From NCBI GenBank assembly GCA_036397395.1, contig DASWIZ010000007.1, positions 1 through 50,702 on the forward strand: 50,702 bases of DNA. The letters run 5' to 3'. The notes beneath the pieces were generated by a model. It saw only the letters and a program-made list of their open reading frames with translations, did not search any database and was not told the origin of the DNA. The stretch comes from Minisyncoccota bacterium. Its GTDB lineage: Bacteria > Patescibacteriota > Minisyncoccia > Minisyncoccales > UBA10102. Position 1 is the first letter of the stretch. The number at the start of each line of letters is the position of its first letter. This document shows positions 1 through 50,702 of the stretch, piece by piece. A program made the position numbers and the translations under genes.

Positions 1-49
1 ACTCGTTCTATGATCTGCTGCCTGACTTCTGGACGAATGATGGTTTGGG

Positions 50-709
50 GTGTGGACATACAAGTATGAAATGGTTACGTTTCTCTTCTTTCACCATACA
101 TTTCTTGTTACTCTACTGTCCAATATATGGGGTACCTGCCACTTCGAAAATCACATCTTCTGGAACGAATGGGGTAATGCCCATCCTGAGATCAGCCGAT
201 ACTTCAACAATGGCACACACCCAAACCAGTGGTTCTGCTACCTAGAAGCTGGCTGCGATACTGCGACAGGCGATAATGGATGGCGTAAAACCAATGGCCT
301 TCAAACTGAAAGGTATCAAGCCCTTGAACGCGCTAAAAACTCCAATGCAGAAGCGGCCTATCGATCTATCTCCGTGGGCGGGCCGCAAATCATGGGATTC
401 AACTATGGAGATCTCGATTACAACAATGCGACCGATATGTTCAATGCGTTCTCCCAAAACGAGTTCAATCAGGTTAAAGGTTTCTTCGATTACATGAAGA
501 ATCATACTACATGCAAAAGGAGACTGGATGATTCTCGGCTATGTCAGCTAGACAGTGAAGGCAACAAAATCTGGGCAACTCCCTTAGATTTCGCACATAC
601 TGGTCAAGAAGATTGGTACCAGCTTGCAGCCGTATACAATGGCGATGCCAACAAAGAAGCTTTGTACCAACAGAGATATCAACTAGCAAAGGAGATATTG
701 AACCCATAA
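50..709 (+). CDS. N-acetylmuramidase-family (DUF3380-like) peptidoglycan hydrolase, possibly N-terminally shortened
   Basis: GTG at 50 (first ATG at 71); in-frame stops lie upstream at 11-13 and 38-40. Blocks HFENHIF, AAYRSISVGGPQIMGFNY, SQNEFNQVKGFFDYM and DWYQLAAVYNG match my recollection of the DUF3380 muramidase signature. Confidence 0.6.
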   Translation: MWTYKYEMVTFLFFHHTFLVTLLSNIWGTCHFENHIFWNEWGNAHPEISRYFNNGTHPNQWFCYLEAGCDTATGDNGWRKTNGLQTERYQALERAKNSNAEAAYRSISVGGPQIMGFNYGDLDYNNATDMFNAFSQNEFNQVKGFFDYMKNHTTCKRRLDDSRLCQLDSEGNKIWATPLDFAHTGQEDWYQLAAVYNGDANKEALYQQRYQLAKEILNP

Positions 710-736
710 CAAAATAGCACATTCACGTAATACAAA

Positions 737-768
737 GAGCGGTGACGAAAGTCACCGCTCGTTTGTTT
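737..768. terminator. Rho-independent terminator between convergent genes
   Basis: Perfect 10-bp stem GAGCGGTGAC/GTCACCGCTC with GAAA loop (737-760), followed by GTTTGTTT. Confidence 0.7.
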
Positions 769-783
769 ACACTTTTATACTTA

Positions 784-1437
784 CTATTTTTCTATGAACT
801 CAAAACTAGCGAGAAACTGATTAAATAATTCGTTGTCTCCTATTTCGTTTCTCACTAGGATTCCGAACTCCCTTGATGGATTCAAGAAAAATACATACTC
901 CGTTCCTTTTCTAGTCCAATCGTGATCTCGAACAATTTCAAAAGATCCAAATTGTACCGTTTGCTGCGGCTTATTCTGCGGATAAGAATCAATACTCTTC
1001 TCATAGAACTCCAATAAGTCTAAGTCCTGTCTGTTGTTGAACCTCGATACGGTGAAAGAAGGGTCTACGAAATACGGTACGTCGCATTCGGCTAATGCAT
1101 ACTCATTCTCTTGGCATTTTCGCATCAAAGCTTTTACTGTTTGTTCCAAGGCAACATTGTAAAATCTACCCCCATCATCGCTTACTGCCCATCCGAAAGG
1201 ATACTTCACCTCAAACCCCAACTCGTCGTTTCGATAGACTTGCCAGTCTTTGGGAATTTCTGGGACAGTAATGATTTGAGGGGTTGGTGTCGGGGTAGGG
1301 GATGGACTTGGGTTTGGCGTCGCCTGTGGTTCTGGATTTTGGTTCATCTGGCTGAATACGAAAGCTCCGCCGATTACCAGGACGATTGCCGCCACGGAAA
1401 AAGGGAGTATGTATTTTCCAGAAAGCATGTTGTTCAT
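784..1437 (-). CDS. secreted/anchored hypothetical protein with Pro/Thr/Ser linker
   Basis: Start moved to MNNMLSGKY (1437), just before a TM/signal anchor. A PSPSPTPTPTP linker follows, then the motif DWQVYRNDELGFEVKYPFGW. That motif recurs twice in 46515..48020. Confidence 0.6.
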   Translation of the reverse strand: MNNMLSGKYILPFSVAAIVLVIGGAFVFSQMNQNPEPQATPNPSPSPTPTPTPQIITVPEIPKDWQVYRNDELGFEVKYPFGWAVSDDGGRFYNVALEQTVKALMRKCQENEYALAECDVPYFVDPSFTVSRFNNRQDLDLLEFYEKSIDSYPQNKPQQTVQFGSFEIVRDHDWTRKGTEYVFFLNPSREFGILVRNEIGDNELFNQFLASFEFIEK

Positions 1438-1617
1438 TGGGTTTATGGTACAAGCTAGAACAAAAATAGTCAAACATCTTAAACAAACGTTGTAGGTCAA
1501 TAACCCCCGCGATCGCTTGAGTTATTGACATGGGGTACTTTGTACAGCCGACCGCACTTACAAGGTACCCCAACATAAAAAGCTGGAAAAATTTACCTTT
1601 TTTGATAGAGTAGATAA

Positions 1618-2733
1618 ATGAGTAACGTACAGAAAATTGTGGTGTTGTTTGTTGGCTGGATGGTTATTGTTAACTTGTTTGCTCTTTTCGCCTTAAACCG
1701 TTTTACACTTGAACCAGACACCGCGTACTTTTGGATTAACCCCAACGAAGTACAACAAGAGCAAACCTGGAATATTGCTTCTTTGCACTCGCGATGGGAC
1801 TCGTACTGGTATGTGGATATCGCAGAACACGGATATTATTTACGGCAAGACACTGCCTTGGCGAATGTCGTATTCTTTCCGCTGTACCCGTTGCTTATGG
1901 CTATTATAGGTTTTATACTTCTGGGAAACTATGTACTGGCTGGCTGGATTTTAAGCTCCGCTTTTCTTTTTCTCGCGCTTTTATACCTGTATAAACTTAC
2001 AAAAGAATTTCATCCCGACGTTGACCCACATCTTCCGCTAGTACTTTTGCTGATATTCCCCACGGCATTTTTTCTTAATGCCGTATACACAGAATCTTTA
2101 TTTTTGTTTCTTTCTGTAGCTGCCATTTATTACGCAAAGAAAAAGAAAAACCTTTCAACCGGTACGGCAGCTTTCCTTGCGTCTCTTACCAGAGTAACCG
2201 GAGTGCTTTTGGTTTTTCCTTTAATATTTGAGTATCTTCGCCATAAAAATCTTTCTTTCAAATTACTTTTTAATACCCGAGTTCTTCCAGTATTAATTCC
2301 AATCGTTGGACTATTTGGTTTCTTTTTATACCACGCAATCGCATTTGCAGATCCCATCCTATTTTTTCGAGTTGAAGCTGCGTGGGGAAGAATATTTTCG
2401 CCCAATATAGACCATTTGATGTTCAGTACGCATCCATCGATAGTTCACTTTGGACTTGATGTATTATTCCTATGTATTGCGGTTGCCTGCACAATTGCTG
2501 TGTTTAAAAAGTTTGGCAAAACATACGGAAGCTACATGGCAGCTACGCTTTTTGTTGCCCTGGTAACGGGCACGCTTATGAGTATCGGAAGATACATTCT
2601 TGTATTATTTCCTATGTACATTCTTATTGCTTCGATCTCCAACATATACTTTCGCTATACGTGGATGTTCGTATCTATTTTGCTTTTTGCCGTTACCACA
2701 ATTCTTTTCGTCAATAACTATTGGGCAGGATAA
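1618..2733 (+). CDS. GT-C type integral-membrane glycosyltransferase (PIG-V / Mannosyl_trans2-like)
   Basis: 371 aa, polytopic. RWDSYWYVDIAEHGY ... VFFPLYPLL matches the PIG-V-like mannosyltransferase signature as I recall it. Confidence 0.6.
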   Translation: MSNVQKIVVLFVGWMVIVNLFALFALNRFTLEPDTAYFWINPNEVQQEQTWNIASLHSRWDSYWYVDIAEHGYYLRQDTALANVVFFPLYPLLMAIIGFILLGNYVLAGWILSSAFLFLALLYLYKLTKEFHPDVDPHLPLVLLLIFPTAFFLNAVYTESLFLFLSVAAIYYAKKKKNLSTGTAAFLASLTRVTGVLLVFPLIFEYLRHKNLSFKLLFNTRVLPVLIPIVGLFGFFLYHAIAFADPILFFRVEAAWGRIFSPNIDHLMFSTHPSIVHFGLDVLFLCIAVACTIAVFKKFGKTYGSYMAATLFVALVTGTLMSIGRYILVLFPMYILIASISNIYFRYTWMFVSILLFAVTTILFVNNYWAG

Positions 2734-2784
2734 ACGGGTACGGGTATAGTAAACCAAATGGAACAAGGTAAAATGAGTTACCTC

Positions 2785-2812
2785 TTGCAAAATTGGAATA
2801 GTTTGATATACT
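2785..2812 (+). promoter_or_regulatory. sigma70-like promoter giving a leaderless or near-leaderless rpmB mRNA
   Basis: TTGCAA (2785-2790), 16-nt spacer, TGa-TATACT (2804-2812), then 7 nt to the ATG at 2820. Confidence 0.5.
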
Positions 2813-2819
2813 TTGGTTT

Positions 2820-3002
2820 ATGGCACAAGAATGCGCGATTTGCGGAAAAACAAAAAATGTTGCTTGGCGATTGGTAAAACTTCGCGGAAAGTATAACCCC
2901 ACTGCAAAACATAAACAGAAGCCAAATCTTCAATGGCTGGCTTTACCTGGGGGAGGACGCGTAAAAGCCTGCACCAAGTGCATGAAAACCGCAACAAAGT
3001 AA
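2820..3002 (+). CDS. rpmB: 50S ribosomal protein L28 (bL28)
   Basis: 60 aa. CAICGK ... KPNLQW ... CTKCMK pattern typical of bL28. Confidence 0.9.
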   Translation: MAQECAICGKTKNVAWRLVKLRGKYNPTAKHKQKPNLQWLALPGGGRVKACTKCMKTATK

Positions 3003-3010
3003 CATTGGAA

Positions 3011-3038
3011 AAGCCCGCCCCCTAGCGGGCTTTTCTTT
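3011..3038 (+). terminator. Rho-independent terminator after rpmB
   Basis: GCCCGC/GCGGGC stem (3013-3030) followed by TTTTCTTT. Confidence 0.7.
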
Positions 3039-3040
3039 AA

Positions 3041-3114
3041 CGGGCTGTAGTATACCGGTAGTACGCGTCCATGGGGTGGATGTAGACTGGGTCCGATTCC
3101 CAGCAGCCCGACCA
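3041..3114 (+). tRNA. tRNA-Pro, anticodon GGG, CCA encoded
   Basis: Hand-folded cloverleaf. Acceptor CGGGCTG/CAGCCCG. D stem GTAT/GTAC with GG in the loop. Anticodon stem CGTCC/GGATG with loop A-T-GGG-G-T (U33, G37). 4-nt variable loop. T stem CTGGG/CCCAG. Discriminator A plus CCA. The T loop reads TCCGATT, so position 55 is C rather than T. Confidence 0.85.
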
Positions 3115-3121
3115 TCAAACC

Positions 3122-3146
3122 AAAACCCGCCGTTAAGGCGGGTTTT
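3122..3146. terminator. bidirectional terminator between tRNA-Pro and hup
   Basis: AAAACCCGCC / GGCGGGTTTT stem with GTTAA loop; an A-run lies 5' and a T-run 3', so it can work in both orientations. Confidence 0.7.
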
Positions 3147-3165
3147 GGTTTCAAAGTTTCCTTTG

Positions 3166-3441
3166 TTACTTTCTTACCGCGTCTTTCAAGCTTTTTCCTG
3201 CTTTAAATTTTGGCACGGTGGTTGCCGCGATTTTAATTTTCGCTCCCGTAGCCGGATTCCTTCCTTCTCTCGCGGAACGCTTTGATGTTTGGAATGTTCC
3301 AAACCCGGTAAGCGCTACCGTCTTCCCTTTTTTCAAGGAATCGGTAATGCCCTCGAGAATCGCGTCTAAAGCTTCTCTGGCCTGTGTCTTGGTAATCTTT
3401 GCCCTGGAAGCCATAGCTTCCAAAAGTTGTTCTTTATTCAT
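3166..3441 (-). CDS. hup: HU family DNA-binding protein
   Basis: Start moved to MNKEQL (3441). GFGTFQTSKRSAREGRNPATGAKIKIAATTVPKFKAGKSLKDAV is the HU/IHF arm signature. Confidence 0.9.
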   Translation of the reverse strand: MNKEQLLEAMASRAKITKTQAREALDAILEGITDSLKKGKTVALTGFGTFQTSKRSAREGRNPATGAKIKIAATTVPKFKAGKSLKDAVRK

Positions 3442-3448
3442 ATCGTTA

Positions 3449-3454
3449 AGTATA
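3449..3454 (-). promoter_or_regulatory. -10 box TATACT placed 7 nt before the hup ATG (leaderless-type)
   Basis: The minus strand reads TATACT-TAACGAT-ATG, the same geometry as rpmB. Confidence 0.4.
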
Positions 3455-3496
3455 CACGAAACCAAGGAATACGCACAAGTAACTTATGCACAGGGG

Positions 3497-4180
3497 TTAT
3501 TTCCAAGCTACGCGCTCTTGAAGGTCCTGGCGCTGCTGGTCCAAAGCTTGCTGGCCCTGCGGCTCTTGTTGTGGAGTATTCGGTGAAACAGGAGCGGCGC
3601 CTGGCGCTTTTCTTCTATCTCTGGAAGTAACGCGCCGTACCAGCACGAAAATCGCCAGCACCGCGAGAATCAGCACGGTTACCAGTTCCGGAGCCCCTAA
3701 ATTCCCCATAGCGTTTCGGATCCCGGCAAAAAATCCCCGGTCTTCGTTATCATCGCTTGATCCCACAATAGGCGCCGGCAACTCATCTAATTCATTGGAA
3801 ACCTCGGCTTGCGCGACAGGAGCTGACGCCGCTTCCTGAATAACCGTACTTTCACCGGTTTCTATCGCGACAGGAGGCAAAGAAGCAACACCCGACCCTT
3901 GCGCGGCAACAAGCGCTTCTACCTGCCGCTGTAGGGCCAGTGCCTGCTGTTCTAAGACATACTTGCTTACCCGCAGCGATAACCGGTTTACTTCAGCTTC
4001 AATTTCAACTAACTGCTGGGAAATCGCTTGCAACACAACCGCTTGCTCTTCCACAGAAACTGAATCTACTGAAACTTGCACACCGCCCTCCTCCATGCTT
4101 TGGGCAAAAGCGCTTGTCCCAGTTACCAAACTGGCAACAAGAGCCAGGCTAAAAATTCCTAAAAACATTCGTTTTTCCAT
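3497..4180 (-). CDS. secreted coiled-coil-like protein with C-proximal TM anchor
   Basis: Signal peptide MFLGIFSLALVASLVTGTSAFA, an Ala/Gln/Glu/Val-rich heptad-like segment, the TM helix LVTVLILAVLAIFVLV, and a basic Pro/Gln tail. No family recognised. It sits last in the SipW/TasA-like gene string. Confidence 0.55.
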   Translation of the reverse strand: MEKRMFLGIFSLALVASLVTGTSAFAQSMEEGGVQVSVDSVSVEEQAVVLQAISQQLVEIEAEVNRLSLRVSKYVLEQQALALQRQVEALVAAQGSGVASLPPVAIETGESTVIQEAASAPVAQAEVSNELDELPAPIVGSSDDNEDRGFFAGIRNAMGNLGAPELVTVLILAVLAIFVLVRRVTSRDRRKAPGAAPVSPNTPQQEPQGQQALDQQRQDLQERVAWK

Positions 4181-4303
4181 ATGTCCTTATTATTACGCAA
4201 TCAATTATTATTTACTTTGACCTTTTTTTATGTGAAAGAACAAATACAATCAATGATTGTCTATACCTTCTGTGTAGCACGTCTGTGAAGAAATGCAAGT
4301 GTT

Positions 4304-5419
4304 TTATTGCACATATTCCTCATCTGGTAGGACATTCTCTGCTGTCCCATCTAGATCTGCGTCCTCTTGCTCTGGATTTTCTTCCTGAACAAGCTCCTCA
4401 TTCGGCAAATCTTGTCCTACCCCCTCTTCATCCTCAACAACAGCCTGCTTATAGTTATCCACAGCCTCTCCTTGCTCCTCCGTAGCCTCTGGCGAAAGGA
4501 GGTCTTCGTATTCATCTTCGTGATCATCCCTATCGTCGGGCTTTTCACCCTTTTCTCCTTTCTCGCCGGGTTTGTCTCCTTTATCTCCCTTGCCGCATTT
4601 ATCTCCTTTCTCCCCTTTTTCACCAGGTTTATCCCCCTTGCTTGGCCTGTCGTCCTTATCTTCCTTGTGTTCTCCATACGCGTAGTGATCGTCTTCCTCA
4701 TCTTCGTCTTCTTCGCATTTGTCGTCATCCGGTTCTGTTTCTTTTGCCGTAACCAAACTGGAAATGCGTTCTACGTCGTGAAATCCGGAAAACAACAAAG
4801 GAAAGGGCATTTGCCAGCCCGAGAATACAAAATCAAACGCGCATTCCCCTTTTATATCCTGGTTCTGCAGCTTTACCGCAAAATCCCAGTCTTCTCCGCC
4901 AGATGGCGAATCAAAACCAAAATCTCCGGCCTCAAAATTCATAAGCGGCCCGGAAAATTTTTCAGTGCCCTTTACGTTAGCCTCTAATAACAAAAACTGG
5001 CATAACTCGCCCGCAAAGTTTTCCGCGTGCGACCGATAGTGAAACGGAATGCTGTTTATGTCCACCACCGATATCTGGCGCGCGGCATGCTGGTGTTTGG
5101 AAACTTTAGGCTCAAAGTCGCCCGGCGACTCTAACTCAAAATCAAGCAGGGAAGCTGCAAGCAAGTTCCCGCCCGAAGTTTCCCCATCGGAAAAATACGC
5201 CACCGTGCGGGGAATCGACGACACCCCGGTCCACACAATGCCGACAACAAGCAGCAACACCGCGATTTTTCCAAACGCGTGGCTGGATTTTTTGTTTTTG
5301 CATACCACCGGCCGCGGCGCCTGGTAACTTAATTTATCAAAGTCAAGCAAATAAGGAAGAACGCTGTCCTTTTGTGTCTTGTTTGTATGTGGTTGTCTGC
5401 AGTTAACTAGTCGGGACAT
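4304..5419 (-). CDS. protein with SipW-cognate class signal peptide and Asp/Glu/Lys-rich C-terminal tail
   Basis: A TM anchor is followed by TVAYFSDGETSGGNLLAASLLDF (SipW-type signal motif). The C-terminal ~130 aa are acidic/basic low complexity with GEKGEKGDK runs. The ATG at 5419 overlaps the sipW stop by 17 nt. Confidence 0.65.
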   Translation of the reverse strand: MSRLVNCRQPHTNKTQKDSVLPYLLDFDKLSYQAPRPVVCKNKKSSHAFGKIAVLLLVVGIVWTGVSSIPRTVAYFSDGETSGGNLLAASLLDFELESPGDFEPKVSKHQHAARQISVVDINSIPFHYRSHAENFAGELCQFLLLEANVKGTEKFSGPLMNFEAGDFGFDSPSGGEDWDFAVKLQNQDIKGECAFDFVFSGWQMPFPLLFSGFHDVERISSLVTAKETEPDDDKCEEDEDEEDDHYAYGEHKEDKDDRPSKGDKPGEKGEKGDKCGKGDKGDKPGEKGEKGEKPDDRDDHEDEYEDLLSPEATEEQGEAVDNYKQAVVEDEEGVGQDLPNEELVQEENPEQEDADLDGTAENVLPDEEYVQ

Positions 5420-5942
5420 TTTTCTGTTTTTTCTCTTTTACCAATCGTTTTGCTTCCACAAAAATTTTCCGCAGTTCATCGCCAATAATTATGGCTGCCG
5501 GCACCCCAATAATAAGCGCGAATCCCAAAGGCTGCCGGGCAAAATCAAGCACAAACCCAAAATACGGAATACTAAACAACACCTTGCCCAGCACGTCCTT
5601 TCTGGCGGTTGTGTTGGGGTCTTGGTTTTCGTTCGCGTCGCCTTTGGTGGTGTACACGGCGCCCGATCCCTGGCCCTCTATACTTGCCACACGGTGTGTA
5701 ATAGGAGCTTTGGTGCGGCTTACCGGGCCAAACGTAACAACGTCGCCAACGTCATAGTCTGCGGCAGGCCGTATAACCACCACCGACCCTGTTTGAATAT
5801 TCGGCTCCATGGAACCGGACTGCACCACCAGCATTTGGAAATTCCCTGGAATAGGAAATAGCGTGGACAGAATAGCCAAAACCAGCACGCCCAAAAACCC
5901 CAAAAACGTATAATATGCAGTTTTCCCCACTATTTTCAGCAT
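5403..5942 (-). CDS. sipW: signal peptidase I, archaeal/ER-type (SipW-like)
   Basis: SGSMEP (Ser box), ITHRV (His box) and TKGDAN, with N- and C-terminal TM helices and a 179-aa size. These are typical of SipW-type peptidases. Confidence 0.85.
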   Translation of the reverse strand: MLKIVGKTAYYTFLGFLGVLVLAILSTLFPIPGNFQMLVVQSGSMEPNIQTGSVVVIRPAADYDVGDVVTFGPVSRTKAPITHRVASIEGQGSGAVYTTKGDANENQDPNTTARKDVLGKVLFSIPYFGFVLDFARQPLGFALIIGVPAAIIIGDELRKIFVEAKRLVKEKKQKNVPTS

Positions 5943-5958
5943 ATATGCTTGTAAAACC

Positions 5959-5983
5959 TTGTGTGAAACCTGGTTTCACACAA
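5959..5983 (-). other. 11-bp hairpin 17 nt upstream of the sipW start
   Basis: TGTGTGAAAC / GTTTCACACA with a 3-nt loop. Confidence 0.5.
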
Positions 5984-6014
5984 CCCGTTCGGTTATTTTT
6001 GAGTCCCTTCTTCC

Positions 6015-6051
6015 CCCCACCATCCTAACCACGCATGGAAGGATGATGGGG
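6015..6051 (-). other. hairpin downstream of the 6085..7242 stop
   Basis: 11 paired positions with a 13-nt loop. The single plus-strand C/A mismatch (6020/6046) is a G:U wobble in the minus-strand RNA. No T-run follows. Confidence 0.45.
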
Positions 6052-6084
6052 CGTGAAGAGATTCAGAGTTAAAGCGCTTCAGCC

Positions 6085-7242
6085 TTACTCTTCAACGTTG
6101 GTGACAGTGCACACGACATTATCTCCAAGACTAAGCGTAACCTGCCCAGATGCATCGCACGCGCCTCCGAATGTTGTCGTGAATGTCGCACCGCCAACAT
6201 CGCCAATAATGGTTTCAGAAACTGTATAGTCGCCAACGGGAAGATTCATAACGGGAACTTCGTCGGCAACAACCTGATCACCGCCTGGGCCAGTAATGTG
6301 AAGTTCAAAGTCGCTCACGTCAATTCCGCCTGACGAAACAGTCAGTATTTTGTTCACCGTAAGGGTTGGGAGCGGCTCTTCAACAGGATTGCAGAGAAAC
6401 TCTTCATTGTGCCGCGCCTGAACGGGGGAAAACAGAATGTTCAGCTCAACACCGTCGGTTTGGTATTCGTTTCCAATGGAAGCGCCGTCGCAATTCACTC
6501 CTGGATCCACCGAGGGGCTCTCCCCCTGGTTATTGGCGACCGGAGCTAACGTCAGCGTCCCAAGACACCACGCCTTTGCGATGTAGACGGTTTCATCTCC
6601 CGGAATAGGCCCGTCTTCACCCCAGACATTGTTTTCGGAGTCAGCAAGCGCAACCGGGAATGTATTGTCGAGTTCTGCAAGACTCACTACCCCCTCGGTA
6701 ATCGGACTCTCGCCTTCTTCATAGACATTGTCGCCGTCATCTGCCCACCAAAAGAACTCTAAACCTTGCGCCAACTCACCGTCCCACGGATCTTCCGGAT
6801 CTTCGAGATCGTCACCGCTCTCAAGTTCCGGCTCATTTGACGAGATATCGTCGTTCGACGTAAGCGTTAAGTCCATGCACACATACGCGTCATTCGTACC
6901 CACATGAATGGATATGGTATCTTCTCCTTCGTCACCTGGCTTTAAGTCGTTAAAGTCAAAGAACAGCAACCCTTCCAAGTCAGACAGCTCGAACGAAGTC
7001 GTACAGGCTGTTCCCGGAACCGGATACGGCGCTTCACCCCGCCATTCCCAGACATCATCGCCCACCTCGACACAACGATTGCCATTGTAGTAGGAATCGT
7101 TATCGATTTTTAAATCGATAGCGCCGGCACTAAACGTATTCCCACTGGAAGTTTCCGTGTCAGACAAGAATGCTCCCGTCGCTCCCCCAACTGCAGCTCC
7201 TATGCTCACCACTATTGCTAGACTAGTTAGTATCTTTTTCAT
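6085..7242 (-). CDS. TasA/camelysin-like secreted protein with SipW-cognate signal peptide and C-terminal Ig-like module
   Basis: MKKILTSLAIVVSIGAAVGGATGAFLSDTETSSGNTFSAGAIDLKIDN. The C-terminal ~95 aa (VNKILTV ... GDYTVSE ... VVCTVTN) look like a prealbumin/SpaA-type fold. Confidence 0.75.
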   Translation of the reverse strand: MKKILTSLAIVVSIGAAVGGATGAFLSDTETSSGNTFSAGAIDLKIDNDSYYNGNRCVEVGDDVWEWRGEAPYPVPGTACTTSFELSDLEGLLFFDFNDLKPGDEGEDTISIHVGTNDAYVCMDLTLTSNDDISSNEPELESGDDLEDPEDPWDGELAQGLEFFWWADDGDNVYEEGESPITEGVVSLAELDNTFPVALADSENNVWGEDGPIPGDETVYIAKAWCLGTLTLAPVANNQGESPSVDPGVNCDGASIGNEYQTDGVELNILFSPVQARHNEEFLCNPVEEPLPTLTVNKILTVSSGGIDVSDFELHITGPGGDQVVADEVPVMNLPVGDYTVSETIIGDVGGATFTTTFGGACDASGQVTLSLGDNVVCTVTNVEE

Positions 7243-7263
7243 GCAAGAACAAAGTCAATCAGA

Positions 7264-8142
7264 TTAAATCGGCGCTACGCACTGGAAGCTATCGTTGTTT
7301 CGCGACTGAATTGCTCGGAAAGCAATATCCATGGTCGAGCTGTCAGTTTGCGAGGCATTGTTGACTAATGTGCCATCGCAATCAAACCCACCATCAACGG
7401 TCGGATCTTGGCCTTCGCCAGCTGGAACTGGGCGTGGAGTGATTTCTCCATAGCAAAATCCTTTCCCAATGAAAAACCTATCGCCACCAGGAACGGGAAT
7501 ATCGCCAAGCGCAGCATTGCCGGAAGTATCCGCTATGGCAACCGTGGCAGTATTGCCTACACCAAGATCCCCCAGTATGCCAGCGGGCGCCAGAAGTTTT
7601 TCATCATTTTCCAAAACGTTATCGCCATCATCTACCCACCAAATAAAGTTCAACTCTTGTGCAAGGTCTCCATTTAAGTTGGGATCTCCAACGCCACAGG
7701 CAATGCCATCGGCCGCCAAGTCATCGGGATCTTCAGGCTCTGTACAAGTATTGTCGGCATTGCTTGCGAGTGTTACGTCGGCACAAACCCAAGCATCGTT
7801 ACTGCCAACATGAAAACTGATCGTGTCTTCTTCCCAGTCACCCGGCTTTAGATCGTTGAAGTCAAAGAACAGTTCATTTTCCAGATCTTTCAACTCCCAG
7901 TTACAACCACACTCGTTTCCCGGTTCTCTATTACCACCCCAATAGCTAATTCCGGATGCTGTGTCTAAAACACATGCGTTACCGTTGTAGTAACACGTGT
8001 TGTCGATTTGCAGGTCAATTTCTCCTGCCGTAAAGGTGTTACCCCTCGAAACTTCCTCGTCGCTGAAGAAGGCTCCCGTTGCGCCAGCAACAATTGCGCC
8101 CACAGCGACAATAACGCTTAAACTAACTAAGATTTTCTTCAT
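7264..8142 (-). CDS. TasA/camelysin-like secreted protein with SipW-cognate signal peptide (paralog of 6085..7242)
   Basis: TTG at 8148; ATG at 8142 preferred. Shared blocks with the paralog are GATGAFxSD, GNTFxAGxIDLxIDN and LFFDFNDLKPGDxEEDTISxHVGxNDAxVC. Confidence 0.75.
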   Translation of the reverse strand: MKKILVSLSVIVAVGAIVAGATGAFFSDEEVSRGNTFTAGEIDLQIDNTCYYNGNACVLDTASGISYWGGNREPGNECGCNWELKDLENELFFDFNDLKPGDWEEDTISFHVGSNDAWVCADVTLASNADNTCTEPEDPDDLAADGIACGVGDPNLNGDLAQELNFIWWVDDGDNVLENDEKLLAPAGILGDLGVGNTATVAIADTSGNAALGDIPVPGGDRFFIGKGFCYGEITPRPVPAGEGQDPTVDGGFDCDGTLVNNASQTDSSTMDIAFRAIQSRNNDSFQCVAPI

Positions 8143-8167
8143 AGTCAATAAATAATTACCTTATTAT

Positions 8168-8190
8168 GTAGTAAGGCTAAGCCTTACTAC
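8168..8190. repeat. REP1 palindrome, copy A (GTAGTAAGGCT-a-AGCCTTACTAC)
   Basis: Perfect 11+1+11 palindrome. The same core occurs at 43089-43109 and 43847-43867, and degenerately at 42724-42744. Confidence 0.85.
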
Positions 8191-8230
8191 TAAAGTTTCG
8201 ACCTTTGCGTTCCGAAGACTGTCATAAAGT

Positions 8231-8320
8231 CCGGAATCCGCCTTTTCTCCGTTTGCCAACCCGCCACAACAGCGGAAATTGAAAACCAATGCCAGCAACA
8301 AAAGAAAAAGCGGATTCCGG
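8231..8320 (-). other. 90-nt long-stem hairpin in the TasA-like operon upstream region
   Basis: Arms CCGGAATCCGCCTTTTCT (8231-8248) and AGAAAAAGCGGATTCCGG (8303-8320) cover 18 positions. The one plus-strand C/A mismatch is G:U on the minus transcript. The 54-nt interior holds a CCGC/GCGG hairpin. Confidence 0.55.
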
Positions 8321-8492
8321 GCTCTACCCAAAATCCGCGAATGGTAAATTCTTGTTTTCAAATACACTCTGTGGGCAATTTGTCGCGCTTAAAAGGAAAT
8401 TGCGCATAGGAGCGGTACTTGTCACACTACCTGACCCAGCGCTCCAGTCAAGCGGTTTTTTGTCCTATTTTCCCCATGCCTTTTCCCCAGTT

Positions 8493-8511
8493 CTGTGGAA
8501 AACTGTCCTAT
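8493..8511. repeat. 19-mer CTGTGGAAAACTGTCCTAT (copy 1)
   Basis: Differs at one position from 8579-8597. It contains the DnaA-box-like 9-mer TGTGGAAAA (reverse complement TTTTCCACA) and the 8-mer TGTCCTAT, which is also at 8461-8468 and 20461-20468. Confidence 0.7.
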
Positions 8512-8529
8512 CAAGGGTTTTTTGAATAC

Positions 8530-8565
8530 AAAAAAATACCGGGCGTTTGACTGCCCGGTGTTTTT
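8530..8565 (-). terminator. Rho-independent terminator of vapBC (bidirectional shape)
   Basis: ACCGGGC/GCCCGGT stem (8538-8559), flanked by an A-run on the plus strand (T-run on the minus transcript) and by TTTTT. Confidence 0.65.
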
Positions 8566-8578
8566 AGTTTGAAACTTC

Positions 8579-8597
8579 CTGTGGATAACTGTCCTAT
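8579..8597. repeat. 19-mer CTGTGGATAACTGTCCTAT (copy 2), overlapping the vapC stop codon
   Basis: Contains TGTGGATAA, whose reverse complement is TTATCCACA (the consensus DnaA-box 9-mer). Confidence 0.7.
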
Positions 8598-8968
8598 GGG
8601 ACAATAACTTTGATGTCCTTCATGGGAAAATCTTTGGGGTTGTTGGTAACAAGTGTAGCGCCGCGCTGCTTTGCTTGAGCTGCAACAAAACAATCAAGGA
8701 GATGCACTCGTGTGGTTTTTAGCGATTGTTTCCGGTAATCAGCGGCGATTCTGGCAGTTTCTTCGTCAATCGCTACCAGAGGGAACGATTGTATAATTTC
8801 TTCGAATATTTCTTGTTCTTCCCGCAAGGCACGCGTAAGAAACTCGGCGATTACAATCGGCGACAAAACAAGCACCCTATCATACATAACTTTTTTTAAA
8901 AATGCGCTGTCTGGCTCTTCGCCCAACAGTGCTCGAATATACACGTTTGTGTCAACCAGAAAATTCAT
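8594..8968 (-). CDS. vapC: PIN-domain toxin VapC
   Basis: 124 aa. N-terminal LVDTNVYI, acidic residues spaced as in PIN domains, C-terminal LVTNNPKDF, and a small antitoxin-like ORF immediately upstream. Confidence 0.85.
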   Translation of the reverse strand: MNFLVDTNVYIRALLGEEPDSAFLKKVMYDRVLVLSPIVIAEFLTRALREEQEIFEEIIQSFPLVAIDEETARIAADYRKQSLKTTRVHLLDCFVAAQAKQRGATLVTNNPKDFPMKDIKVIVP

Positions 8969-8977
8969 GGGTCCTGT

Positions 8978-9223
8978 TTACACGTCGCGATCTTTCCGGA
9001 TTTCGCGCTGCCACTTTATCACATCAACTCCTTCCCAACCACTCTTTTTTACTGTTCCAATCTTACGCACAAGTCCCGCTAAATCGGCTCTTTTTTTTCT
9101 CTCCCTTTTGAGGCGGTCTGCTACTGCTTTCCGTAGATATTCAGCCAAAGTCTCGCCGGTTACCCGACGTGCATTGTCAATTTTTGTCCGCAAATTCTGG
9201 GGAATAATAATTTGAGTTCTCAT
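8978..9223 (-). CDS. antitoxin (VapB-like, probable ribbon-helix-helix)
   Basis: 81 aa, 9 nt upstream of vapC. The N-terminus IIIPQNLRTKIDNARRVTGETLAEYLRKAV is RHH-like, followed by a basic linker. Confidence 0.6.
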   Translation of the reverse strand: MRTQIIIPQNLRTKIDNARRVTGETLAEYLRKAVADRLKRERKKRADLAGLVRKIGTVKKSGWEGVDVIKWQREIRKDRDV

Positions 9224-9257
9224 ACATCACCATTATACATCTCCTCAAGAGCCTATG

Positions 9258-9656
9258 TCAACCCTCTACTTCTTGAACATACTGGCCGGAAACCCAGCCG
9301 GTTTTTCCTTCTTCCAAGACAATATGGTACCAATTGTTCTGGGTTTCTGTGTATTCAAACTCCTGGCCAATATCCACCTGGCCAACCTTGGCGTTGCTTG
9401 TCCCAGGCCCTTGCCGGACATTTAAGTACCCAACCTCGTTTGACAATACTTTCACGCGGGCCGCAGGTTCCGGGGCCACCAGCTCTTCGGGGTTTTCCGC
9501 GCGGTTTTGGGCGGTTAAATACACCACGGGCTCGTGCGGGGCTGCTGCGGTATTTTCAACCACAAAATTGTTCCGTAAAACAAACACCGCAAATCCCCCG
9601 CCCGCGACTAGGACAAAAAATAAAAGAATAGCTATAAATTGCGGCGACTTGCTCAT
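9258..9656 (-). CDS. membrane-anchored bacterial SH3-domain protein
   Basis: N-terminal TM helix and C-terminal GYLNVRQGPGTSNAKVGQV ... WYHIVLEEGKTGWVSGQYV (SH3b pattern). Confidence 0.65.
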   Translation of the reverse strand: MSKSPQFIAILLFFVLVAGGGFAVFVLRNNFVVENTAAAPHEPVVYLTAQNRAENPEELVAPEPAARVKVLSNEVGYLNVRQGPGTSNAKVGQVDIGQEFEYTETQNNWYHIVLEEGKTGWVSGQYVQEVEG

Positions 9657-9677
9657 TTTGCTATAATTATACCAAAT

Positions 9678-9995
9678 ATGAAATTTCAGGTCAACCTATC
9701 GGGCAAAACGCTGTATTCGTTTATGCGCCAGGCCGGGTACGCCCCCGCCTTCGCTAAAGCTACGGCGGGCAAGCCCGCCGGTGAGTTTGCGTTTAATCGC
9801 TCCTTAACCGGAAGCGATTACCCCAAATTCCACATATACGCCACGCAAAACCAAAACAACACAGCCAGCTTAAACCTTCATTTAGACCAAAAAAAGCCTT
9901 CTTACGCGGGTTCCCACGCGCATTCCGCCGAATACGACGGCCAACTGGTAGAAACCGAAGCTACCCGCATTCAACAATTGACTTTAAGCCCATGA
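9678..9995 (+). CDS. hypothetical protein carrying an in-frame GC-rich insert
   Basis: Start moved to MKFQV (9678), 9-10 nt after a TATAAT box. The segment AFAKATAGKPAG is encoded by a GC-rich hairpin element (9744-9780). Confidence 0.5.
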   Translation: MKFQVNLSGKTLYSFMRQAGYAPAFAKATAGKPAGEFAFNRSLTGSDYPKFHIYATQNQNNTASLNLHLDQKKPSYAGSHAHSAEYDGQLVETEATRIQQLTLSP

Positions 9996-10041
9996 GGCTG
10001 TATCGTTACATTTGCAAGATAGAAAACCTAGGAGGATTGGC

Positions 10042-10407
10042 ATGCAACTATTCCTGTTGGCAATAACCACTCTACGAATGCTCTTTTATAATGCCCTTTG
10101 GCCCATAACACCCCAAAGGCCGCACCCCGCAACGTTGACCGACGACGAATTCTGGCGACTTACGGAAAATTGCCTGATAGTATTCCATAGAATACAAGAA
10201 GAAGATGCCTATGAGCTTTGCAAACGGACAGCAGAGCGAATAAACGTACTCCCGGGTCGCCAGAGAATTCTGGTATACACTATGGTTTACCAGACAACTC
10301 CGTTTAATTTTGCCTGCGATCTCGCAGATAACCAGTTAAATTTTATGTACCATGCGTATGCGTACAACCGCATACTAAACGGGGAAGTATTCCTACCGTA
10401 TAACTAA
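10042..10407 (+). CDS. hypothetical protein
   Basis: The ATG at 10042 is preceded by AGGAGG with a 6-nt spacer. 121 aa; no family recognised. Confidence 0.5.
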   Translation: MQLFLLAITTLRMLFYNALWPITPQRPHPATLTDDEFWRLTENCLIVFHRIQEEDAYELCKRTAERINVLPGRQRILVYTMVYQTTPFNFACDLADNQLNFMYHAYAYNRILNGEVFLPYN

Positions 10408-10411
10408 ACAG

Positions 10412-10447
10412 GGGCCAGTCTTTTTTAAAGACTGGCCCTATTGTTTT
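10412..10447. terminator. bidirectional terminator between convergent genes
   Basis: 10-bp stem GGGCCAGTCT/AGACTGGCCC with a 7-nt loop, followed by TATTGTTTT. Confidence 0.7.
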
Positions 10448-10856
10448 AGGGCAATATCTGGCCTTTAATGCTTTGCCACCAGGGTTTGTCGTATTTCTCA
10501 AGCCACTGCATGCCGCGGTCGTAAATTTCCCGAGGTAAATCCGCGAACACATCGCCAATTAATTCTTTATTTACTTTGGCGATAGCTTCCTCTACTTGCG
10601 CGGAATAGTGTTTAAACGGCGTAACAATGTCGCCAGAAAACATTTCTTCCATGTCGTGCACCAGCGCCATTTCCAGGGCTTTTTGGGTATTTACGCCATA
10701 CTCTGTTTTCTGCAGTAAACTGCACAAAATACTTACAATATAAGCCACATAATACGAATGGTCTGCCACGCTTTCCGGGAAATGCTGCGGCTTCAAGTTA
10801 AACCGCATTACATGCGCCAGCGACCTGTTTTCTATATGTTTAAATATATCTGCCAT
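10446..10856 (-). CDS. HD-domain phosphohydrolase, YfbR-like 5'-deoxynucleotidase family
   Basis: Start moved to MADIFKH (10856). ESVADHSYYVAYI ... ALVHDMEEMFSGDIVTPFK gives the H...HD...D metal-binding pattern of the YfbR/HD_3 type. Confidence 0.75.
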   Translation of the reverse strand: MADIFKHIENRSLAHVMRFNLKPQHFPESVADHSYYVAYIVSILCSLLQKTEYGVNTQKALEMALVHDMEEMFSGDIVTPFKHYSAQVEEAIAKVNKELIGDVFADLPREIYDRGMQWLEKYDKPWWQSIKGQILP

Positions 10857-10888
10857 ACACCCAGTATAGCTCTTCAAGTCCTTCAGAG

Positions 10889-10921
10889 TAAACAAAAAAC
10901 ACCGCTTGCGCGATGTTTTTT
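10889..10921 (-). terminator. intrinsic terminator inside the 5' leader of the HD-domain gene
   Basis: The minus strand reads AAAAAA-CATCGC-GCAA-GCGGTG-TTTTTTGTTT. The T:G wobble in the stem exists only on the minus transcript; it is A/C on the plus strand. Confidence 0.6.
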
Positions 10922-11060
10922 GCGTGCCCATAGCTCCTCTGAATAAGATACCCGGAAGAATCCAGGTGGGTGCCGAAGTTGTACCCCACGGGGCACAAGC
11001 ATTATCCGGCTCCCATAAAAAACGTAATGCGGATCTTATTCAAGAGGATAACCTGGGCAC
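10922..11060 (-). ncRNA. structured 5' leader, candidate riboswitch aptamer of unknown class
   Basis: Outer helix GTGCCCA/TGGGCAC (11054-11060 with 10924-10930). 14-bp P1 with one bulge (11033-11047 with 10936-10949). Internal stems include TGTGCCC-CGTG-GGGTACA. It lies between a strong promoter and an intrinsic terminator. Confidence 0.45.
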
Positions 11061-11064
11061 CTGT

Positions 11065-11092
11065 ATTATATCATGTTTACGCGCCTTCGCAA
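11065..11092 (-). promoter_or_regulatory. sigma70-like promoter with extended -10
   Basis: The minus strand reads TTGCGA (11087-11092), a 16-nt spacer, then TGA-TATAAT (-10 at 11065-11070). Confidence 0.6.
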
Positions 11093-11103
11093 AGCGCTGT
11101 CAA

Positions 11104-11169
11104 CCCCTCGACTCACTCCGTTCGCTCCTCTCCACGAGGGTCGAGGCTCTCGAGAGCGGGGCAAGCCCC
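11104..11169. repeat. composite GC-rich hairpin element directly downstream of ndk
   Basis: Three hairpins: GGGGC-TTG-CCCC, the 12-nt palindrome GCTCTCGAGAGC, and CCTCGAC...GTCGAGG. It shares the CCCTCGAC / TTCGCTC words with the elements at 37786-37809 and 42381-42405. Confidence 0.6.
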
Positions 11170-11775
11170 CTACTCTAAAATGCCGTCCAAATTTACGTCG
11201 TACAGGATTTTTTCCTGCACGATTTTGTATTTCAAAAGCTCGTTTGGTTCAAACCAATGGACAATTTCCTGGTTTGCCTCGTCCACGGTGCCGGAAGCGT
11301 GAATTAAGTTGCGCACGGCCCTGCCGTCGGTATCTGCCATTTGGTAAGAGTCCAATACAAAGTCGCCCCGAATGGTTCCTACATCAGAACTTCTGGGTTC
11401 CGTGCCTCCGGTAAGTTTCCGAACAATTTCCATCGCGTGGGCTCCCTGCCATACCATGGCCACCACCGGGCCCGCCGTAAGGTATTTTTTAAGGCCATCA
11501 ATTACGCGATCGCCCACTTCAAGCGGATCTGTTGAGGGAGGCTCCATACCCTTTTTTTGGTAGCTTTCAATTGCCTTTTCGCCAACTTTGCGCTTCCATT
11601 CCGGGTCAAGCAAATAATGCTGTTCTACCTTGTCTTTGGTAGGCACAAACATTTTCATACCCACCAGCTTTAAACCGGAGCGTTCATAGCGCTTGATAAT
11701 TTCGCCCACGAGGCTTCGCTGGATGCCGTCTGGTTTGATTAAAACAAGTGTTCGTTCTTCTTTTGGATGGTTCAT
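11170..11775 (-). CDS. ndk: nucleoside-diphosphate kinase (long form)
   Basis: ERTLVLIKPDG, GPVVAMVWQG, TIRGDF and NLIHASG (catalytic His context). Confidence 0.9.
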   Translation of the reverse strand: MNHPKEERTLVLIKPDGIQRSLVGEIIKRYERSGLKLVGMKMFVPTKDKVEQHYLLDPEWKRKVGEKAIESYQKKGMEPPSTDPLEVGDRVIDGLKKYLTAGPVVAMVWQGAHAMEIVRKLTGGTEPRSSDVGTIRGDFVLDSYQMADTDGRAVRNLIHASGTVDEANQEIVHWFEPNELLKYKIVQEKILYDVNLDGILE

Positions 11776-11780
11776 ATAAT

Positions 11781-12605
11781 TTATTGAGCAGTTAACTCGT
11801 TTCCATTTGATTGGATAATAATATCACCAATTTGGTCGTTGCGCAAGATGGGGATATGCCCCAAGCGCTCTAGAACTTCCGGGGTCGGATGGCCATAACT
11901 GTTTTTGCCAACCTGGATTACAGCAATACCGGGCGACACCGCGGCCAAAAAGTTTTCCGTACTGGAGTATTTGCTTCCGTGATGCGGTATTTTTAAAATA
12001 TCCGCGTCTATATTTATATCCTGTTGAAGCATTTCCTGCTCTGCTATTTTGGAAATATCACCCGGAAAAAGAAACGAGGTTTCTCCAAACACCAGCTTTG
12101 TTACAACCGAAGTATCATTTACTTCTTTTGCCTGGTCTGCCGCGTATAAAACCTCAAGACGCTCTTTTGAACTTTGCGACCAGCGAATAACCTGGGGATC
12201 GTTTACCAGCCAAATATTTGCCTCCTCTTGCCGTAACGCCTCCTGCCACGAAGCAAAAATATTGGTTTTCTTTTCCACACCTGTCCATAAGACATTTTCC
12301 ACGTCATACGCTTCCAGAACGCCCACCAACCCGGTAATATGGTCAGCGTCTGGGTGGGTAAGCACAACCAAGTCCAGACTTTTGTCTGCAAAAGGCAGCG
12401 CCTGCCCCAGTTTTTCCACCACCGCGTTGTTTGGCCCGCCGTCGATAAGTATTTGGTGCCCCTGCTTTGTTTCTATGAAAATTGCGTCCCCCTGCCCCAC
12501 GTCAAAAAACGTAACCTGCATCGTTTGCGCCTTTAGCACATACGGCCACACCGCCACATTCGCAAACGCCAAAAGCAGTATTGCCCCATACCCAACTTTT
12601 CTCAT
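11781..12605 (-). CDS. ComEC/Rec2-related metallo-beta-lactamase domain protein
   Basis: Signal anchor, then VTFFDVGQGDAIFIE ... LIDGG ... LVVLTHPDADHITG, as in the ComEC C-terminal MBL domain. Confidence 0.8.
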   Translation of the reverse strand: MRKVGYGAILLLAFANVAVWPYVLKAQTMQVTFFDVGQGDAIFIETKQGHQILIDGGPNNAVVEKLGQALPFADKSLDLVVLTHPDADHITGLVGVLEAYDVENVLWTGVEKKTNIFASWQEALRQEEANIWLVNDPQVIRWSQSSKERLEVLYAADQAKEVNDTSVVTKLVFGETSFLFPGDISKIAEQEMLQQDINIDADILKIPHHGSKYSSTENFLAAVSPGIAVIQVGKNSYGHPTPEVLERLGHIPILRNDQIGDIIIQSNGNELTAQ

Positions 12606-12611
12606 AGAAAT

Positions 12612-12620
12612 ATTGTACCA
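12612..12620 (-). promoter_or_regulatory. extended -10 (TGG-TACAAT) 6 nt before the ATG at 12605 (leaderless-type)
   Basis: The minus strand reads TGGTACAAT-ATTTCT-ATG. Confidence 0.45.
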
Positions 12621-12672
12621 CTTTTATGTGAAAGCGGCGTGGGAAATCACGCCGCTTTTGTTTTTGTTGCCG

Positions 12673-12885
12673 CTACCTTCTTGTTGCACGAAAGTTTGGA
12701 TCTGGACTCGGGTTTGCAAATTCACCTTGCGCCCCGCATTTCCTCTTGCAAGTTCCGACCGCAAGCGGGCCTGGCCCGCTTGTAATCGTCCAATTTGCAA
12801 GATTTTCGTGATCTTTTTTCGTGCAAACCTCTGGGTTGCCGCCCCGCACATGCAACAAAGTGAACTGACCCTCTTTTTCGGCCAT
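12673..12885 (-). CDS. small hypothetical protein (70 aa)
   Basis: The ATG is preceded by AAAGGAGGG (4-nt spacer) and by a TTGACT-type -35 about 60 nt upstream. No family recognised. It contains an in-frame palindrome (ACAAGCGGGCC-ag-GCCCGCTTG). Confidence 0.35.
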   Translation of the reverse strand: MAEKEGQFTLLHVRGGNPEVCTKKDHENLANWTITSGPGPLAVGTCKRKCGAQGEFANPSPDPNFRATRR

Positions 12886-13004
12886 ATGCCCTCCTTTATT
12901 GTAGATTGGGAAAAGTAAAGTATCTATCTTTATAATTATTTAAAAACTAAAGAAAGTCAAGCGATTTGCTTAACTTTCTAAAGTAATATCGTATTCTCCT
13001 ATCT

Positions 13005-13172
13005 CTAGGCTTCCGACATGGGGAGGATCCTGAACATTCCGGTTCCGCACACCGGACATGTTCCTTTCATTGCGGGCCGGGTGCCCCCGCCCTTCTTTTT
13101 AATTTCGGTCTTCTCTTCGTTCGTCATTTCTCTTTTTTCTTTGCACTTTACGCAGTATCCTTCTGTTGGCAT
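13005..13172 (-). CDS. DUF5679-like zinc-ribbon protein (55 aa), absent from the ORF track
   Basis: Manual translation gives MPTEGYCVKCKEKREMTNEEKTEIKKKGGGTRPAMKGTCPVCGTGMFRILPMSEA. The CxxC...CxxC pattern with GTxMFRI matches my recollection of DUF5679. Confidence 0.7.
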   Translation of the reverse strand: MPTEGYCVKCKEKREMTNEEKTEIKKKGGGTRPAMKGTCPVCGTGMFRILPMSEA

Positions 13173-13280
13173 AAGGTTAAACGAGATTACGGTTATAAAT
13201 ACCCTGGACCTTGAACTTAACTTATTACTTAAGCTTAAATAAAGCGAACCTATCCGTCAAGCAAGTTTTCCCCAAAACGG

Positions 13281-13310
13281 GAAAACAACAACGCCCCAGC
13301 TAAGCTGGGG
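13281..13310 (-). terminator. Rho-independent terminator after the CxxC-x17-CxxC gene
   Basis: CCCCAGC-TTA-GCTGGGG followed by CGTTGTTGTTTTC on the minus strand. A second hairpin GTTTTCCC/GGGAAAAC follows at 13265-13286. Confidence 0.65.
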
Positions 13311-13327
13311 ACGCTGTGTATACTGGT

Positions 13328-13507
13328 TTAGTTACGGAAATCTCTGCGTGGTCCTCTGCTATCTCTGCGCTTGTTGTAGCAGTCTCTGCAGTACACCGGC
13401 CGGTCTCCACTTGGTTGAAATGGAACCTCGGTTTCCTTACCGCAGTCTGAACAAGTAGCGGGATACATTTGGCGCTGAAATCCTCCGTTTTGGTTGTCGT
13501 TGTCCAC
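13328..13507 (-). CDS. CxxC-x17-CxxC zinc-ribbon protein, absent from the ORF track
   Basis: Manual translation gives (V)DNDNQNGGFQRQMYPATCSDCGKETEVPFQPSGDRPVYCRDCYNKRRDSRGPRRDFRN. The start is ambiguous: GTG at 13507, or ATG at 13468 preceded by GGAGGA. Confidence 0.7.
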   Translation of the reverse strand: MDNDNQNGGFQRQMYPATCSDCGKETEVPFQPSGDRPVYCRDCYNKRRDSRGPRRDFRN

Positions 13508-13618
13508 TAAATTGAAAGTTCAAACGAACCTGTTGTCCTCGTGCCGCTTTTTTACATAGGCACAAACTCAAATACTTCGACTAAGAGTATGCTTGCATTG
13601 TACTCCCTTGAGCAAAAC

Positions 13619-13646
13619 TTGTCAATGGGCAAAAATAAGGTATAGT
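13619..13646 (+). promoter_or_regulatory. sigma70-like promoter, leaderless-type
   Basis: TTGTCA (13619-13624), 16-nt spacer, TATAGT (13641-13646), then 6 nt to the ATG at 13653. Confidence 0.5.
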
Positions 13647-13652
13647 GGCAAC

Positions 13653-15023
13653 ATGGCGAAATTGACGTTTCATGGAGGGGCGCAGTCGGTTACTGGCGCA
13701 AACTATTTGCTCGAGTCGGGGGGAGCAAAAATTTTAGTGGATTGCGGATTGGCCCAGGGATCCAAGTTCGCGGAAGATCAAAACTTTGAAGATTTTCCGT
13801 ACAACCCGGCAGAAATCGACTCGTTGCTTATAACGCACGCTCATATCGACCATACCGGGCGTATTCCCTATTTATACAAAAAGGGGTTTCGCGGACACGT
13901 GTACTCTACTCCGCCCACCAAAGACTTTGCCGAACAATTGCTTATAGATTCAGAGGATATTTTGCGCCGCGAAGCAGAGGAAGCGGGACGCGAACCTTTA
14001 TATGACATTCGCGACGTACGAGAAATCCTTAAAAAATGGGAAACGGTAAACTACCGCCAACCAGCGCGGCTTGGCGATTTTGCCGCCGAGTTTTTTGACG
14101 CCGGGCATATTTTGGGTTCCGCTTTTATTTCCGTAACCACGCCCGAAGGAAAACGGGTAATTTTCTCTGGCGACCTGGGCAATATGCCCAATCCCCTGTT
14201 AAAAGACACGGAACCCATAGGCAAAGCAGATTATGTGCTTGTAGAGTCCACGTATGGCGGGCGTACCCACGAACCCGCCCAGAAGCGTACCAAACTTTTT
14301 GAACAAGTAATAAGACAAACCGCAAAAAACAAAGCAGTGCTTATGATTCCGGCGTTTGCCATGGAACGCACGCAGCAACTGCTATACGAAATAAACAACT
14401 TTATGGAGAGCAATCCGCCAGCTGGCGGACCCCGCATACCCGTGTATATTGACAGCCCCCTGGCCATTAAGATTACCGCCATTTACAAAAAATATGCCCA
14501 GGATACGGAGTATTTTGACGCCAAAGCCATTGCCCAAATTCGAAACGGAGACGCTATTTTCGATTTTCCCGGCCTGCGCCTAACCCTTACCAGCCGGCAA
14601 TCAAAAGAAATTAACGACGCGCCCCCTCCTAAAATTATTATCGCCGGGTCTGGCATGTCCCAAGGCGGCAGGATTTTACACCATGAAAAACGTTATTTGC
14701 AAGACCCGAACAGCACTATTTTGTTCGTAGGCTACCAGGCAAAAGGTTCTTTGGGACGCCAAATTCTGGAAGGCGCAAAAGAAGTAAGTATTTTTGACGA
14801 ACAAGTGCCGGTACGGTGCAATGTACAGGCTATTGGCGGCTATTCGGCGCACGCGGACCAGCCCAAGCTTATAGAATGGCTTCAAACGGCCCAGGATAAA
14901 CCAGAAACGATTTTTGTGGTACAGGGCGAAGAAGAACAGGCAACGGCGTTAGCTGACAAAATAAAAACCGGCCTTTCGGCCAAAGCGCTTGTTCCCTTGC
15001 CTAGCCAAACAGTTACTCTTTAA
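13653..15023 (+). CDS. beta-CASP family metallo-beta-lactamase ribonuclease (RNase J/CPSF-like)
   Basis: Start moved to MAKLTFHGG. ITHAHIDHTG (HxHxDH), the beta-CASP middle region and GYSAHADQ near the C-terminus. Confidence 0.85.
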   Translation: MAKLTFHGGAQSVTGANYLLESGGAKILVDCGLAQGSKFAEDQNFEDFPYNPAEIDSLLITHAHIDHTGRIPYLYKKGFRGHVYSTPPTKDFAEQLLIDSEDILRREAEEAGREPLYDIRDVREILKKWETVNYRQPARLGDFAAEFFDAGHILGSAFISVTTPEGKRVIFSGDLGNMPNPLLKDTEPIGKADYVLVESTYGGRTHEPAQKRTKLFEQVIRQTAKNKAVLMIPAFAMERTQQLLYEINNFMESNPPAGGPRIPVYIDSPLAIKITAIYKKYAQDTEYFDAKAIAQIRNGDAIFDFPGLRLTLTSRQSKEINDAPPPKIIIAGSGMSQGGRILHHEKRYLQDPNSTILFVGYQAKGSLGRQILEGAKEVSIFDEQVPVRCNVQAIGGYSAHADQPKLIEWLQTAQDKPETIFVVQGEEEQATALADKIKTGLSAKALVPLPSQTVTL

Positions 15024-15025
15024 AC

Positions 15026-15838
15026 TTACATAAAAGCTGAAAGGACAGTAAGAACTCCAAACACCAGTACGAAATAGGCAAAGTTTACTTTACGCGCCAC
15101 TTTAAAAAGCAAGTGTATTGTAATTATGCCAAATATAAACGAGAATATAAGGCCAAACACGCCCACAGTGGTTATCTCAAACCCTTTTATATTTAAAAGA
15201 ATGTTTCCTCCCAAAACCGCGGGCAAGCTCATTAAAAAGCTTAGGCGCAGGGCGCTTACTTCGTCGAACTTACGGAGCAAAAGCGAAGCTATGGTAAGGC
15301 CGGAACGAGAAAAACCCGGCAGGGCGCTTAATCCCTGCACAAAACCCAGTATTACGCCGTCGCGGTCTCGCAAGTGAATTACCCCTTTTTGCCCTTTTTT
15401 CCCTTTTATTTTTGCCTGCATGAGAAAAAAACCAGTACCCAAAAGCAGCACTCCAATACCCAGCGTAATTGCTTTGGCTCCCAACTCGATGTGCTCTTGG
15501 GCGCTGGGAACCACCACCGCAACCAAAAAATATCCCAATATTCCGCTTATAAAGGTGGAAATAAGCAAGAAACGCAGAATAAGGAATCGCTCTTCCCTTT
15601 CAAACAGCCTGTGCGGAAGAAAAAGGGTTTTCGTAAGCATTAGTACGTCGTCTCGAAAGTACCAGATGGCAGCCATGAATGTGCCCAAATGCAAAAACAC
15701 GGCAAGTCTAATAAGGTCGCCAAAAGATTCTCCATTACCAAAAAAGTTTGCTTTTACCAAAATAATGGCGGCTTCAGAACTAATGGGCAGCCACTCGGTA
15801 ATTCCCTGAATAATACCTAAAACAATTCCTTCCAGCAT
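15026..15838 (-). CDS. uppP: undecaprenyl-diphosphate phosphatase
   Basis: GIIQGITEWLPISSEAAI and SRSGLTI motifs; polytopic; 270 aa. Confidence 0.9.
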   Translation of the reverse strand: MLEGIVLGIIQGITEWLPISSEAAIILVKANFFGNGESFGDLIRLAVFLHLGTFMAAIWYFRDDVLMLTKTLFLPHRLFEREERFLILRFLLISTFISGILGYFLVAVVVPSAQEHIELGAKAITLGIGVLLLGTGFFLMQAKIKGKKGQKGVIHLRDRDGVILGFVQGLSALPGFSRSGLTIASLLLRKFDEVSALRLSFLMSLPAVLGGNILLNIKGFEITTVGVFGLIFSFIFGIITIHLLFKVARKVNFAYFVLVFGVLTVLSAFM

Positions 15839-15844
15839 TTTGCT

Positions 15845-15853
15845 ATTGTATCA
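15845..15853 (-). promoter_or_regulatory. extended -10 (TGA-TACAAT) 6 nt before the uppP ATG (leaderless-type)
   Basis: The minus strand reads TGATACAAT-AGCAAA-ATG. Confidence 0.45.
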
Positions 15854-15870
15854 CATTTTAGGATAAAGAG

Positions 15871-18699
15871 TTACTGGGCGCTTTCTCTTCTGCGTCTTTT
15901 CAGCAAAAAGAATAGGAATAAGAAAGAACCCGCCGCCAACGCAGACGCCCAGGGGCCAAACCCTTGGAGCAGCCCGGCTAAAGAAGCAAGGAATGGACTT
16001 CTTTCTTGCGGCAGTTCTTCCGTCTGTTCGGGGATTTCGCTTATATCGGCAAACTGTTCAAATTCCTCTTCCGGCTCGCCCGCAATAGCCAGGGCATTCC
16101 CCCCTATAATGTTTAGTTCCCCCGCAATTTTGCTTAATTCTTCTTCCACGCTTAATAGAACTTCCCGCGCGCTTTGAAGTTGTATACTTGTAGTCGCGGT
16201 ATTGGAAAACCCGTTTTCAGCGTCTACCCACGCTTCGTTATAGTACAAACCGGGCTTTGCGTCGGATTCGAACACCACAGAATACGTAATAATAATTTCT
16301 TCGTCAGGGAACACTTCGCCCAAATCCCATTCTTCTTCGTGCACCACTTCCCCGTCTTCCGATTCCAAAACATCCACCAGAAAGGCGTCGTAGGCCGAAC
16401 CTCCCCCGTCGTTCATAATAACCACGGTATAGTCAACTTCGTTTCCGGGGTATACGTCTCCTTCGTGCGCATACGTTTTTGTGACTTTCAGGTTTGGCTT
16501 GTTTGAAGAGTCGTTTTGGCTGCTCGTGTTTGCGGTAGTAGCGCTTCCTCCGCTTCCAGAACCCCCTCCACTGCCTCCTGAACCGCCGCTGGTGCCTCCG
16601 CCGCCTCCCGTGGAAGCCGGCTCTTCGTTATGGACAAGTAACTCCACCGCGTCGCTGTTGTCTTTTGCATCGTCATCGCTTTCTGTTGCCTGCACGCTGC
16701 TGGTATTGGTAAAGGCAAACGTGCCAAACGGAATGTCGCTTTTAATATTGCCGCTAAACGAAATTTCCATGCCCGCCCCCGGGTTTAGAGTGCCGATATC
16801 CCAAACAAACTCTTGTTCATTTGGACTTGTATGCTGGTGCGCGGAGCTGCCGAACGCAAACAATGGATGGTCGAATATGCTTGTAACCGTTACGTTGTGG
16901 GCAGGGATATCGCCGTTATTTACAATGGTAAGGTAATACGTAACAGGGTCGCCCGGAAGCGCCGGGTCGTTAGGAATTTCCGCGCGCTGTCCTATCCACA
17001 AGTTAGGACGGCCAAAGCTAATGTTCCCTTCAAAGTCTCCCAATATGTTAAACATTGCAAACAGCCAGTTGGCCCCGATAACGTTGGTATTGGCCACGTT
17101 TACCACGTTCGCGATTGCCTGGGCGTTTCCGGTTTCAATTTTGCCGCCTTTTCCGTTGCCGTTTGCTTCGTTATCTCCCGTAAGCGCGAACACCTGCACA
17201 TTGTTGTTTATGGTCGCGTTGTTTGTGTTGGTTACGGAAAGCTCCGAATGTTCCTCCTTACTTCCCTTTCCTCCTGACTTACCTTTCGCGCCTTCTTCCT
17301 TTTCGCAATCACCGCATGAAACGTTTTCCTGGCCAGCGCTCTCTGGCTCGAAAGTAAGATCATCGGAGTACAGCATAATCCCGTTTGGCGTTTGCTGCCA
17401 CGCGATTCCTTCGGGCAAACCGAATACGTTTCCCGACCAGTCGCCGCTTACGCGGATTAAAGCCACAAACGAATTTCCCCCAAACAAATTCATGTTTGCC
17501 TGGTTAAACACGTTTGCCGCGGAATTTGCGTCGCCTGTCTGGATAACAGAGTTTCCGTTGCCGTTTGCTTCGTTTTCTCCGGTTTCAGCTGACGCTGCGA
17601 CATTGTTTGAAATAGAGGCTGTGTTGGTATTGTTTATTTCTACTTCGCTATACACCTGGCTGGGCGAAGAAAACATGGACGTAAAGAACGAAGAGGCGTT
17701 CGGAAACACGATATCGCCAAAAAAGTTCCCAAAGTTGTTCGCGATAAACAGCAAATAGTTCGAATCAATAATATTGGTATTGGCAATGTTTATTATGTTG
17801 GCGGCCGCGTACGCGTCCCCGGTAGTAATATTGCCTTCCCCACTGTTATCTGATGCCTCGTTTCCGCCCGTGTTTGCCGTTACGTTTACGTTATTGGTAA
17901 TATTTGCCAGGTTTTGGTTTAAAATTTCCAAATCGTGAAGGCTATAGCAAGATTCGCCGCACTCTGGATTGTACTCTTTTAAATACGGCATCCAATCTCG
18001 CAAATCCATATCCAAAAGCTGCGCTTGCAAGTTGGAAAGCAGCACGAAGAGCCCGTTTGAATCAATAATGTTGGTATTTATTAAGTTAAAGAGGTCTAAA
18101 ACGGCAACCGCGTCGCCCGTGTCTATGGTTGAGCTTCCGTTGTTTCCGGAAGCTTCGTTGTCTCCCGTATTGGCTTGTATGTCGGCTTCGTTTCCCGCTT
18201 CCGCCGTATTATTGTTTTCTATTTCGGTGTCGCCACTGCCGCCCGACGCGCATTCTTCCTCTTCTTCACCTTTCTCGTCTTTTTCTCCTTTACCCTCTGA
18301 CTTATCTGTTTTTACGCAGGAATTTATTGTATTGCTATTTCCCGTGTTGTTTATTTGCCCCGTAGAGCTTGCGTCTCCCGTTTCTATGGAAGCATTCCCA
18401 TCGCCACCATTACTAGTTTCCCCGGCGTTTTCACCATCTTCACCTTCTTCTCCGTCGCCGCCGTCTTCGCCGTTGTCCCCTACTTGGCCGCTTTCTCCGT
18501 CTTGCGCAGGTTCTTCGTTACTAGACAACCCGGCTTGTCCCGAGTCGCCGCCTTCACCTTTTTCTCCCTTATCTCCTTTCTCACCTTCGCTTCCATCTTC
18601 TGCCTGGGCTTGCACTGTTGGAGCAAAACTGAAAATCGGCGCTTGTAGTCCCACTAAAAGTAAAAATACAATCGTTATTTTCCCCAATGTGTGTATCAT
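15871..18699 (-). CDS. 942-aa secreted repeat protein with two DUF11-like domains and a C-terminal TM anchor
   Basis: Signal peptide and an acidic GEKGDKGEKGE region. At least four ~75-aa modules (NxxNxAxIxNxVxVxAxTGxNEAxxNxG...IxTGDAxAxANxxNxANTNIIxxN). Two DUF11-like segments (PGDPVTYYLTIVNNGDIPAHNVTV and PGNEVDYTVVIMNDGGGSAYDAFL). C-terminal hydrophobic helix plus KRRRRE. Confidence 0.7.
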   Translation of the reverse strand: MIHTLGKITIVFLLLVGLQAPIFSFAPTVQAQAEDGSEGEKGDKGEKGEGGDSGQAGLSSNEEPAQDGESGQVGDNGEDGGDGEEGEDGENAGETSNGGDGNASIETGDASSTGQINNTGNSNTINSCVKTDKSEGKGEKDEKGEEEEECASGGSGDTEIENNNTAEAGNEADIQANTGDNEASGNNGSSTIDTGDAVAVLDLFNLINTNIIDSNGLFVLLSNLQAQLLDMDLRDWMPYLKEYNPECGESCYSLHDLEILNQNLANITNNVNVTANTGGNEASDNSGEGNITTGDAYAAANIINIANTNIIDSNYLLFIANNFGNFFGDIVFPNASSFFTSMFSSPSQVYSEVEINNTNTASISNNVAASAETGENEANGNGNSVIQTGDANSAANVFNQANMNLFGGNSFVALIRVSGDWSGNVFGLPEGIAWQQTPNGIMLYSDDLTFEPESAGQENVSCGDCEKEEGAKGKSGGKGSKEEHSELSVTNTNNATINNNVQVFALTGDNEANGNGKGGKIETGNAQAIANVVNVANTNVIGANWLFAMFNILGDFEGNISFGRPNLWIGQRAEIPNDPALPGDPVTYYLTIVNNGDIPAHNVTVTSIFDHPLFAFGSSAHQHTSPNEQEFVWDIGTLNPGAGMEISFSGNIKSDIPFGTFAFTNTSSVQATESDDDAKDNSDAVELLVHNEEPASTGGGGGTSGGSGGSGGGSGSGGSATTANTSSQNDSSNKPNLKVTKTYAHEGDVYPGNEVDYTVVIMNDGGGSAYDAFLVDVLESEDGEVVHEEEWDLGEVFPDEEIIITYSVVFESDAKPGLYYNEAWVDAENGFSNTATTSIQLQSAREVLLSVEEELSKIAGELNIIGGNALAIAGEPEEEFEQFADISEIPEQTEELPQERSPFLASLAGLLQGFGPWASALAAGSFLFLFFLLKRRRRESAQ

Positions 18700-18705
18700 A
18701 GTATG

Positions 18706-19110
18706 TTATGCCAAAAACCAACTGAAAATGCTTTGCACCCACTCGACCAATCGAGCTATCAGCGGCTTTGATTCGGTGTTATCTTGCTTTTCTTCTGGAT
18801 TTTCTTCGACCCCTTGCTTTGCCGTAGCCGCTTCGTCACCGTTGTATTCCACATGTTTTTCTATTTCTATTGGTTCTCCGGCTTCTGATTGTTTTGTTTC
18901 CTCGACACGATGCACCACCTCCCCGTCTACCTTTGTTTCAATAAATACCGAGGTCTCGCCGCTTCCGTTGTTTGTTGTGCCGCCGCTTGAATTTCCGCCC
19001 GTCGATGCTTTTACGGAAACATCATTCTGCACGTTTGTGGCGCTGGCAAAATCAGCTGACAGCAGCCCGCTTATTACAAACAAGGACATAATAATAAAAC
19101 GAGTTTTCAT
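18706..19110 (-). CDS. small secreted protein, single-module relative of the neighbouring repeat proteins
   Basis: Start moved to MKTRFII (19110), preceded by GAAGGA with a 5-nt spacer. Signal peptide, then NVQNDVSVKASTGGNSSGG ... SVFIET. Confidence 0.55.
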   Translation of the reverse strand: MKTRFIIMSLFVISGLLSADFASATNVQNDVSVKASTGGNSSGGTTNNGSGETSVFIETKVDGEVVHRVEETKQSEAGEPIEIEKHVEYNGDEAATAKQGVEENPEEKQDNTESKPLIARLVEWVQSIFSWFLA

Positions 19111-19116
19111 AATGTT

Positions 19117-19158
19117 CCTTCGCATAAGCCTTTGACTATTCAAAGGCTTATGCGAAGG
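19117..19158 (-). other. perfect 18-bp hairpin overlapping the Shine-Dalgarno of 18706..19110
   Basis: CCTTCGCATAAGCCTTTG / CAAAGGCTTATGCGAAGG with a 6-nt loop. The AAGG of the SD is inside the stem. Confidence 0.7.
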
Positions 19159-19159
19159 G

Positions 19160-19191
19160 GGAATCCATCCGCCAGCCGGTGGACGGATTCC
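19160..19191 (-). other. second hairpin between 19208..20239 and 18706..19110
   Basis: GGAATCCATCC / GGACGGATTCC with a 10-nt loop. The single plus-strand A/C mismatch is a wobble on the minus transcript. Confidence 0.5.
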
Positions 19192-19207
19192 ACTCCTTCA
19201 AAGAAAA

Positions 19208-20239
19208 CTATTTGCGAACGCGAGTTACGTTTCGGTTCACGATGTTTACTACGCGACCGGTTGAAGTAGCGTCGCCAGTGTCGATTCGGCCATCGCCGCC
19301 TCCGTCACCACCGTCGCCGCCTTCCTCGCCGTCGCCGCCGTCTCCGGCGTTGCCGCCGTCTGATCCATCGCCACCATCACCACCGTCGCCGCCCATACCG
19401 CCATTCCATCCTTCTCCTCCCTCACCCTCTTCACCGCCGTTTCCGCCGTGTCCTCCGTTACCGCCGTCGCCGCCGTCACCGCCTTCTTCGCCGTCGCCGC
19501 CGTCTCCGCCGTCGCCGCCTTCTTCACCGTCACCGCCGTTGCCAGCGTCACCAGCGTCTCCGCCGTCTGCGGTATTTTCGCCGGTTTCAGCTTCTACTTC
19601 TACGGTATTGGCAACCGCAGCATTATTGTTGTTTTCTACCTCTACGTCACCTTCGTCGCGATGTTTGCGGTGTCTTCCGTGATGTTCATCGTTATCCTCA
19701 TCACAACCACAGCCTCGTACAGATGTGTAATTGGAATTCACGTCGTTTCCAACTTCAGCTGTAGCTATTGCGTCGCCCGTGTTGATTACACCACCAATTC
19801 CGCCTTCGCCGCCGTCACCTCCTTCTTCGCCGTCACCGCCGTTGCCGCCGTCGCCAGCGTTGCCGCCTTCGCCGCCGTCTCCGGCGTTGCCGCCGTAGCC
19901 GCCGTCGCCGCCGTCTTCGCCATCACCGCCGTCGCCGTCGCCGCCTTGACCGCCATTTCCGCCGTCGCCAGCGTCACCGCCTTCTCCAGCATCTCCGCCG
20001 TCTCCGCCGTCACCTCCTTCTTCGCCGTCACCGCCGTCTCCGGCTTCACCGCCGTTACCGCCATTTGCCTGGTTGTCGCCGGTTTCTGCTTCTACTTTTA
20101 CGTAGTTGGAAACAGAAGCGTTATTGTTGTTCGTTATCTCCACGTCCCCACTTTTTGCGGAAGCCGCTGATGGAGCCATGTACAATCCCAGTGAAAACAC
20201 CGGAAGAACTACTAAACTTAAGAGTCTTTTAAAAGTCAT
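19208..20239 (-). CDS. secreted Gly/Asp/Glu/Asn-rich repeat protein (two modules with expanded G-rich inserts)
   Basis: Signal peptide. There are two copies of VEIxNNNNAxVxNxVxVEAETGxNxAxGG ... I(N/D)TGDAxxTxxVxNxVN. The linker is expanded to ~100 aa of GGDGEEGGDGG-type repeats. A His/Arg/Lys-rich spacer (HHGRHRKHRDEGD) sits between the modules. Confidence 0.65.
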   Translation of the reverse strand: MTFKRLLSLVVLPVFSLGLYMAPSAASAKSGDVEITNNNNASVSNYVKVEAETGDNQANGGNGGEAGDGGDGEEGGDGGDGGDAGEGGDAGDGGNGGQGGDGDGGDGEDGGDGGYGGNAGDGGEGGNAGDGGNGGDGEEGGDGGEGGIGGVINTGDAIATAEVGNDVNSNYTSVRGCGCDEDNDEHHGRHRKHRDEGDVEVENNNNAAVANTVEVEAETGENTADGGDAGDAGNGGDGEEGGDGGDGGDGEEGGDGGDGGNGGHGGNGGEEGEGGEGWNGGMGGDGGDGGDGSDGGNAGDGGDGEEGGDGGDGGGDGRIDTGDATSTGRVVNIVNRNVTRVRK

Positions 20240-20482
20240 ATGTTTTTGTTTTTTACTAATGGGTTTATTACTGTGTTTCGACCTTTGTGGATTTTTCCAA
20301 CAAAAAATCCAAGCTGCAAATTTCCCATAGCGGAAGGCTGCAGTTTGGAATCTTTGCCAAATAAAAAATATGAAATTGTCCGGCGGCTGGCGAGATAGTG
20401 TGACATTTGTTGCGCCACTCTATCTAGTTTTCCCCAGTAGATACGAGCGTCCGAGCACCCTGTCCTATACAGACATTATTAC

Positions 20483-20511
20483 AGGATACTCGGCGCAATA
20501 GGTCATGTCAA
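20483..20511 (-). promoter_or_regulatory. candidate sigma70-like promoter about 236 nt upstream of 19208..20239
   Basis: The minus strand reads TTGACA (20506-20511), a 17-nt spacer, then TATCCT (20483-20488). Confidence 0.4.
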
Positions 20512-20585
20512 TAAAGCAAAAAATGGGAGTTTTCCACAGGGTAGGCAAGCATTATGTAGTGTACAATACAGAAATGAGTTAAAGC

Positions 20586-20682
20586 AAATGCCCGTACACG
20601 GGCGCTGTAATCAGGGAAAACGGCCAGGTAAAGCCAGTAATGGCTGTCTCTGACGTGATTCAGCGCCCATGTACGGGCATTT
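20586..20682 (-). other. 97-nt long-stem hairpin element (sRNA or MITE-like)
   Basis: Arms AAATGCCCGTACACGGGCGCTG / CAGCGCCCATGTACGGGCATTT cover 22 positions. The one plus-strand C/A mismatch is G:U on the minus transcript. The interior contains AGCCA-GTAA-TGGCT. Confidence 0.5.
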
Positions 20683-20708
20683 CCTACTTCTCGATTGTAA
20701 CAGGCGCC

Positions 20709-20743
20709 TCAATAAAATACAAGTCCTACCTTAAGGGTAGGAC
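20709..20743 (-). terminator. Rho-independent terminator
   Basis: GTCCTACC/GGTAGGAC stem with a 5-nt loop, followed by TTGTATTTTATT on the minus strand. Confidence 0.6.
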
Positions 20744-20746
20744 GTA

Positions 20747-21025
20747 CTATTTATTGCGAATGAGTCCAAGCGCGTAGTCAAGCCAGAACTTTCCGGCGGG
20801 CGGGCCTCCATTACATGTCCCATCAGACTCGCCAGGAGGTTTTACCCACAAAAAAGCATCAATAAAAGTATTTCCCGTATCTTTCCATTGGCCGTGGCCC
20901 GCGTCAAGATATACCTTCACCTGGGGCTTGTTTCTTTTAAGATTTGTACTGCAACCCGTAACTCTCCAAATCGTTTTTCGCGTTCCTGGACCGAATAGCC
21001 AAAAGGGAAACAGCGCCCACCACAC
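20747..21025 (-). pseudogene. relic of a glycoside hydrolase family 6 (cellulase) gene
   Basis: The 92-aa ORF keeps two GH6 blocks, VYLDAGHGQW and IDAFLWVKPPGESDGTCNGGPPAGKFW. They are only 10 aa apart (about 130 aa in GH6 enzymes as I recall), and the N-terminal catalytic half is absent. Confidence 0.5.
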
Positions 21026-21055
21026 CTATGGTACACAAGAAAAGAAGAGGCAGTT

Positions 21056-24000
21056 TCACTGAAGGGAAGAAAATGAAATATTGTCCAAGTAAACCACAGA
21101 TCCAGCAATGCCTGACGTGTCCTGGAAGATAAAGCCTGTTATCACGTCGCCTGGCTGTACGCCCAAGTCGTTAAGTGGGATTGCTACGATGTCCCAGCTA
21201 TTATCGGGTACACGAGCAAGATACTGAACCAAAGAAACCGGCGGTAATGCTTCTGTTTGGCTGTCTAAAGCACGGATTTGAAGCTCTTGGCCGCCTTGCG
21301 CGCCTCCAGAAATTGCAAAGGATACGTGTGTCTTTCCCGCAGTATCTACACCCTCGTGGTGGAGAAAAAATCCGCCCCACCCTGCCGTGTATTCTACGCG
21401 GGCAGCGGCATCTCCTTGGAACACAAAGTCTGTTGCCGCAAAGTCTATGGCAGCATCCCATGACCAGCTTGCCCATCCGGACCGCAGGACATCATCATAC
21501 ACAACAATATCGTTTGATGGAGGGGTATTGGCGGTAACGGTAAACTCAGCGATATGACTTGCCCATCCCTGGAAATAACTCCATCCTTCACCCCAAACGC
21601 CCATATCGATGCCGTACATACCGATTTGGGCGGGTGTGTGCGTAATAGAGAATATCCGTTCCTCGCCCGCTTCAAAAAATTCATCACCAGTGTACATGCT
21701 CTCAACAGAGACCGCATTGAAATAGATCTCCAGTCCAACGACCATGTTTCCCGCCGCGCCGTCATTTCGAAGCGTCACATCCGTCGTAACCGTGTCTCCT
21801 ATAACGGGATCTGTAGGTGTTGAAACAGCACGTACAAGCGTAATGCTTGGCGTGGTAGTAGTAGAACCTTCCGTAACCAGAAACGTGTGCGCGTCACCCA
21901 CCCATTCATAAAGCCCATCCCAAAAAGGTTTGGTAAGTCCGTATGAAATGCTATAGGTGTCAGCAGCAGTTGGCGTCCAGAGGAATGAAAATGTTTTTGC
22001 TTCTCTGGCGGCGAATGTTTCAATTCCGGTATTAGCGCCAAGCGCAAGCGAACCATCGCTTGCGCGCACTTCCATATTAAGAATCATCTCCCCCATGCCG
22101 TCTCCGATATTTGTAATGGTTGGCCCTATGATAAGTTCGTTGCCGGTCGTGGGTGCAGTAGGCGTAACTACCGTACCAGTGTGCGAAGGTGTGAAGGTGC
22201 CGCCTTGCGGATACACACCCCCAATATAAAGCGGATCGCTTGTGTCAGGATCGGAGCTTCCTCCAAGGCGCCCATCGTGCCCGGCCCCGCTTGTATCGAA
22301 TGCTACCTGTCCCCAACCTTCGTGAAACTTCCAGTTTTTAATAAGGTTAAATTCGGGGCCGGGCTGTTCTTTAGTAGAAGCCGCAAGAATTTCTGCAGCG
22401 GTTCGCGGCCTGTTCCAAACGCGAAGTTCGTCGATACGTCCGTCAAATCCTCCAACGGTCGCGTCGGCCGGAATATTGCCAAGCCAAACGAAGTTCGCGC
22501 TTGTCGAAACGGCCCCCGAGTGCCCAATGCTTCCCACTTCAATACCGTTTTTATACAGCTTCATGGTGGTATTGTCATAGACAGCGCTTGCATGCACGAA
22601 TTCATCAAGCGTTATTGTTCCCGCTTCAAGCTCAACGAGTATCCCGTCCGCTCGCACAAGGAAAAAGAGCGTTCCGTCGGTTGTCGAAACTTCTCGCACC
22701 CCGAACGCCCAGTCAATATCTGCTTGTGCGGCACTTAAAGATTTCGCGATAAGATATTGATCGCCATGAAAGCCTTGGGGTACAAACCGTGCTTCAAATG
22801 TGAAGCCTGCCGGTTCTTCGATGTCCCACCACATGGTCTCGATATAGTCATCAATACCGTCGAAGTCAAGCGCTCCATTCGGCGGTATTGGCTCCCAACC
22901 GCTAGGCGCGGGCGTATCATCCCCTGTTTTTATCCAGTCCAGTTCTACTACCGCGTTATACAAGTTGTCGTAATACTCCAACTGCACCCGATGTGTTCCG
23001 TCGGCAAGATTCAACGCGCCCTGGTAGAGCGTGGCCGCCTGATCAACCCATCCATCGATAATAAGGTTGCCGTCAATAAAAAGCCGCACCCCATCATCCG
23101 CCCATACCGAAAATGTGTATTCTCCCGCCTCGAAATTAAAATCGCCGGCAAAACGTGCGGAAAACTGGTCCGCGGGCACTGCGGGATCCGGAGCGGCAAG
23201 ACCCCAGTTAAAGTGAGCGGCAGGATCTATGCGCAAGAGCACAGGCTGGCCGTTTAAAGTCATGTTGTCGTAAAATTCGCTTTGAAACTCTCCGGAAGGC
23301 ACGGAAGATTCAAGATACACATTAATGCTCGTGGTATCTTGTAAACCGGCGCTGTCGGTTACCGTAAGTTCAACCTCGACATACACATCAGTTGCCTGGT
23401 GGTCCGGGCCCAGGAATGAAACGTCGGAACCTTCAAGCTGCTGTAGAATATGGATATGCGTGTTATGGTGTAAAATAATTCTCCATTGCAAACTTGCGCC
23501 CGAAAGAGCGCCGTCTTCTGCATCCACCCCAGTGCCGGACAAAACAACCCATTCATCGGGCACATACGTTGACCCGTCAGCCGGGCTGGTAATAGCAGCT
23601 TGCGGCGCCTCGTTCCCCGCGACAACCAAAACAGAATCGCTGGACATTCCTCCGTTTCCGTCTTCCACGGTTAGGGTGGCCGTATACGAACCGTCCTGCG
23701 TATAGGTATGGGAAGGATTAGGGGTTGTTGACGTATTCCCATCGCCAAAATCCCACAAGAAGGAAAGCGGGTCGCCATCCGGGTCAAAAGATCCGGCGCT
23801 GGAAAACTGCACGGCAAGGGGGGTAAGACCCGAAGTTACGTTTGCTGCTGCTTTCGCTACGGGATCCCGGTTTCCAAGTGTATACGTAATACGGCGCAGC
23901 TCCCCCGAATAAATAGCGAGATAATATATATTTTCGTCTGGCCCAAGCATAATTTCTACGGGGCCGCCCGGGTTTGCCATAAAATCTTCCACCGCGATAA

Positions 24001-25111
24001 TACTGCCTGCCGCGTCAACCCGAATGCGCTTTAAAAAATTTATGGCAAAGTCACCAAATATATAGTCACCCTGGTATTCCGCAGGATACGAGGAACCCTG
24101 GTAAAACACACCGGCCGTAACAGATCCGGCTCCCGTATTTGGGTCGTGGGCATAGGCGTACCAGGGGTCTACATAGTTTGGGGCGACACAATCATACCCG
24201 GGGGCGGCCCCGTACCCTTCCCGACACGGCCAGCCAAAGTTTGATCCCGCCTGCCCTTTGTTTATTTCTTCTGCCGTAAACCAGCCCACATCTCCCAAAT
24301 ATGGCAGTCCGGTATTAGGATGAAAACTAAATCGAAACGCGTTGCGCAAACCATAGCTCCAAACTTTTGAACGGTTCGACGTGGGGTCGCCGTTGTAAAA
24401 CGGGTTATCTGAAGGGGCGGCGCCGTCGGAATTCAATCGGAGCATTTTTCCTGCCAGGCTGTCTATGTCCTGAGCGCGTTCTGAAAGCGGATCGGGAAAT
24501 TCAAAACTCGAACCGTCACCCAGCGTCGCGTACAACATGCCGTCTGGCCCAAAACGCAATCCTCCCATGCTGTGGCTCCCTTCGTCAGAAGGAATACAGT
24601 CCGCTCCCGCGGGGTAATCCGTACAGGAAGGCGCCTGGGGCGTGCCGCCAACCGTACCCACCAAAACTTCCATGGTACCCATATCCGCCGTATCGCCTAC
24701 CGCTTTCACGCGCGCGATTCGCCCGGTTTTCGGCCCCTCATAGTTTGCGGGGTCGTTCTCGTACGTATAACTTACATATACCCAGCCGTTGGCGGCAAAA
24801 TCAGGGTCTAAAGCAATGCCAATTAGTCCTCGATCACCGTAATCGCTAACGTCTGCAAGCTGAAGGAACGGAGTAGCCAACACAGCGCCATTTTTTACGA
24901 TTTTTACCGCCCCTTGCTTTTCTGCAACAAAAATACGGCCGTCCGGGGCAAAAGCAATGCTGGTAGGAAGGTTTAATCCGCCCACCACGGTTTTTACCTC
25001 AAAGCCCGCAGGTAACGCGTGCGCCACAGAAGGAACATATAAAAACGCAACGCAAAAACTTATAACCCCAAAACAAGCGTACAGCGTATATTTTTGCATA
25101 TAATTTACCAC
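21056..25111 (-). CDS. 1351-aa secreted multidomain protein: PQQ-type sugar dehydrogenase beta-propeller, PKD, PA14, LamG-like, and C-terminal Ig/CBM-like repeats
   Basis: GFEVKTVVGGLNLPTSIAFAPDGRIFVAEKQG (glucose/sorbosone dehydrogenase type). PLAVQFSSAGSFDPDGDPLSFLWDFGDG (PKD). FYDNMTLNGQPV ... FSARFAGDFNFEAGEYTF (PA14). ALDFDGIDDYIE ... DGRIDELRVWNR (LamG/Laminin_G_3). An alternative start is at 25099. Confidence 0.8.
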   Translation of the reverse strand: MVNYMQKYTLYACFGVISFCVAFLYVPSVAHALPAGFEVKTVVGGLNLPTSIAFAPDGRIFVAEKQGAVKIVKNGAVLATPFLQLADVSDYGDRGLIGIALDPDFAANGWVYVSYTYENDPANYEGPKTGRIARVKAVGDTADMGTMEVLVGTVGGTPQAPSCTDYPAGADCIPSDEGSHSMGGLRFGPDGMLYATLGDGSSFEFPDPLSERAQDIDSLAGKMLRLNSDGAAPSDNPFYNGDPTSNRSKVWSYGLRNAFRFSFHPNTGLPYLGDVGWFTAEEINKGQAGSNFGWPCREGYGAAPGYDCVAPNYVDPWYAYAHDPNTGAGSVTAGVFYQGSSYPAEYQGDYIFGDFAINFLKRIRVDAAGSIIAVEDFMANPGGPVEIMLGPDENIYYLAIYSGELRRITYTLGNRDPVAKAAANVTSGLTPLAVQFSSAGSFDPDGDPLSFLWDFGDGNTSTTPNPSHTYTQDGSYTATLTVEDGNGGMSSDSVLVVAGNEAPQAAITSPADGSTYVPDEWVVLSGTGVDAEDGALSGASLQWRIILHHNTHIHILQQLEGSDVSFLGPDHQATDVYVEVELTVTDSAGLQDTTSINVYLESSVPSGEFQSEFYDNMTLNGQPVLLRIDPAAHFNWGLAAPDPAVPADQFSARFAGDFNFEAGEYTFSVWADDGVRLFIDGNLIIDGWVDQAATLYQGALNLADGTHRVQLEYYDNLYNAVVELDWIKTGDDTPAPSGWEPIPPNGALDFDGIDDYIETMWWDIEEPAGFTFEARFVPQGFHGDQYLIAKSLSAAQADIDWAFGVREVSTTDGTLFFLVRADGILVELEAGTITLDEFVHASAVYDNTTMKLYKNGIEVGSIGHSGAVSTSANFVWLGNIPADATVGGFDGRIDELRVWNRPRTAAEILAASTKEQPGPEFNLIKNWKFHEGWGQVAFDTSGAGHDGRLGGSSDPDTSDPLYIGGVYPQGGTFTPSHTGTVVTPTAPTTGNELIIGPTITNIGDGMGEMILNMEVRASDGSLALGANTGIETFAAREAKTFSFLWTPTAADTYSISYGLTKPFWDGLYEWVGDAHTFLVTEGSTTTTPSITLVRAVSTPTDPVIGDTVTTDVTLRNDGAAGNMVVGLEIYFNAVSVESMYTGDEFFEAGEERIFSITHTPAQIGMYGIDMGVWGEGWSYFQGWASHIAEFTVTANTPPSNDIVVYDDVLRSGWASWSWDAAIDFAATDFVFQGDAAARVEYTAGWGGFFLHHEGVDTAGKTHVSFAISGGAQGGQELQIRALDSQTEALPPVSLVQYLARVPDNSWDIVAIPLNDLGVQPGDVITGFIFQDTSGIAGSVVYLDNISFSSLQ

Positions 25112-26835
25112 GTATTATCTCTTGTTATAGCGGGACTGTCGATCGTATCAGCCCTCTGCATTTCCTGGTATATACCCCCTGGATCCCAAGAAATAATCGA
25201 CGCGTTTATTGAAGGAATCTTGGAAAGCATATACCCGTTGCGCTCCGCGAATATTTCAACCACCGGTTCTTTTACCTTGTACACCTTTCGCGTCTTTGTT
25301 TCAAATACAAGTTCATAATACCGGCCAAACACGTCAGAATTTCCCCAGGCGACATAAATAGGTTCCGTTGTTTCCGCCCAGAGATCCTGGCTTTCCGGAT
25401 TGTACATTACTACCCACCTCGCAAATAGCCAGGGCTCTTGTATGGTCTGATCGTAAAATTTGTAATTGGCTTCGTAAATAAAATTCTTTAAGGAAATGCC
25501 CATGCCCCCGGCCAAAGAATCGTTAATGGTGCGGGTGAGCAAAATTTTTCCGTAATCGTACTCTTTTTGGAACTCCGTGGTTAACGCGACCACATCGGCC
25601 TCGTCTCTTCCAAGGTTTTGCCTTACCTCCCGAAACTGATTTTGGAACAATACCCCGTAAGAATGAGCCGCGGAAACCCCCAGAAAAGCAAAACACGCGA
25701 AAGAAAGAACAATGGGCGCCAGCGCGGAAGGCAGCGGCAGTTTTTTTATCTTGTCAGATAACGCCCACGCGCAGAGCAGGGGCGCGACAAGAACAAAACC
25801 AATCCACGTTAACGCGTACCGTTCGTTAAAAAACACGCCAAACGGCGCAAGCTCTGGCACCATAATAGGTGGAGCTCCGCGGAACAGGCTAATCAAAACC
25901 ATAAAAGCCGGGCTTGCCAAAACAAGCAGCGGGGCAAGCTGAAACAGGTTTTTCCAGAACAGCAAAACCAATCCCGCGACACTTCCCAGCGCCGCAAACA
26001 CCATGGGTTTGCCCAACATATAGAAAGACGCTTCAAGAAAATACTTTATGGATAAGAAAAAGTTATGTTTTGTGGGAAATTCCTCGGGATCCCGGATCCA
26101 CCAGCCGCCCGTAAAGGAAAGCGGGCTGCCCCCATAAATCCAGCCGTATATAAGTACCGCGGCAAATCCCCACGAAGCTAAAAATAAAAATATCACCAGG
26201 GAAGCCTCTATTTCATTTCGGGCCTTTTTCTGGCTCCACAAGCGCAAGGCAACAAGGCCGCCAAGCAAAGGTATTAGTATAAGCCCTTCGTATCTTGAAA
26301 TGGTAGCCAATGTTACGAACAAAGCAGAAAGAATAAGCAGGCGCAATTTTTGTTCCTGCAGCCATCGGGTAAAAAAGTACGCCACTCCCGCGACATTGGC
26401 CAGAAATAATACTTCCATCATAGGGGTTACGGCATAATACAGCACATACGGGTTCAGTAAAAACAACAGCCCACCCATAAACGAAACGCCCCGATGTCGC
26501 GTAATGAAAAGCAGGGTACGAAAAAGAAATAAGGCCCCCAGCACCAAAAATGGGAGCAACACCACAAACCCCGCCAAACCGCTCCGATATAAGCTGTCGT
26601 ACGGCGCTGCCACCGGAACCAGCAGTATATGCAGCAAGGGCGGCCAAAAACCAAACTGGCTTATGCCGGGCGTAATGCTGTCTACCGTAAGGCGCGCAAA
26701 GTTCAGGTGCGCGCTTTGGTCGGTCAACACGCGCGTAAGCCCAAGAAAAAACACATACCCCGCGCTTAAAATGCCAAGACCTGTCCCTATGGCAGCCAAC
26801 GCATACTCTGTCTGTATCGCAAAAATTTTTCTCAT
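25105..26835 (-). CDS. polytopic GT-C type glycosyltransferase (ArnT/PMT-like), putative
   Basis: 576 aa with about 11-13 TM helices in the N-terminal 400 aa and a soluble C-terminal domain. This is a general GT39/ArnT-like architecture; no sharp motif was verified. Confidence 0.55.
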   Translation of the reverse strand: MRKIFAIQTEYALAAIGTGLGILSAGYVFFLGLTRVLTDQSAHLNFARLTVDSITPGISQFGFWPPLLHILLVPVAAPYDSLYRSGLAGFVVLLPFLVLGALFLFRTLLFITRHRGVSFMGGLLFLLNPYVLYYAVTPMMEVLFLANVAGVAYFFTRWLQEQKLRLLILSALFVTLATISRYEGLILIPLLGGLVALRLWSQKKARNEIEASLVIFLFLASWGFAAVLIYGWIYGGSPLSFTGGWWIRDPEEFPTKHNFFLSIKYFLEASFYMLGKPMVFAALGSVAGLVLLFWKNLFQLAPLLVLASPAFMVLISLFRGAPPIMVPELAPFGVFFNERYALTWIGFVLVAPLLCAWALSDKIKKLPLPSALAPIVLSFACFAFLGVSAAHSYGVLFQNQFREVRQNLGRDEADVVALTTEFQKEYDYGKILLTRTINDSLAGGMGISLKNFIYEANYKFYDQTIQEPWLFARWVVMYNPESQDLWAETTEPIYVAWGNSDVFGRYYELVFETKTRKVYKVKEPVVEIFAERNGYMLSKIPSINASIISWDPGGIYQEMQRADTIDSPAITRDNTW

Positions 26836-28337
26836 ATCCTTTCCATCACAAAATCAATAGACATACATTCTTGGACTTGTGTTTTTTCTTGCGCAAGATG
26901 CAATCCGTGAGTCGTCTTTTCCCATTGGTAAGGACTGTACACCAGCTGTACCACCGCCCTTCCCGTGGCAAACGCAAGCAAAAGCCAGTAAAGAGGCGAA
27001 AGCAAAGCGTATTTTACCAATCCATACTTCCTTCTTTTAAACGAGGCTATCGCGTTAAAGTATATAAATAACATATTCCCACCAATAAAACTTATGGTAG
27101 AAATGGAAAGGACCGGGCCCGCGAACAGTTCCTGCACAAAAAGAGAATGGGTAATAAACCACGTAAGCAAAAGCGCCCAATAAAAAAGATTAAAAAAGTT
27201 CAAGGCCACGTTCCCGGGCACAATGAAAAGGAAGGCGACAAAGTTTTTCCACCCTCCCAAGTCCTTTTTTAAGGCTATGGGATCGCGCAAATGCACAACG
27301 GAAGACTGCAGAAACCCCTTCATCCAACGGGTACGCTGGCGCATCCACGCGGACAGGCTTGTTACCGCTTCCTCTTTACTTTGCGAGTCCAAAACACCGG
27401 TCCGGTATCCCATACGGCACAACGCAATCCCCATATCGCAATCCTCTGCCACATTATATGGATCCCACGCCTGGACTTTGCGCAGCGCTTCTACCCGAAA
27501 ATGGGTGCTGTGGCCGGACAACGGCAATGGAAACCCGAACTTTTGCAGCCCGGGCAAAAACAAGTCGTAATAAAAGTTAAACTCTATATTAAAAAGCCTG
27601 GTAAGAAGATTTTGTTCCGTGTTGTAGTGGTCCAGCCTTGTTTGCAGGCACGCAATGTTGGGATACGCGCGGAAGGCGAGGACTGCCTTTTTCAGCTGGT
27701 CTGGGTCGGGAATAATTTCCGCGTCGTAAATAACAATGAACTCCCCTTGTACCTGGGAAAAAGCCACGTTCAGCGCTTTTGGTTTTGTTTTAGGGGACAC
27801 GTTCGGAAGCTGGATAAGGCGCACGTGGTCAGGGAAGTTTGCTTGTTCAATTGCCTTCCTGGTTTCTGCGTCATACTCCTCTAACGTAATAAGAATTTCC
27901 AGTTTTTCTGAGGGGTAGTCAATTGCTTCCATGGCCTGCTTTATTTGCGGAACTATTGGCGCTTCCTGGTACAGCGGTATTAAAATCGTGTAAAAGGGAA
28001 GCTTGCTCGCCGACAACGCCCGGACGCTTTTGTCTGGAAAGCTAAGAAACGATTCTTCCAGGGCGTTTCGAATAACCCAAAGTTTAAAAAGCATATGCCC
28101 TAAATACAAGCTTGCCAAAAGCCCGGACAGCGTTACCAAAACAGGCCAGGCAAACGCAACGCGGAAAAACAAAACAACACTGGCAACGGCAAGCAACCCC
28201 GTACCCAAGAAAAAGAAGGTCTCTGGATACCAGGCCTTCTTAAAACTTTGTATGTTGGGACGAAGCAGGTAATCGAAAGTCGGCTCGAACTGCCAACCTG
28301 TCCTATCTTGTAGCTCGGGCTCCCGGAGTGTGTCCAT
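26832..28337 (-). CDS. membrane-embedded processive family-2 glycosyltransferase
   Basis: ILIPLYQE ... DYP ... IVIYDAEIIPD ... VAEDCDMG ... QRTRWMKG (the Q-x-x-R-W motif), with TM helices on both sides. It overlaps the next gene by 4 nt. Confidence 0.8.
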   Translation of the reverse strand: MDTLREPELQDRTGWQFEPTFDYLLRPNIQSFKKAWYPETFFFLGTGLLAVASVVLFFRVAFAWPVLVTLSGLLASLYLGHMLFKLWVIRNALEESFLSFPDKSVRALSASKLPFYTILIPLYQEAPIVPQIKQAMEAIDYPSEKLEILITLEEYDAETRKAIEQANFPDHVRLIQLPNVSPKTKPKALNVAFSQVQGEFIVIYDAEIIPDPDQLKKAVLAFRAYPNIACLQTRLDHYNTEQNLLTRLFNIEFNFYYDLFLPGLQKFGFPLPLSGHSTHFRVEALRKVQAWDPYNVAEDCDMGIALCRMGYRTGVLDSQSKEEAVTSLSAWMRQRTRWMKGFLQSSVVHLRDPIALKKDLGGWKNFVAFLFIVPGNVALNFFNLFYWALLLTWFITHSLFVQELFAGPVLSISTISFIGGNMLFIYFNAIASFKRRKYGLVKYALLSPLYWLLLAFATGRAVVQLVYSPYQWEKTTHGLHLAQEKTQVQECMSIDFVMERI

Positions 28338-28434
28338 AGTTTCCCATCAAACAGTGTTTCCCCCACCATTCCTAAACCTTATCGCACTGTTACCTGGTGT
28401 GTCAATATGACAGGAAGGACAGTTTTTGTGTGTC

Positions 28435-30474
28435 CTAAAGACGCGTCTTACGAAGCAACAGCGCGTTTGCTACCACAATAACCGAACTGGCGGACATTAA
28501 CAAGGCTGCCCATTCGGGCCGCAAAAGAATGCCGAAAGGGAAAAGGATGCCGGCTGCCATGGGAATGGCAACAATATTGTATCCGGCGGCCCACGCCAAA
28601 TTTTGTTTCATTTTGCTGTTTGTTTTCTGGGACAGTCTAATGGCTTTTACCACGTCGCTCGGGTTGTCTTTTACCAACACGATCTCGGCAGATTCTATGG
28701 CAACATCGGTGCCGGCCCCAATGGCAATGCCCACGTGAGCCTGCGTTAGGGAAGCGGCATCATTTACACCGTCCCCTACCATGGCCACAATTTCGCCCTT
28801 TTGCTGCAATTCTTTTATTTTGTTTACTTTGTCTTCCGGCAGTACCCTTGCGAAATACGTGTCAATTCCAAGTTCTTTTGCTACTGATTTTGCCACGTTT
28901 TCCGCGTCTCCTGTAATCATTGCCACCTTTATGCCCATATCCTTTAAACTCTTAATGGCTTCAAACGACTCTGGCCTAATTGCGTCTCCCAAGTTTATTG
29001 CGCCAAGTTTTTCATTATCCCGAGACACCTCAACTATCGTGTAAACGCCCCGTTCCTTTCCAGCTTGCAATACTTGAACTTCTTTTCCTTCTACTTTTCC
29101 TCGCACTCCTTTTCCGGGGATACGCGCAAAATCCTCAACGCGCAGAAGTTGTATGTTGTTTTCTTTTGCCTTCCGTACAATTGCCCTTGCGATTGGGTGT
29201 TCGGAAAACGATTCTAGAGAAGCCGCAAGCTGTAAAACCTGCTCTGATACTTCACCTGCAACTTCGTGCTGTCCCTTGGTAAGCGTGCCTGTTTTGTCGA
29301 ATACCACGTAGGTAAGTTTGCGCGCGATTTCGGCGGCTTTCATGTCGCGGATTAAAATGCCGTTTTTTGCGGCAAGAGAACTGGTAATGGTAGTTACCGT
29401 AGGGATAGCCAAACCTAACGCGTGCGGACAGGCAATAACAACTACGCTTATTGCCAAACTGCCGGCAAAAATCGCGGGAATTGCACCCTGCGGCATCACA
29501 AACAGCCAAAACAAAAACGTGCCGCTTCCCACGATCACGGCAATGTAAAACAGCCAGGAAGCTGCGCGGTCGGCAAGTTCTTGCACAGGAGGCTTTGTTT
29601 CCTGGGCCTGCCGGATTAATTCCATTATTTGGGAAATCGCCGTTTCCTCGCCAGTCTTGCTCACTTCCACGGTAAGAGAACCATCGTTGTTTATGGTGCC
29701 GCCGATAACTTCGCTTCCCGCTTTTTTCGCAACCGGTTTTGACTCCCCTGTTACCATAGACTCATTTACCGAGCTCTCTCCTTCTTTTACCACGCCGTCT
29801 ATGGGAACTTTTTCTCCGGGCCGCACCAATACCACATCTCCCACGGAAAGTTCCTGCGTTGATACGTCCTGGGGTTCGCCCTGTACCAGCTTATGCGCGG
29901 TAGGCGGAATAAGCTTTGCCAGTTCCGCCAAAGCGCCGCTCGCCCCGCGTATAGCTCGCATTTCCATCCAATGGCCAAACAAAAACGCAAGCACCAAAGT
30001 AGAAACTTCCCAGTACAAGGATTCGCCCTCAAACAAAAACGTGGCGGACACGGAAAACAAGTAGCCGGCCAGCACCGCAAAGCTTACCAGCGTCATCATG
30101 GCCGGAGCTTTGTTTTGGAGCTCGGCTTTTGCCATTTGGTAAAACGGCCAGCCTGCCCATAGTGCGATTACCGAGGCCAAACCAAAAAGAACAAGATTAA
30201 TTCCGGAAAATGCGATTTCAAACCCAAACCATTCCTGGATTTTAGGCGAAAGTGCCAGCACAATCAGCGTTAAAGGCACCGCCGCAAAAAACCGCCGGCG
30301 AAACTGCTCCTCCATACCCGCGTGATGGCCGCCATGCGCGTCCCGCGAAGCTTTAGCGGAGTGGAATTCATCATGCTCTGCATCTCCCATAGGCGCCAAA
30401 TTCATCCCGCATTTCGGGCACTTCCCCGGCTTTTTAGCCACCACCTCCGGATCCATCGGACACGTGTACATCAT
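28435..30474 (-). CDS. copB: heavy-metal P1B-type ATPase, CopB-like (CPH motif)
   Basis: N-terminal YTCPMDPEV ... CPKCGMNL zinc-ribbon-like metal-binding domain. TM motif ACPHALGLA, DKTGTLT, and MVGDGVNDA. Confidence 0.9.
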   Translation of the reverse strand: MMYTCPMDPEVVAKKPGKCPKCGMNLAPMGDAEHDEFHSAKASRDAHGGHHAGMEEQFRRRFFAAVPLTLIVLALSPKIQEWFGFEIAFSGINLVLFGLASVIALWAGWPFYQMAKAELQNKAPAMMTLVSFAVLAGYLFSVSATFLFEGESLYWEVSTLVLAFLFGHWMEMRAIRGASGALAELAKLIPPTAHKLVQGEPQDVSTQELSVGDVVLVRPGEKVPIDGVVKEGESSVNESMVTGESKPVAKKAGSEVIGGTINNDGSLTVEVSKTGEETAISQIMELIRQAQETKPPVQELADRAASWLFYIAVIVGSGTFLFWLFVMPQGAIPAIFAGSLAISVVVIACPHALGLAIPTVTTITSSLAAKNGILIRDMKAAEIARKLTYVVFDKTGTLTKGQHEVAGEVSEQVLQLAASLESFSEHPIARAIVRKAKENNIQLLRVEDFARIPGKGVRGKVEGKEVQVLQAGKERGVYTIVEVSRDNEKLGAINLGDAIRPESFEAIKSLKDMGIKVAMITGDAENVAKSVAKELGIDTYFARVLPEDKVNKIKELQQKGEIVAMVGDGVNDAASLTQAHVGIAIGAGTDVAIESAEIVLVKDNPSDVVKAIRLSQKTNSKMKQNLAWAAGYNIVAIPMAAGILFPFGILLRPEWAALLMSASSVIVVANALLLRKTRL

Positions 30475-30475
30475 A

Positions 30476-31039
30476 TTATTTCTTTTGAATTTGCTTCCAT
30501 AGCCATATTGCGGCTAAAATACCAACTATAAGCCAAACTATCCATGTAAAGAAAAATACCCACCCTAGGGCCCCAAAAGGCGTAAATCCAAATCCCATCA
30601 TAGATTGAAACGATTGGTTTGTATTGAAGGGAGTCGACCATCCTCCCATCATGCCACCGCCCATCATTTGCATCATAGGCATAAAACTCATGCCTTGTGG
30701 AGAGAACGTTGCCGAGGTATCGCAGCCAGAGAGACGCTTGCCCATTGCAACATGAACCTGTTCTTCTCCTTCCTCGCCCATCATTTGTATCATCATGGCG
30801 TTCATTGCTTCATGCGAGGTTCCCGTCATTAAGCCCATAAAATATTCGCCGAGAGCCCCGAAGTCGCCGTCGGACAAATCATTACAGCTTATTTCTTCTG
30901 CCTGAAGTTTTTCCCAAATCGCCTTTCCTTCGGCTTCCTCACGGGCAGTATGCCCGTCATCACCCTGCGCGAAAGACAAACCGGGAAAAGCAACCCCCAG
31001 AATCAAGACGCCGATTGCTAGTACAATATATTTTTTCAT
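30476..31039 (-). CDS. secreted Met-rich protein (putative Cu(I)-binding)
   Basis: Signal peptide, Met clusters (MNAMMIQMMGEEG and MSFMPMMQMMGGGMMGGW), and a C-terminal TM helix. It ends 1 nt before the copB start. Confidence 0.6.
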   Translation of the reverse strand: MKKYIVLAIGVLILGVAFPGLSFAQGDDGHTAREEAEGKAIWEKLQAEEISCNDLSDGDFGALGEYFMGLMTGTSHEAMNAMMIQMMGEEGEEQVHVAMGKRLSGCDTSATFSPQGMSFMPMMQMMGGGMMGGWSTPFNTNQSFQSMMGFGFTPFGALGWVFFFTWIVWLIVGILAAIWLWKQIQKK

Positions 31040-31051
31040 AAAGCTTACTGT

Positions 31052-31312
31052 TTATTTACTCAACTTCACCAGAAGTTTTTCGTATAGCCAGACGAAGGCG
31101 TACACGATACCAAACGTAATAACGGCAGCTTCAACCATTCCCGCGAGAATTCCTCCGATGCTTAAGTCAAAAAACATGTGCCACTGCCGCATTGCTTCAA
31201 CCGCCCCAGTGTACAAACCCATATTGCCCAGTACTCCCAACAAAAGCATTGCTCCTGCCGCTACTATGGCCGCGGCGCCCGACGAGGCGAGCGCGTGACT
31301 TTTTATGTTCAT
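31052..31312 (-). CDS. small membrane protein (86 aa)
   Basis: Two to three hydrophobic helices; it lies between csoR and the Met-rich gene. Confidence 0.5.
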   Translation of the reverse strand: MNIKSHALASSGAAAIVAAGAMLLLGVLGNMGLYTGAVEAMRQWHMFFDLSIGGILAGMVEAAVITFGIVYAFVWLYEKLLVKLSK

Positions 31313-31351
31313 AGATATTGCAAAATTTGTTTGTTACCTCGACCTTTGATA

Positions 31352-31624
31352 TTACGACTTTTTCTGCGCCAGCTTGTACACCGATAGAATTTCTTTTGTT
31401 GCTTTTTTCTCCTCACCAGATCGCATCTGCTCAATAACGTGTGTCGAAAGATGGTTTTCCAGCATTAAATCTTCCACGCCAGCAAGCGCCTCCTTGATTG
31501 CAGAAGATTGGTTGATAATGTCGATGCAATATTTCTCGTCCTGCACCATGCGCTCTAATCCGCGCACCTGTCCCTCGATAATTTTGAGCCGCCGAACAAC
31601 TTTTTTCTTAATATCCTGCTTCAT
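31352..31624 (-). CDS. csoR: CsoR/RcnR-family (DUF156) metal-sensing repressor
   Basis: Start moved to MKQDIKK (31624). RLKIIEGQVRGLERMV, YCIDIINQSSAIKEAL and ENHLSTHV. The ligand positions read C-H-H, not the C-H-C of Cu-sensing CsoR. Confidence 0.8.
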   Translation of the reverse strand: MKQDIKKKVVRRLKIIEGQVRGLERMVQDEKYCIDIINQSSAIKEALAGVEDLMLENHLSTHVIEQMRSGEEKKATKEILSVYKLAQKKS

Positions 31625-31631
31625 ACATCCA

Positions 31632-31652
31632 GGATACCCCCCAGGGGTATCC
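31632..31652. promoter_or_regulatory. CsoR-type operator (GGATACCCC-cca-GGGGTATCC)
   Basis: 9-bp inverted repeat with a 3-nt spacer, 8 nt upstream of the csoR ATG. It resembles the GC-rich ATACC...GGTAT CsoR boxes known from Firmicutes and Actinobacteria. Confidence 0.65.
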
Positions 31653-31656
31653 CCTG

Positions 31657-32553
31657 TCAACCCCCCTTGTCCACCCCTGGGGTGGACAAGGGTTCTTTAG
31701 TCAGTTCGGCTGCCGCAATAAATGCGATACCCCAAACAATAGCCGCAAGGCTCCAAACAAGACCAATGCTCGATTCAGCGTTTGGCAATACTATCGAAGC
31801 TGTGCCGAGAAAAATCGGAAGAAATCCAGCAACCCACGCCGCCAGCCGCCAGCCGCGAGGCCTAAAACTCGCCAAGAGACCCACTAGGAGGATAATAAAA
31901 CTGAAAGCGGCCATGTTGCGATAGTGGCCTTGGGCGGCATGCTCTTGATCTTCATGTTCGTCGTTAGCGCCCATATCTTGCGATAGTTCCTGATTGTCTG
32001 CTGGATTACCACCGTGCACGGCAGGTCCTTGGTGGTCAATGTCAATTCCAATGGTAATGCCCTCGCCCCCGGTCTGCAGGTTAATATTTGTGGCTGCGAA
32101 CATAAACAAAGGCGCAACTGCGATAACAACCAACGTGAGCAATACTTTATTTACTTTCGCAGTACGAATCCAGTTAAACAAGCCAAGCCCCGCCGGATGC
32201 AGAATTGTTGCGATAAGCGTCAATCCGCCAAAAATAATAAAGAGCGGCTGCGGAACCCAGTTATTTGTGAGAGCGGCGGTCGCAATCATTGCAACCCAAA
32301 CAACTAGCGCTATCAGCTGACCTGCAAAATTTTCCTTGGGCTTGAAAAGCTGGCTGGCAAGTCCCGCTGCGGCCGTCGCAATAACGAGCGCAAACACAAG
32401 TTCGTGAATAAGATTGTGAGTATCTCCTGTGTAGATAAAATCGAAATGTCCCATAGCAGACATCCAGTTGCCGGGCAAAAACATTAGCACATTGATTACC
32501 CCAAGAAATCCTAAATATGCCAGCACAACAAGCGAGAACGCGAAATGTTTCAT
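31657..32553 (-). CDS. polytopic membrane protein with His/Asp/Glu-rich loop
   Basis: About 8 TM helices and the loop DIDHQGPAVHGGNPADNQELSQDMGANDEHEDQEHAAQGHY. The last 10 codons (PLSTPGVDKG) are encoded by REP2 copy 1. Confidence 0.6.
   Translation of the reverse strand: MKHFAFSLVVLAYLGFLGVINVLMFLPGNWMSAMGHFDFIYTGDTHNLIHELVFALVIATAAAGLASQLFKPKENFAGQLIALVVWVAMIATAALTNNWVPQPLFIIFGGLTLIATILHPAGLGLFNWIRTAKVNKVLLTLVVIAVAPLFMFAATNINLQTGGEGITIGIDIDHQGPAVHGGNPADNQELSQDMGANDEHEDQEHAAQGHYRNMAAFSFIILLVGLLASFRPRGWRLAAWVAGFLPIFLGTASIVLPNAESSIGLVWSLAAIVWGIAFIAAAELTKEPLSTPGVDKGG
31664..31692. repeat. REP2 palindrome, copy 1 (CCCTTGTCCACCCC-t-GGGGTGGACAAGGG)
   Basis: Perfect 14+1+14 palindrome. The same core is at 32878-32908 and 33549-33594. 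Confidence 0.85.
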
Positions 32554-32810
32554 TTACTTTTTTTAGCAACTTCGTTAATCATCTTTAGCTTTTTTGAAAG
32601 ATGAGATGTGATCTTTTCGATATGTGAAAGTTTTGCAACCGCCAGCATATCGTCATCCATGCCGAAAACCAACAAGCGGTCGCCCTTTTTCAATTTCATA
32701 TTCTTTCGCGCTTCTTGGGGAATAACAATTTGCCCCTTTTCTCCAACGGTGGCTGTGCCGTAAAATTGTCCTTCAGGATGTACGTGGTTATTGTTCATTG
32801 ACATATTCAT
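32550..32810 (-). CDS. AbrB/MazE/SpoVT-family DNA-binding protein
   Basis: Start moved to MNMSMNNN (32810). GTATVGEKGQIVIPQEARKNMKLKKGDRLLVF is the swapped-hairpin SpoVT/AbrB signature. Confidence 0.75.
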   Translation of the reverse strand: MNMSMNNNHVHPEGQFYGTATVGEKGQIVIPQEARKNMKLKKGDRLLVFGMDDDMLAVAKLSHIEKITSHLSKKLKMINEVAKKSK

Positions 32811-32871
32811 ACAAGTTAGAAAAGTATGACTTAAGTATAGCAACCCCCAACTGGCACTGTCAAGTTCCCTC

Positions 32872-32908
32872 GTCCACCCCCTTGTCCACCCCTGGGGTGG
32901 ACAAGGGG
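32872..32908. repeat. REP2 palindrome, copy 2, with a duplicated left half-site
   Basis: Perfect 15+1+15 palindrome at 32878-32908, preceded by the extra half-site GTCCACCCCC (32872-32881). Confidence 0.85.
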
Positions 32909-32933
32909 AAAAAAGACATGATATACTCTAAAC

Positions 32934-33555
32934 ATGCAACGAAAAGACGTGCTCACTACCGACAACATCTACCACATAATGAGCAAAAGTATTGCCGGCT
33001 ATTCTATTTTCAACTCGGATATGGAATATAAACGAATGCTGCAAATACTTCGCTTCTTTTCCTATGCAGGGAACCCTTTGAAATTCTCTCGGTTTATGAC
33101 ATCCCCTCTTGTCCAAAAGCAAGGATTTGAACAAGCAGTAAGGGAGTCAACGGAAGAAAGCGACAAAATTGAAACAACTGCGCGACAACGGCATCTCTCT
33201 TTATGCCAGCAACTTCCTCAACACCTACGCTCGATATTTTAATACGAAACATAACCGCAAAGGACATCTATGGGCAGACCGCTTTAAGAATGTTCCCATA
33301 GAATCAGATGAACAGCTTTTGCACCTTAGCAGGTACATTCATCTTAATCCCGTAAGTGCTGGTTTGGTAAACGATGCTGGCAAATGGAAATATTCATCGT
33401 ACGCTGAATACATAACGCCCGAGCTAATCGCGTACCCTCTCTGCGACTTTCGCGATTTGATTAAAGAATCCCCTAAAAACTACCGTGTCTTTGTTAGTGA
33501 TCGTGCGGAGTACCAACGAAAGCTTGCCAAAATCAAGAAACTCGCAATAGTGTAA
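32934..33555 (+). pseudogene. Y1/HUH (IS200/RAYT-like) transposase pseudogene, frameshifted and lacking the HUH motif
   Basis: The N-terminal ORF (NIYHIMSKSIAGYSIF) and the C-terminal ORF (LKQLRDNGISLYASNFLNTYARYFN ... GHLWADRFK ... SRYIHLNPVSAGLV ... WKYSSY) are in different frames. The expected segment around the MPNHxHL box, present in the paralog 43114..43833, is missing. Confidence 0.65.
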
Positions 33556-33594
33556 ACCCCTGTCCACCCCAGGGGTGGACACGGGGTTTACACT
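33549..33594. repeat. REP2 palindrome, copy 3 (extended, inverted orientation)
   Basis: AGTGTAAACCCCTGTCCACCCC-a-GGGGTGGACA(c)GGGGTTTACACT: 22 bp with one bulged C. It overlaps the stop codons of both convergent genes. Confidence 0.8.
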
Positions 33595-35084
33595 CCGCAG
33601 CTGGCGCCGCCTTTTTGCTCGGGCATAAGATTTGGGATTTTTGCCACTTCTGCCTGAACGTTACGGCTCCCGGTGGCGCTGGAAAACTCTTTGCCCATTA
33701 CGAGTTTTGCGTCAACATTCTGCCAATCGATGTTCTCCACGGCTTTCAGATACAAAGCTGTTTGGATGTAGTTGTGAGGAAACCAGAATGAGTTGAATGC
33801 AAGAGCCTCACGATATAGTTCGTTTTCGCTCAATCCTTGCGAGGCGCCAAGTTGCAGAAGCCCAAGCAGAGCCGACCCGTGATTACAATCTTGAAAAAAC
33901 GTTGAGTTGTTGCAGCATGGCCGGTAGGTGTTTTGCGCAACCTTTGTTACAAGCGCCTCTTGCTCGGGCGTAAGCTCCACAATATCGAACTTGTTGAAAT
34001 ACGCGCCTCCGTTTTCTTCTCTGCCCAAGTTCCAACCGCCAGTCGAGGCAAAATTGAACAGCGATTTGCCCTGAACAGGGCTTTCTGTGTTTGATGACAT
34101 GTAATTTGCAAGTCCTAAGGGCCACATAAGATTTACGTAGTAGTTCGCGTTTTCTCGCGTAAGAAGTATCGGCGTTGCAGACGGCGCGTCAAGAATGTTT
34201 TCTAACTCCGCGGGAAGGCCGCCGCGATCCTGGTAAATCGCCAGAAATTTATCGCGGTCAATCACGCCGTTCTGCGCAAGTCGTATCACGCTGTCGCCAA
34301 GCGCGATCTTGCTCTGAAAACCATTTTCCGGCAGGACTTTTGCCACCACTTCGTCGAACAATGCATTGCCTGTTGCTGAAACATTTGTGCTATAGAGCGT
34401 ATTGTCTCCGGGGTTTAGTATGCTGCTTTGGCTCAAAACTTTGGCGATAATCGGCTCTGCTTTCAACATATCCCAACTAAACGCGGATAAAACCAAGGTT
34501 ACCGCCAACAATCCGGCAAGCCAAGGCCAATCAGCCTTTTTGAAAGAATGGTCTTTGGGCGCGGGACACACGCCGTTTTCGCAATCGGCCCTAAGCTTTT
34601 TTAAATCCCTTTTCGTAAGCCAGATCGGCAGGGCCAGCAACCCGAACGAAAGCGCTTTGAGCTCAAGCCCGCCAAGCGGAAAAGCGGCAAGCCCTCCGGC
34701 GATTCCGATTGCGGAAAGAAGTGTTGAGCCGCACACAGGACAAGCGGATGCTCCAATGCCCACTAATGACCCTAGCCCGGTTCCGCTCTGTATTTTGAGT
34801 TTGGGAAAACCAAATTTTCTCCAACGATACACGAGAAGCGGAATGTTTATACCAAATAGGGCAATCGCCCCAAGCGTTAAGATTACATACGGCCAGAAGT
34901 AAAAAGGCGTGCTGTATGTGTTGGTAATGACATTGGTAATTGCCGAATCAAGAAGAAGTATGCGGTACAGTACAAGGAAAAACGCCAGCGACGAAGCTAA
35001 ACCGATCAAACCGTAAAATAGCTTGGTGGAGACACTACTCCAGTCGATCGTATCGTTATGTTCTTGTTCAATTGTTTTAACCAT
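33588..35084 (-). CDS. membrane protein with CPxCG-containing TM domain and Cys-rich extracytoplasmic domain
   Basis: About 5 TM helices including GASACPVCGSTLLSAIG. The C-terminal domain contains ELTPEQEALV ... RPCCNNSTFFQDCNHG, which is paralogous to a segment of 35094..35705. Confidence 0.6.
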   Translation of the reverse strand: MVKTIEQEHNDTIDWSSVSTKLFYGLIGLASSLAFFLVLYRILLLDSAITNVITNTYSTPFYFWPYVILTLGAIALFGINIPLLVYRWRKFGFPKLKIQSGTGLGSLVGIGASACPVCGSTLLSAIGIAGGLAAFPLGGLELKALSFGLLALPIWLTKRDLKKLRADCENGVCPAPKDHSFKKADWPWLAGLLAVTLVLSAFSWDMLKAEPIIAKVLSQSSILNPGDNTLYSTNVSATGNALFDEVVAKVLPENGFQSKIALGDSVIRLAQNGVIDRDKFLAIYQDRGGLPAELENILDAPSATPILLTRENANYYVNLMWPLGLANYMSSNTESPVQGKSLFNFASTGGWNLGREENGGAYFNKFDIVELTPEQEALVTKVAQNTYRPCCNNSTFFQDCNHGSALLGLLQLGASQGLSENELYREALAFNSFWFPHNYIQTALYLKAVENIDWQNVDAKLVMGKEFSSATGSRNVQAEVAKIPNLMPEQKGGASCGV

Positions 35085-35093
35085 ATCAGTAGA

Positions 35094-35705
35094 TTAGTGA
35101 TGGTGTTCGCTGTCGCCGCCGCACCCGTCGGAAAGATTCCATACTTCGGTGAGCTGTTCGCCAGTAAAACCGTGGTTTTTAATGAGATATTTTCCTAAGC
35201 CGCCGTACACATACCACCGCCAGCACTTGCAGCAGCAAGGCCCTTTTTCGCTTGAGTTTTGCATGGCGTAGTCGTACGCTTGCTGTTCTTCCGGCGTTAA
35301 CTCCATGTCGTAGTATAATAGTAACTCTTTTGCAAGCTTCGCCTCAATATTGTAGGGGTCGTCGGGGATTTTCTCGATGTTCTGGCCGGCAACGGATTTA
35401 AATTTCACTAAACCTTCAACCTGCTCTGAATAGCGATGAATTGACATTGGGCTGCAGCAAGAACCCTGGAGCCGCGCGTCGTCTGGCATTTCGGCTATAG
35501 AATCTTTGAACCCGCCAGAACACGATGAGTTGCCGTTTTGGGCCAAGTAGTCGAACTGCGCCGCAAAAGCTTCGCTTACAGGGGCAGATGAATTTTCGTC
35601 CGAAGAACGGTTTGAGAGGTCAAACACGGATCCAGAGGAAAGGTAGAGATATCCTCCGGCAAGAGTAGCGATAGCGACAAGAACAATTGGTAATTTTGTA
35701 TTCAT
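35094..35705 (-). CDS. anchored Cys-rich protein with C-terminal His tag-like tail
   Basis: TM anchor, then SCSGGF, GSCCSPMSIHRY, ELTPEEQQAY ... GPCCCKCWRWYVYGG, and DGCGGDSEHHH at the C-terminus. Confidence 0.6.
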   Translation of the reverse strand: MNTKLPIVLVAIATLAGGYLYLSSGSVFDLSNRSSDENSSAPVSEAFAAQFDYLAQNGNSSCSGGFKDSIAEMPDDARLQGSCCSPMSIHRYSEQVEGLVKFKSVAGQNIEKIPDDPYNIEAKLAKELLLYYDMELTPEEQQAYDYAMQNSSEKGPCCCKCWRWYVYGGLGKYLIKNHGFTGEQLTEVWNLSDGCGGDSEHHH

Positions 35706-36171
35706 GATAGTTTTTTAAGATATAAGCAAACCCCGCGCGTGCTGGCGCGTAAATTTTCGGCTTGAGAATACCGCTTGAAAAAGCAATAAGAAGACGGTCA
35801 AAAACTTTGCCGAGGTTGATTTTGTAATGGGCAAGCAATCGCGCCGAGAATGCGGGCAATTCTTTGGGTTGTGCGCGTAACTTTATAGGCCCAACGAATG
35901 CTAAGGCTAGCAAGGTTGTTGCGAATGCAAGAAGTTTTATTGGTATGCCGGTAACTGCTTCTTGCCATTTGGCAATATGCTCTGCAACGTTCATTTGGCA
36001 CATTGTTGTTTGATCCGCCATAAACGGGCAAGAAGACATTTCGCCATTAGCCATTTCCATTCCTATCCCCATGCCAAAAACGCTCATAAAAATAAACGAA
36101 ACAAGCACAAATAGCATAAGATTTTCAGAAAGTTTTCCGTATAACCCAAGCATTGTTTTCATTATACCCAA
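35620..36171 (-). CDS. membrane protein with CPF/MCQM/H motif
   Basis: TM helix, MANGEMSSCPFMADQTTMCQMNVAEHIAKWQ, then a second TM helix. The reading frame runs 86 nt into the next gene; the tail after GILKPKIY may not be native. Confidence 0.5.
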   Translation of the reverse strand: MGIMKTMLGLYGKLSENLMLFVLVSFIFMSVFGMGIGMEMANGEMSSCPFMADQTTMCQMNVAEHIAKWQEAVTGIPIKLLAFATTLLALAFVGPIKLRAQPKELPAFSARLLAHYKINLGKVFDRLLIAFSSGILKPKIYAPARAGFAYILKNYHEYKITNCSCRYRYSCRRISLPFLWIRV

Positions 36172-36184
36172 AGGCTAGCTTTTT

Positions 36185-36667
36185 TCAACCGAGCCAGGCT
36201 TTGTTTTTAGAAACCATGTTGTCCAGTCCCCAGGTACGCCCTGCCGCAAAGGCTGCGAGCGCCAGCAAAGCCAAAGCGTATATTGTATGCTCATCTACCA
36301 ACACGGCATGCTCGCCGATATAGGGTACCATAATTTGTGGAAAAAACTCAAACGCTTTCATTTCCACCACCGGGAAATAATACAAAAGCATTAACATGGC
36401 GCCGCCCAAAGAACTTAGGCGCACAAAAACTCCCAGCAAAAGCGAAACACCCAAAAGCGTAAGCCCCCATTCGTTTACAATGTTAATAAAAGGAAGAATT
36501 GAGGGCGAGGCCAGCCACGCGTAAAATTCCGGAAATGTTTTTGCGTTGTTTAAATACCCAGCCGCCGACCAGTTCGGGTCCAACACTTTTGTTATCCCCG
36601 CGTAAAACATTAACCACCCCAATCCAATCCGCAATAAAAATATTGATACTTTTTCGTATATTGTCAT
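36185..36667 (-). CDS. DoxX-family membrane protein
   Basis: FLLRIGLGWLMFYAGITKV start and four TM helices; 160 aa. Confidence 0.8.
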   Translation of the reverse strand: MTIYEKVSIFLLRIGLGWLMFYAGITKVLDPNWSAAGYLNNAKTFPEFYAWLASPSILPFINIVNEWGLTLLGVSLLLGVFVRLSSLGGAMLMLLYYFPVVEMKAFEFFPQIMVPYIGEHAVLVDEHTIYALALLALAAFAAGRTWGLDNMVSKNKAWLG

Positions 36668-36738
36668 ACAAAATATATTATACCTCTTTCAACTCCCCAA
36701 CCAAAACAATTTATCCCCCGCAACCAAAAAATCCCCGT

Positions 36739-36772
36739 GTCGCTTGTACGTCCGATCGGACTCACAAGCGAC
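36739..36772. repeat. 34-nt near-palindrome with central CCGATCGG
   Basis: GTCGCTTGTACGTCCGA/TCGGACTCACAAGCGAC: 15 of 17 positions pair, with a 2x2 internal mismatch. Confidence 0.7.
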
Positions 36773-36810
36773 CAGCCAATTTGCCTCCCGGAAATAGTAT
36801 GGTAACTGCG

Positions 36811-36844
36811 GTACTTGGGAACCGCGATCGCGGTTCCCAAGTAC
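36811..36844. repeat. perfect 34-nt palindrome with central GCGATCGC
   Basis: GTACTTGGGAACCGCGA/TCGCGGTTCCCAAGTAC. Confidence 0.8.
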
Positions 36845-36874
36845 CTGCTGTTTAACGTCGCACTTTAAACACTC

Positions 36875-37696
36875 TTACACCAAACTGTAGGCTTCGGCGA
36901 GAAGGCGTTTGGATATGGCGGGGTTTAGGGCGAACTTTTTTTGCAGGTCTTGGGCGGAGTGGTGGAGCAAGTCGCGCACGAACATAAGTTTCTGGCTGGC
37001 GAATTGCTCGCGGACGTGGCGGTTTGCCGAAGGCAATACGGTTATGGGGTACAACGACTTTTGCTCGATAAGCTGCTCCAAACTCCCCTGCTTTGGCCAA
37101 TGCCAACCTAACAGCTCCATGTCCATGCAATTGCCGTATTTTATGGCGCTGGTGGTAAATTTCGTGTTCGTAACCACCCAGGCCTTGTGCTTTTTTGACT
37201 CAAACTTTTTGTGCGCGGCGGCAATATCCAAAAACCTGGCATACGAATACATTGCCACTTTTACGTCGGTTTTTAAGCCGCGGCGATTATGATACTTTAA
37301 TTCCATTATATGATGCACGCCTTCTTTCTCTCCCAAAATGTCGATCTCGTGCGAAACGCAATGCCCTCGCATTATTTTCCCTACCGTGGTTTTGTACCCA
37401 TACTCTTGCAACACCGCGGCTACGTATTCTTCAAAGTAAAAACCGGCCGGCCCCAGCTCCATAAGAGCTTTTTTGAGCTGGTACTTGGCGGCCAACAACA
37501 AACTTTCTTCCTGCAAATACTTTGCGGTTTTCTTTGCGATTTCTTCAGTGGTGGCGTTTTTTGCAATTTCGCGCTCCACCAAACCGCACACCTTATTTAC
37601 CACTGCGCGCGGCGCGCCTGCTCTCTGCAGGGATCGACAGAGCTTGTCACGGCTAAACTCCTCGGTTTCACCCGATGCTTTTACGATATCTATCAT
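36875..37696 (-). CDS. ATP-cone domain fused to a PD-(D/E)xK (Mrr-like) nuclease domain
   Basis: The N-terminus IVKASGETEEFSRDKLCRSLQRAG is ATP-cone-like. The C-terminal half has FEEYVAAVL ... HEIDILGE ... IMELKY (D ... E-x-K) and VVTNTKFT. Confidence 0.75.
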   Translation of the reverse strand: MIDIVKASGETEEFSRDKLCRSLQRAGAPRAVVNKVCGLVEREIAKNATTEEIAKKTAKYLQEESLLLAAKYQLKKALMELGPAGFYFEEYVAAVLQEYGYKTTVGKIMRGHCVSHEIDILGEKEGVHHIMELKYHNRRGLKTDVKVAMYSYARFLDIAAAHKKFESKKHKAWVVTNTKFTTSAIKYGNCMDMELLGWHWPKQGSLEQLIEQKSLYPITVLPSANRHVREQFASQKLMFVRDLLHHSAQDLQKKFALNPAISKRLLAEAYSLV

Positions 37697-37704
37697 AGAC
37701 GACT

Positions 37705-38265
37705 CTAGTCGTACGTTTTGCCCGTCATTTGGGGCACATACTCGGGCCCTTTGTCGCGGTATCTCGCGATAAAGTCGAGGATCCTCCCTTCGACTTCGCT
37801 CAAGGCAAGTTGCTCAAGGTCAAACGCATCCAACCTTGTCCACGCGGCCAAGGCAATATCCGTATCGTTTGCAGCGCGGGGCGTGAGGATCACCCGCGCT
37901 TGATTCCCCAAAATATCTTTGAGCGCTTCAATTACTTCTCCGCCCACGTCCGGCTTGTACGACACCCAAATTCTCCCGTGCTCCAAGCTGTGCACCAATG
38001 CTTCGTCGGGTTTTTCCGTATCATACATTCTGTCGAGCAACGGAATTGGCCAGTGAGAACCGGAAGTAGGCGGGTTTGATTGATAGGACACCTCTGTTCC
38101 TTCTGCCACGTGCGTGGCCCCTTCATGCGGCATTGCTTGCGAATAATCGGGGCCGGTAGGTTCTTCGGCTTGCGGCGCACCGCTCGGATTCGTGAAGGTA
38201 AATAAGGCGACAAGGCCGCCTGCCACCAAAATGCCTACCCCGCCCCAAAGAAGTATTTGCTTCAT
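37705..38265 (-). CDS. DUF3105-domain protein with in-frame GC-rich insert
   Basis: SYQSNPPTSGSHWP ... ALVHSLEHGRIWVSY matches DUF3105. The segment LALSEVEGR is encoded by the element at 37786-37809. Confidence 0.7.
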   Translation of the reverse strand: MKQILLWGGVGILVAGGLVALFTFTNPSGAPQAEEPTGPDYSQAMPHEGATHVAEGTEVSYQSNPPTSGSHWPIPLLDRMYDTEKPDEALVHSLEHGRIWVSYKPDVGGEVIEALKDILGNQARVILTPRAANDTDIALAAWTRLDAFDLEQLALSEVEGRILDFIARYRDKGPEYVPQMTGKTYD

Positions 38266-38966
38266 AGTTTCTGAATTTCTGCGTCGATAATTGCTTTTAA
38301 GTTTTCGTACGGAAGCGCGCCGCGTACCGGCGTGCCGTTCACAAAACTCCCTGGCGTGCCGTTTACCCCAAGGCGCAGCCCTTCTTGATACTGCCTTTCC
38401 ACTTTTTCTGCGTATTTTCCGCTGTTCAAACAGCTCTCAAAAGCTGCTTGGTCCAACCCGATTTCTTTGGCGATTTGAGGCAGAAGAGCAAGGTCAAGCC
38501 CGTTGTTTGAAGGAGTGATTTCAAACACTTTATCCACATACGCCCAGAACTTTTCGTTGCCTCCTAATTCTCCGGCGCACTCTGCGGCTTCCGCTTCTTT
38601 TCGGGCTTTGGAGTGAATCTGGTCTAAAGGAAAGTGTTTGTACGTCCACCTCACCTGGTCGCCGTATTCCACCAGGGCTTGCTGTACCGTGGAGTGAAAC
38701 CTTTTGCAAAACGGGCATTCCAAATCGGAGTATTCCACTATGGTAATGGGCGCATCCACATTTCCTCTTATATAGTCTTCATCGGTAACTGCTGGTTTAA
38801 CAACGCCCTCGTTTGCAGTATCTGTGCTGCCTGTTTGATCGGCAGCCTGGGCGCCAAGCCCACCTGTGGGAAGAGTAATCCCTCCCGCGGCCAACACCGA
38901 AAGCGATATCATGCTTCCTGCCACCAAAATTGCCGCTGGCGTAAAGTAATCTTTGTATTTTTCCAT
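38262..38966 (-). CDS. DsbA-family thiol:disulfide oxidoreductase
   Basis: TM anchor; IVEYSDLECPFCKRFH (CxxC); C-terminal GTPGSFVNG. Confidence 0.8.
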   Translation of the reverse strand: MEKYKDYFTPAAILVAGSMISLSVLAAGGITLPTGGLGAQAADQTGSTDTANEGVVKPAVTDEDYIRGNVDAPITIVEYSDLECPFCKRFHSTVQQALVEYGDQVRWTYKHFPLDQIHSKARKEAEAAECAGELGGNEKFWAYVDKVFEITPSNNGLDLALLPQIAKEIGLDQAAFESCLNSGKYAEKVERQYQEGLRLGVNGTPGSFVNGTPVRGALPYENLKAIIDAEIQKL

Positions 38967-38992
38967 ATACTCTATTAATAGCTTATTATGTT

Positions 38993-39907
38993 TTATTTTG
39001 CAAACCCCCCAATGTATTCGTAAACTGCGGTAGCGGCCACCGCCCCCATAGCAGCGGCTGTAATATCTTGTTTAAATTCTCCAAAATGCCTGGTTGTATC
39101 GCCCGCCGCAAATATGCCCGGCACGTTTGTACTCATCATATTATCTACTTTTACAAAGTTTTTCTCGTCGAGCTCCAGTCCCAGCTGCTTGGCAAGCGTA
39201 GTGTCGGGATCGAATCCGATTTCAATAAACATGCCATCTACTACCAGATCTTTCCCGCCAGACAGAACCAGTTTTTCTAACATATTCTTGCCCACGATTT
39301 CTTTCACCTCGGTTTCTAGTAACACTTCCACTTTATTTCCCAGCTTTTCCATGCGTTCTGCGTTTACGGGTTCCGCGTGCACCTTGTCTCCCCGTACTAT
39401 AAGATACACTTTTTCTGCATATTCTGCCAGGAAATTCACTCCTTTTACCGAAGAATCTCCCCCGCCCACCATGGCCACAGTTTTGCCGCCATACAAAGGA
39501 CCATCACATGTCCAGCAATAATGCACGCCTTTTCCGGTAAGCTCTTTTTCGTTGGACAGATTCAAATGTCGTCTCCGTGAACCGATCGCCAAAATTACGG
39601 CTGTGGCCTCGTATGCTTCACCATCTTCCATTATAACCTTCCAGTCTTCCCCCGCTTTTTCAATCCCAACAGCCTTTCCATCTTTCATTTCAGCGCCGGA
39701 ATCCTTTACCTGCTCTTTCATTATTTTCATTAGCTCATAACCGTCCAAAGGCTGCACGCCAGGATAGTTTTCAATGCTTCCCGCCGTGCTGGTTTCACCG
39801 CCAAACTCGCCCGTTACAACCAGCGTTTTTAACTTATACCTGCCAGCATACAATGCCGCCGCCAACCCCGCCGCCCCCGATCCCACAACAATTAGATCGT
39901 ATTGCAT
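38993..39907 (-). CDS. trxB: thioredoxin-disulfide reductase
   Basis: YDLIVVGSGAAGLAAA, redox centre CWTCDG (usually CATCDG), GGGDSS, and GIFAAGD. Confidence 0.85.
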   Translation of the reverse strand: MQYDLIVVGSGAAGLAAALYAGRYKLKTLVVTGEFGGETSTAGSIENYPGVQPLDGYELMKIMKEQVKDSGAEMKDGKAVGIEKAGEDWKVIMEDGEAYEATAVILAIGSRRRHLNLSNEKELTGKGVHYCWTCDGPLYGGKTVAMVGGGDSSVKGVNFLAEYAEKVYLIVRGDKVHAEPVNAERMEKLGNKVEVLLETEVKEIVGKNMLEKLVLSGGKDLVVDGMFIEIGFDPDTTLAKQLGLELDEKNFVKVDNMMSTNVPGIFAAGDTTRHFGEFKQDITAAAMGAVAATAVYEYIGGFAK

Positions 39908-39921
39908 GCTTCTATTGTATC

Positions 39922-41844
39922 TTACGATATTACCTTCTGCAAGGTTTCCTGGTCGAACGACAAATAAAACGCGCTGTTGATAAGGCCGATATGCGTGTAG
40001 GCCTGGGGGAAATTGCCGAGAAATTCCTTGGTTTTGGGGTCGATTTCTTCTGAATACAGACCGAGGTGGTTGCGGTAACTCAAAAGCTTTTCAAAAAGTT
40101 CTTGCGCTTTTTCTTTCTCTCCCGCAAACGTCAGGGCATCCACCATCCAGAAAGAACAAAGCAAAAAAGCGCCTTCGCTCCCCGGCATCCCATCGTCTGG
40201 TGAATTCGTGTACCTCCGGTACAGCCCCGGGGCTAGGGAAAGCTCGCTCTCAATGGCTTTGATAGTCGAAAGCATTTTGGGATCATCACCTTTGATAAAC
40301 CCAAACACGGGCATTAAAAGGGCTGCCGCATCAAAACTTTCTGACCCAAAACTTTGTACAAATGACTGTCGTTTCTCTGACCACCCCTGTTCCATAATCT
40401 GTTTGCGAATCTCGTCTCTTTCTTTCTTCCACAACTCTGTTTCCGCGTCGTACCCGTAGGCTTCTACCAGTTTTAAGGCGCGGTCTAACGCCACCCAGCA
40501 CATAAGTTTAGAGTGCGTAAAATGTCGTTTGCCTCCGCGCACCTCCCATAGTCCTTTATCGGGCTCCCGCCAAATGTTTACCACATGGTTTGTCAGCGCC
40601 CGCATTGTAACCCAAAGCTGCGGGCTTAACGCATAGTTGTTGCGCATGCGGTGCAAACGCCACATCATATTCAAAATTCCCCCGTAAATGTCCCACTGGC
40701 GCTGAATGTAAGCTCCGTTTCCGATACGCACGGGTTTTGATCCCATATATCCGTCTAAATGCTCCAGTGTTTCTTCCACAAGGTTTTTTTGTCCGCGCAG
40801 GCCGTACATAATCTGTAATGTTTCCGGGCCGTCTTCCACGCTGCCGCATTCATGAATTAACCACCGTACATATTCATCTGCTTCTTTTATATACCCTAAC
40901 CAAAACAAAGCCTGCAGGGTAAAGGCGGAATCTCGAATCCAGGAAAACCGATAATCCCAGTTTCTGCCGCTTCCGATTTCTTCCGGCAAAGAAGTGGTGG
41001 CGGCAGCGGCTATGGAGCCCGGCGGCTCCAAAAATAAAATTTTCAAAACCAAAGAAGAGCGCATTACCGCCTCGTGGTAAGGATACTCAATTAAGCACGT
41101 TTCCAAGTCGCACCGGTGCACCCACTCTTGCCAAAACTGCTTGGTTTCCTGTATGTCGTGTTCGTAATAAGCATCTGTTTTGTCCGGAACTTCCGTGGTG
41201 TTATACAGAAACGTAAGATAGTGTTTTTCGCCTTCTTTCATGTCCAAATAAGCCACGGCCCTGTCTTGCTCTTCAATGTGCGCATCTACTTTTTCAATGG
41301 TATAGTTTGCTTTTGAAACAAGAATTCCCTTTTTATTGCCGTTTTCCGCGGCCACCCCGCCGGGCACCACAGAAAGTGTTGTTTTTCCCTTTGCATAGTT
41401 AAACCGAGGCTGAAAAAATACTTTTACGCGGCATTTCCCTTTTATACAGGTTATTCTGCGTTGAATCTCCAAAACTTCCTCCTCTTCTGAAGGAGGCTGT
41501 TTTATTCCATTTTCAATGTGAAAAGACCCGAGCGACCCATTTCCGTTTCCAAAGTGGTTCCGTATGGGCAAACAGTCTGCCAGCTCAAGTACGCCTTGTT
41601 TGGTGGTAAAACGCGTAACAAGAATGTTTGTTTCCGGCATATATTCCTGTTCAGAAGTAAATTCTTCGGTGGGCTGCACAGCCCAAAAACCTCCTTTTGT
41701 ATAGTCTAAAATTGCGGCAAAAACAGACGGGGAATCCAAAAAGGGCGCTGGCGCCCAGTCGATTGTCCCGTCTTTTGCCACTAAAGCTGCGGACCTGCGG
41801 TTTCCTATAATGGCGTAATCTTGAATAGGTTTATACTTTGGCAT
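39922..41844 (-). CDS. glycoside hydrolase family 15 (glucoamylase/glucodextranase-like)
   Basis: YAIIGNRRSAALV, NWDYRFSWIRDSAFT, and GLYSEEIDP near the C-terminus. Confidence 0.85.
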   Translation of the reverse strand: MPKYKPIQDYAIIGNRRSAALVAKDGTIDWAPAPFLDSPSVFAAILDYTKGGFWAVQPTEEFTSEQEYMPETNILVTRFTTKQGVLELADCLPIRNHFGNGNGSLGSFHIENGIKQPPSEEEEVLEIQRRITCIKGKCRVKVFFQPRFNYAKGKTTLSVVPGGVAAENGNKKGILVSKANYTIEKVDAHIEEQDRAVAYLDMKEGEKHYLTFLYNTTEVPDKTDAYYEHDIQETKQFWQEWVHRCDLETCLIEYPYHEAVMRSSLVLKILFLEPPGSIAAAATTSLPEEIGSGRNWDYRFSWIRDSAFTLQALFWLGYIKEADEYVRWLIHECGSVEDGPETLQIMYGLRGQKNLVEETLEHLDGYMGSKPVRIGNGAYIQRQWDIYGGILNMMWRLHRMRNNYALSPQLWVTMRALTNHVVNIWREPDKGLWEVRGGKRHFTHSKLMCWVALDRALKLVEAYGYDAETELWKKERDEIRKQIMEQGWSEKRQSFVQSFGSESFDAAALLMPVFGFIKGDDPKMLSTIKAIESELSLAPGLYRRYTNSPDDGMPGSEGAFLLCSFWMVDALTFAGEKEKAQELFEKLLSYRNHLGLYSEEIDPKTKEFLGNFPQAYTHIGLINSAFYLSFDQETLQKVIS

Positions 41845-42716
41845 TATTTCAATAAACTATTCCAATCTTCCGCGAATGTATCTACCCCTTTATCCGTCAA
41901 ATCATGGGAAATGTCAAACGCCCGCCAATCTTGCTCCAGGCTTATTTCTTTGTACGGAATTTCACGCAGGCCTTCTGGTTTGTATTGAAAATCACCTGCC
42001 GGCAGGCCAAGGCCGCCCTCTCCCCATTCTTTGAGAACTTTCCATGGAGCAGTTACGATATCAGAACCAAGCTGAATGGCCGCGAGAAGATGATCAAGAC
42101 TTCGCACGGAGGCTACAAGCACTTCCACATGCCCGTCACCCTGCTTGTACATTTGTATAATATTCTTTATAAGCTGCATGCCGTTTTCTCCGCGGTCGTC
42201 CAAACGGCCGATAAACGGCGAAAGAAACGCATCTCCCTTTTTTGCCCCGCGGGTGGCCGCGTACACGGCCGCGGCCTGCTGCTGGAAAAACACCAGGGTC
42301 ATGTTTACCCGCATGCCCTCTGCAATACTTAAACGCGCCGCCTCCAGCCCTGTTACAGTGGTGGGGTATTTAATGTGCGCGCCTGCCCCGAGCGAAGTCG
42401 AGGGGTTCGAAATCCAGGAAAACATTCTCTTTCCCTGCTTGAGCATTTCTTCGGCGCTTGTGTTTTTGTCTGCGTATACCTCAATCGACACAGAACCTTC
42501 GGGTATCAACCCCGAAACTTCCTGCACCACTTCTTTATAAAATCCGAGGAGCTCCTCTTTCGTGAACTTTTTCCGCGCAGTCTCCGGATTTTTCGAAATG
42601 AGCGACGGATTCGTCGTCTGCCCGTCCAAAAACCCGAGCAATTTAATTGCCTTTTTTGTCTCGTCGGGATCCCCGCTGTCCAAAAATATTTTCGTTTTCA
42701 AATTCTTCGGCCTCAT
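41844..42716 (-). CDS. tal: transaldolase-family protein with in-frame GC-rich insert
   Basis: IFLDSGDPDE and DGQTTNPSLI; the Schiff-base Lys context is HIKYPTT. The segment NPSTSLGAGA is encoded by the element at 42381-42405. Confidence 0.8.
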   Translation of the reverse strand: MRPKNLKTKIFLDSGDPDETKKAIKLLGFLDGQTTNPSLISKNPETARKKFTKEELLGFYKEVVQEVSGLIPEGSVSIEVYADKNTSAEEMLKQGKRMFSWISNPSTSLGAGAHIKYPTTVTGLEAARLSIAEGMRVNMTLVFFQQQAAAVYAATRGAKKGDAFLSPFIGRLDDRGENGMQLIKNIIQMYKQGDGHVEVLVASVRSLDHLLAAIQLGSDIVTAPWKVLKEWGEGGLGLPAGDFQYKPEGLREIPYKEISLEQDWRAFDISHDLTDKGVDTFAEDWNSLLK

Positions 42717-42723
42717 ATATTTA

Positions 42724-42744
42724 TACTAAGGCTAAGCCTTATAC
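42724..42744. repeat. REP1 palindrome, degenerate copy B
   Basis: The core TAAGGCT-a-AGCCTTA is intact; the arms are mutated (TACTAAGGCTAAGCCTTATAC). Confidence 0.55.
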
Positions 42745-42748
42745 GACT

Positions 42749-43072
42749 TTATGCTGTTACTTTCTTGCGACGAAAAAATTTTCGAAAGAGAAATTCTAAA
42801 ATCGCACCGAAAACAACAAAAGATAACAATGTCAGTGTTAAGAGAAGGAACCAAGGAAGAAACGGTAAAACACCAGATACTATTATCAACGGAAAGTATA
42901 CTGGTATGCCAAGCAGGGCAAACGTCCATCCCCAGCCTTCAGTGCAAATTCCTACCTGAAAAATATCACATATATCTCTTAGGTAAGCATAAATAAACAA
43001 TATAGAGCCAGAATAGAGCAGTCCGATGGTCGCCCCTATTTTATACTTCCACAAAAACCGTAAAATTCGCAT
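42749..43072 (-). CDS. small membrane protein (107 aa)
   Basis: Three hydrophobic helices and a basic C-terminus. It is flanked by REP1 copies B and C. Confidence 0.5.
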   Translation of the reverse strand: MRILRFLWKYKIGATIGLLYSGSILFIYAYLRDICDIFQVGICTEGWGWTFALLGIPVYFPLIIVSGVLPFLPWFLLLTLTLLSFVVFGAILEFLFRKFFRRKKVTA

Positions 43073-43080
43073 ATTATTCG

Positions 43081-43110
43081 TAGTAAGGTAGTAAGGCTTA
43101 GCCTTACTAT
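43081..43110. repeat. REP1 palindrome, copy C, with a duplicated left half-site (inverted orientation)
   Basis: TAGTAAGG + TAGTAAGGCT-t-AGCCTTACTA. The central base t is complementary to that of copies A and D. It ends 4 nt before the RAYT stop codon. Confidence 0.85.
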
Positions 43111-43113
43111 AGC

Positions 43114-43833
43114 TTACTCAAGCATTAAATGCTCAATGGTGTTTATTTTTCGGGTTCGTAAAGAATTCTCGACAAATTCTTCGTATTTTGCCCGGTTCGG
43201 AAAAAGACTATGCGCGACACCCTTATCGATAATGGGTGATTCTCTTATTCCTAAGTACTCTTGTTGGGTGCCCCACGGATATGCTTCTGCAAATTGCATT
43301 ATACCTTGTATATTCTTCACGCCTTCCTCTTTTAAATTTGGTTCGATAAATTCTGCTGGATTTATCACATTAACATAAACAAGAAGATTTTGCAGGTATT
43401 CATCTGTATCTACCTGCACTACCTTGAACGGGCCTTGAAACAAGCTGCCTACTCGTTCGTACTTTTTATTAAAGTACATCGTAAAGCCCGTACCAAGCTT
43501 GTGCATAAACTTTGTAATGCCGCCTTCTACGAGCTCTTCAAGAATAAGATGATAATGGTTCGGCATCAAACAATCTGCCATAATGCGCACAAGAGAAGTT
43601 TCTTCTTTACTATTTTTCTCTAAAAACTCTTTAAGGATTCTAAAGTTCATTTTCCCGCGGTGTTCATGCTCCAACTTCCAAAGAAGGTTAAACGGACTCT
43701 TTTCTCTGTTAAACAAAAGTAAAGCCTGAAGAAATCGCCACCGGTCCGCATCGCCAAGAAAAATGTCTCGTTTTTCAACGCCTCGGTTATAGACGTGGTA
43801 GATGTAATTAGGGGCGAATTGAACCTTTCTCAT
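43114..43833 (-). CDS. Y1/HUH transposase, REP-associated tyrosine transposase (RAYT)-like
   Basis: YIYHVYNRGVEKRDIF, LMPNHYHLIL (HUH), GSLFQGPFK, and LLVYVNVINP (Tyr helix). 239 aa; it appears intact. Confidence 0.8.
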   Translation of the reverse strand: MRKVQFAPNYIYHVYNRGVEKRDIFLGDADRWRFLQALLLFNREKSPFNLLWKLEHEHRGKMNFRILKEFLEKNSKEETSLVRIMADCLMPNHYHLILEELVEGGITKFMHKLGTGFTMYFNKKYERVGSLFQGPFKVVQVDTDEYLQNLLVYVNVINPAEFIEPNLKEEGVKNIQGIMQFAEAYPWGTQQEYLGIRESPIIDKGVAHSLFPNRAKYEEFVENSLRTRKINTIEHLMLE

Positions 43834-43845
43834 CTCCTTGGTGTA

Positions 43846-43868
43846 TAGTAAGGCTAAGCCTTACTACG
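43846..43868. repeat. REP1 palindrome, copy D
   Basis: TAGTAAGGCT-a-AGCCTTACTA (43847-43867). It overlaps the pgl stop codon and lies 13 nt upstream of the RAYT ATG. Confidence 0.85.
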
Positions 43869-44580
43869 TAATGTCGGTAAACACGGCGACGTTTTTCATT
43901 TGGTGGATAACCCGGGCCGGGGTTTTGGCAAGGTCGCCCCTCTTTGCCAGCAGGCTGCGCAGGGCGCGGCGTTTATTGGAACCGGTTGCGTACACCACCG
44001 CGCAATCCACCTGATTTCGCAAAAAAGGAAGGGTAACGGTAATGCGCTTGGGGTACTCGCTTTTTTCTTTGGTGGCGTTATACCCCACCACCCACCTGCT
44101 GTCTTTTTCGAAAAACTGGGTAAACTTTTTCGGGTTTTCTGCGTACGGCATAATGCCGGCCGTGTGGCCGTCTTCTCCGATGCCCTGGGTAATAATAATC
44201 TTGCCCTTCGGATATTTCTTTTTCCAGCGCCTTAATCCGCGCTCTAACTTTTGGGCCAACCCATACAGGCTTATTTTTCGGTGTATTCTGGTATCTATGT
44301 AATCTATGCCTTTGCGTTCCGCTTTTTTGTAAAAATCGGTTTCCGCTACCTGCGAAAAATTGTTTACCGCGGGATCGCGCGAAAACCGTTCGTCCAGCGC
44401 CGCAATGGTCGTTCTTTTCCCAACGTACTTCATTTCCACGCCCGCCAGCAATTCTAAAGCGGAACCCCCGGATAGCATAAACAGTACTGGCTTTCTGCGC
44501 GCTTGGCGCAAACATTCGTTCAGCCTGTCTATTGCCTTTCTCATTGCCGTCTCCCTCGTCTTACTCCTGGAAATTTTCAT
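43864..44580 (-). CDS. pgl: 6-phosphogluconolactonase
   Basis: FMLSGGSALELL, ALDERF and GIGEDGHTAGIMP. Confidence 0.75.
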   Translation of the reverse strand: MKISRSKTRETAMRKAIDRLNECLRQARRKPVLFMLSGGSALELLAGVEMKYVGKRTTIAALDERFSRDPAVNNFSQVAETDFYKKAERKGIDYIDTRIHRKISLYGLAQKLERGLRRWKKKYPKGKIIITQGIGEDGHTAGIMPYAENPKKFTQFFEKDSRWVVGYNATKEKSEYPKRITVTLPFLRNQVDCAVVYATGSNKRRALRSLLAKRGDLAKTPARVIHQMKNVAVFTDIT

Positions 44581-44584
44581 GCAA

Positions 44585-46429
44585 CTACCGCAAAGCTTCT
44601 TTTATTTTTTTCATGATGGCGTCTTTGGAAATTTCTTCGTAATCGAGCAGTTCTTCGGATGTTCCGGATTTGGGCGTTTTTCTGACTGCGAGAACACGCA
44701 CCGGCGTGCCAAAGCCGGAAAGCGCGACGGCCACGGCTTCTCCCATTCCCCCTTCCGGGTAGTGGTCTTCCACCACAAAGATTGCTTCTGTTTCCCTCGC
44801 CGCTTTCTCGAGCGTGCGCTGGTCGAGCGGTTTTACCGAATAGAGATCAATCACGCGAACCGCAATCCCTTCTTTCTGCAAATCTGCGTACGCCCCAAGC
44901 GCTTCATGGAGCGTAATGCCGGCGGCTACAAGCGTTACTGCATCGTTCCCGCTCGCTTTCAGCGTTTTGCTTCCGCCTATGGGAAAACGCTCTGCGACAT
45001 CATACAAAATAGGGGTGTCCTGTCTTGTGGTACGGATATAGACATTTCCTTCATGGCGCACCGCTTCTTCTACAAGCCGCTCTGTCGCAACTTCGTCTGC
45101 CGGGTACAAAACCAGGCTATCGTGAAGAGTTCGAAAAAGCGCGATATCCTCCAAGCCCATTTGCGAGGCTCCGTCTTCGCCGATAGAAACTCCCGCGTGC
45201 GAACCTACGAACTTGATGTTCGCATCGGCGTACTGGGACATGCGAATTTGGTCGGCCGCTCTCGTGAAAAACGCCGCGAACGTGGAAACAAACGGAATTT
45301 TCCCGCGGCGCGACAGACCGATAGCGGCTCCCACCATGTTTTGCTCAGCAATGTACATTTCAAAAAACCGCTCGGGATACTTTGCCTTGAAAGTTTCCGC
45401 AAATGTGGAATTGCTTACTTCCGCGTCGAGCACTACCATGTTCGGAAATTCCGGGAATAGCCGCGTAATCGCGTTTCCGTACGCTTTGCGCGTTGCCAAA
45501 GGCTTTGCCGAATAGACAAGCGCGTCCGCAGGCCTTGCTTCCGCTATATGGGGATAATGGTCTTCGGGCTTGGCGACTTGCCCGCGCGCAAACCGATCCA
45601 CTTGGCCAAGTTCTGCGAGCGCTTTTTCATATTCTTCTCTGTTCAGGGCTTTTCCGTGCCAGCCGCCTTGGTCTTCCAGAAACGAAACTCCCTTGCCCTT
45701 GAACGTCTTTGCAATAACCATGGTAGGCCTCTCTCCCCCTCTCGTTGCCCCTGTATAGGCATCCAGAACCTCCTCAACATTATGGCCGTCGACAAGAATC
45801 GTGTGCCAGCCAAACGCCGCAATGCGCTTTTCGTATTCTTGCGCCTTATGGCCGTACATAGTTTCTCCGCGCTGGCCCAAACGGTTTACGTCGAGAATGC
45901 CCAGAAGATTGTCGAGCTTGTAATGGGCAGCCAGCTGCATGGCTTCCCATTGAGAGCCTTCTGCCATTTCGCTGTCGCCCAGCAGCACATACGTTCTATA
46001 AGGAAGTTTATCCACGTACTTTGCATTCAGGGCCATTCCCACTCCAATCGAAAGCCCCTGACCCAAAGAGCCGGTGCCAGCTTCCGTATAAGGAAACGCC
46101 ATGGTTGGATGCCCTTCCAAACGGCTCTGGAATTTCCGGTAGGTCCGCAACTCATCCTCGTCTATGGCGCCCGCGGCCGCGTATAGCGCGTAAAACAGGG
46201 GCGAAGCGTGGCCTTTGGAGAAAATGAGGCGGTCGTTGTTGGGGTGTTCAGGATCTTCAATATTCGCGCGAAACACGCCGCCGAACATAAGCGCGCACAT
46301 CAGCTCTACCGCCGACAGCGACGAAGTAGGATGCCCCGAACCAGCTTCCGTCGTCATCACCAAAATATAATACCGCATCAACTTCGCCAATTCCTCAAGT
46401 TTTTTTACATCCTGTGCCATACTAAACAC
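44585..46429 (-). CDS. tkt: transketolase
   Basis: GSGHPTSSLS, GHASPLFYA, LGQGLSIGVGMA, GDSEMAEGSQWEA and EDGASQMGLEDIA. Confidence 0.9.
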   Translation of the reverse strand: MFSMAQDVKKLEELAKLMRYYILVMTTEAGSGHPTSSLSAVELMCALMFGGVFRANIEDPEHPNNDRLIFSKGHASPLFYALYAAAGAIDEDELRTYRKFQSRLEGHPTMAFPYTEAGTGSLGQGLSIGVGMALNAKYVDKLPYRTYVLLGDSEMAEGSQWEAMQLAAHYKLDNLLGILDVNRLGQRGETMYGHKAQEYEKRIAAFGWHTILVDGHNVEEVLDAYTGATRGGERPTMVIAKTFKGKGVSFLEDQGGWHGKALNREEYEKALAELGQVDRFARGQVAKPEDHYPHIAEARPADALVYSAKPLATRKAYGNAITRLFPEFPNMVVLDAEVSNSTFAETFKAKYPERFFEMYIAEQNMVGAAIGLSRRGKIPFVSTFAAFFTRAADQIRMSQYADANIKFVGSHAGVSIGEDGASQMGLEDIALFRTLHDSLVLYPADEVATERLVEEAVRHEGNVYIRTTRQDTPILYDVAERFPIGGSKTLKASGNDAVTLVAAGITLHEALGAYADLQKEGIAVRVIDLYSVKPLDQRTLEKAARETEAIFVVEDHYPEGGMGEAVAVALSGFGTPVRVLAVRKTPKSGTSEELLDYEEISKDAIMKKIKEALR

Positions 46430-46481
46430 GTAGAAAGTTATGAACCTAAAAAGTTTACAAAAGAATTAAGTATATTACATA

Positions 46482-46501
46482 ATTAGTACGATCGTACTAA
46501 T
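46482..46501. promoter_or_regulatory. perfect 20-nt palindrome ATTAGTACGATCGTACTAAT (candidate operator) upstream of tkt
   Basis: It overlaps the -35 position of a TATACT box (minus strand) about 48 nt upstream of the tkt ATG. A near-identical copy is at 48059-48078. Confidence 0.5.
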
Positions 46502-46514
46502 CGTGTTATACCCT

Positions 46515-48020
46515 TCATTGAGTTATCGTAAAATTAACTCCGATGCTTGTTTTTTGCCACGCCGCCACATAGATTTTGTACGCTCCTGAAGTAAGCGTAA
46601 GCCACTCCTTGCAAGGAAGTCCGCTATACGAATTATCACTCTGGCAAAGAGGAGACCCCAAGATAACTTTGATAAACTTATAAGTTGATCCTTCTTTTCC
46701 GTAAAGAATGCCGCTTACGCCTTGGCCGTTTTCAATCCATGCGTTCAGATCCCCCTCAAATCCTACAAAATTGCATCCCCTGATTTCAACTTCTGTGCCT
46801 ATTGGACCAGAATCTGGTGAAATTGAAGTAATGGTGGGTCTCCCACTTCTGCAACTTGCCAAAATAGTGGCTTCTTGTGATTCAAAAAACCGAAGCGTGG
46901 AAAGAAAAGTCTTGAACAATGCTTGGTTATATGGATCATAATAACCACCCAGCATTGCAGAATCACCGATTCTGACACTTAAACTACTCGAACCATCGTC
47001 AAATAACGCTTCAACCCAAGCACCTGTTACGTCCCAATCAATCACGCCAGACATACCGTCTACGGTAAGTCGTTCGCATCGTGACGTTTCGTTTAAAGCG
47101 ATGGGACGAATACTCGTCAGATAATCCTCACAAAAACTTAGGTCTCTCTCGTTTGAATCAAACCAATTTATTTGAAGGCGATAAAAACCTTTACCGCCAG
47201 TCACCGCTGAAGGAGAGCCTCCAAATGTCCAATCGAGAGGATGTTTGTACTCAAAGCCATACATTTCAGAACGATACGTTTGCCAATTGGAGGTATCAAT
47301 TTGTGGTTCCCAAAACCGAAACGTGGAGAGGATTTGGTCAAAAGTATATTGATATCTGTTTACTGCTTCTTGCGAACCACCATTGAAGACAAACTGGGTA
47401 GAATAACCGTCTCTATTTATTAGTACGAAATCGCCCGTAACTGGGCCGAAATCAGGTTCTTGAATATATTTATCTTGATACTGATGTTGAGCCTTAACCT
47501 TGTATCGAACAGCAGGATATCCTCCAACTGTAAAATCTTGGATTTTAGTATAAATAATCCGATAAATAGTGGGTTGGTTGAGCGGTAGAATGAGCTGGTC
47601 GCCCACCTTTATCCCCTGCAATGCACTAAACAACTGTTCGCCGCCGGGGGGACTATCTATTCGTAACTCAACGTTCTCGACATCTTTTCCATTAAACCCC
47701 GAAGCTTTATTGGAAAACGCATATCGTCCTGCGTATCCTTCATCTGTGGCATTAAACCAATCCGATGGATACCTCATCTCAAACCCAAACTCGTCGTTGC
47801 GGTAGGTTTGCCAATCGCTTGTATCTATAACCTCGACTTGCGACGGCGGGGCTGGCGCTGGCGGCGGAACAGCGTGCTCTGTTTCTTCGGCAACGGGCTG
47901 TTCAGCCGGAGCCGGCGCTGTTCCGCGCAAAAGGAAAACCACGGCAACCACAAGGACAATCGCGGCAACACCCGCCAGCACCACAAACATTTTTATCTCC
48001 CCTTGAAATTCTTTTATCAT
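46515..48020 (-). CDS. secreted protein with two W-x-T-Y-R-x-x-x-x-G-F-E domains and a C-terminal IPT/TIG-like domain
   Basis: TM/signal anchor. DWQTYRNDEFGFEMRYPSDW and NWQTYRSEMYGFEYKHPLDW, as in 784..1437. PTITSISPDSGPIGTEVEIRGCNF is IPT/TIG-like. Confidence 0.65.
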   Translation of the reverse strand: MIKEFQGEIKMFVVLAGVAAIVLVVAVVFLLRGTAPAPAEQPVAEETEHAVPPPAPAPPSQVEVIDTSDWQTYRNDEFGFEMRYPSDWFNATDEGYAGRYAFSNKASGFNGKDVENVELRIDSPPGGEQLFSALQGIKVGDQLILPLNQPTIYRIIYTKIQDFTVGGYPAVRYKVKAQHQYQDKYIQEPDFGPVTGDFVLINRDGYSTQFVFNGGSQEAVNRYQYTFDQILSTFRFWEPQIDTSNWQTYRSEMYGFEYKHPLDWTFGGSPSAVTGGKGFYRLQINWFDSNERDLSFCEDYLTSIRPIALNETSRCERLTVDGMSGVIDWDVTGAWVEALFDDGSSSLSVRIGDSAMLGGYYDPYNQALFKTFLSTLRFFESQEATILASCRSGRPTITSISPDSGPIGTEVEIRGCNFVGFEGDLNAWIENGQGVSGILYGKEGSTYKFIKVILGSPLCQSDNSYSGLPCKEWLTLTSGAYKIYVAAWQKTSIGVNFTITQ

Positions 48021-48058
48021 AGAGTAGATATTTTAAGTTTATTATCGCTTGTTACGCG

Positions 48059-48078
48059 ATTAGTACGATCGTATTAAT
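48059..48078. promoter_or_regulatory. 20-nt palindrome ATTAGTACGATCGTATTAAT (candidate operator) upstream of 46515..48020
   Basis: One substitution relative to 46482-46501. It lies 39-58 nt upstream of the ATG at 48020 and 11 nt downstream of the PaaX-like gene. Confidence 0.5.
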
Positions 48079-48088
48079 TGTGTAATAC

Positions 48089-48619
48089 CTATGAGATTTC
48101 TTCGATGAGGAACAATCTGACATACGGAATAATCTGATACTCCCGTATCGCTTCCTCTGTTTCGTCATACACATCGTAGGGACATACCCATACGCTTTTC
48201 TGGACCTGTTGATAACCCAAATCTATTAATGCGTCCCGTAAAAAATCCCTTGCTTTTCGCCTTTCCTCGGGAATATCAAAAATAATCATTATCCACTTGC
48301 CGTCTTTGCGCTTCTTCCTTTCTTTCAGCTTCCGCTTTACCTGGAGAGCTTTCTCTGTACCTTTCGGGGTAAGCATAAACCCCTTTACCCCTTCGAGCGA
48401 TTTGACCTTAATATATCCTTGCATTTGAAGATAAGAAATAAACTGGCTAAACGACCTTCTTGCTTTCCGGCGTTTGTACTCTTTTCGCAACTGAATTACA
48501 TCTCGATAAAGGTATTGGCTCACGCTGCGCGGCGGAGAAACCGTATCGTAGGCTTTCTCAAATCCCTCAATGGCATTATACAAATCCCACAAAAACTTGT
48601 CGGTAATCGGAAGTTTCAT
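48089..48619 (-). CDS. PaaX-like transcriptional regulator (winged helix plus Cas2-like ferredoxin-fold domain)
   Basis: FSQFISYLQMQGYIKV is wHTH-like. KWIMIIFDIPEERRKARDFLRDALIDLGYQQVQKSVWVCPYDV matches the PaaX C-terminal/Cas2-like pattern as I recall it. Confidence 0.6.
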   Translation of the reverse strand: MKLPITDKFLWDLYNAIEGFEKAYDTVSPPRSVSQYLYRDVIQLRKEYKRRKARRSFSQFISYLQMQGYIKVKSLEGVKGFMLTPKGTEKALQVKRKLKERKKRKDGKWIMIIFDIPEERRKARDFLRDALIDLGYQQVQKSVWVCPYDVYDETEEAIREYQIIPYVRLFLIEEIS

Positions 48620-48642
48620 ACCTACGCCTACTATAACATATT

Positions 48643-48658
48643 TAGAGCGGCCGCTCTA
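48643..48658. repeat. 16-nt palindrome TAGAGCGGCCGCTCTA between gnd and the PaaX-like gene
   Basis: Perfect palindrome; could be the gnd terminator stem or an operator. Confidence 0.5.
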
Positions 48659-48705
48659 TTCGTGTAACTAACTACTAAGTGCAGTATATATGTAATATAC
48701 GTATG

Positions 48706-49578
48706 TCATTTCATGGAATGGCCACCGAACATGTGACGGAGCATCATTAATATTTTGCCCGTGTAGCTGGGTTTTTTTGCCGATTCCACGCGAAAATGAA
48801 ACGATGCTTGTATTACGGGAACAGGCACCCCAAACTTTTTGGCGGTTTTTACGGTCCATTCGCCTTCTCCTGTGTGCTGCACCGACCCCGACGCTTCCCG
48901 CAACTCTTCGCCGTATTTTTGAAAGCCCCTTTCCATCCAGCCGGTCAAGCGCGATTCTACGACGCTGCCGTTATTATACACTCTTGCTACTTCTTTCAAA
49001 TCGAGTTCAAACGGCGACTTTTTCATAAGCGTAAACCCTTCGGCCAAAGACTGCATCATTCCATACTCGATGCCGTTGTGCACCATTTTTACAAAGTGCC
49101 CGGCGCCCGATTTTCCCATGTAGCCAAAACTTTCTTTGGCCGTAAGGTCGCCAAACAGGGGTTTGAGTTTTTGAAACACTTTTTTATCGCCTCCCGCCAT
49201 AATCGCCGGCTTGCCCTGCCGCACGGTGACCGGGCCGCCCGAAACCCCAACATCCATAAAGTGAATTCCTTTTGCCGCCAGTTTCATTGCCCGGCGCACC
49301 GAGTCTTCGTAAAATGTGTTTCCCCCGTCTATAACAACGTCTCCCTTATACAAAAGTTTTGCCAGTTGCGAAACCACCTCATCTACCGGCTTGCCGGCGG
49401 GAACCATAATCCACACAATGCGGGGTTTTCCCAGATACCCCACCAATTCTTCTATGCTTTTTGCCGTGCCTTTACCCGAAATATCAAATGTTTCCACCCG
49501 CCAGTTTTTTTCCTTCAGCCTGGCAACCATGGCGCTCCCCATTTTGCCTAAACCTATGTAACCTATGTGTTTTCCCAT
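48706..49578 (-). CDS. gnd: 6-phosphogluconate dehydrogenase (decarboxylating), short ~300-aa form
   Basis: IGYIGLGKMGSAMV (Rossmann) and GAGHFVKMVHNGIEYGMMQ. Confidence 0.85.
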   Translation of the reverse strand: MGKHIGYIGLGKMGSAMVARLKEKNWRVETFDISGKGTAKSIEELVGYLGKPRIVWIMVPAGKPVDEVVSQLAKLLYKGDVVIDGGNTFYEDSVRRAMKLAAKGIHFMDVGVSGGPVTVRQGKPAIMAGGDKKVFQKLKPLFGDLTAKESFGYMGKSGAGHFVKMVHNGIEYGMMQSLAEGFTLMKKSPFELDLKEVARVYNNGSVVESRLTGWMERGFQKYGEELREASGSVQHTGEGEWTVKTAKKFGVPVPVIQASFHFRVESAKKPSYTGKILMMLRHMFGGHSMK

Positions 49579-50702
49579 GGTGTGGTATTTTTTTCGTAAA
49601 TCTCAAGCGGCGTTGCGTTGTTCTGCCACGAACGCACAATGGGGTCGACAAACTCCCATTCCGCCATAATTTCCTCGGTGCTCACAAACAGCGTCTGGTC
49701 CCCCCGGATAACACTGTACAAAAGCCGCACATAGGCGTCGGCTATTTCTGTTTCTCCAAAAGCCTGTTTATAATCAAACGTAAAATCTTTTTTCTCCAGC
49801 ACCATTTCGGCGCCCGGCTTTTTTACCCAAAAAGAAATGCGAATACCTTCTTTGGGCTGGATCTGGTAATGAAGCTCATTTTGGTAGTGTACGCCTTCGG
49901 GACACAGACAGGGTGTTTGGTGGCGGAATGTAACCGTAACCTCCACCCTATCTTGCAGCATAGCTTTTCCGCTTTCCAACACAATGGGAACTTCTTTCCA
50001 ATTCTTTGTGTCCAAATACGTTTCAATTCTAAAATAGGTTTCTGTTTGCGAATGTGCATCTACGCCCCTTTCTTGCGTATATCCTTTATATTGGCCGCGT
50101 TTTGTTTTTGCTGCAATATCTCTATTGGATTTTAAAATATTCAGTGAGCGCAAAATGGCAGCTCTGTTTTTCCGAACCAAATCCGCTTCAAAGTTTCCCG
50201 GATTTTCCATACAGAACAAAGCTAACAGCTGCAGCACGTGGTTTTGTCCTACATCGCGTAACGCCCCAATGCCGTCGTAAAACGCCCCCCGTTCCCCAAC
50301 CCCTTCTTTCTCCAATAGCGCAATGGAAATGCGTTCTATGGCCTTGTTTCCCCAGGAATCCTGCAAAAATGAATTGGAAAAGCGGAACGCCAAAATGTTT
50401 TGCACGGTTTCCTTGCCCAAATAATGGTCTATGCGGTAAATTTGCTCTTCTTTAAACAGTTTTCCCAAAAGCCGGTCTAATTCCTGGGCGCCTTTCAGGT
50501 CTTTGCCAAACGGTTTTTCCACAATAACCCTGGTCCACCCTTCTTGGGGGCTGCAGGGTTCCGTAAGTTTTGAAGTTGCTAATTTTCGGAAAATGGTTTC
50601 GTAAAACTGAGGGGAAGCGGCAATATAAAACAATTTATTGGCGCATACGTTCCACTGGCCGTCTTGCATGCCCAGTTTTTCAGCCAAAGCCGCATATCCC
50701 TG
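49563..50702 (-). CDS. zwf: glucose-6-phosphate dehydrogenase, N-terminus beyond the window edge
   Basis: VIVEKPFGKDL and YRIDHYLGKETVQNI. The frame is open to position 50702. Its 3' end overlaps the gnd start by 16 nt. Confidence 0.9.
   Translation of the reverse strand, partial: QGYAALAEKLGMQDGQWNVCANKLFYIAASPQFYETIFRKLATSKLTEPCSPQEGWTRVIVEKPFGKDLKGAQELDRLLGKLFKEEQIYRIDHYLGKETVQNILAFRFSNSFLQDSWGNKAIERISIALLEKEGVGERGAFYDGIGALRDVGQNHVLQLLALFCMENPGNFEADLVRKNRAAILRSLNILKSNRDIAAKTKRGQYKGYTQERGVDAHSQTETYFRIETYLDTKNWKEVPIVLESGKAMLQDRVEVTVTFRHQTPCLCPEGVHYQNELHYQIQPKEGIRISFWVKKPGAEMVLEKKDFTFDYKQAFGETEIADAYVRLLYSVIRGDQTLFVSTEEIMAEWEFVDPIVRSWQNNATPLEIYEKNTTPWENT

Follow-up and report, generated by a model that had tools for sequence, protein, structure and literature searches.

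The locus described here raises the question of why the two parts of a transposase-like gene stand in different frames between two copies of one palindrome, and what the gene and the palindrome have to do with each other. It lies in a window of 50,702 nucleotides, which is the complete contig C7 of the genome of a CPR/Patescibacteria bacterium (G000; 857,675 bp, 49 contigs, 46.5% G+C, 95% complete) originating from soil metagenomes. The region 32872-33593 was found to be, with good probability, a REPtron-like unit containing a RAYT-like gene and its cognate palindrome (REP2), the transposase of which was recently killed by a deletion of 50 bp. The features of the locus are listed in Table 1. 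The relatives used for comparison had genomes of 0.3-1.1 Mb, and 41 related genomes were scanned.

Table 1. Coordinates of the palindromes, gene parts and other features of the locus (positions of the window)
Feature	Position	Strand	Description	Measure or evidence
Solo REP2	31664-31692		29-nt palindrome, centre T	hairpin -15.6 kcal/mol
Outer half-site	32872-32883	+	12-nt tandem duplication GTCCACCCCCTT	adjoins left REP2
Left flanking REP2	32878-32908		31-nt perfect palindrome, centre T at 32893	-17.5 kcal/mol, z = -5.0
Promoter-like site	32898..32927	+	TGGACA-18 nt-TG-a-TATACT	promoter scan, 10 of 12 matches, TG present
RAYT N-terminal part	32934..33167	+	78 codons (MQRK...ESDK)	past the junction out of register, stop 33240-33242
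Deletion junction	33167..33169	+	50 bp absent, frameshift	2-nt AT microhomology
RAYT C-terminal part	33169..33555	+	128 codons (LKQLRDNGIS...KKLAIV*)	+1 frame
Right flanking REP2	33550-33593		44 nt, 21 bp, one bulge at 33582, centre A at 33571	-23 kcal/mol, z = -7.6

The REP2 core GTCCACCCC-N-GGGGTGGAC was found at 31669-31687, 32884-32902 and 33562-33580, which are three copies in the window where 100 shuffles gave none, and the 9-mer half-site GTCCACCCC was found seven times against 0.3 expected, with the extra copy at 32872-32880 counted. As single-stranded DNA, the three REP2 copies were found to form hairpins of 13-21 bp with 3-nt loops (-15.6 to -23 kcal/mol, z = -4.2 to -7.9). The initial annotation had described two palindromes bracketing the transposase with complementary centres (T at 32893, A at 33571), a duplicated half-site beside the left one and a third copy supplying the tail of a membrane protein, and all of these descriptions were borne out. 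The left copy is present 25 nt upstream of the ATG of the transposase. The RAYT gene and a convergent ORF of 498 aa (33588..35084) were both found to take their final codon and stop from the outer arms of the right copy, GTGTAA/TTACAC, and the gene of a related strain (L021) ends with ...GAATAA where the window gene ends inside this arm. Judged by one central base and the outer arms, the flanking copies at 32878-32908 and 33550-33593 may be in inverted orientation. In another soil run containing a related strain (X4, seen as Logan contigs), the sequence was found to be 11 nt shorter at 32864-32877, so the half-site at 32872-32880 is a strain-specific duplication; outer extra half-sites were seen again in the homologous loci L002, L003 and L030. 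A further palindrome at 31632-31652 (GGATACCCC..GGGGTATCC) was considered as another REP and rejected, being single-copy and placed between the -35 and -10 boxes of csoR, as an operator.

Between the flanking REP2 copies two ORFs were found, 32934..33242 and 33169..33555, which overlap and are read in different frames. The two fragments joined (78 + 128 = 206 residues) and used as a query retrieved more than 2,000 homologs, of which the closest full-length ones contained 223 aa, 17 more than the query. The motifs M-P-T-H-x-H and R-Y-x-H-x-N, the latter with the catalytic tyrosine, were found to be invariant in 40 homologs. The C-terminal part of the window gene keeps the catalytic motif SRYIHLNP, with the Tyr codon at 33334-33336, and gave a partial match to NCBIfam REP_Tyr_transpos; Pfam gave no match for the two separate window fragments. 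The intact homologs scored 31-32 bits with Pfam Y1_Tnp (cut-off 23), and their only NCBIfam match was REP_Tyr_transpos (NF047646) with 62.5-63.8 bits, which is below the cut-off of 80, followed by the joined window sequence with 45.7 bits at the same cut-off. The best PDB match of the family profile was 4ER8, the E. coli TnpA-REP (E 3.4e-6), with ISDra2 TnpA behind it, and phmmer found no PDB match for the ortholog P0001. With the AlphaFold model of P0001 (pLDDT 93.8), Foldseek placed 4ER8 first (E 5e-7, TM 0.67 on the target), followed by IS608 and ISDra2 TnpA at about 1e-3. The motifs, profiles and predicted fold thus support the reading of the split gene as a RAYT-like Y1/HUH transposase gene. 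Of the marks of a RAYT, the intact orthologs carry both the HUH motif and the Tyr, and the window copy no longer does, its HUH segment being deleted and its frame broken.

By tblastn, four RAYT-like loci with 30-43% identity were found in the genome, namely the broken one and those at C7:43114-43833, C17:2858-3583 and C43:6194-6898, the latter three being intact. The paralog at C7:43114-43833 is on the minus strand, matches Pfam Y1_Tnp and carries LMPNHYHLIL. Each RAYT-like gene was found to be flanked by its own palindrome, with 12, 11, 7 and 4 copies in the families when up to two mismatches were allowed, and the palindrome of the C17 paralog was also present inside its own CDS. Two RAYT-palindrome pairs had been claimed initially; the claim of an own palindrome for each gene stands, and the number has to be raised to four for the genome. 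In a de novo count with 8-nt arms, REP2 was the commonest palindrome of the genome, followed by REP1, the palindrome of the 43-kb paralog, with 9 copies. A RAYT link for all four of the most frequent palindromes was considered and holds for these top two only: exact copies number 3 in each of the C17 and C43 families, against 4 for several unrelated 8-mer palindromes. RAYT-like genes were present in 26 of the 41 relatives, up to six in each, and none scored above the NF047646 cut-off.

Intact orthologs of the broken gene were found in G004 and G014 with 57-71% identity. The motif CACCCC-N-GGGGTG was found 13 times in G000, 12 times in G004 and 2 times in G014, and at most once in every other genome among the 41 related genomes scanned; the genomes with the repeated motif were exactly those with a RAYT ortholog at E <= 1e-59. 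The reversed control pattern was found 0 times in all 41 related genomes, and the same-genus genome G001 contained neither the ortholog nor the motif. The gene of G014 was found to be bracketed by CCTTACACCCC-S-GGGGTGTAAGG, and that of G004 was followed by the presence of CTTCGCACCCC-G-GGGGTGCGAAG downstream. Six further homologs from different metagenomes (44-63% identity) contained a lineage-specific palindrome on both sides within about 60 nt, with the apex ACACCCC-N-GGGGTGT in four of the six and CCAC-(7-nt loop with CGTAG)-GTGG in two. Over the nine homologous loci examined (the window, L002, L003 and L027-L032), palindromes were present at all nine, on L003 at the downstream side only since its upstream flank lies beyond the contig, and the apex CACCCC-N-GGGGTG was present at seven. 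The co-evolution of transposase and REP, which had been suggested from the window, is supported by these comparisons, the core being repeated in the 3 of 41 genomes that contain the ortholog, and the two would appear to be paired.

In the proposed explanation, the unit contains a single-copy, domesticated Y1/HUH tyrosine transposase gene between two oppositely oriented REP2 copies. If it works as E. coli TnpA-REP and IS608 TnpA do, the intact enzyme would bind the REP2 hairpin on single-stranded DNA, followed by cleavage and rejoining beside the hairpin, for which it would use the metal bound by the HUH box and the tyrosine in the RYIHLNP helix. Its action may have carried REP2 to roughly a dozen places in the 0.86-Mb genome, in-frame coding positions included, and the association of gene and palindrome suggests that REP2 was mobilised by this enzyme.

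The same palindrome-gene-palindrome order could belong to an autonomous IS200/IS605-type insertion sequence, active now or recently, with the solo REP2 copies as its miniature derivatives or footprints. The fold and the Pfam family are common with IS200/IS605 TnpA, the neighbouring genes of the orthologous units were found to differ at each locus examined, unrelated neighbourhoods in every genome being what a mobile unit would give, and the distribution is patchy, with gene and motif missing from the same-genus G001. However, tblastn found a single locus of this RAYT subfamily in G000 and one ortholog each in G004 and G014, whereas the solo palindromes are over ten times as numerous as the gene. 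Both flanks contain the same complete symmetric palindrome with complementary centres instead of distinct left and right ends, and TnpA-REP (4ER8) is closer by structure and profile than the TnpA of insertion sequences. An insertion sequence is thus an unlikely identity for the locus, and the REPtron-like unit is retained in what follows.

The lesion of the gene was defined by alignment to intact homologs (223 against 206 aa) as a 50-bp deletion with a frameshift. L021, a 656-bp ENA contig of a related strain with 88% nucleotide identity to the window over the RAYT C-terminal part, was found to be colinear with the window save for one 50-nt gap with AT on both sides. The ends of this contig are poor, with an early stop inside the first 15 nt and a poly-C tail, and it was used for the HUH region and the C-terminal part only, being no proof that the gene of the relative is intact end to end. 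The missing 50 nt, ATAGTTC...CACCTCGT, encode IVQIIAYCLMPTHIHLV with the HxH of the HUH box. In the protein alignment the window was found without exactly 17 codons (…IAYCLMPTHIHLV…), which correspond to the block L-x-Q-x-I-A-Y-C-L-M-P-T-H-x-H-L-x between ...ESDK and LKQLRDNGIS. A Logan contig of X4 contained 23 nt matching up to 33169, followed by 48 extra nt and by 78 nt matching from 33168 (48 + 2 extra), and the 50 bp are therefore kept in two related strains from other samples, L021 and X4. In the model of P0001, residues ~79-95, which are missing in the window, form strand 80-87 and most of strand 91-98 in the centre of the fold; with the 17 codons of two central beta-strands and both HUH His deleted and the frame shifted, the enzyme is dead. 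A joint in X4 going back 630 from 33506 to 32877 was considered as a circle junction and rejected as a repeat mis-placement, being present in one contig with a 32-nt side of less than 95% likeness that ends in the repeated REP2 core.

The initial annotation had placed the gene in two frames without its HUH segment and had the C-terminal frame restart at LKQLRDNGIS; the alignment to homologs agrees on the frames (32934..33242, 33169..33555), on the restart and on the loss of the HxH. It had further called the gene decayed and dead, of which the inactivation is correct and the general decay is not, since one recent 50-bp lesion was found and the window fragments are open apart from it. The C-terminal 128 codons compared with L021 gave dN 0.043 and dS 0.559 (ratio 0.076). 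This low ratio indicates that the divergence accumulated mostly under purifying selection, and the deletion would then be recent, unless the fragment is still selected. A recent lesion is also indicated by the rest of the gene being open and conserved and by the identical 21-nt master sequence of 12 of the 13 REP2 copies, so the deletion is probably recent, and REP2 would now be an orphan and immobile population.

The exception just named, continued production and selection of the 128-aa C-terminal ORF (or of the 102-aa N-terminal one), perhaps in the role of a catalytically inert REP2-binding protein, was found to be improbable. The ratio of 0.076 in the C-terminal part despite a dS of 0.56, the lack of further stops in both fragments and the listing of the 128-aa ORF as a gene in the source annotation (P0006) are consistent with it, but a stable domain is unlikely with two core beta-strands deleted, and the C-terminal ORF would have to begin with a TTG that lies within the upstream frame, where a promoter of its own is not evident. 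A very recent deletion explains the low dN/dS equally, as the comparison cannot separate the branches.

The reality of the lesion was considered with the run X1, which holds 95% of the words of the region, is probably the source sample and was seen as assembled contigs, not raw reads. A Logan contig of X1 (447 nt, depth 7.5), which is an independent assembly, was found to cover 32901-33347 with 0 differences and to carry the deletion. An assembly artefact or a minority allele, with the real transposase intact and containing its HUH box, might be thought of as the coverage is low (~7x), X1 was seen as contigs only, Logan contigs lose rare variants and the relatives have the 50 bp. Against this, the same junction came from two assemblers (the window and the X1 contig), no alternative contig across the site was found in X1, and a de Bruijn error would not typically give a clean loss of 50 bp where the microhomology is only 2 nt and local repeats are absent, which makes such an error or allele quite unlikely and leaves the deletion as the preferred reading.

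Genome-wide, REP2 was found in 12 perfect copies and 1 degenerate copy (C34:15302) on 10 contigs, and is thus not confined to the three sites of the window, which the initial annotation had named as the outcome that would speak against it. All 12 perfect copies contained the identical 21-nt core TGTCCACCCC-W-GGGGTGGACA, and no copies with 1-2 mismatches were found in G000. Seven copies have A and five have T as the central base, the pattern that a symmetric element would give when inserted either way round. Beyond the core, 0-3 variable bases were found, followed by CCCC/GGGG. The feet contained CCCC(T/TT)GTCC and the canonical 5' GT[AG]G foot was absent, GTGG being present only within the stem near the apex, where the orthologous palindromes carry GTGT or GTGC. 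A partial tandem duplication of one arm was found in C25, C9:11550, C6 and C34 as well as at 32872-32883 of the window.

Two of the copies flank the RAYT gene, about eight are intergenic and three overlap CDSs in frame. The copy in the cytidylyltransferase-like gene of C29 was found to add 11 residues (LPLSTPGVDRG) relative to the orthologs from other genera, and that in C9 lies in a loop linking domains 1 and 2 of a TldD/PmbA-like protein, which is lengthened by a net 4 residues. A clean insertion in the TldD-like gene was rejected, as the orthologs differ by these net 4 residues in the loop. The membrane-protein ORF 31657..32553 on the minus strand owes its C-terminal 10-11 residues (PLSTPGVDKGG) to the solo copy at 31664-31692; ten homologs of this protein (61-72% identity), all from a large protein database since none were found in 40 relatives, end 2-13 residues past a conserved AE-T-K/R and lack the PLSTPGVDKGG tail. 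A REP2-free version of the site C22:37434 was sought in the same-genus G001, where an unrelated 240-aa ORF was present instead, leaving the boundaries and target of that insertion undefinable.

Most REP2 copies were found without a T-tail, whereas the copy C9:1062 is followed by a T-run and that at 31664-31692 is terminator-like on the + strand. It is highly unlikely that REP2 copies are mainly regulatory sites of the host (operators of CsoR-like or other repressors, or terminators) with an incidental transposase beside them: the likeness of CCACCCC-N-GGGGTGG to G/C-rich CsoR-type operators, the position of one copy 12 nt from the likely csoR operator 31632-31652 and the terminator-like features of these two copies stand against the strict co-occurrence of motif and RAYT ortholog over 41 genomes, the bracketing of the gene at 9/9 loci by palindromes with lineage-specific outer arms, the copies inside CDSs, the missing T-tails and the single-copy state of the csoR operator itself.

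Single REP2 copies also have possible local roles. The solo copy lies 4 nt upstream of the -35 box of csoR in the promoter scan. The -35-like TGGACA upstream of the RAYT gene is the right arm of the left REP2, and only 6 nt separate the end of the -10 box from the ATG, so the RAYT mRNA may be leaderless; the TATACT just upstream of the ATG was also present in the homologs L029 and L030. Autoregulation could take place through binding of the enzyme at the left REP2. A divergent consensus-like promoter, TTGACA-18-TATACT, serves an AbrB/MazE-like gene.

The locus contains a RAYT/REP system of a known kind, and what is added here is a precise definition of the lesion and of its recency, a comparison across genomes that pairs gene and repeat, and the roles of REP2 in coding sequence and promoter. 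It is established that each RAYT is accompanied by its own REP family (PMC6006769), and that a RAYT can be flanked by REPs, that one genome can hold several pairs, that REPs can lie inside genes and that TIRtron variants without GTAG occur (PMC3333891, PMC6006769, PMC3733652). The REPtron of E. coli (TnpA-REP with REP/BIME; PMC3333891, PMC3479197; 4ER8) likewise contains a single-copy Y1/HUH gene with inverted hairpin palindromes, which are dispersed. In contrast to E. coli TnpA-REP, the protein here has 223 aa, a different N-terminal insert and different C-terminal helices and scores below the NCBIfam RAYT cut-off, and the enzyme is deleted for HUH; REP2 differs from E. coli REP in being symmetric with a 1-nt centre, in lacking the GT[AG]G foot and in its ~13 copies instead of hundreds. 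Several divergent RAYTs, each with its own palindrome family, are also found in P. fluorescens SBW25 and Stenotrophomonas (PMC3116915, PMC6006769, PMC3686654), whereas the host here has a 0.86-Mb CPR genome and its REP2 copies are singlets and not REPIN doublets; doublets were found in G004, where several copies stand 23-31 nt apart.

A frameshifted RAYT with its repeats remaining, as here, was described in N. gonorrhoeae (bioRxiv 10.1101/2021.07.10.451892). Unlike the decaying REPINs of that species, the REP2 copies show no decay yet, 12 of the 13 being equal to the master sequence; the catalytic motif was lost here through a 50-bp deletion, and the gene is still intact in a close strain. RAYT-like genes with non-GTAG inverted repeats in small families were described as TIRYT/TIRtron (Di Nocera et al. 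2013, PMC3733652) and as atypical-REP subclasses (Quentin, PMC6006769). The TIRtron sequence GGGGWSAS resembles the REP2 arm GGGGTGGAC, which has one inserted base, and some TIRs are self-complementary (Di Nocera et al., PMC3733652). The flanks of REP2 type are complete palindromes and not single TIRs. A palindrome inside the own CDS was described for TnpA-REP subclass 2.4 (PMC6006769). REPs within tnpA-REP and other genes are likewise known (PMC6006769, PMC3733652), and REP2 was found in frame in three genes. A full-text literature search gave no paper in which RAYT and the Candidate Phyla Radiation are treated together. Rickettsia palindromic elements (RPEs) are insertions inside coding genes, and REP2 (~30 nt) is much shorter than these.

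A more speculative proposal, which we hold as possible though doubtful, is that the 223-aa CPR clade forms a distinct RAYT subclass for foot-less symmetric palindromes, which would be read through the conserved apex CACCCC-N-GGGGTG (present at 7 of 9 loci over homologs of 44-70% identity) while the basal stem drifts from lineage to lineage, and that such palindromes are co-opted in sub-megabase genomes as a -35 box, as in-frame loops and tails and as convergent stops. If this apex-reading subclass holds true, the two strains, one having and one lacking the 50 bp, would serve as a natural knockout in which REP turnover could be measured for an uncultivated lineage.

For annotation, the REPtron-like unit accounts for two 'hypothetical' ORFs, one of them a pseudogene, and explains the odd C-terminal or loop peptides PLSTPGVD-K/R-GG and PCPPQGWTGG in unrelated proteins, as well as a set of strong hairpins that could be mistaken for terminators or operators. 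The broken gene, the intact close strain and the uniform repeats together give a dated start for the decay of repeats after the loss of their enzyme. The RAYT/REP ('REPtron') principle reaches the ultra-small genomes of CPR/Patescibacteria, in which a genome of 0.86 Mb keeps four such systems.

The REP2 palindrome was found in frame within two coding genes of the Minisyncoccota genome (G000), the first being a cytidylyltransferase-like gene (C29:9298-9344) that contained 11 residues more than its orthologs, followed by a TldD/PmbA-like gene (C9:11540-11585) in which the palindrome occupied an inter-domain loop with a net gain of 4 residues. The encoded peptides were PLSTPGVDRGG and PCPPQGWTGG, depending on frame and orientation. 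The CDS of an intact RAYT-like transposase paralog (C17:2858-3583) was found to contain a copy (C17:3392-3422) of the palindrome that also flanks this gene, AGCAGGGAC-T-GTCCCCGCT; the internal copy reads LAKAGTVPAFGE and is placed after the N-terminal strand and before the HUH box. Two additional tandem half-sites were present upstream (3640-3675).

In the relative G004, the orthologous palindrome was present in 12 copies, often as doublets 23-31 nt apart, and the centres were complementary in three of four doublets. This arrangement is REPIN/BIME-like, whereas REP2 in G000 was without it. A further REP2 copy of G000 (C22:37434) was located in the intergenic region upstream of the ribosome-recycling-factor gene; the matching region of the same-genus genome G001 (C46:262-1172, locus L036) was occupied instead by a 240-aa ORF, which is unrelated and has no known function.

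Recurrent short palindromes unlinked to any RAYT were also found in G000 (C1, C5, C11, C18, C21, C45 and C48), and the window sites 36820 and 14414 were among the copies of the 16-nt loop-less types.

Palindromes and promoters of the window, G000 and G004
Feature	Location	Strand	Remarks
GGATACCCC-CCA-GGGGTATCC	window 31632-31652 (region 31631-31660)	minus	single-copy
TTGACA-18-TG-TATACT	within window 32834-32927	minus	predicted to serve AbrB/MazE-like gene
TGGACA-18-TG-TATACT	within window 32834-32927	plus	predicted to serve RAYT
Hairpins CCCCGACG and CTCCGACG	G000		3-4-nt loops; 4 copies each; no RAYT link
16-nt loop-less AACCGCGA/TCGCGGTT and TCCGCCAG/CTGGCGGA	G000		4 copies each; no RAYT link
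Palindrome doublets (examples)	G004 C1:6-45, C1:12842-12879, C24:18210-18245

The 31632-31652 palindrome was rejected as a REP although a REP2 copy lies 12 nt away, since it is single-copy and has a TTGACA -35 box on one side and a TATCCT -10 box on the other, with a CsoR-family repressor gene directly downstream. Judged from sequence, this is a putative operator in the classic autoregulated layout.

Between the broken RAYT and the AbrB/MazE-like gene, two divergent near-consensus promoters were found, both with extended -10 boxes, and the left REP2 with its half-site was positioned between and within them. In the right REP2 (33550-33593), GTG-TAA was present in the outer arms on each strand, so that RAYT and the convergent gene of a 498-aa Cys-rich protein both end in Val-stop inside one palindrome. 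Because RAYT of a related strain ends in GAA-TAA, as against GTG-TAA in the window, the comparison suggests that the right REP2 palindrome was lengthened by templated change.

Follow-up and report, generated by a model that had tools for sequence, protein, structure and literature searches.

The DNA analyzed here (the window) is a stretch of 50,702 nucleotides, which represents nearly the whole of its 51,773-bp source contig; the copy numbers given below for the window cover this stretch only. It contains a single intact gene coding for a Y1/HUH nuclease, placed within an apparent single transcription unit, tkt-pgl-Y1-memb-tal-GH15, and bracketed by two copies of a short, perfect palindrome (Table 1). 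No tnpB was found among the window neighbours of the Y1 gene. The small membrane-protein ORF that follows it is a variable component of the locus, since it is present in the locus of an 81% identical orthologue, truncated at the palindrome in another locus and absent from a third. A second Y1 gene of the window (32934-33555) is decayed and has its own palindrome family; the unit formed by both occupies 31668-33581, and its palindromes may be decaying along with the broken gene.

Table 1. Features of the Y1 locus and palindrome copies identified in the window.
Feature	Position	Strand	Description and basis
Solo perfect copy, 23-nt dyad GTAGTAAGGCTAAGCCTTACTAC	8168..8190	.	Pattern search; no Y1 gene nearby
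Degenerate third copy	42727..42741	.	15-nt core TAAGGCTAAGCCTTA perfect, outer arms decayed
Small membrane-protein ORF	42749..43072	-	107 aa; between second and third palindrome; no Pfam match
Half-site, repeating the outermost 8 nt of the adjoining arm in direct orientation TAGTAAGG	43081..43088	.	Sequence
Downstream bracketing palindrome	43088..43111	.	21-nt perfect dyad 43089-43109, central base T on +
Intact Y1/HUH (IS200-superfamily) nuclease gene	43114..43833	-	239 aa; ORF list, Pfam, fold
Upstream bracketing palindrome	43844..43867	.	21-nt perfect dyad 43846-43866, central base A on +

The sequence-only reading had recognized gene 43114..43833 as a RAYT-like Y1 gene from three conserved blocks. 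All of them were found in its product (YHVYNRG, MPNHYHLIL and LLVYVNVINP), which also matched Pfam Y1_Tnp (PF01797) with 27.7 bits, above the gathering cut-off of 23. The HUH motif NHYH comprises H93 and H95, and Tyr153, located within YVNVINP, is the putative catalytic residue. These three residues are invariant in an alignment of 24 homologues, which argues that catalysis is still under selection. The protein also contains PNHYH and LFQG (the FQ motif). The Y-motif consensus of the alignment, Y-[VI]-N-V-[IL]-N-P (Y-x4-NP), is one residue longer than the class-2 motif Y-x3-NP (PMC6006769 Table 1); the form YIHLNP is present in L127 and in the decayed gene 32934-33555, both of which are CPR paralogues at a greater distance.

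The AF2 model of the protein is confident (pLDDT 87.9). Its top fold match in the PDB was 4ER8, i.e. TnpA(REP) with a REP hairpin (E 1.3e-4, prob 1.0, TM 0.62 on target), followed by the TnpA proteins of IS608, ISDra2 and IS200 (2A6O, 2XQC and 2F4F among the matches). The model and the alignment also show a helical insert of 50 aa behind strand 1 and a helical tail of 80 aa. A PDB sequence search with the family profile as query gave no relevant match, and the fold search alone was informative. The NCBIfam model NF047646 (REP_Tyr_transpos) scored 24.1 bits with the Y1 protein, below its cut-off of 80, and matched all 24 aligned homologues weakly (best E 3.5e-7), while hhalign against E. coli RayT aligned the HUH strip alone (probability 1.6%).

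The palindrome has the perfect form TAGTAAGGCT-N-AGCCTTACTA. A pattern search of the window localized the 21-mer TAGTAAGGCTWAGCCTTACTA at 43089-43109, 43846-43866 and 8169-8189; the same 21-mer gave a mean of 0.00 matches (largest 0) in shuffled sequence. The 15-nt core TAAGGCTNAGCCTTA was matched four times in the window, with 0.13 matches expected. The downstream copy lies 4 nt past the Y1 stop codon, as previously reported, whereas the distance of the upstream copy from the Y1 ATG, given earlier as 13 nt, was measured as 12 nt; the latter copy overlaps the pgl stop codon (43864-43866). The central bases are, as claimed, T at 43099 and A at 43856 on the plus strand. The bracketing pair in fact constitutes a perfect 24-nt terminal inverted repeat, GTAGTAAGGCTTAGCCTTACTATA (43088-43111 on the plus strand, 43844-43867 on the minus strand), which includes four asymmetric positions, and the inverted orientation proposed for the two copies therefore holds in the window. 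In agreement with this, the flanks of the pair scored 5/10 as inverted and 0/10 as direct repeats. The duplicated half-site described beside the downstream copy is indeed present there. The motif GGGGWSAS is absent from the 24-nt repeat.

The two other copies are, as had been noted, free of a transposase gene. The solo perfect copy lies in a gap upstream of a secreted Peptidase_M73-like gene, and the degenerate one 10 nt upstream of the tal ATG. All four copies are placed in short gaps between minus-strand genes and all are singlets, without REPIN doublets, the nearest neighbours being 347 nt apart. The sequence GTAG occurs on the outer side of all three perfect copies. As ssDNA, the copies are predicted to fold into hairpins with a 9-10 bp stem and a 3-nt loop (-7.3 to -9.1 kcal/mol), with a z value of about -4 for three of them: -7.3/-7.4 kcal/mol and z about -4.1 for the copy at 43846-43866, and -9.1 kcal/mol and z -4.2 for the solo copy. 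The hairpin predicted for the degenerate copy is weak (-3.8 kcal/mol).

The Y1 gene belongs to a large family (705 clusters at 50% identity, E<=1e-30), with at least 591 loci in species-representative genomes. All of the source-named homologues come from Patescibacteria, Paceibacterota or other named CPR lineages, which bears out the CPR host suspected from the sequence. An identical palindrome was found at both gene ends in 53 of 75 homologous CPR loci, compared with 1 of 594 control ORFs (p about 1e-59). The palindrome co-varies with the protein: the correlation between protein distance and arm distance (Mantel r 0.33) was reached in none of 5000 permutations. Some MAGs carry two or three members of the family. 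The three paralogues of MAG JAHCSD01 (L030, L037 and L051) each have their own palindrome, and the two paralogues of L076 have different ones. Within-genome paralogues are approximately 40% identical to the query; together with their different palindromes, this means that they are not near-identical copies. These comparisons show that both flanking copies change together between lineages and that each paralogue has a palindrome of its own.

Several properties of the window palindromes were followed across the homologous loci. A copy of the half-site was present in 23 of 156 flanks (15%) and in about 3% of random windows; it is thus a recurrent feature of the Y1 family. The inverted orientation of the bracketing copies is not a family rule: judged by the central base, 31 loci have an inverted and 22 a direct pair (p=0.27), and beyond the dyad the match of the flanks was at chance level in both orientations. 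Likewise, a canonical GTAG/GTGG REP foot had to be rejected as a family feature, since GT[AG]G occurs at 8 of 156 feet (5%) and at 3% of random positions; among solo copies of the window palindrome it was seen at 13 of 168 feet. The AAGG/GAGG apex was considered as a Shine-Dalgarno sequence, a reading ruled out by its distance from the ATG, which varies from 0 to 68 nt. REPIN-like doublets were observed in six homologue loci (L035, L036, L019, L063, L081 and L141).

The gene order pgl-Y1-tal is common to the window and three homologous loci (L005, L009 and L010), i.e. to four lineages. Across these relatives pgl and tal are 56-71% identical and Y1 67-85%. In the comparison with L005, dN was 0.08 for Y1, 0.25 for pgl and 0.21 for tal, and synonymous sites were near saturation (pS 0.68-0.87); dN/dS of Y1 against the 85% identical orthologue was about 0.045. 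Purifying selection on Y1 is therefore stronger than on the neighbouring housekeeping genes. The window and L005 nevertheless share the same 17-nt palindrome core. Y1 and the palindromes on either side of it are thus a unit which has stayed in the pgl-tal slot while its neighbours diverged to 56-71% identity. The earlier statement that the unit splits pgl from tal does not hold in the sense of a recent insert, because this order has been kept under saturated synonymous divergence. A search of phages gave no match, and 72,556 plasmids, a collection nearly without CPR plasmids, yielded ten weak matches (<35% identity). The recurrence of the gene with lineage-specific palindromes in the sampled CPR relatives points to an old, vertically inherited system rather than a jumping IS.

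The palindrome is not confined to the gene ends, solo copies being found in the window, in the homologous loci and in metagenomes. A metagenome scan with the exact 19-mer identified 82 stretches, corresponding to 54 distinct sites, most of them without a Y1 gene nearby. These sites (about 54) are mostly intergenic and shun long open frames (median 61 codons, compared with 238 at random positions). In 788 kb of homologue loci there were 20 distant copies, with about 0.01 expected (an estimate), which corresponds to about one solo copy in every 40 kb; the majority of all copies are found no further than 400 nt from the gene. Intergenic gaps thus contain a few scattered extra copies, and the low number of copies and their proximity to the gene suggest that dissemination is weak or ancient. 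A composite repeat, CCACGTTTCGGTTTGTGG, was found beside several solo copies and was considered as part of a mobile unit. It proved to be conserved coding sequence, encoding the C-terminus ...LSTFRFVE* of a paralogous gene family, with the stop codon inside the palindrome.

We conclude that the locus probably carries a REPtron/TIRtron-like system, composed of a Y1 HUH endonuclease, domesticated, present in single copy and inherited vertically, and of the palindrome that it recognizes. The REPtron-like arrangement originally proposed, as opposed to a self-contained IS200/IS605 element, is upheld by the bracketing of the homologous genes, the co-variation of palindrome and protein, the separate palindromes of paralogues, the intergenic solo copies, the 4ER8 fold and the conserved synteny. 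Two findings that would have spoken against it, a palindrome missing from the rest of the genome and a protein grouping with multi-copy IS200/IS605 TnpA with distinct ends, were not made. If it acts like E. coli TnpA(REP) and the TnpA proteins of IS608 and ISDra2, the protein would bind the palindrome as ssDNA, folded into a hairpin with 9-10 bp and a 3-nt loop. The apex A-R-G-Y-Y-N-R-R-C-Y-T, conserved in the family, is probably read by the protein, the lineage-specific outer stem providing the fit. The HUH-bound metal and Tyr153 may then mediate cleavage and religation of ssDNA at the hairpin or next to it. By this reaction, new intergenic sites could from time to time receive a copy of the palindrome, and the copies could be kept alike; the protein itself would no longer mobilize its own gene. 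Strong purifying selection in genomes of roughly 1 Mb suggests that the host benefits from the system.

A more far-reaching form of this interpretation, which we regard as rather unlikely, is that Y1 and its palindromes form a host-level system for processing ssDNA (or RNA), kept across many CPR lineages and not a selfish remnant. Within operons, the palindromes would then punctuate the boundaries between genes in a functional manner, and the nuclease would install, homogenize and recombine them. If so, this activity would lead to the cassette-like gains and losses observed here, e.g. of the palindrome-bounded small membrane gene, and the stronger conservation of a 'transposase' relative to pentose-phosphate enzymes, in genomes of about 1 Mb, would find an explanation.

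A dimer bound to duplex DNA could likewise accommodate perfect dyads with a 1-nt centre. The palindromes might therefore be operators, and the Y1-derived protein now mainly a sequence-specific regulator of its own gene and of the tal, small membrane protein and Peptidase_M73-like genes, without transposition-like chemistry. The low copy number and the single central base of the dyads agree with this, as does the location of the four window copies 10-27 nt upstream of minus-strand start codons, and related subclass 2.1 proteins carry HTH tails (PMC6006769). However, the invariance of the HUH histidines and of Tyr153 and a fold like that of hairpin-binding enzymes speak against it, and no HTH was detectable in C-terminal residues 158-239 (82 aa; no Pfam match at E<=10). 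Moreover, many palindrome copies lie downstream of genes or across stop codons, and not in promoter regions, and a promoter scan of 41500-46600 gave matches at chance level only. We consider the operator function improbable.

It is very improbable that the palindromes are generic mRNA-stabilizing or processing hairpins, selected in the transcript to punctuate operons and unrelated to the Y1 protein. REPs of other bacteria have such RNA roles (PMC3733652), and the copies near the Y1 gene are inside the apparent transcription unit. There is also a weak strand asymmetry in the homologous loci: the ratio of G.T to A.C mismatches is 5:14 in upstream and 15:9 in downstream palindromes (p=0.03; 0.06 without a duplicate locus), which is only suggestive as an indicator of the folding strand. 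An RNA function leaves unexplained, however, why the palindromes bracket Y1 genes specifically, and why they are specific for each paralogue and co-vary with the protein. In addition, the palindromes are not terminator-like, since they lack a T tail, and were not among the terminator-like sites found at 41500-46600; the whole window gave no Rfam match at the gathering threshold.

The last alternative, an ordinary autonomous IS200/IS605 element inserted between pgl and tal, whose end hairpins are alike by chance, would account for the Y1_Tnp domain, the hairpins at both ends and the two or three family members of some MAGs, but is largely refuted and has a minimal probability, as the same slot is filled in four lineages despite saturated synonymous divergence, Y1 shows stronger conservation than the adjacent housekeeping genes, the within-genome paralogues are distant and have different palindromes, phage and plasmid matches are absent or nearly so, and the 239-aa protein has an NP-type Y-motif in place of Y-x3-Q, with no adjoining tnpB.

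Domesticated Y1 transposases (RAYTs, TIRYTs) represent an unsolved case of transposase co-option. The large family found here in CPR bacteria retains the logic of a REPtron, a gene with its cognate palindrome, in extremely reduced genomes, and purifying selection above that on neighbouring housekeeping genes argues for a host function. The short perfect palindrome, the few copies and the compact operon context make this a minimal system in which such a function may be sought, and the combination of a conserved palindrome apex with a variable outer stem provides a natural data set for the recognition code between protein and hairpin. Non-IS members of TnpA-Y1 were found preferentially in large genomes (Quentin 2018, PMC6006769). 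We found no Patescibacteria in the sample of that study, in Di Nocera 2013 (PMC3733652) or in literature searches; the system is a REPtron/TIRtron-like variant in a phylum new for such systems.

Comparison with the described Y1 systems revealed the following relationships. The IS200/IS605 elements (TnpA of IS608, ISDra2 and IS200) share the catalytic fold and have subterminal hairpins that are read as ssDNA. They are, however, multi-copy and near-identical, with a TnpA of about 150 aa carrying Y-x3-Q and often with tnpB, and they are patchy and horizontally spread, in contrast to the CPR Y1 gene with its conserved synteny. Subclass 2.6 and class 3, compared by description, resemble the CPR family in having non-GTAG 'atypical secondary structures' at the gene and also elsewhere in the genome (PMC6006769), but have other motifs (YIH[QN]NP in subclass 2.6, Y-x4-Q in class 3), a length of about 178 aa and hosts in other phyla (Bacteroidetes, Planctomycetes, Acidobacteria).

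The likeness to REPtrons (RAYT/TnpA(REP), as in E. coli rayT, Pseudomonas and 4ER8) is closer. It includes the Y1 HUH core, with the best fold match, a palindromic repeat of its own flanking the gene, one repeat family per paralogue and extra copies in intergenic regions, as well as single-copy state, vertical descent and the same extragenic slot in relatives, all three of which have been described for RAYTs (bioRxiv 10.1101/2021.07.10.451892). On the other hand, the CPR protein is very remote in sequence from the curated RAYTs and longer (239 aa vs 165 aa, with the helical insert and tail), its Y-motif has one additional residue, and the family lacks the GT[AG]G foot. The CPR repeats are bulge-free, perfect odd dyads, often placed across start or stop codons; they are present in few copies per genome (as estimated from the loci), not in hundreds, with no REPIN doublets in the window, and the host, a CPR bacterium, has a tiny genome. 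Thus, of the REP/RAYT identity first assigned to the locus the core arrangement stands, whereas canonical GTAG REPs do not belong to this low-copy system.

TIRtrons and their TIRYT proteins (Di Nocera 2013, PMC3733652) correspond to TnpA-Y1 subclass 2.1 and to Group 1 of Bertels (Quentin 2018, PMC6006769). Proteins of this subclass have a median length of 238 aa, NH[YF]H and the FQ motif (PMC6006769 Table 1), as in the CPR family. The genes are flanked by terminal inverted repeats, which may be self-complementary and may overlap the gene ends, and the repeat families are only moderately abundant. A bona fide TIRYT, Sporomusa pSPTER (L172), covers 95% of the query in an alignment with 23% identity. 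As for the differences, the CPR protein has no detectable Bac_DnaA_C/HTH tail, in contrast to L172 and a Collinsella relative (L171), in which Bac_DnaA_C or HTH matches were found. Its family has Y[VI]NV[IL]NP instead of Y[IV]HLNP. The CPR repeats also lack GGGGWSAS (the terminal inverted repeats of the L172 control are GGGGTCAG), a motif common but not obligatory in the repeats of TIRtrons, and each CPR end carries a whole palindrome and not one half of a terminal inverted repeat pair; subclass 2.1 was reported to lack REP-like sequences in its vicinity (PMC6006769). The nearest described kind is therefore the TIRtron/TIRYT as much as the classical REPtron.

The gene lying between pgl and tal encodes a protein with the motifs YHVYNRG (near the N-terminus), MPNHYHLIL (HUH) and LLVYVNVINP, and scored 27.7 bits against Pfam Y1_Tnp (cut-off 23), which upholds the Y1 gene with YHV, HUH and Tyr blocks recognized in the sequence-only reading. 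When 24 diverse members of the family (the homologues of this protein) were aligned, residues H93, H95 and Y153 proved invariant and the mean column identity was 66%. The AF2 model was confident (pLDDT 87.9, pTM 0.88); its top fold match in the PDB was 4ER8, the E. coli TnpA(REP) with its REP hairpin (E 1.3e-4, probability 1.0), followed by the IS608, ISDra2 and IS200 transposases.

Features of the two Y1/palindrome units, in window coordinates
Feature	Position	Strand	Remarks
21-mer palindrome TAGTAAGGCT-W-AGCCTTACTA, perfect	8169-8189		distant solo copy
Second palindrome family, TGTCCACCCC-N-GGGGTGGACA	31668-31688, 32883-32903, 33561-33581
Y1-like pseudogene	32934..33555	+	bracketed by copies 32883-32903 and 33561-33581
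15-nt core of 21-mer palindrome	42727-42741
107-aa membrane-protein gene	42749-43072		between second and third palindromes
Half-site duplicate TAGTAAGG	43081-43088		beside downstream palindrome
21-mer palindrome TAGTAAGGCT-W-AGCCTTACTA, perfect	43089-43109		downstream of Y1, 4 nt past stop
Y1 gene	43114..43833	-	ORF, 239 aa
21-mer palindrome TAGTAAGGCT-W-AGCCTTACTA, perfect	43846-43866		upstream of Y1, ends 12 nt before ATG, overlaps pgl stop codon

No match to the 21-mer was found in 100 shuffles of the window, even with up to 3 mismatches allowed, and its 15-nt core gave 4 matches in the window versus 0.13 expected. Reading the sequence confirmed the copy beyond the Y1 stop codon, the half-site duplicated beside it and the further copies without a transposase; the upstream copy is likewise present, at 12 nt from the ATG and not the 13 nt first reported. 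The copies bracketing the gene form a perfect 24-nt inverted repeat (GTAGTAAGGCTTAGCCTTACTATA), in which four positions break the dyad symmetry, and are therefore inverted in this window. Folded as ssDNA, each perfect copy gave a hairpin (-7.3 to -9.1 kcal/mol) whose stem has 9-10 bp and whose loop has 3 nt.

By analogy with its solved relatives, the Y1 protein would bind the hairpin form of the palindrome on ssDNA and read the conserved hairpin apex, and the HUH-bound metal and Tyr153 would cleave DNA next to the hairpin and rejoin it. Such a reaction would, at low frequency, give rise to new palindrome copies and maintain their similarity to one another. That the protein is a regulator and the palindrome its operator in duplex DNA appears unlikely, since the catalytic residues are invariant and many copies are located downstream of genes.

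The association of gene and palindrome was analyzed in the 90 nt upstream and 90 nt downstream of each homologue at 79 genome loci plus the window, a pair being scored when an odd palindrome had the same inner arm at both ends (<=1 mismatch in 7 nt). This revealed a matching palindrome at both gene ends in 53 of the 75 assessable loci; the others were mostly 3-nt-loop or doublet forms, as judged by eye. The bracketing palindromes are usually no farther than 30 nt from the ATG and 25 nt from the stop, and they often overlap the start or stop codon. Only 1 of 594 other ORFs (>=150 aa) from the same loci was positive (Fisher p ~1e-59). A set of unrelated RNA hairpins is a still less probable explanation, which would leave the specificity of this bracketing unaccounted for.

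The palindrome varies by genome (e.g. TACCGAAGTC-N-GACTTCGGTA, GTGCTTAACT-N-AGTTAAGCAC, TATGGAGGTT-N-AACCTCCATA), and protein distance was correlated with arm distance (Mantel r=0.33; 0/5000 permutations as high). The six apical positions follow the family consensus G-A-R-G-Y-Y, and the outer stem is lineage-specific. Several paralogues in one genome each have a different palindrome (three in MAG JAHCSD01, at loci L030, L037 and L051; two at L076). A paralogue of 31% identity that has the canonical class-2 motif, YIHLNP (L127:5894-6700; contig Ga0210043_1000094, 97 kb, G+C 0.38), is bracketed by GTAAGGCT-N-A[GA]CCTTAC, as at the window gene, and two more exact solo copies occur on the same contig (L106, L144). 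The palindrome type therefore does not strictly follow overall protein similarity.

The inverted orientation of the bracketing copies proposed in the sequence-only reading holds for the window and was rejected as a family rule: 31 loci had the central base in inverted and 22 in direct orientation (p=0.27), with chance-level matching of the flanks. Sense-strand transition mismatches comprised 14 A.C versus 5 G.T in the upstream palindromes, and 15 G.T versus 9 A.C in the downstream ones. This bias (p=0.03; 0.06 without a duplicate locus) weakly hints that the two hairpins may act on opposite strands.

The pgl-Y1-tal order is kept in three further lineages, in which the identities of Y1, pgl and tal to those of the window are 85%, 67% and 71% (L005-L008), 81%, 66% and 56% (L009), and 67%, 61% and 66% (L010). 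Between the window and L005, all three genes are nearly saturated at synonymous sites (pS 0.68-0.87), with non-synonymous divergence of 0.08 (Y1), 0.25 (pgl) and 0.21 (tal) and a dN/dS of ~0.045 for Y1. The Y1 unit is an old, vertically inherited resident of this site rather than a recent arrival, and the earlier view of an insert splitting pgl from tal had to be abandoned in the light of this conserved order and near-saturation. Synteny and selection also make an autonomous IS highly improbable.

Despite the saturated synonymous sites, both flanking palindromes of L005 retain an identical 17-nt core (GTAAGGCT-N-AGCCTTAC), and in L009 and L010 both copies are altered together (to GTAAGGTT... 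and TGTGCTAGGCT..., respectively), which indicates that the palindromes are constrained or homogenised and that they and the gene evolve together. The comparisons show that a Y1 gene that looks catalytically intact and a short palindrome are inherited and evolve as a pair; additional copies of the palindrome occur occasionally in intergenic positions.

The gene is part of a tightly packed string, tkt-pgl-Y1-memb-tal-GH15 (window 39922-46429; also L001:805-3068), with G6PD and 6PGD just upstream and gaps of 4-41 nt. This pentose-phosphate string is apparently co-transcribed; no promoter- or terminator-like signals above chance were found within it.

Direct copies of one arm adjoin the palindrome at 23 of 156 flanks (15%), the window half-site among them, versus about 3% for random windows or the opposite arm. 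The half-sites, sometimes 2-3 in a row, were also seen at flanks in L009, L010, L014, L016, L043, L059, L076 and L085; the arrangement may resemble iterons beside a hairpin or be a footprint of slippage. The membrane-protein gene, with palindromes on its borders, occurs in the window and in the 81% orthologue locus (L161:4596-4950); in L009 (downstream of 10714) its 5′ part is missing, the break falling precisely at the palindrome, and in L005 it is absent, a single palindrome (7580-7602) adjoining tal. Gain and loss here are cassette-like, with palindromes as the borders, and both these differences and the half-site copies would be in keeping with DNA transactions still taking place at the palindromes.

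Metagenome contigs scanned for exact matches to AGTAAGGCTNAGCCTTACT yielded 82 stretches clustering into 54 distinct sites, most without a Y1 gene nearby. The palindrome is low-copy but not absent elsewhere, its absence being an outcome that would have spoken against the sequence-only reading. Many sites belong to groundwater and sediment metagenomes in which the 81-85% orthologues also occur (contig G+C 0.44-0.50 vs 0.48 for the window). The sites tend to lie outside long open frames: the open stretch covering a site had a median of 61 codons, versus 238 at random positions, and 21% of sites versus 70% of random positions fell in an open stretch of >=150 codons. Distant copies (>120 nt from the gene) numbered 20 in 788 kb around homologues (~1 per 40 kb), and the window has one in 50 kb; this density of solo copies is far above chance and far below that of classical REP.

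Several solo palindromes (L089, L115, L138, L116, L135) are directly 3′ of paralogous genes ending ...LSTFRFVE*, the palindrome providing their TAA stop (GAG TAA GGCT); in the window, gene 46515..48020 contains this C-terminal motif twice (46883-46900, 47309-47326). At L141:491-528 (contig G+C 0.39) the 19-mer of the window's palindrome is present as a tandem, REPIN-like doublet, arranged head to tail, the central base being T in the first copy and A in the second.

A scan of the window for all perfect palindromes disclosed a second palindrome family, of which 0 copies are expected by chance in the window. Two copies bracket a Y1-like pseudogene, frameshifted and missing the HUH segment, in which NIYHIMSKS and LSRYIHLNPV are kept; it is paralogous to the main gene, with 25% identity (hhalign against the family: probability 97.7%, E 1.4e-12). 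Region 31668-33581 is a second REPtron-like unit, so that a single window of 50 kb contains both an intact Y1/palindrome pair and a decaying one. Further long perfect palindromes lie at 5959-5983, 12762-12782, 19117-19158 (19-bp stem), 36810-36845 (perfect 36-nt dyad) and 3117-3151 (15-bp stem), among them the odd dyads TTGTGTGAAACC-T-GGTTTCACACAA and CAAGCGGGCC-T-GGCCCGCTTG; overall, 46 matches with stem>=8 (nested matches counted) were obtained in the window versus 6.2 in shuffles.

The window is nearly all of one 51.8-kb metagenome contig. In a collection of 5.8 billion proteins, 2607 Y1 homologues were detectable; the best 120 are nearly all of 238-240 aa, with 54-87% identity, and their named sources are Patescibacteria, Paceibacterota, Wildermuthbacteria and Nealsonbacteria. 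When 1.84 billion representatives (50% identity) were searched exhaustively with a profile, 705 clusters were obtained at E<=1e-30, rising to 8992 at E<=1e-10. At least 591 family loci were found with one genome per GTDB species, the titles being overwhelmingly of CPR (Patescibacteria) lineages among the matches listed. No match was found in 50,697 phage records, and 72,556 plasmids gave ten, all weak (<35% identity). Domesticated (non-IS) Y1 members reportedly tend toward large genomes (PMC6006769); contrary to this trend, a strongly conserved domesticated transposase system is found here in some of the smallest bacterial genomes. Literature searches found no paper joining RAYT or REP systems to Patescibacteria, in agreement with the earlier remark that such a pair in a CPR genome would be new territory.

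The pairing and the solo copies support the REPtron-like (RAYT plus REP) reading first made from the sequence; the system is low-copy and differs from a canonical GTAG REP system. The GT[AG]G guide occurs at the window's own copies, but family-wide at 5% of feet versus 3% at random, and was rejected as a family feature. In sequence the family lies far from curated RAYTs: against the RAYT model (NCBIfam REP_Tyr_transpos) it reaches 24 bits, the cut-off being 80, and all 24 aligned members fall below it; hhalign with E. coli RayT aligned the HUH strip only. The family is like subclass 2.1 (PMC6006769), which equals Bertels Group 1 and the TIRYTs (PMC3733652), in length (238 aa), NH[YF]H and FQ. 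However, its Y-motif, Y[VI]NV[IL]NP, is one residue longer than the class 2 signature Y-x3-NP (PMC6006769), and its C-terminal 82 aa are without HTH or DnaA_C similarity, whereas two non-CPR relatives from the plasmid search do have HTH tails, the Sporomusa one also having typical GGGGTCAG-containing TIRs. Among described proteins, the little-understood TIRYT/subclass 2.1 members are as near to the family as the classical RAYTs.
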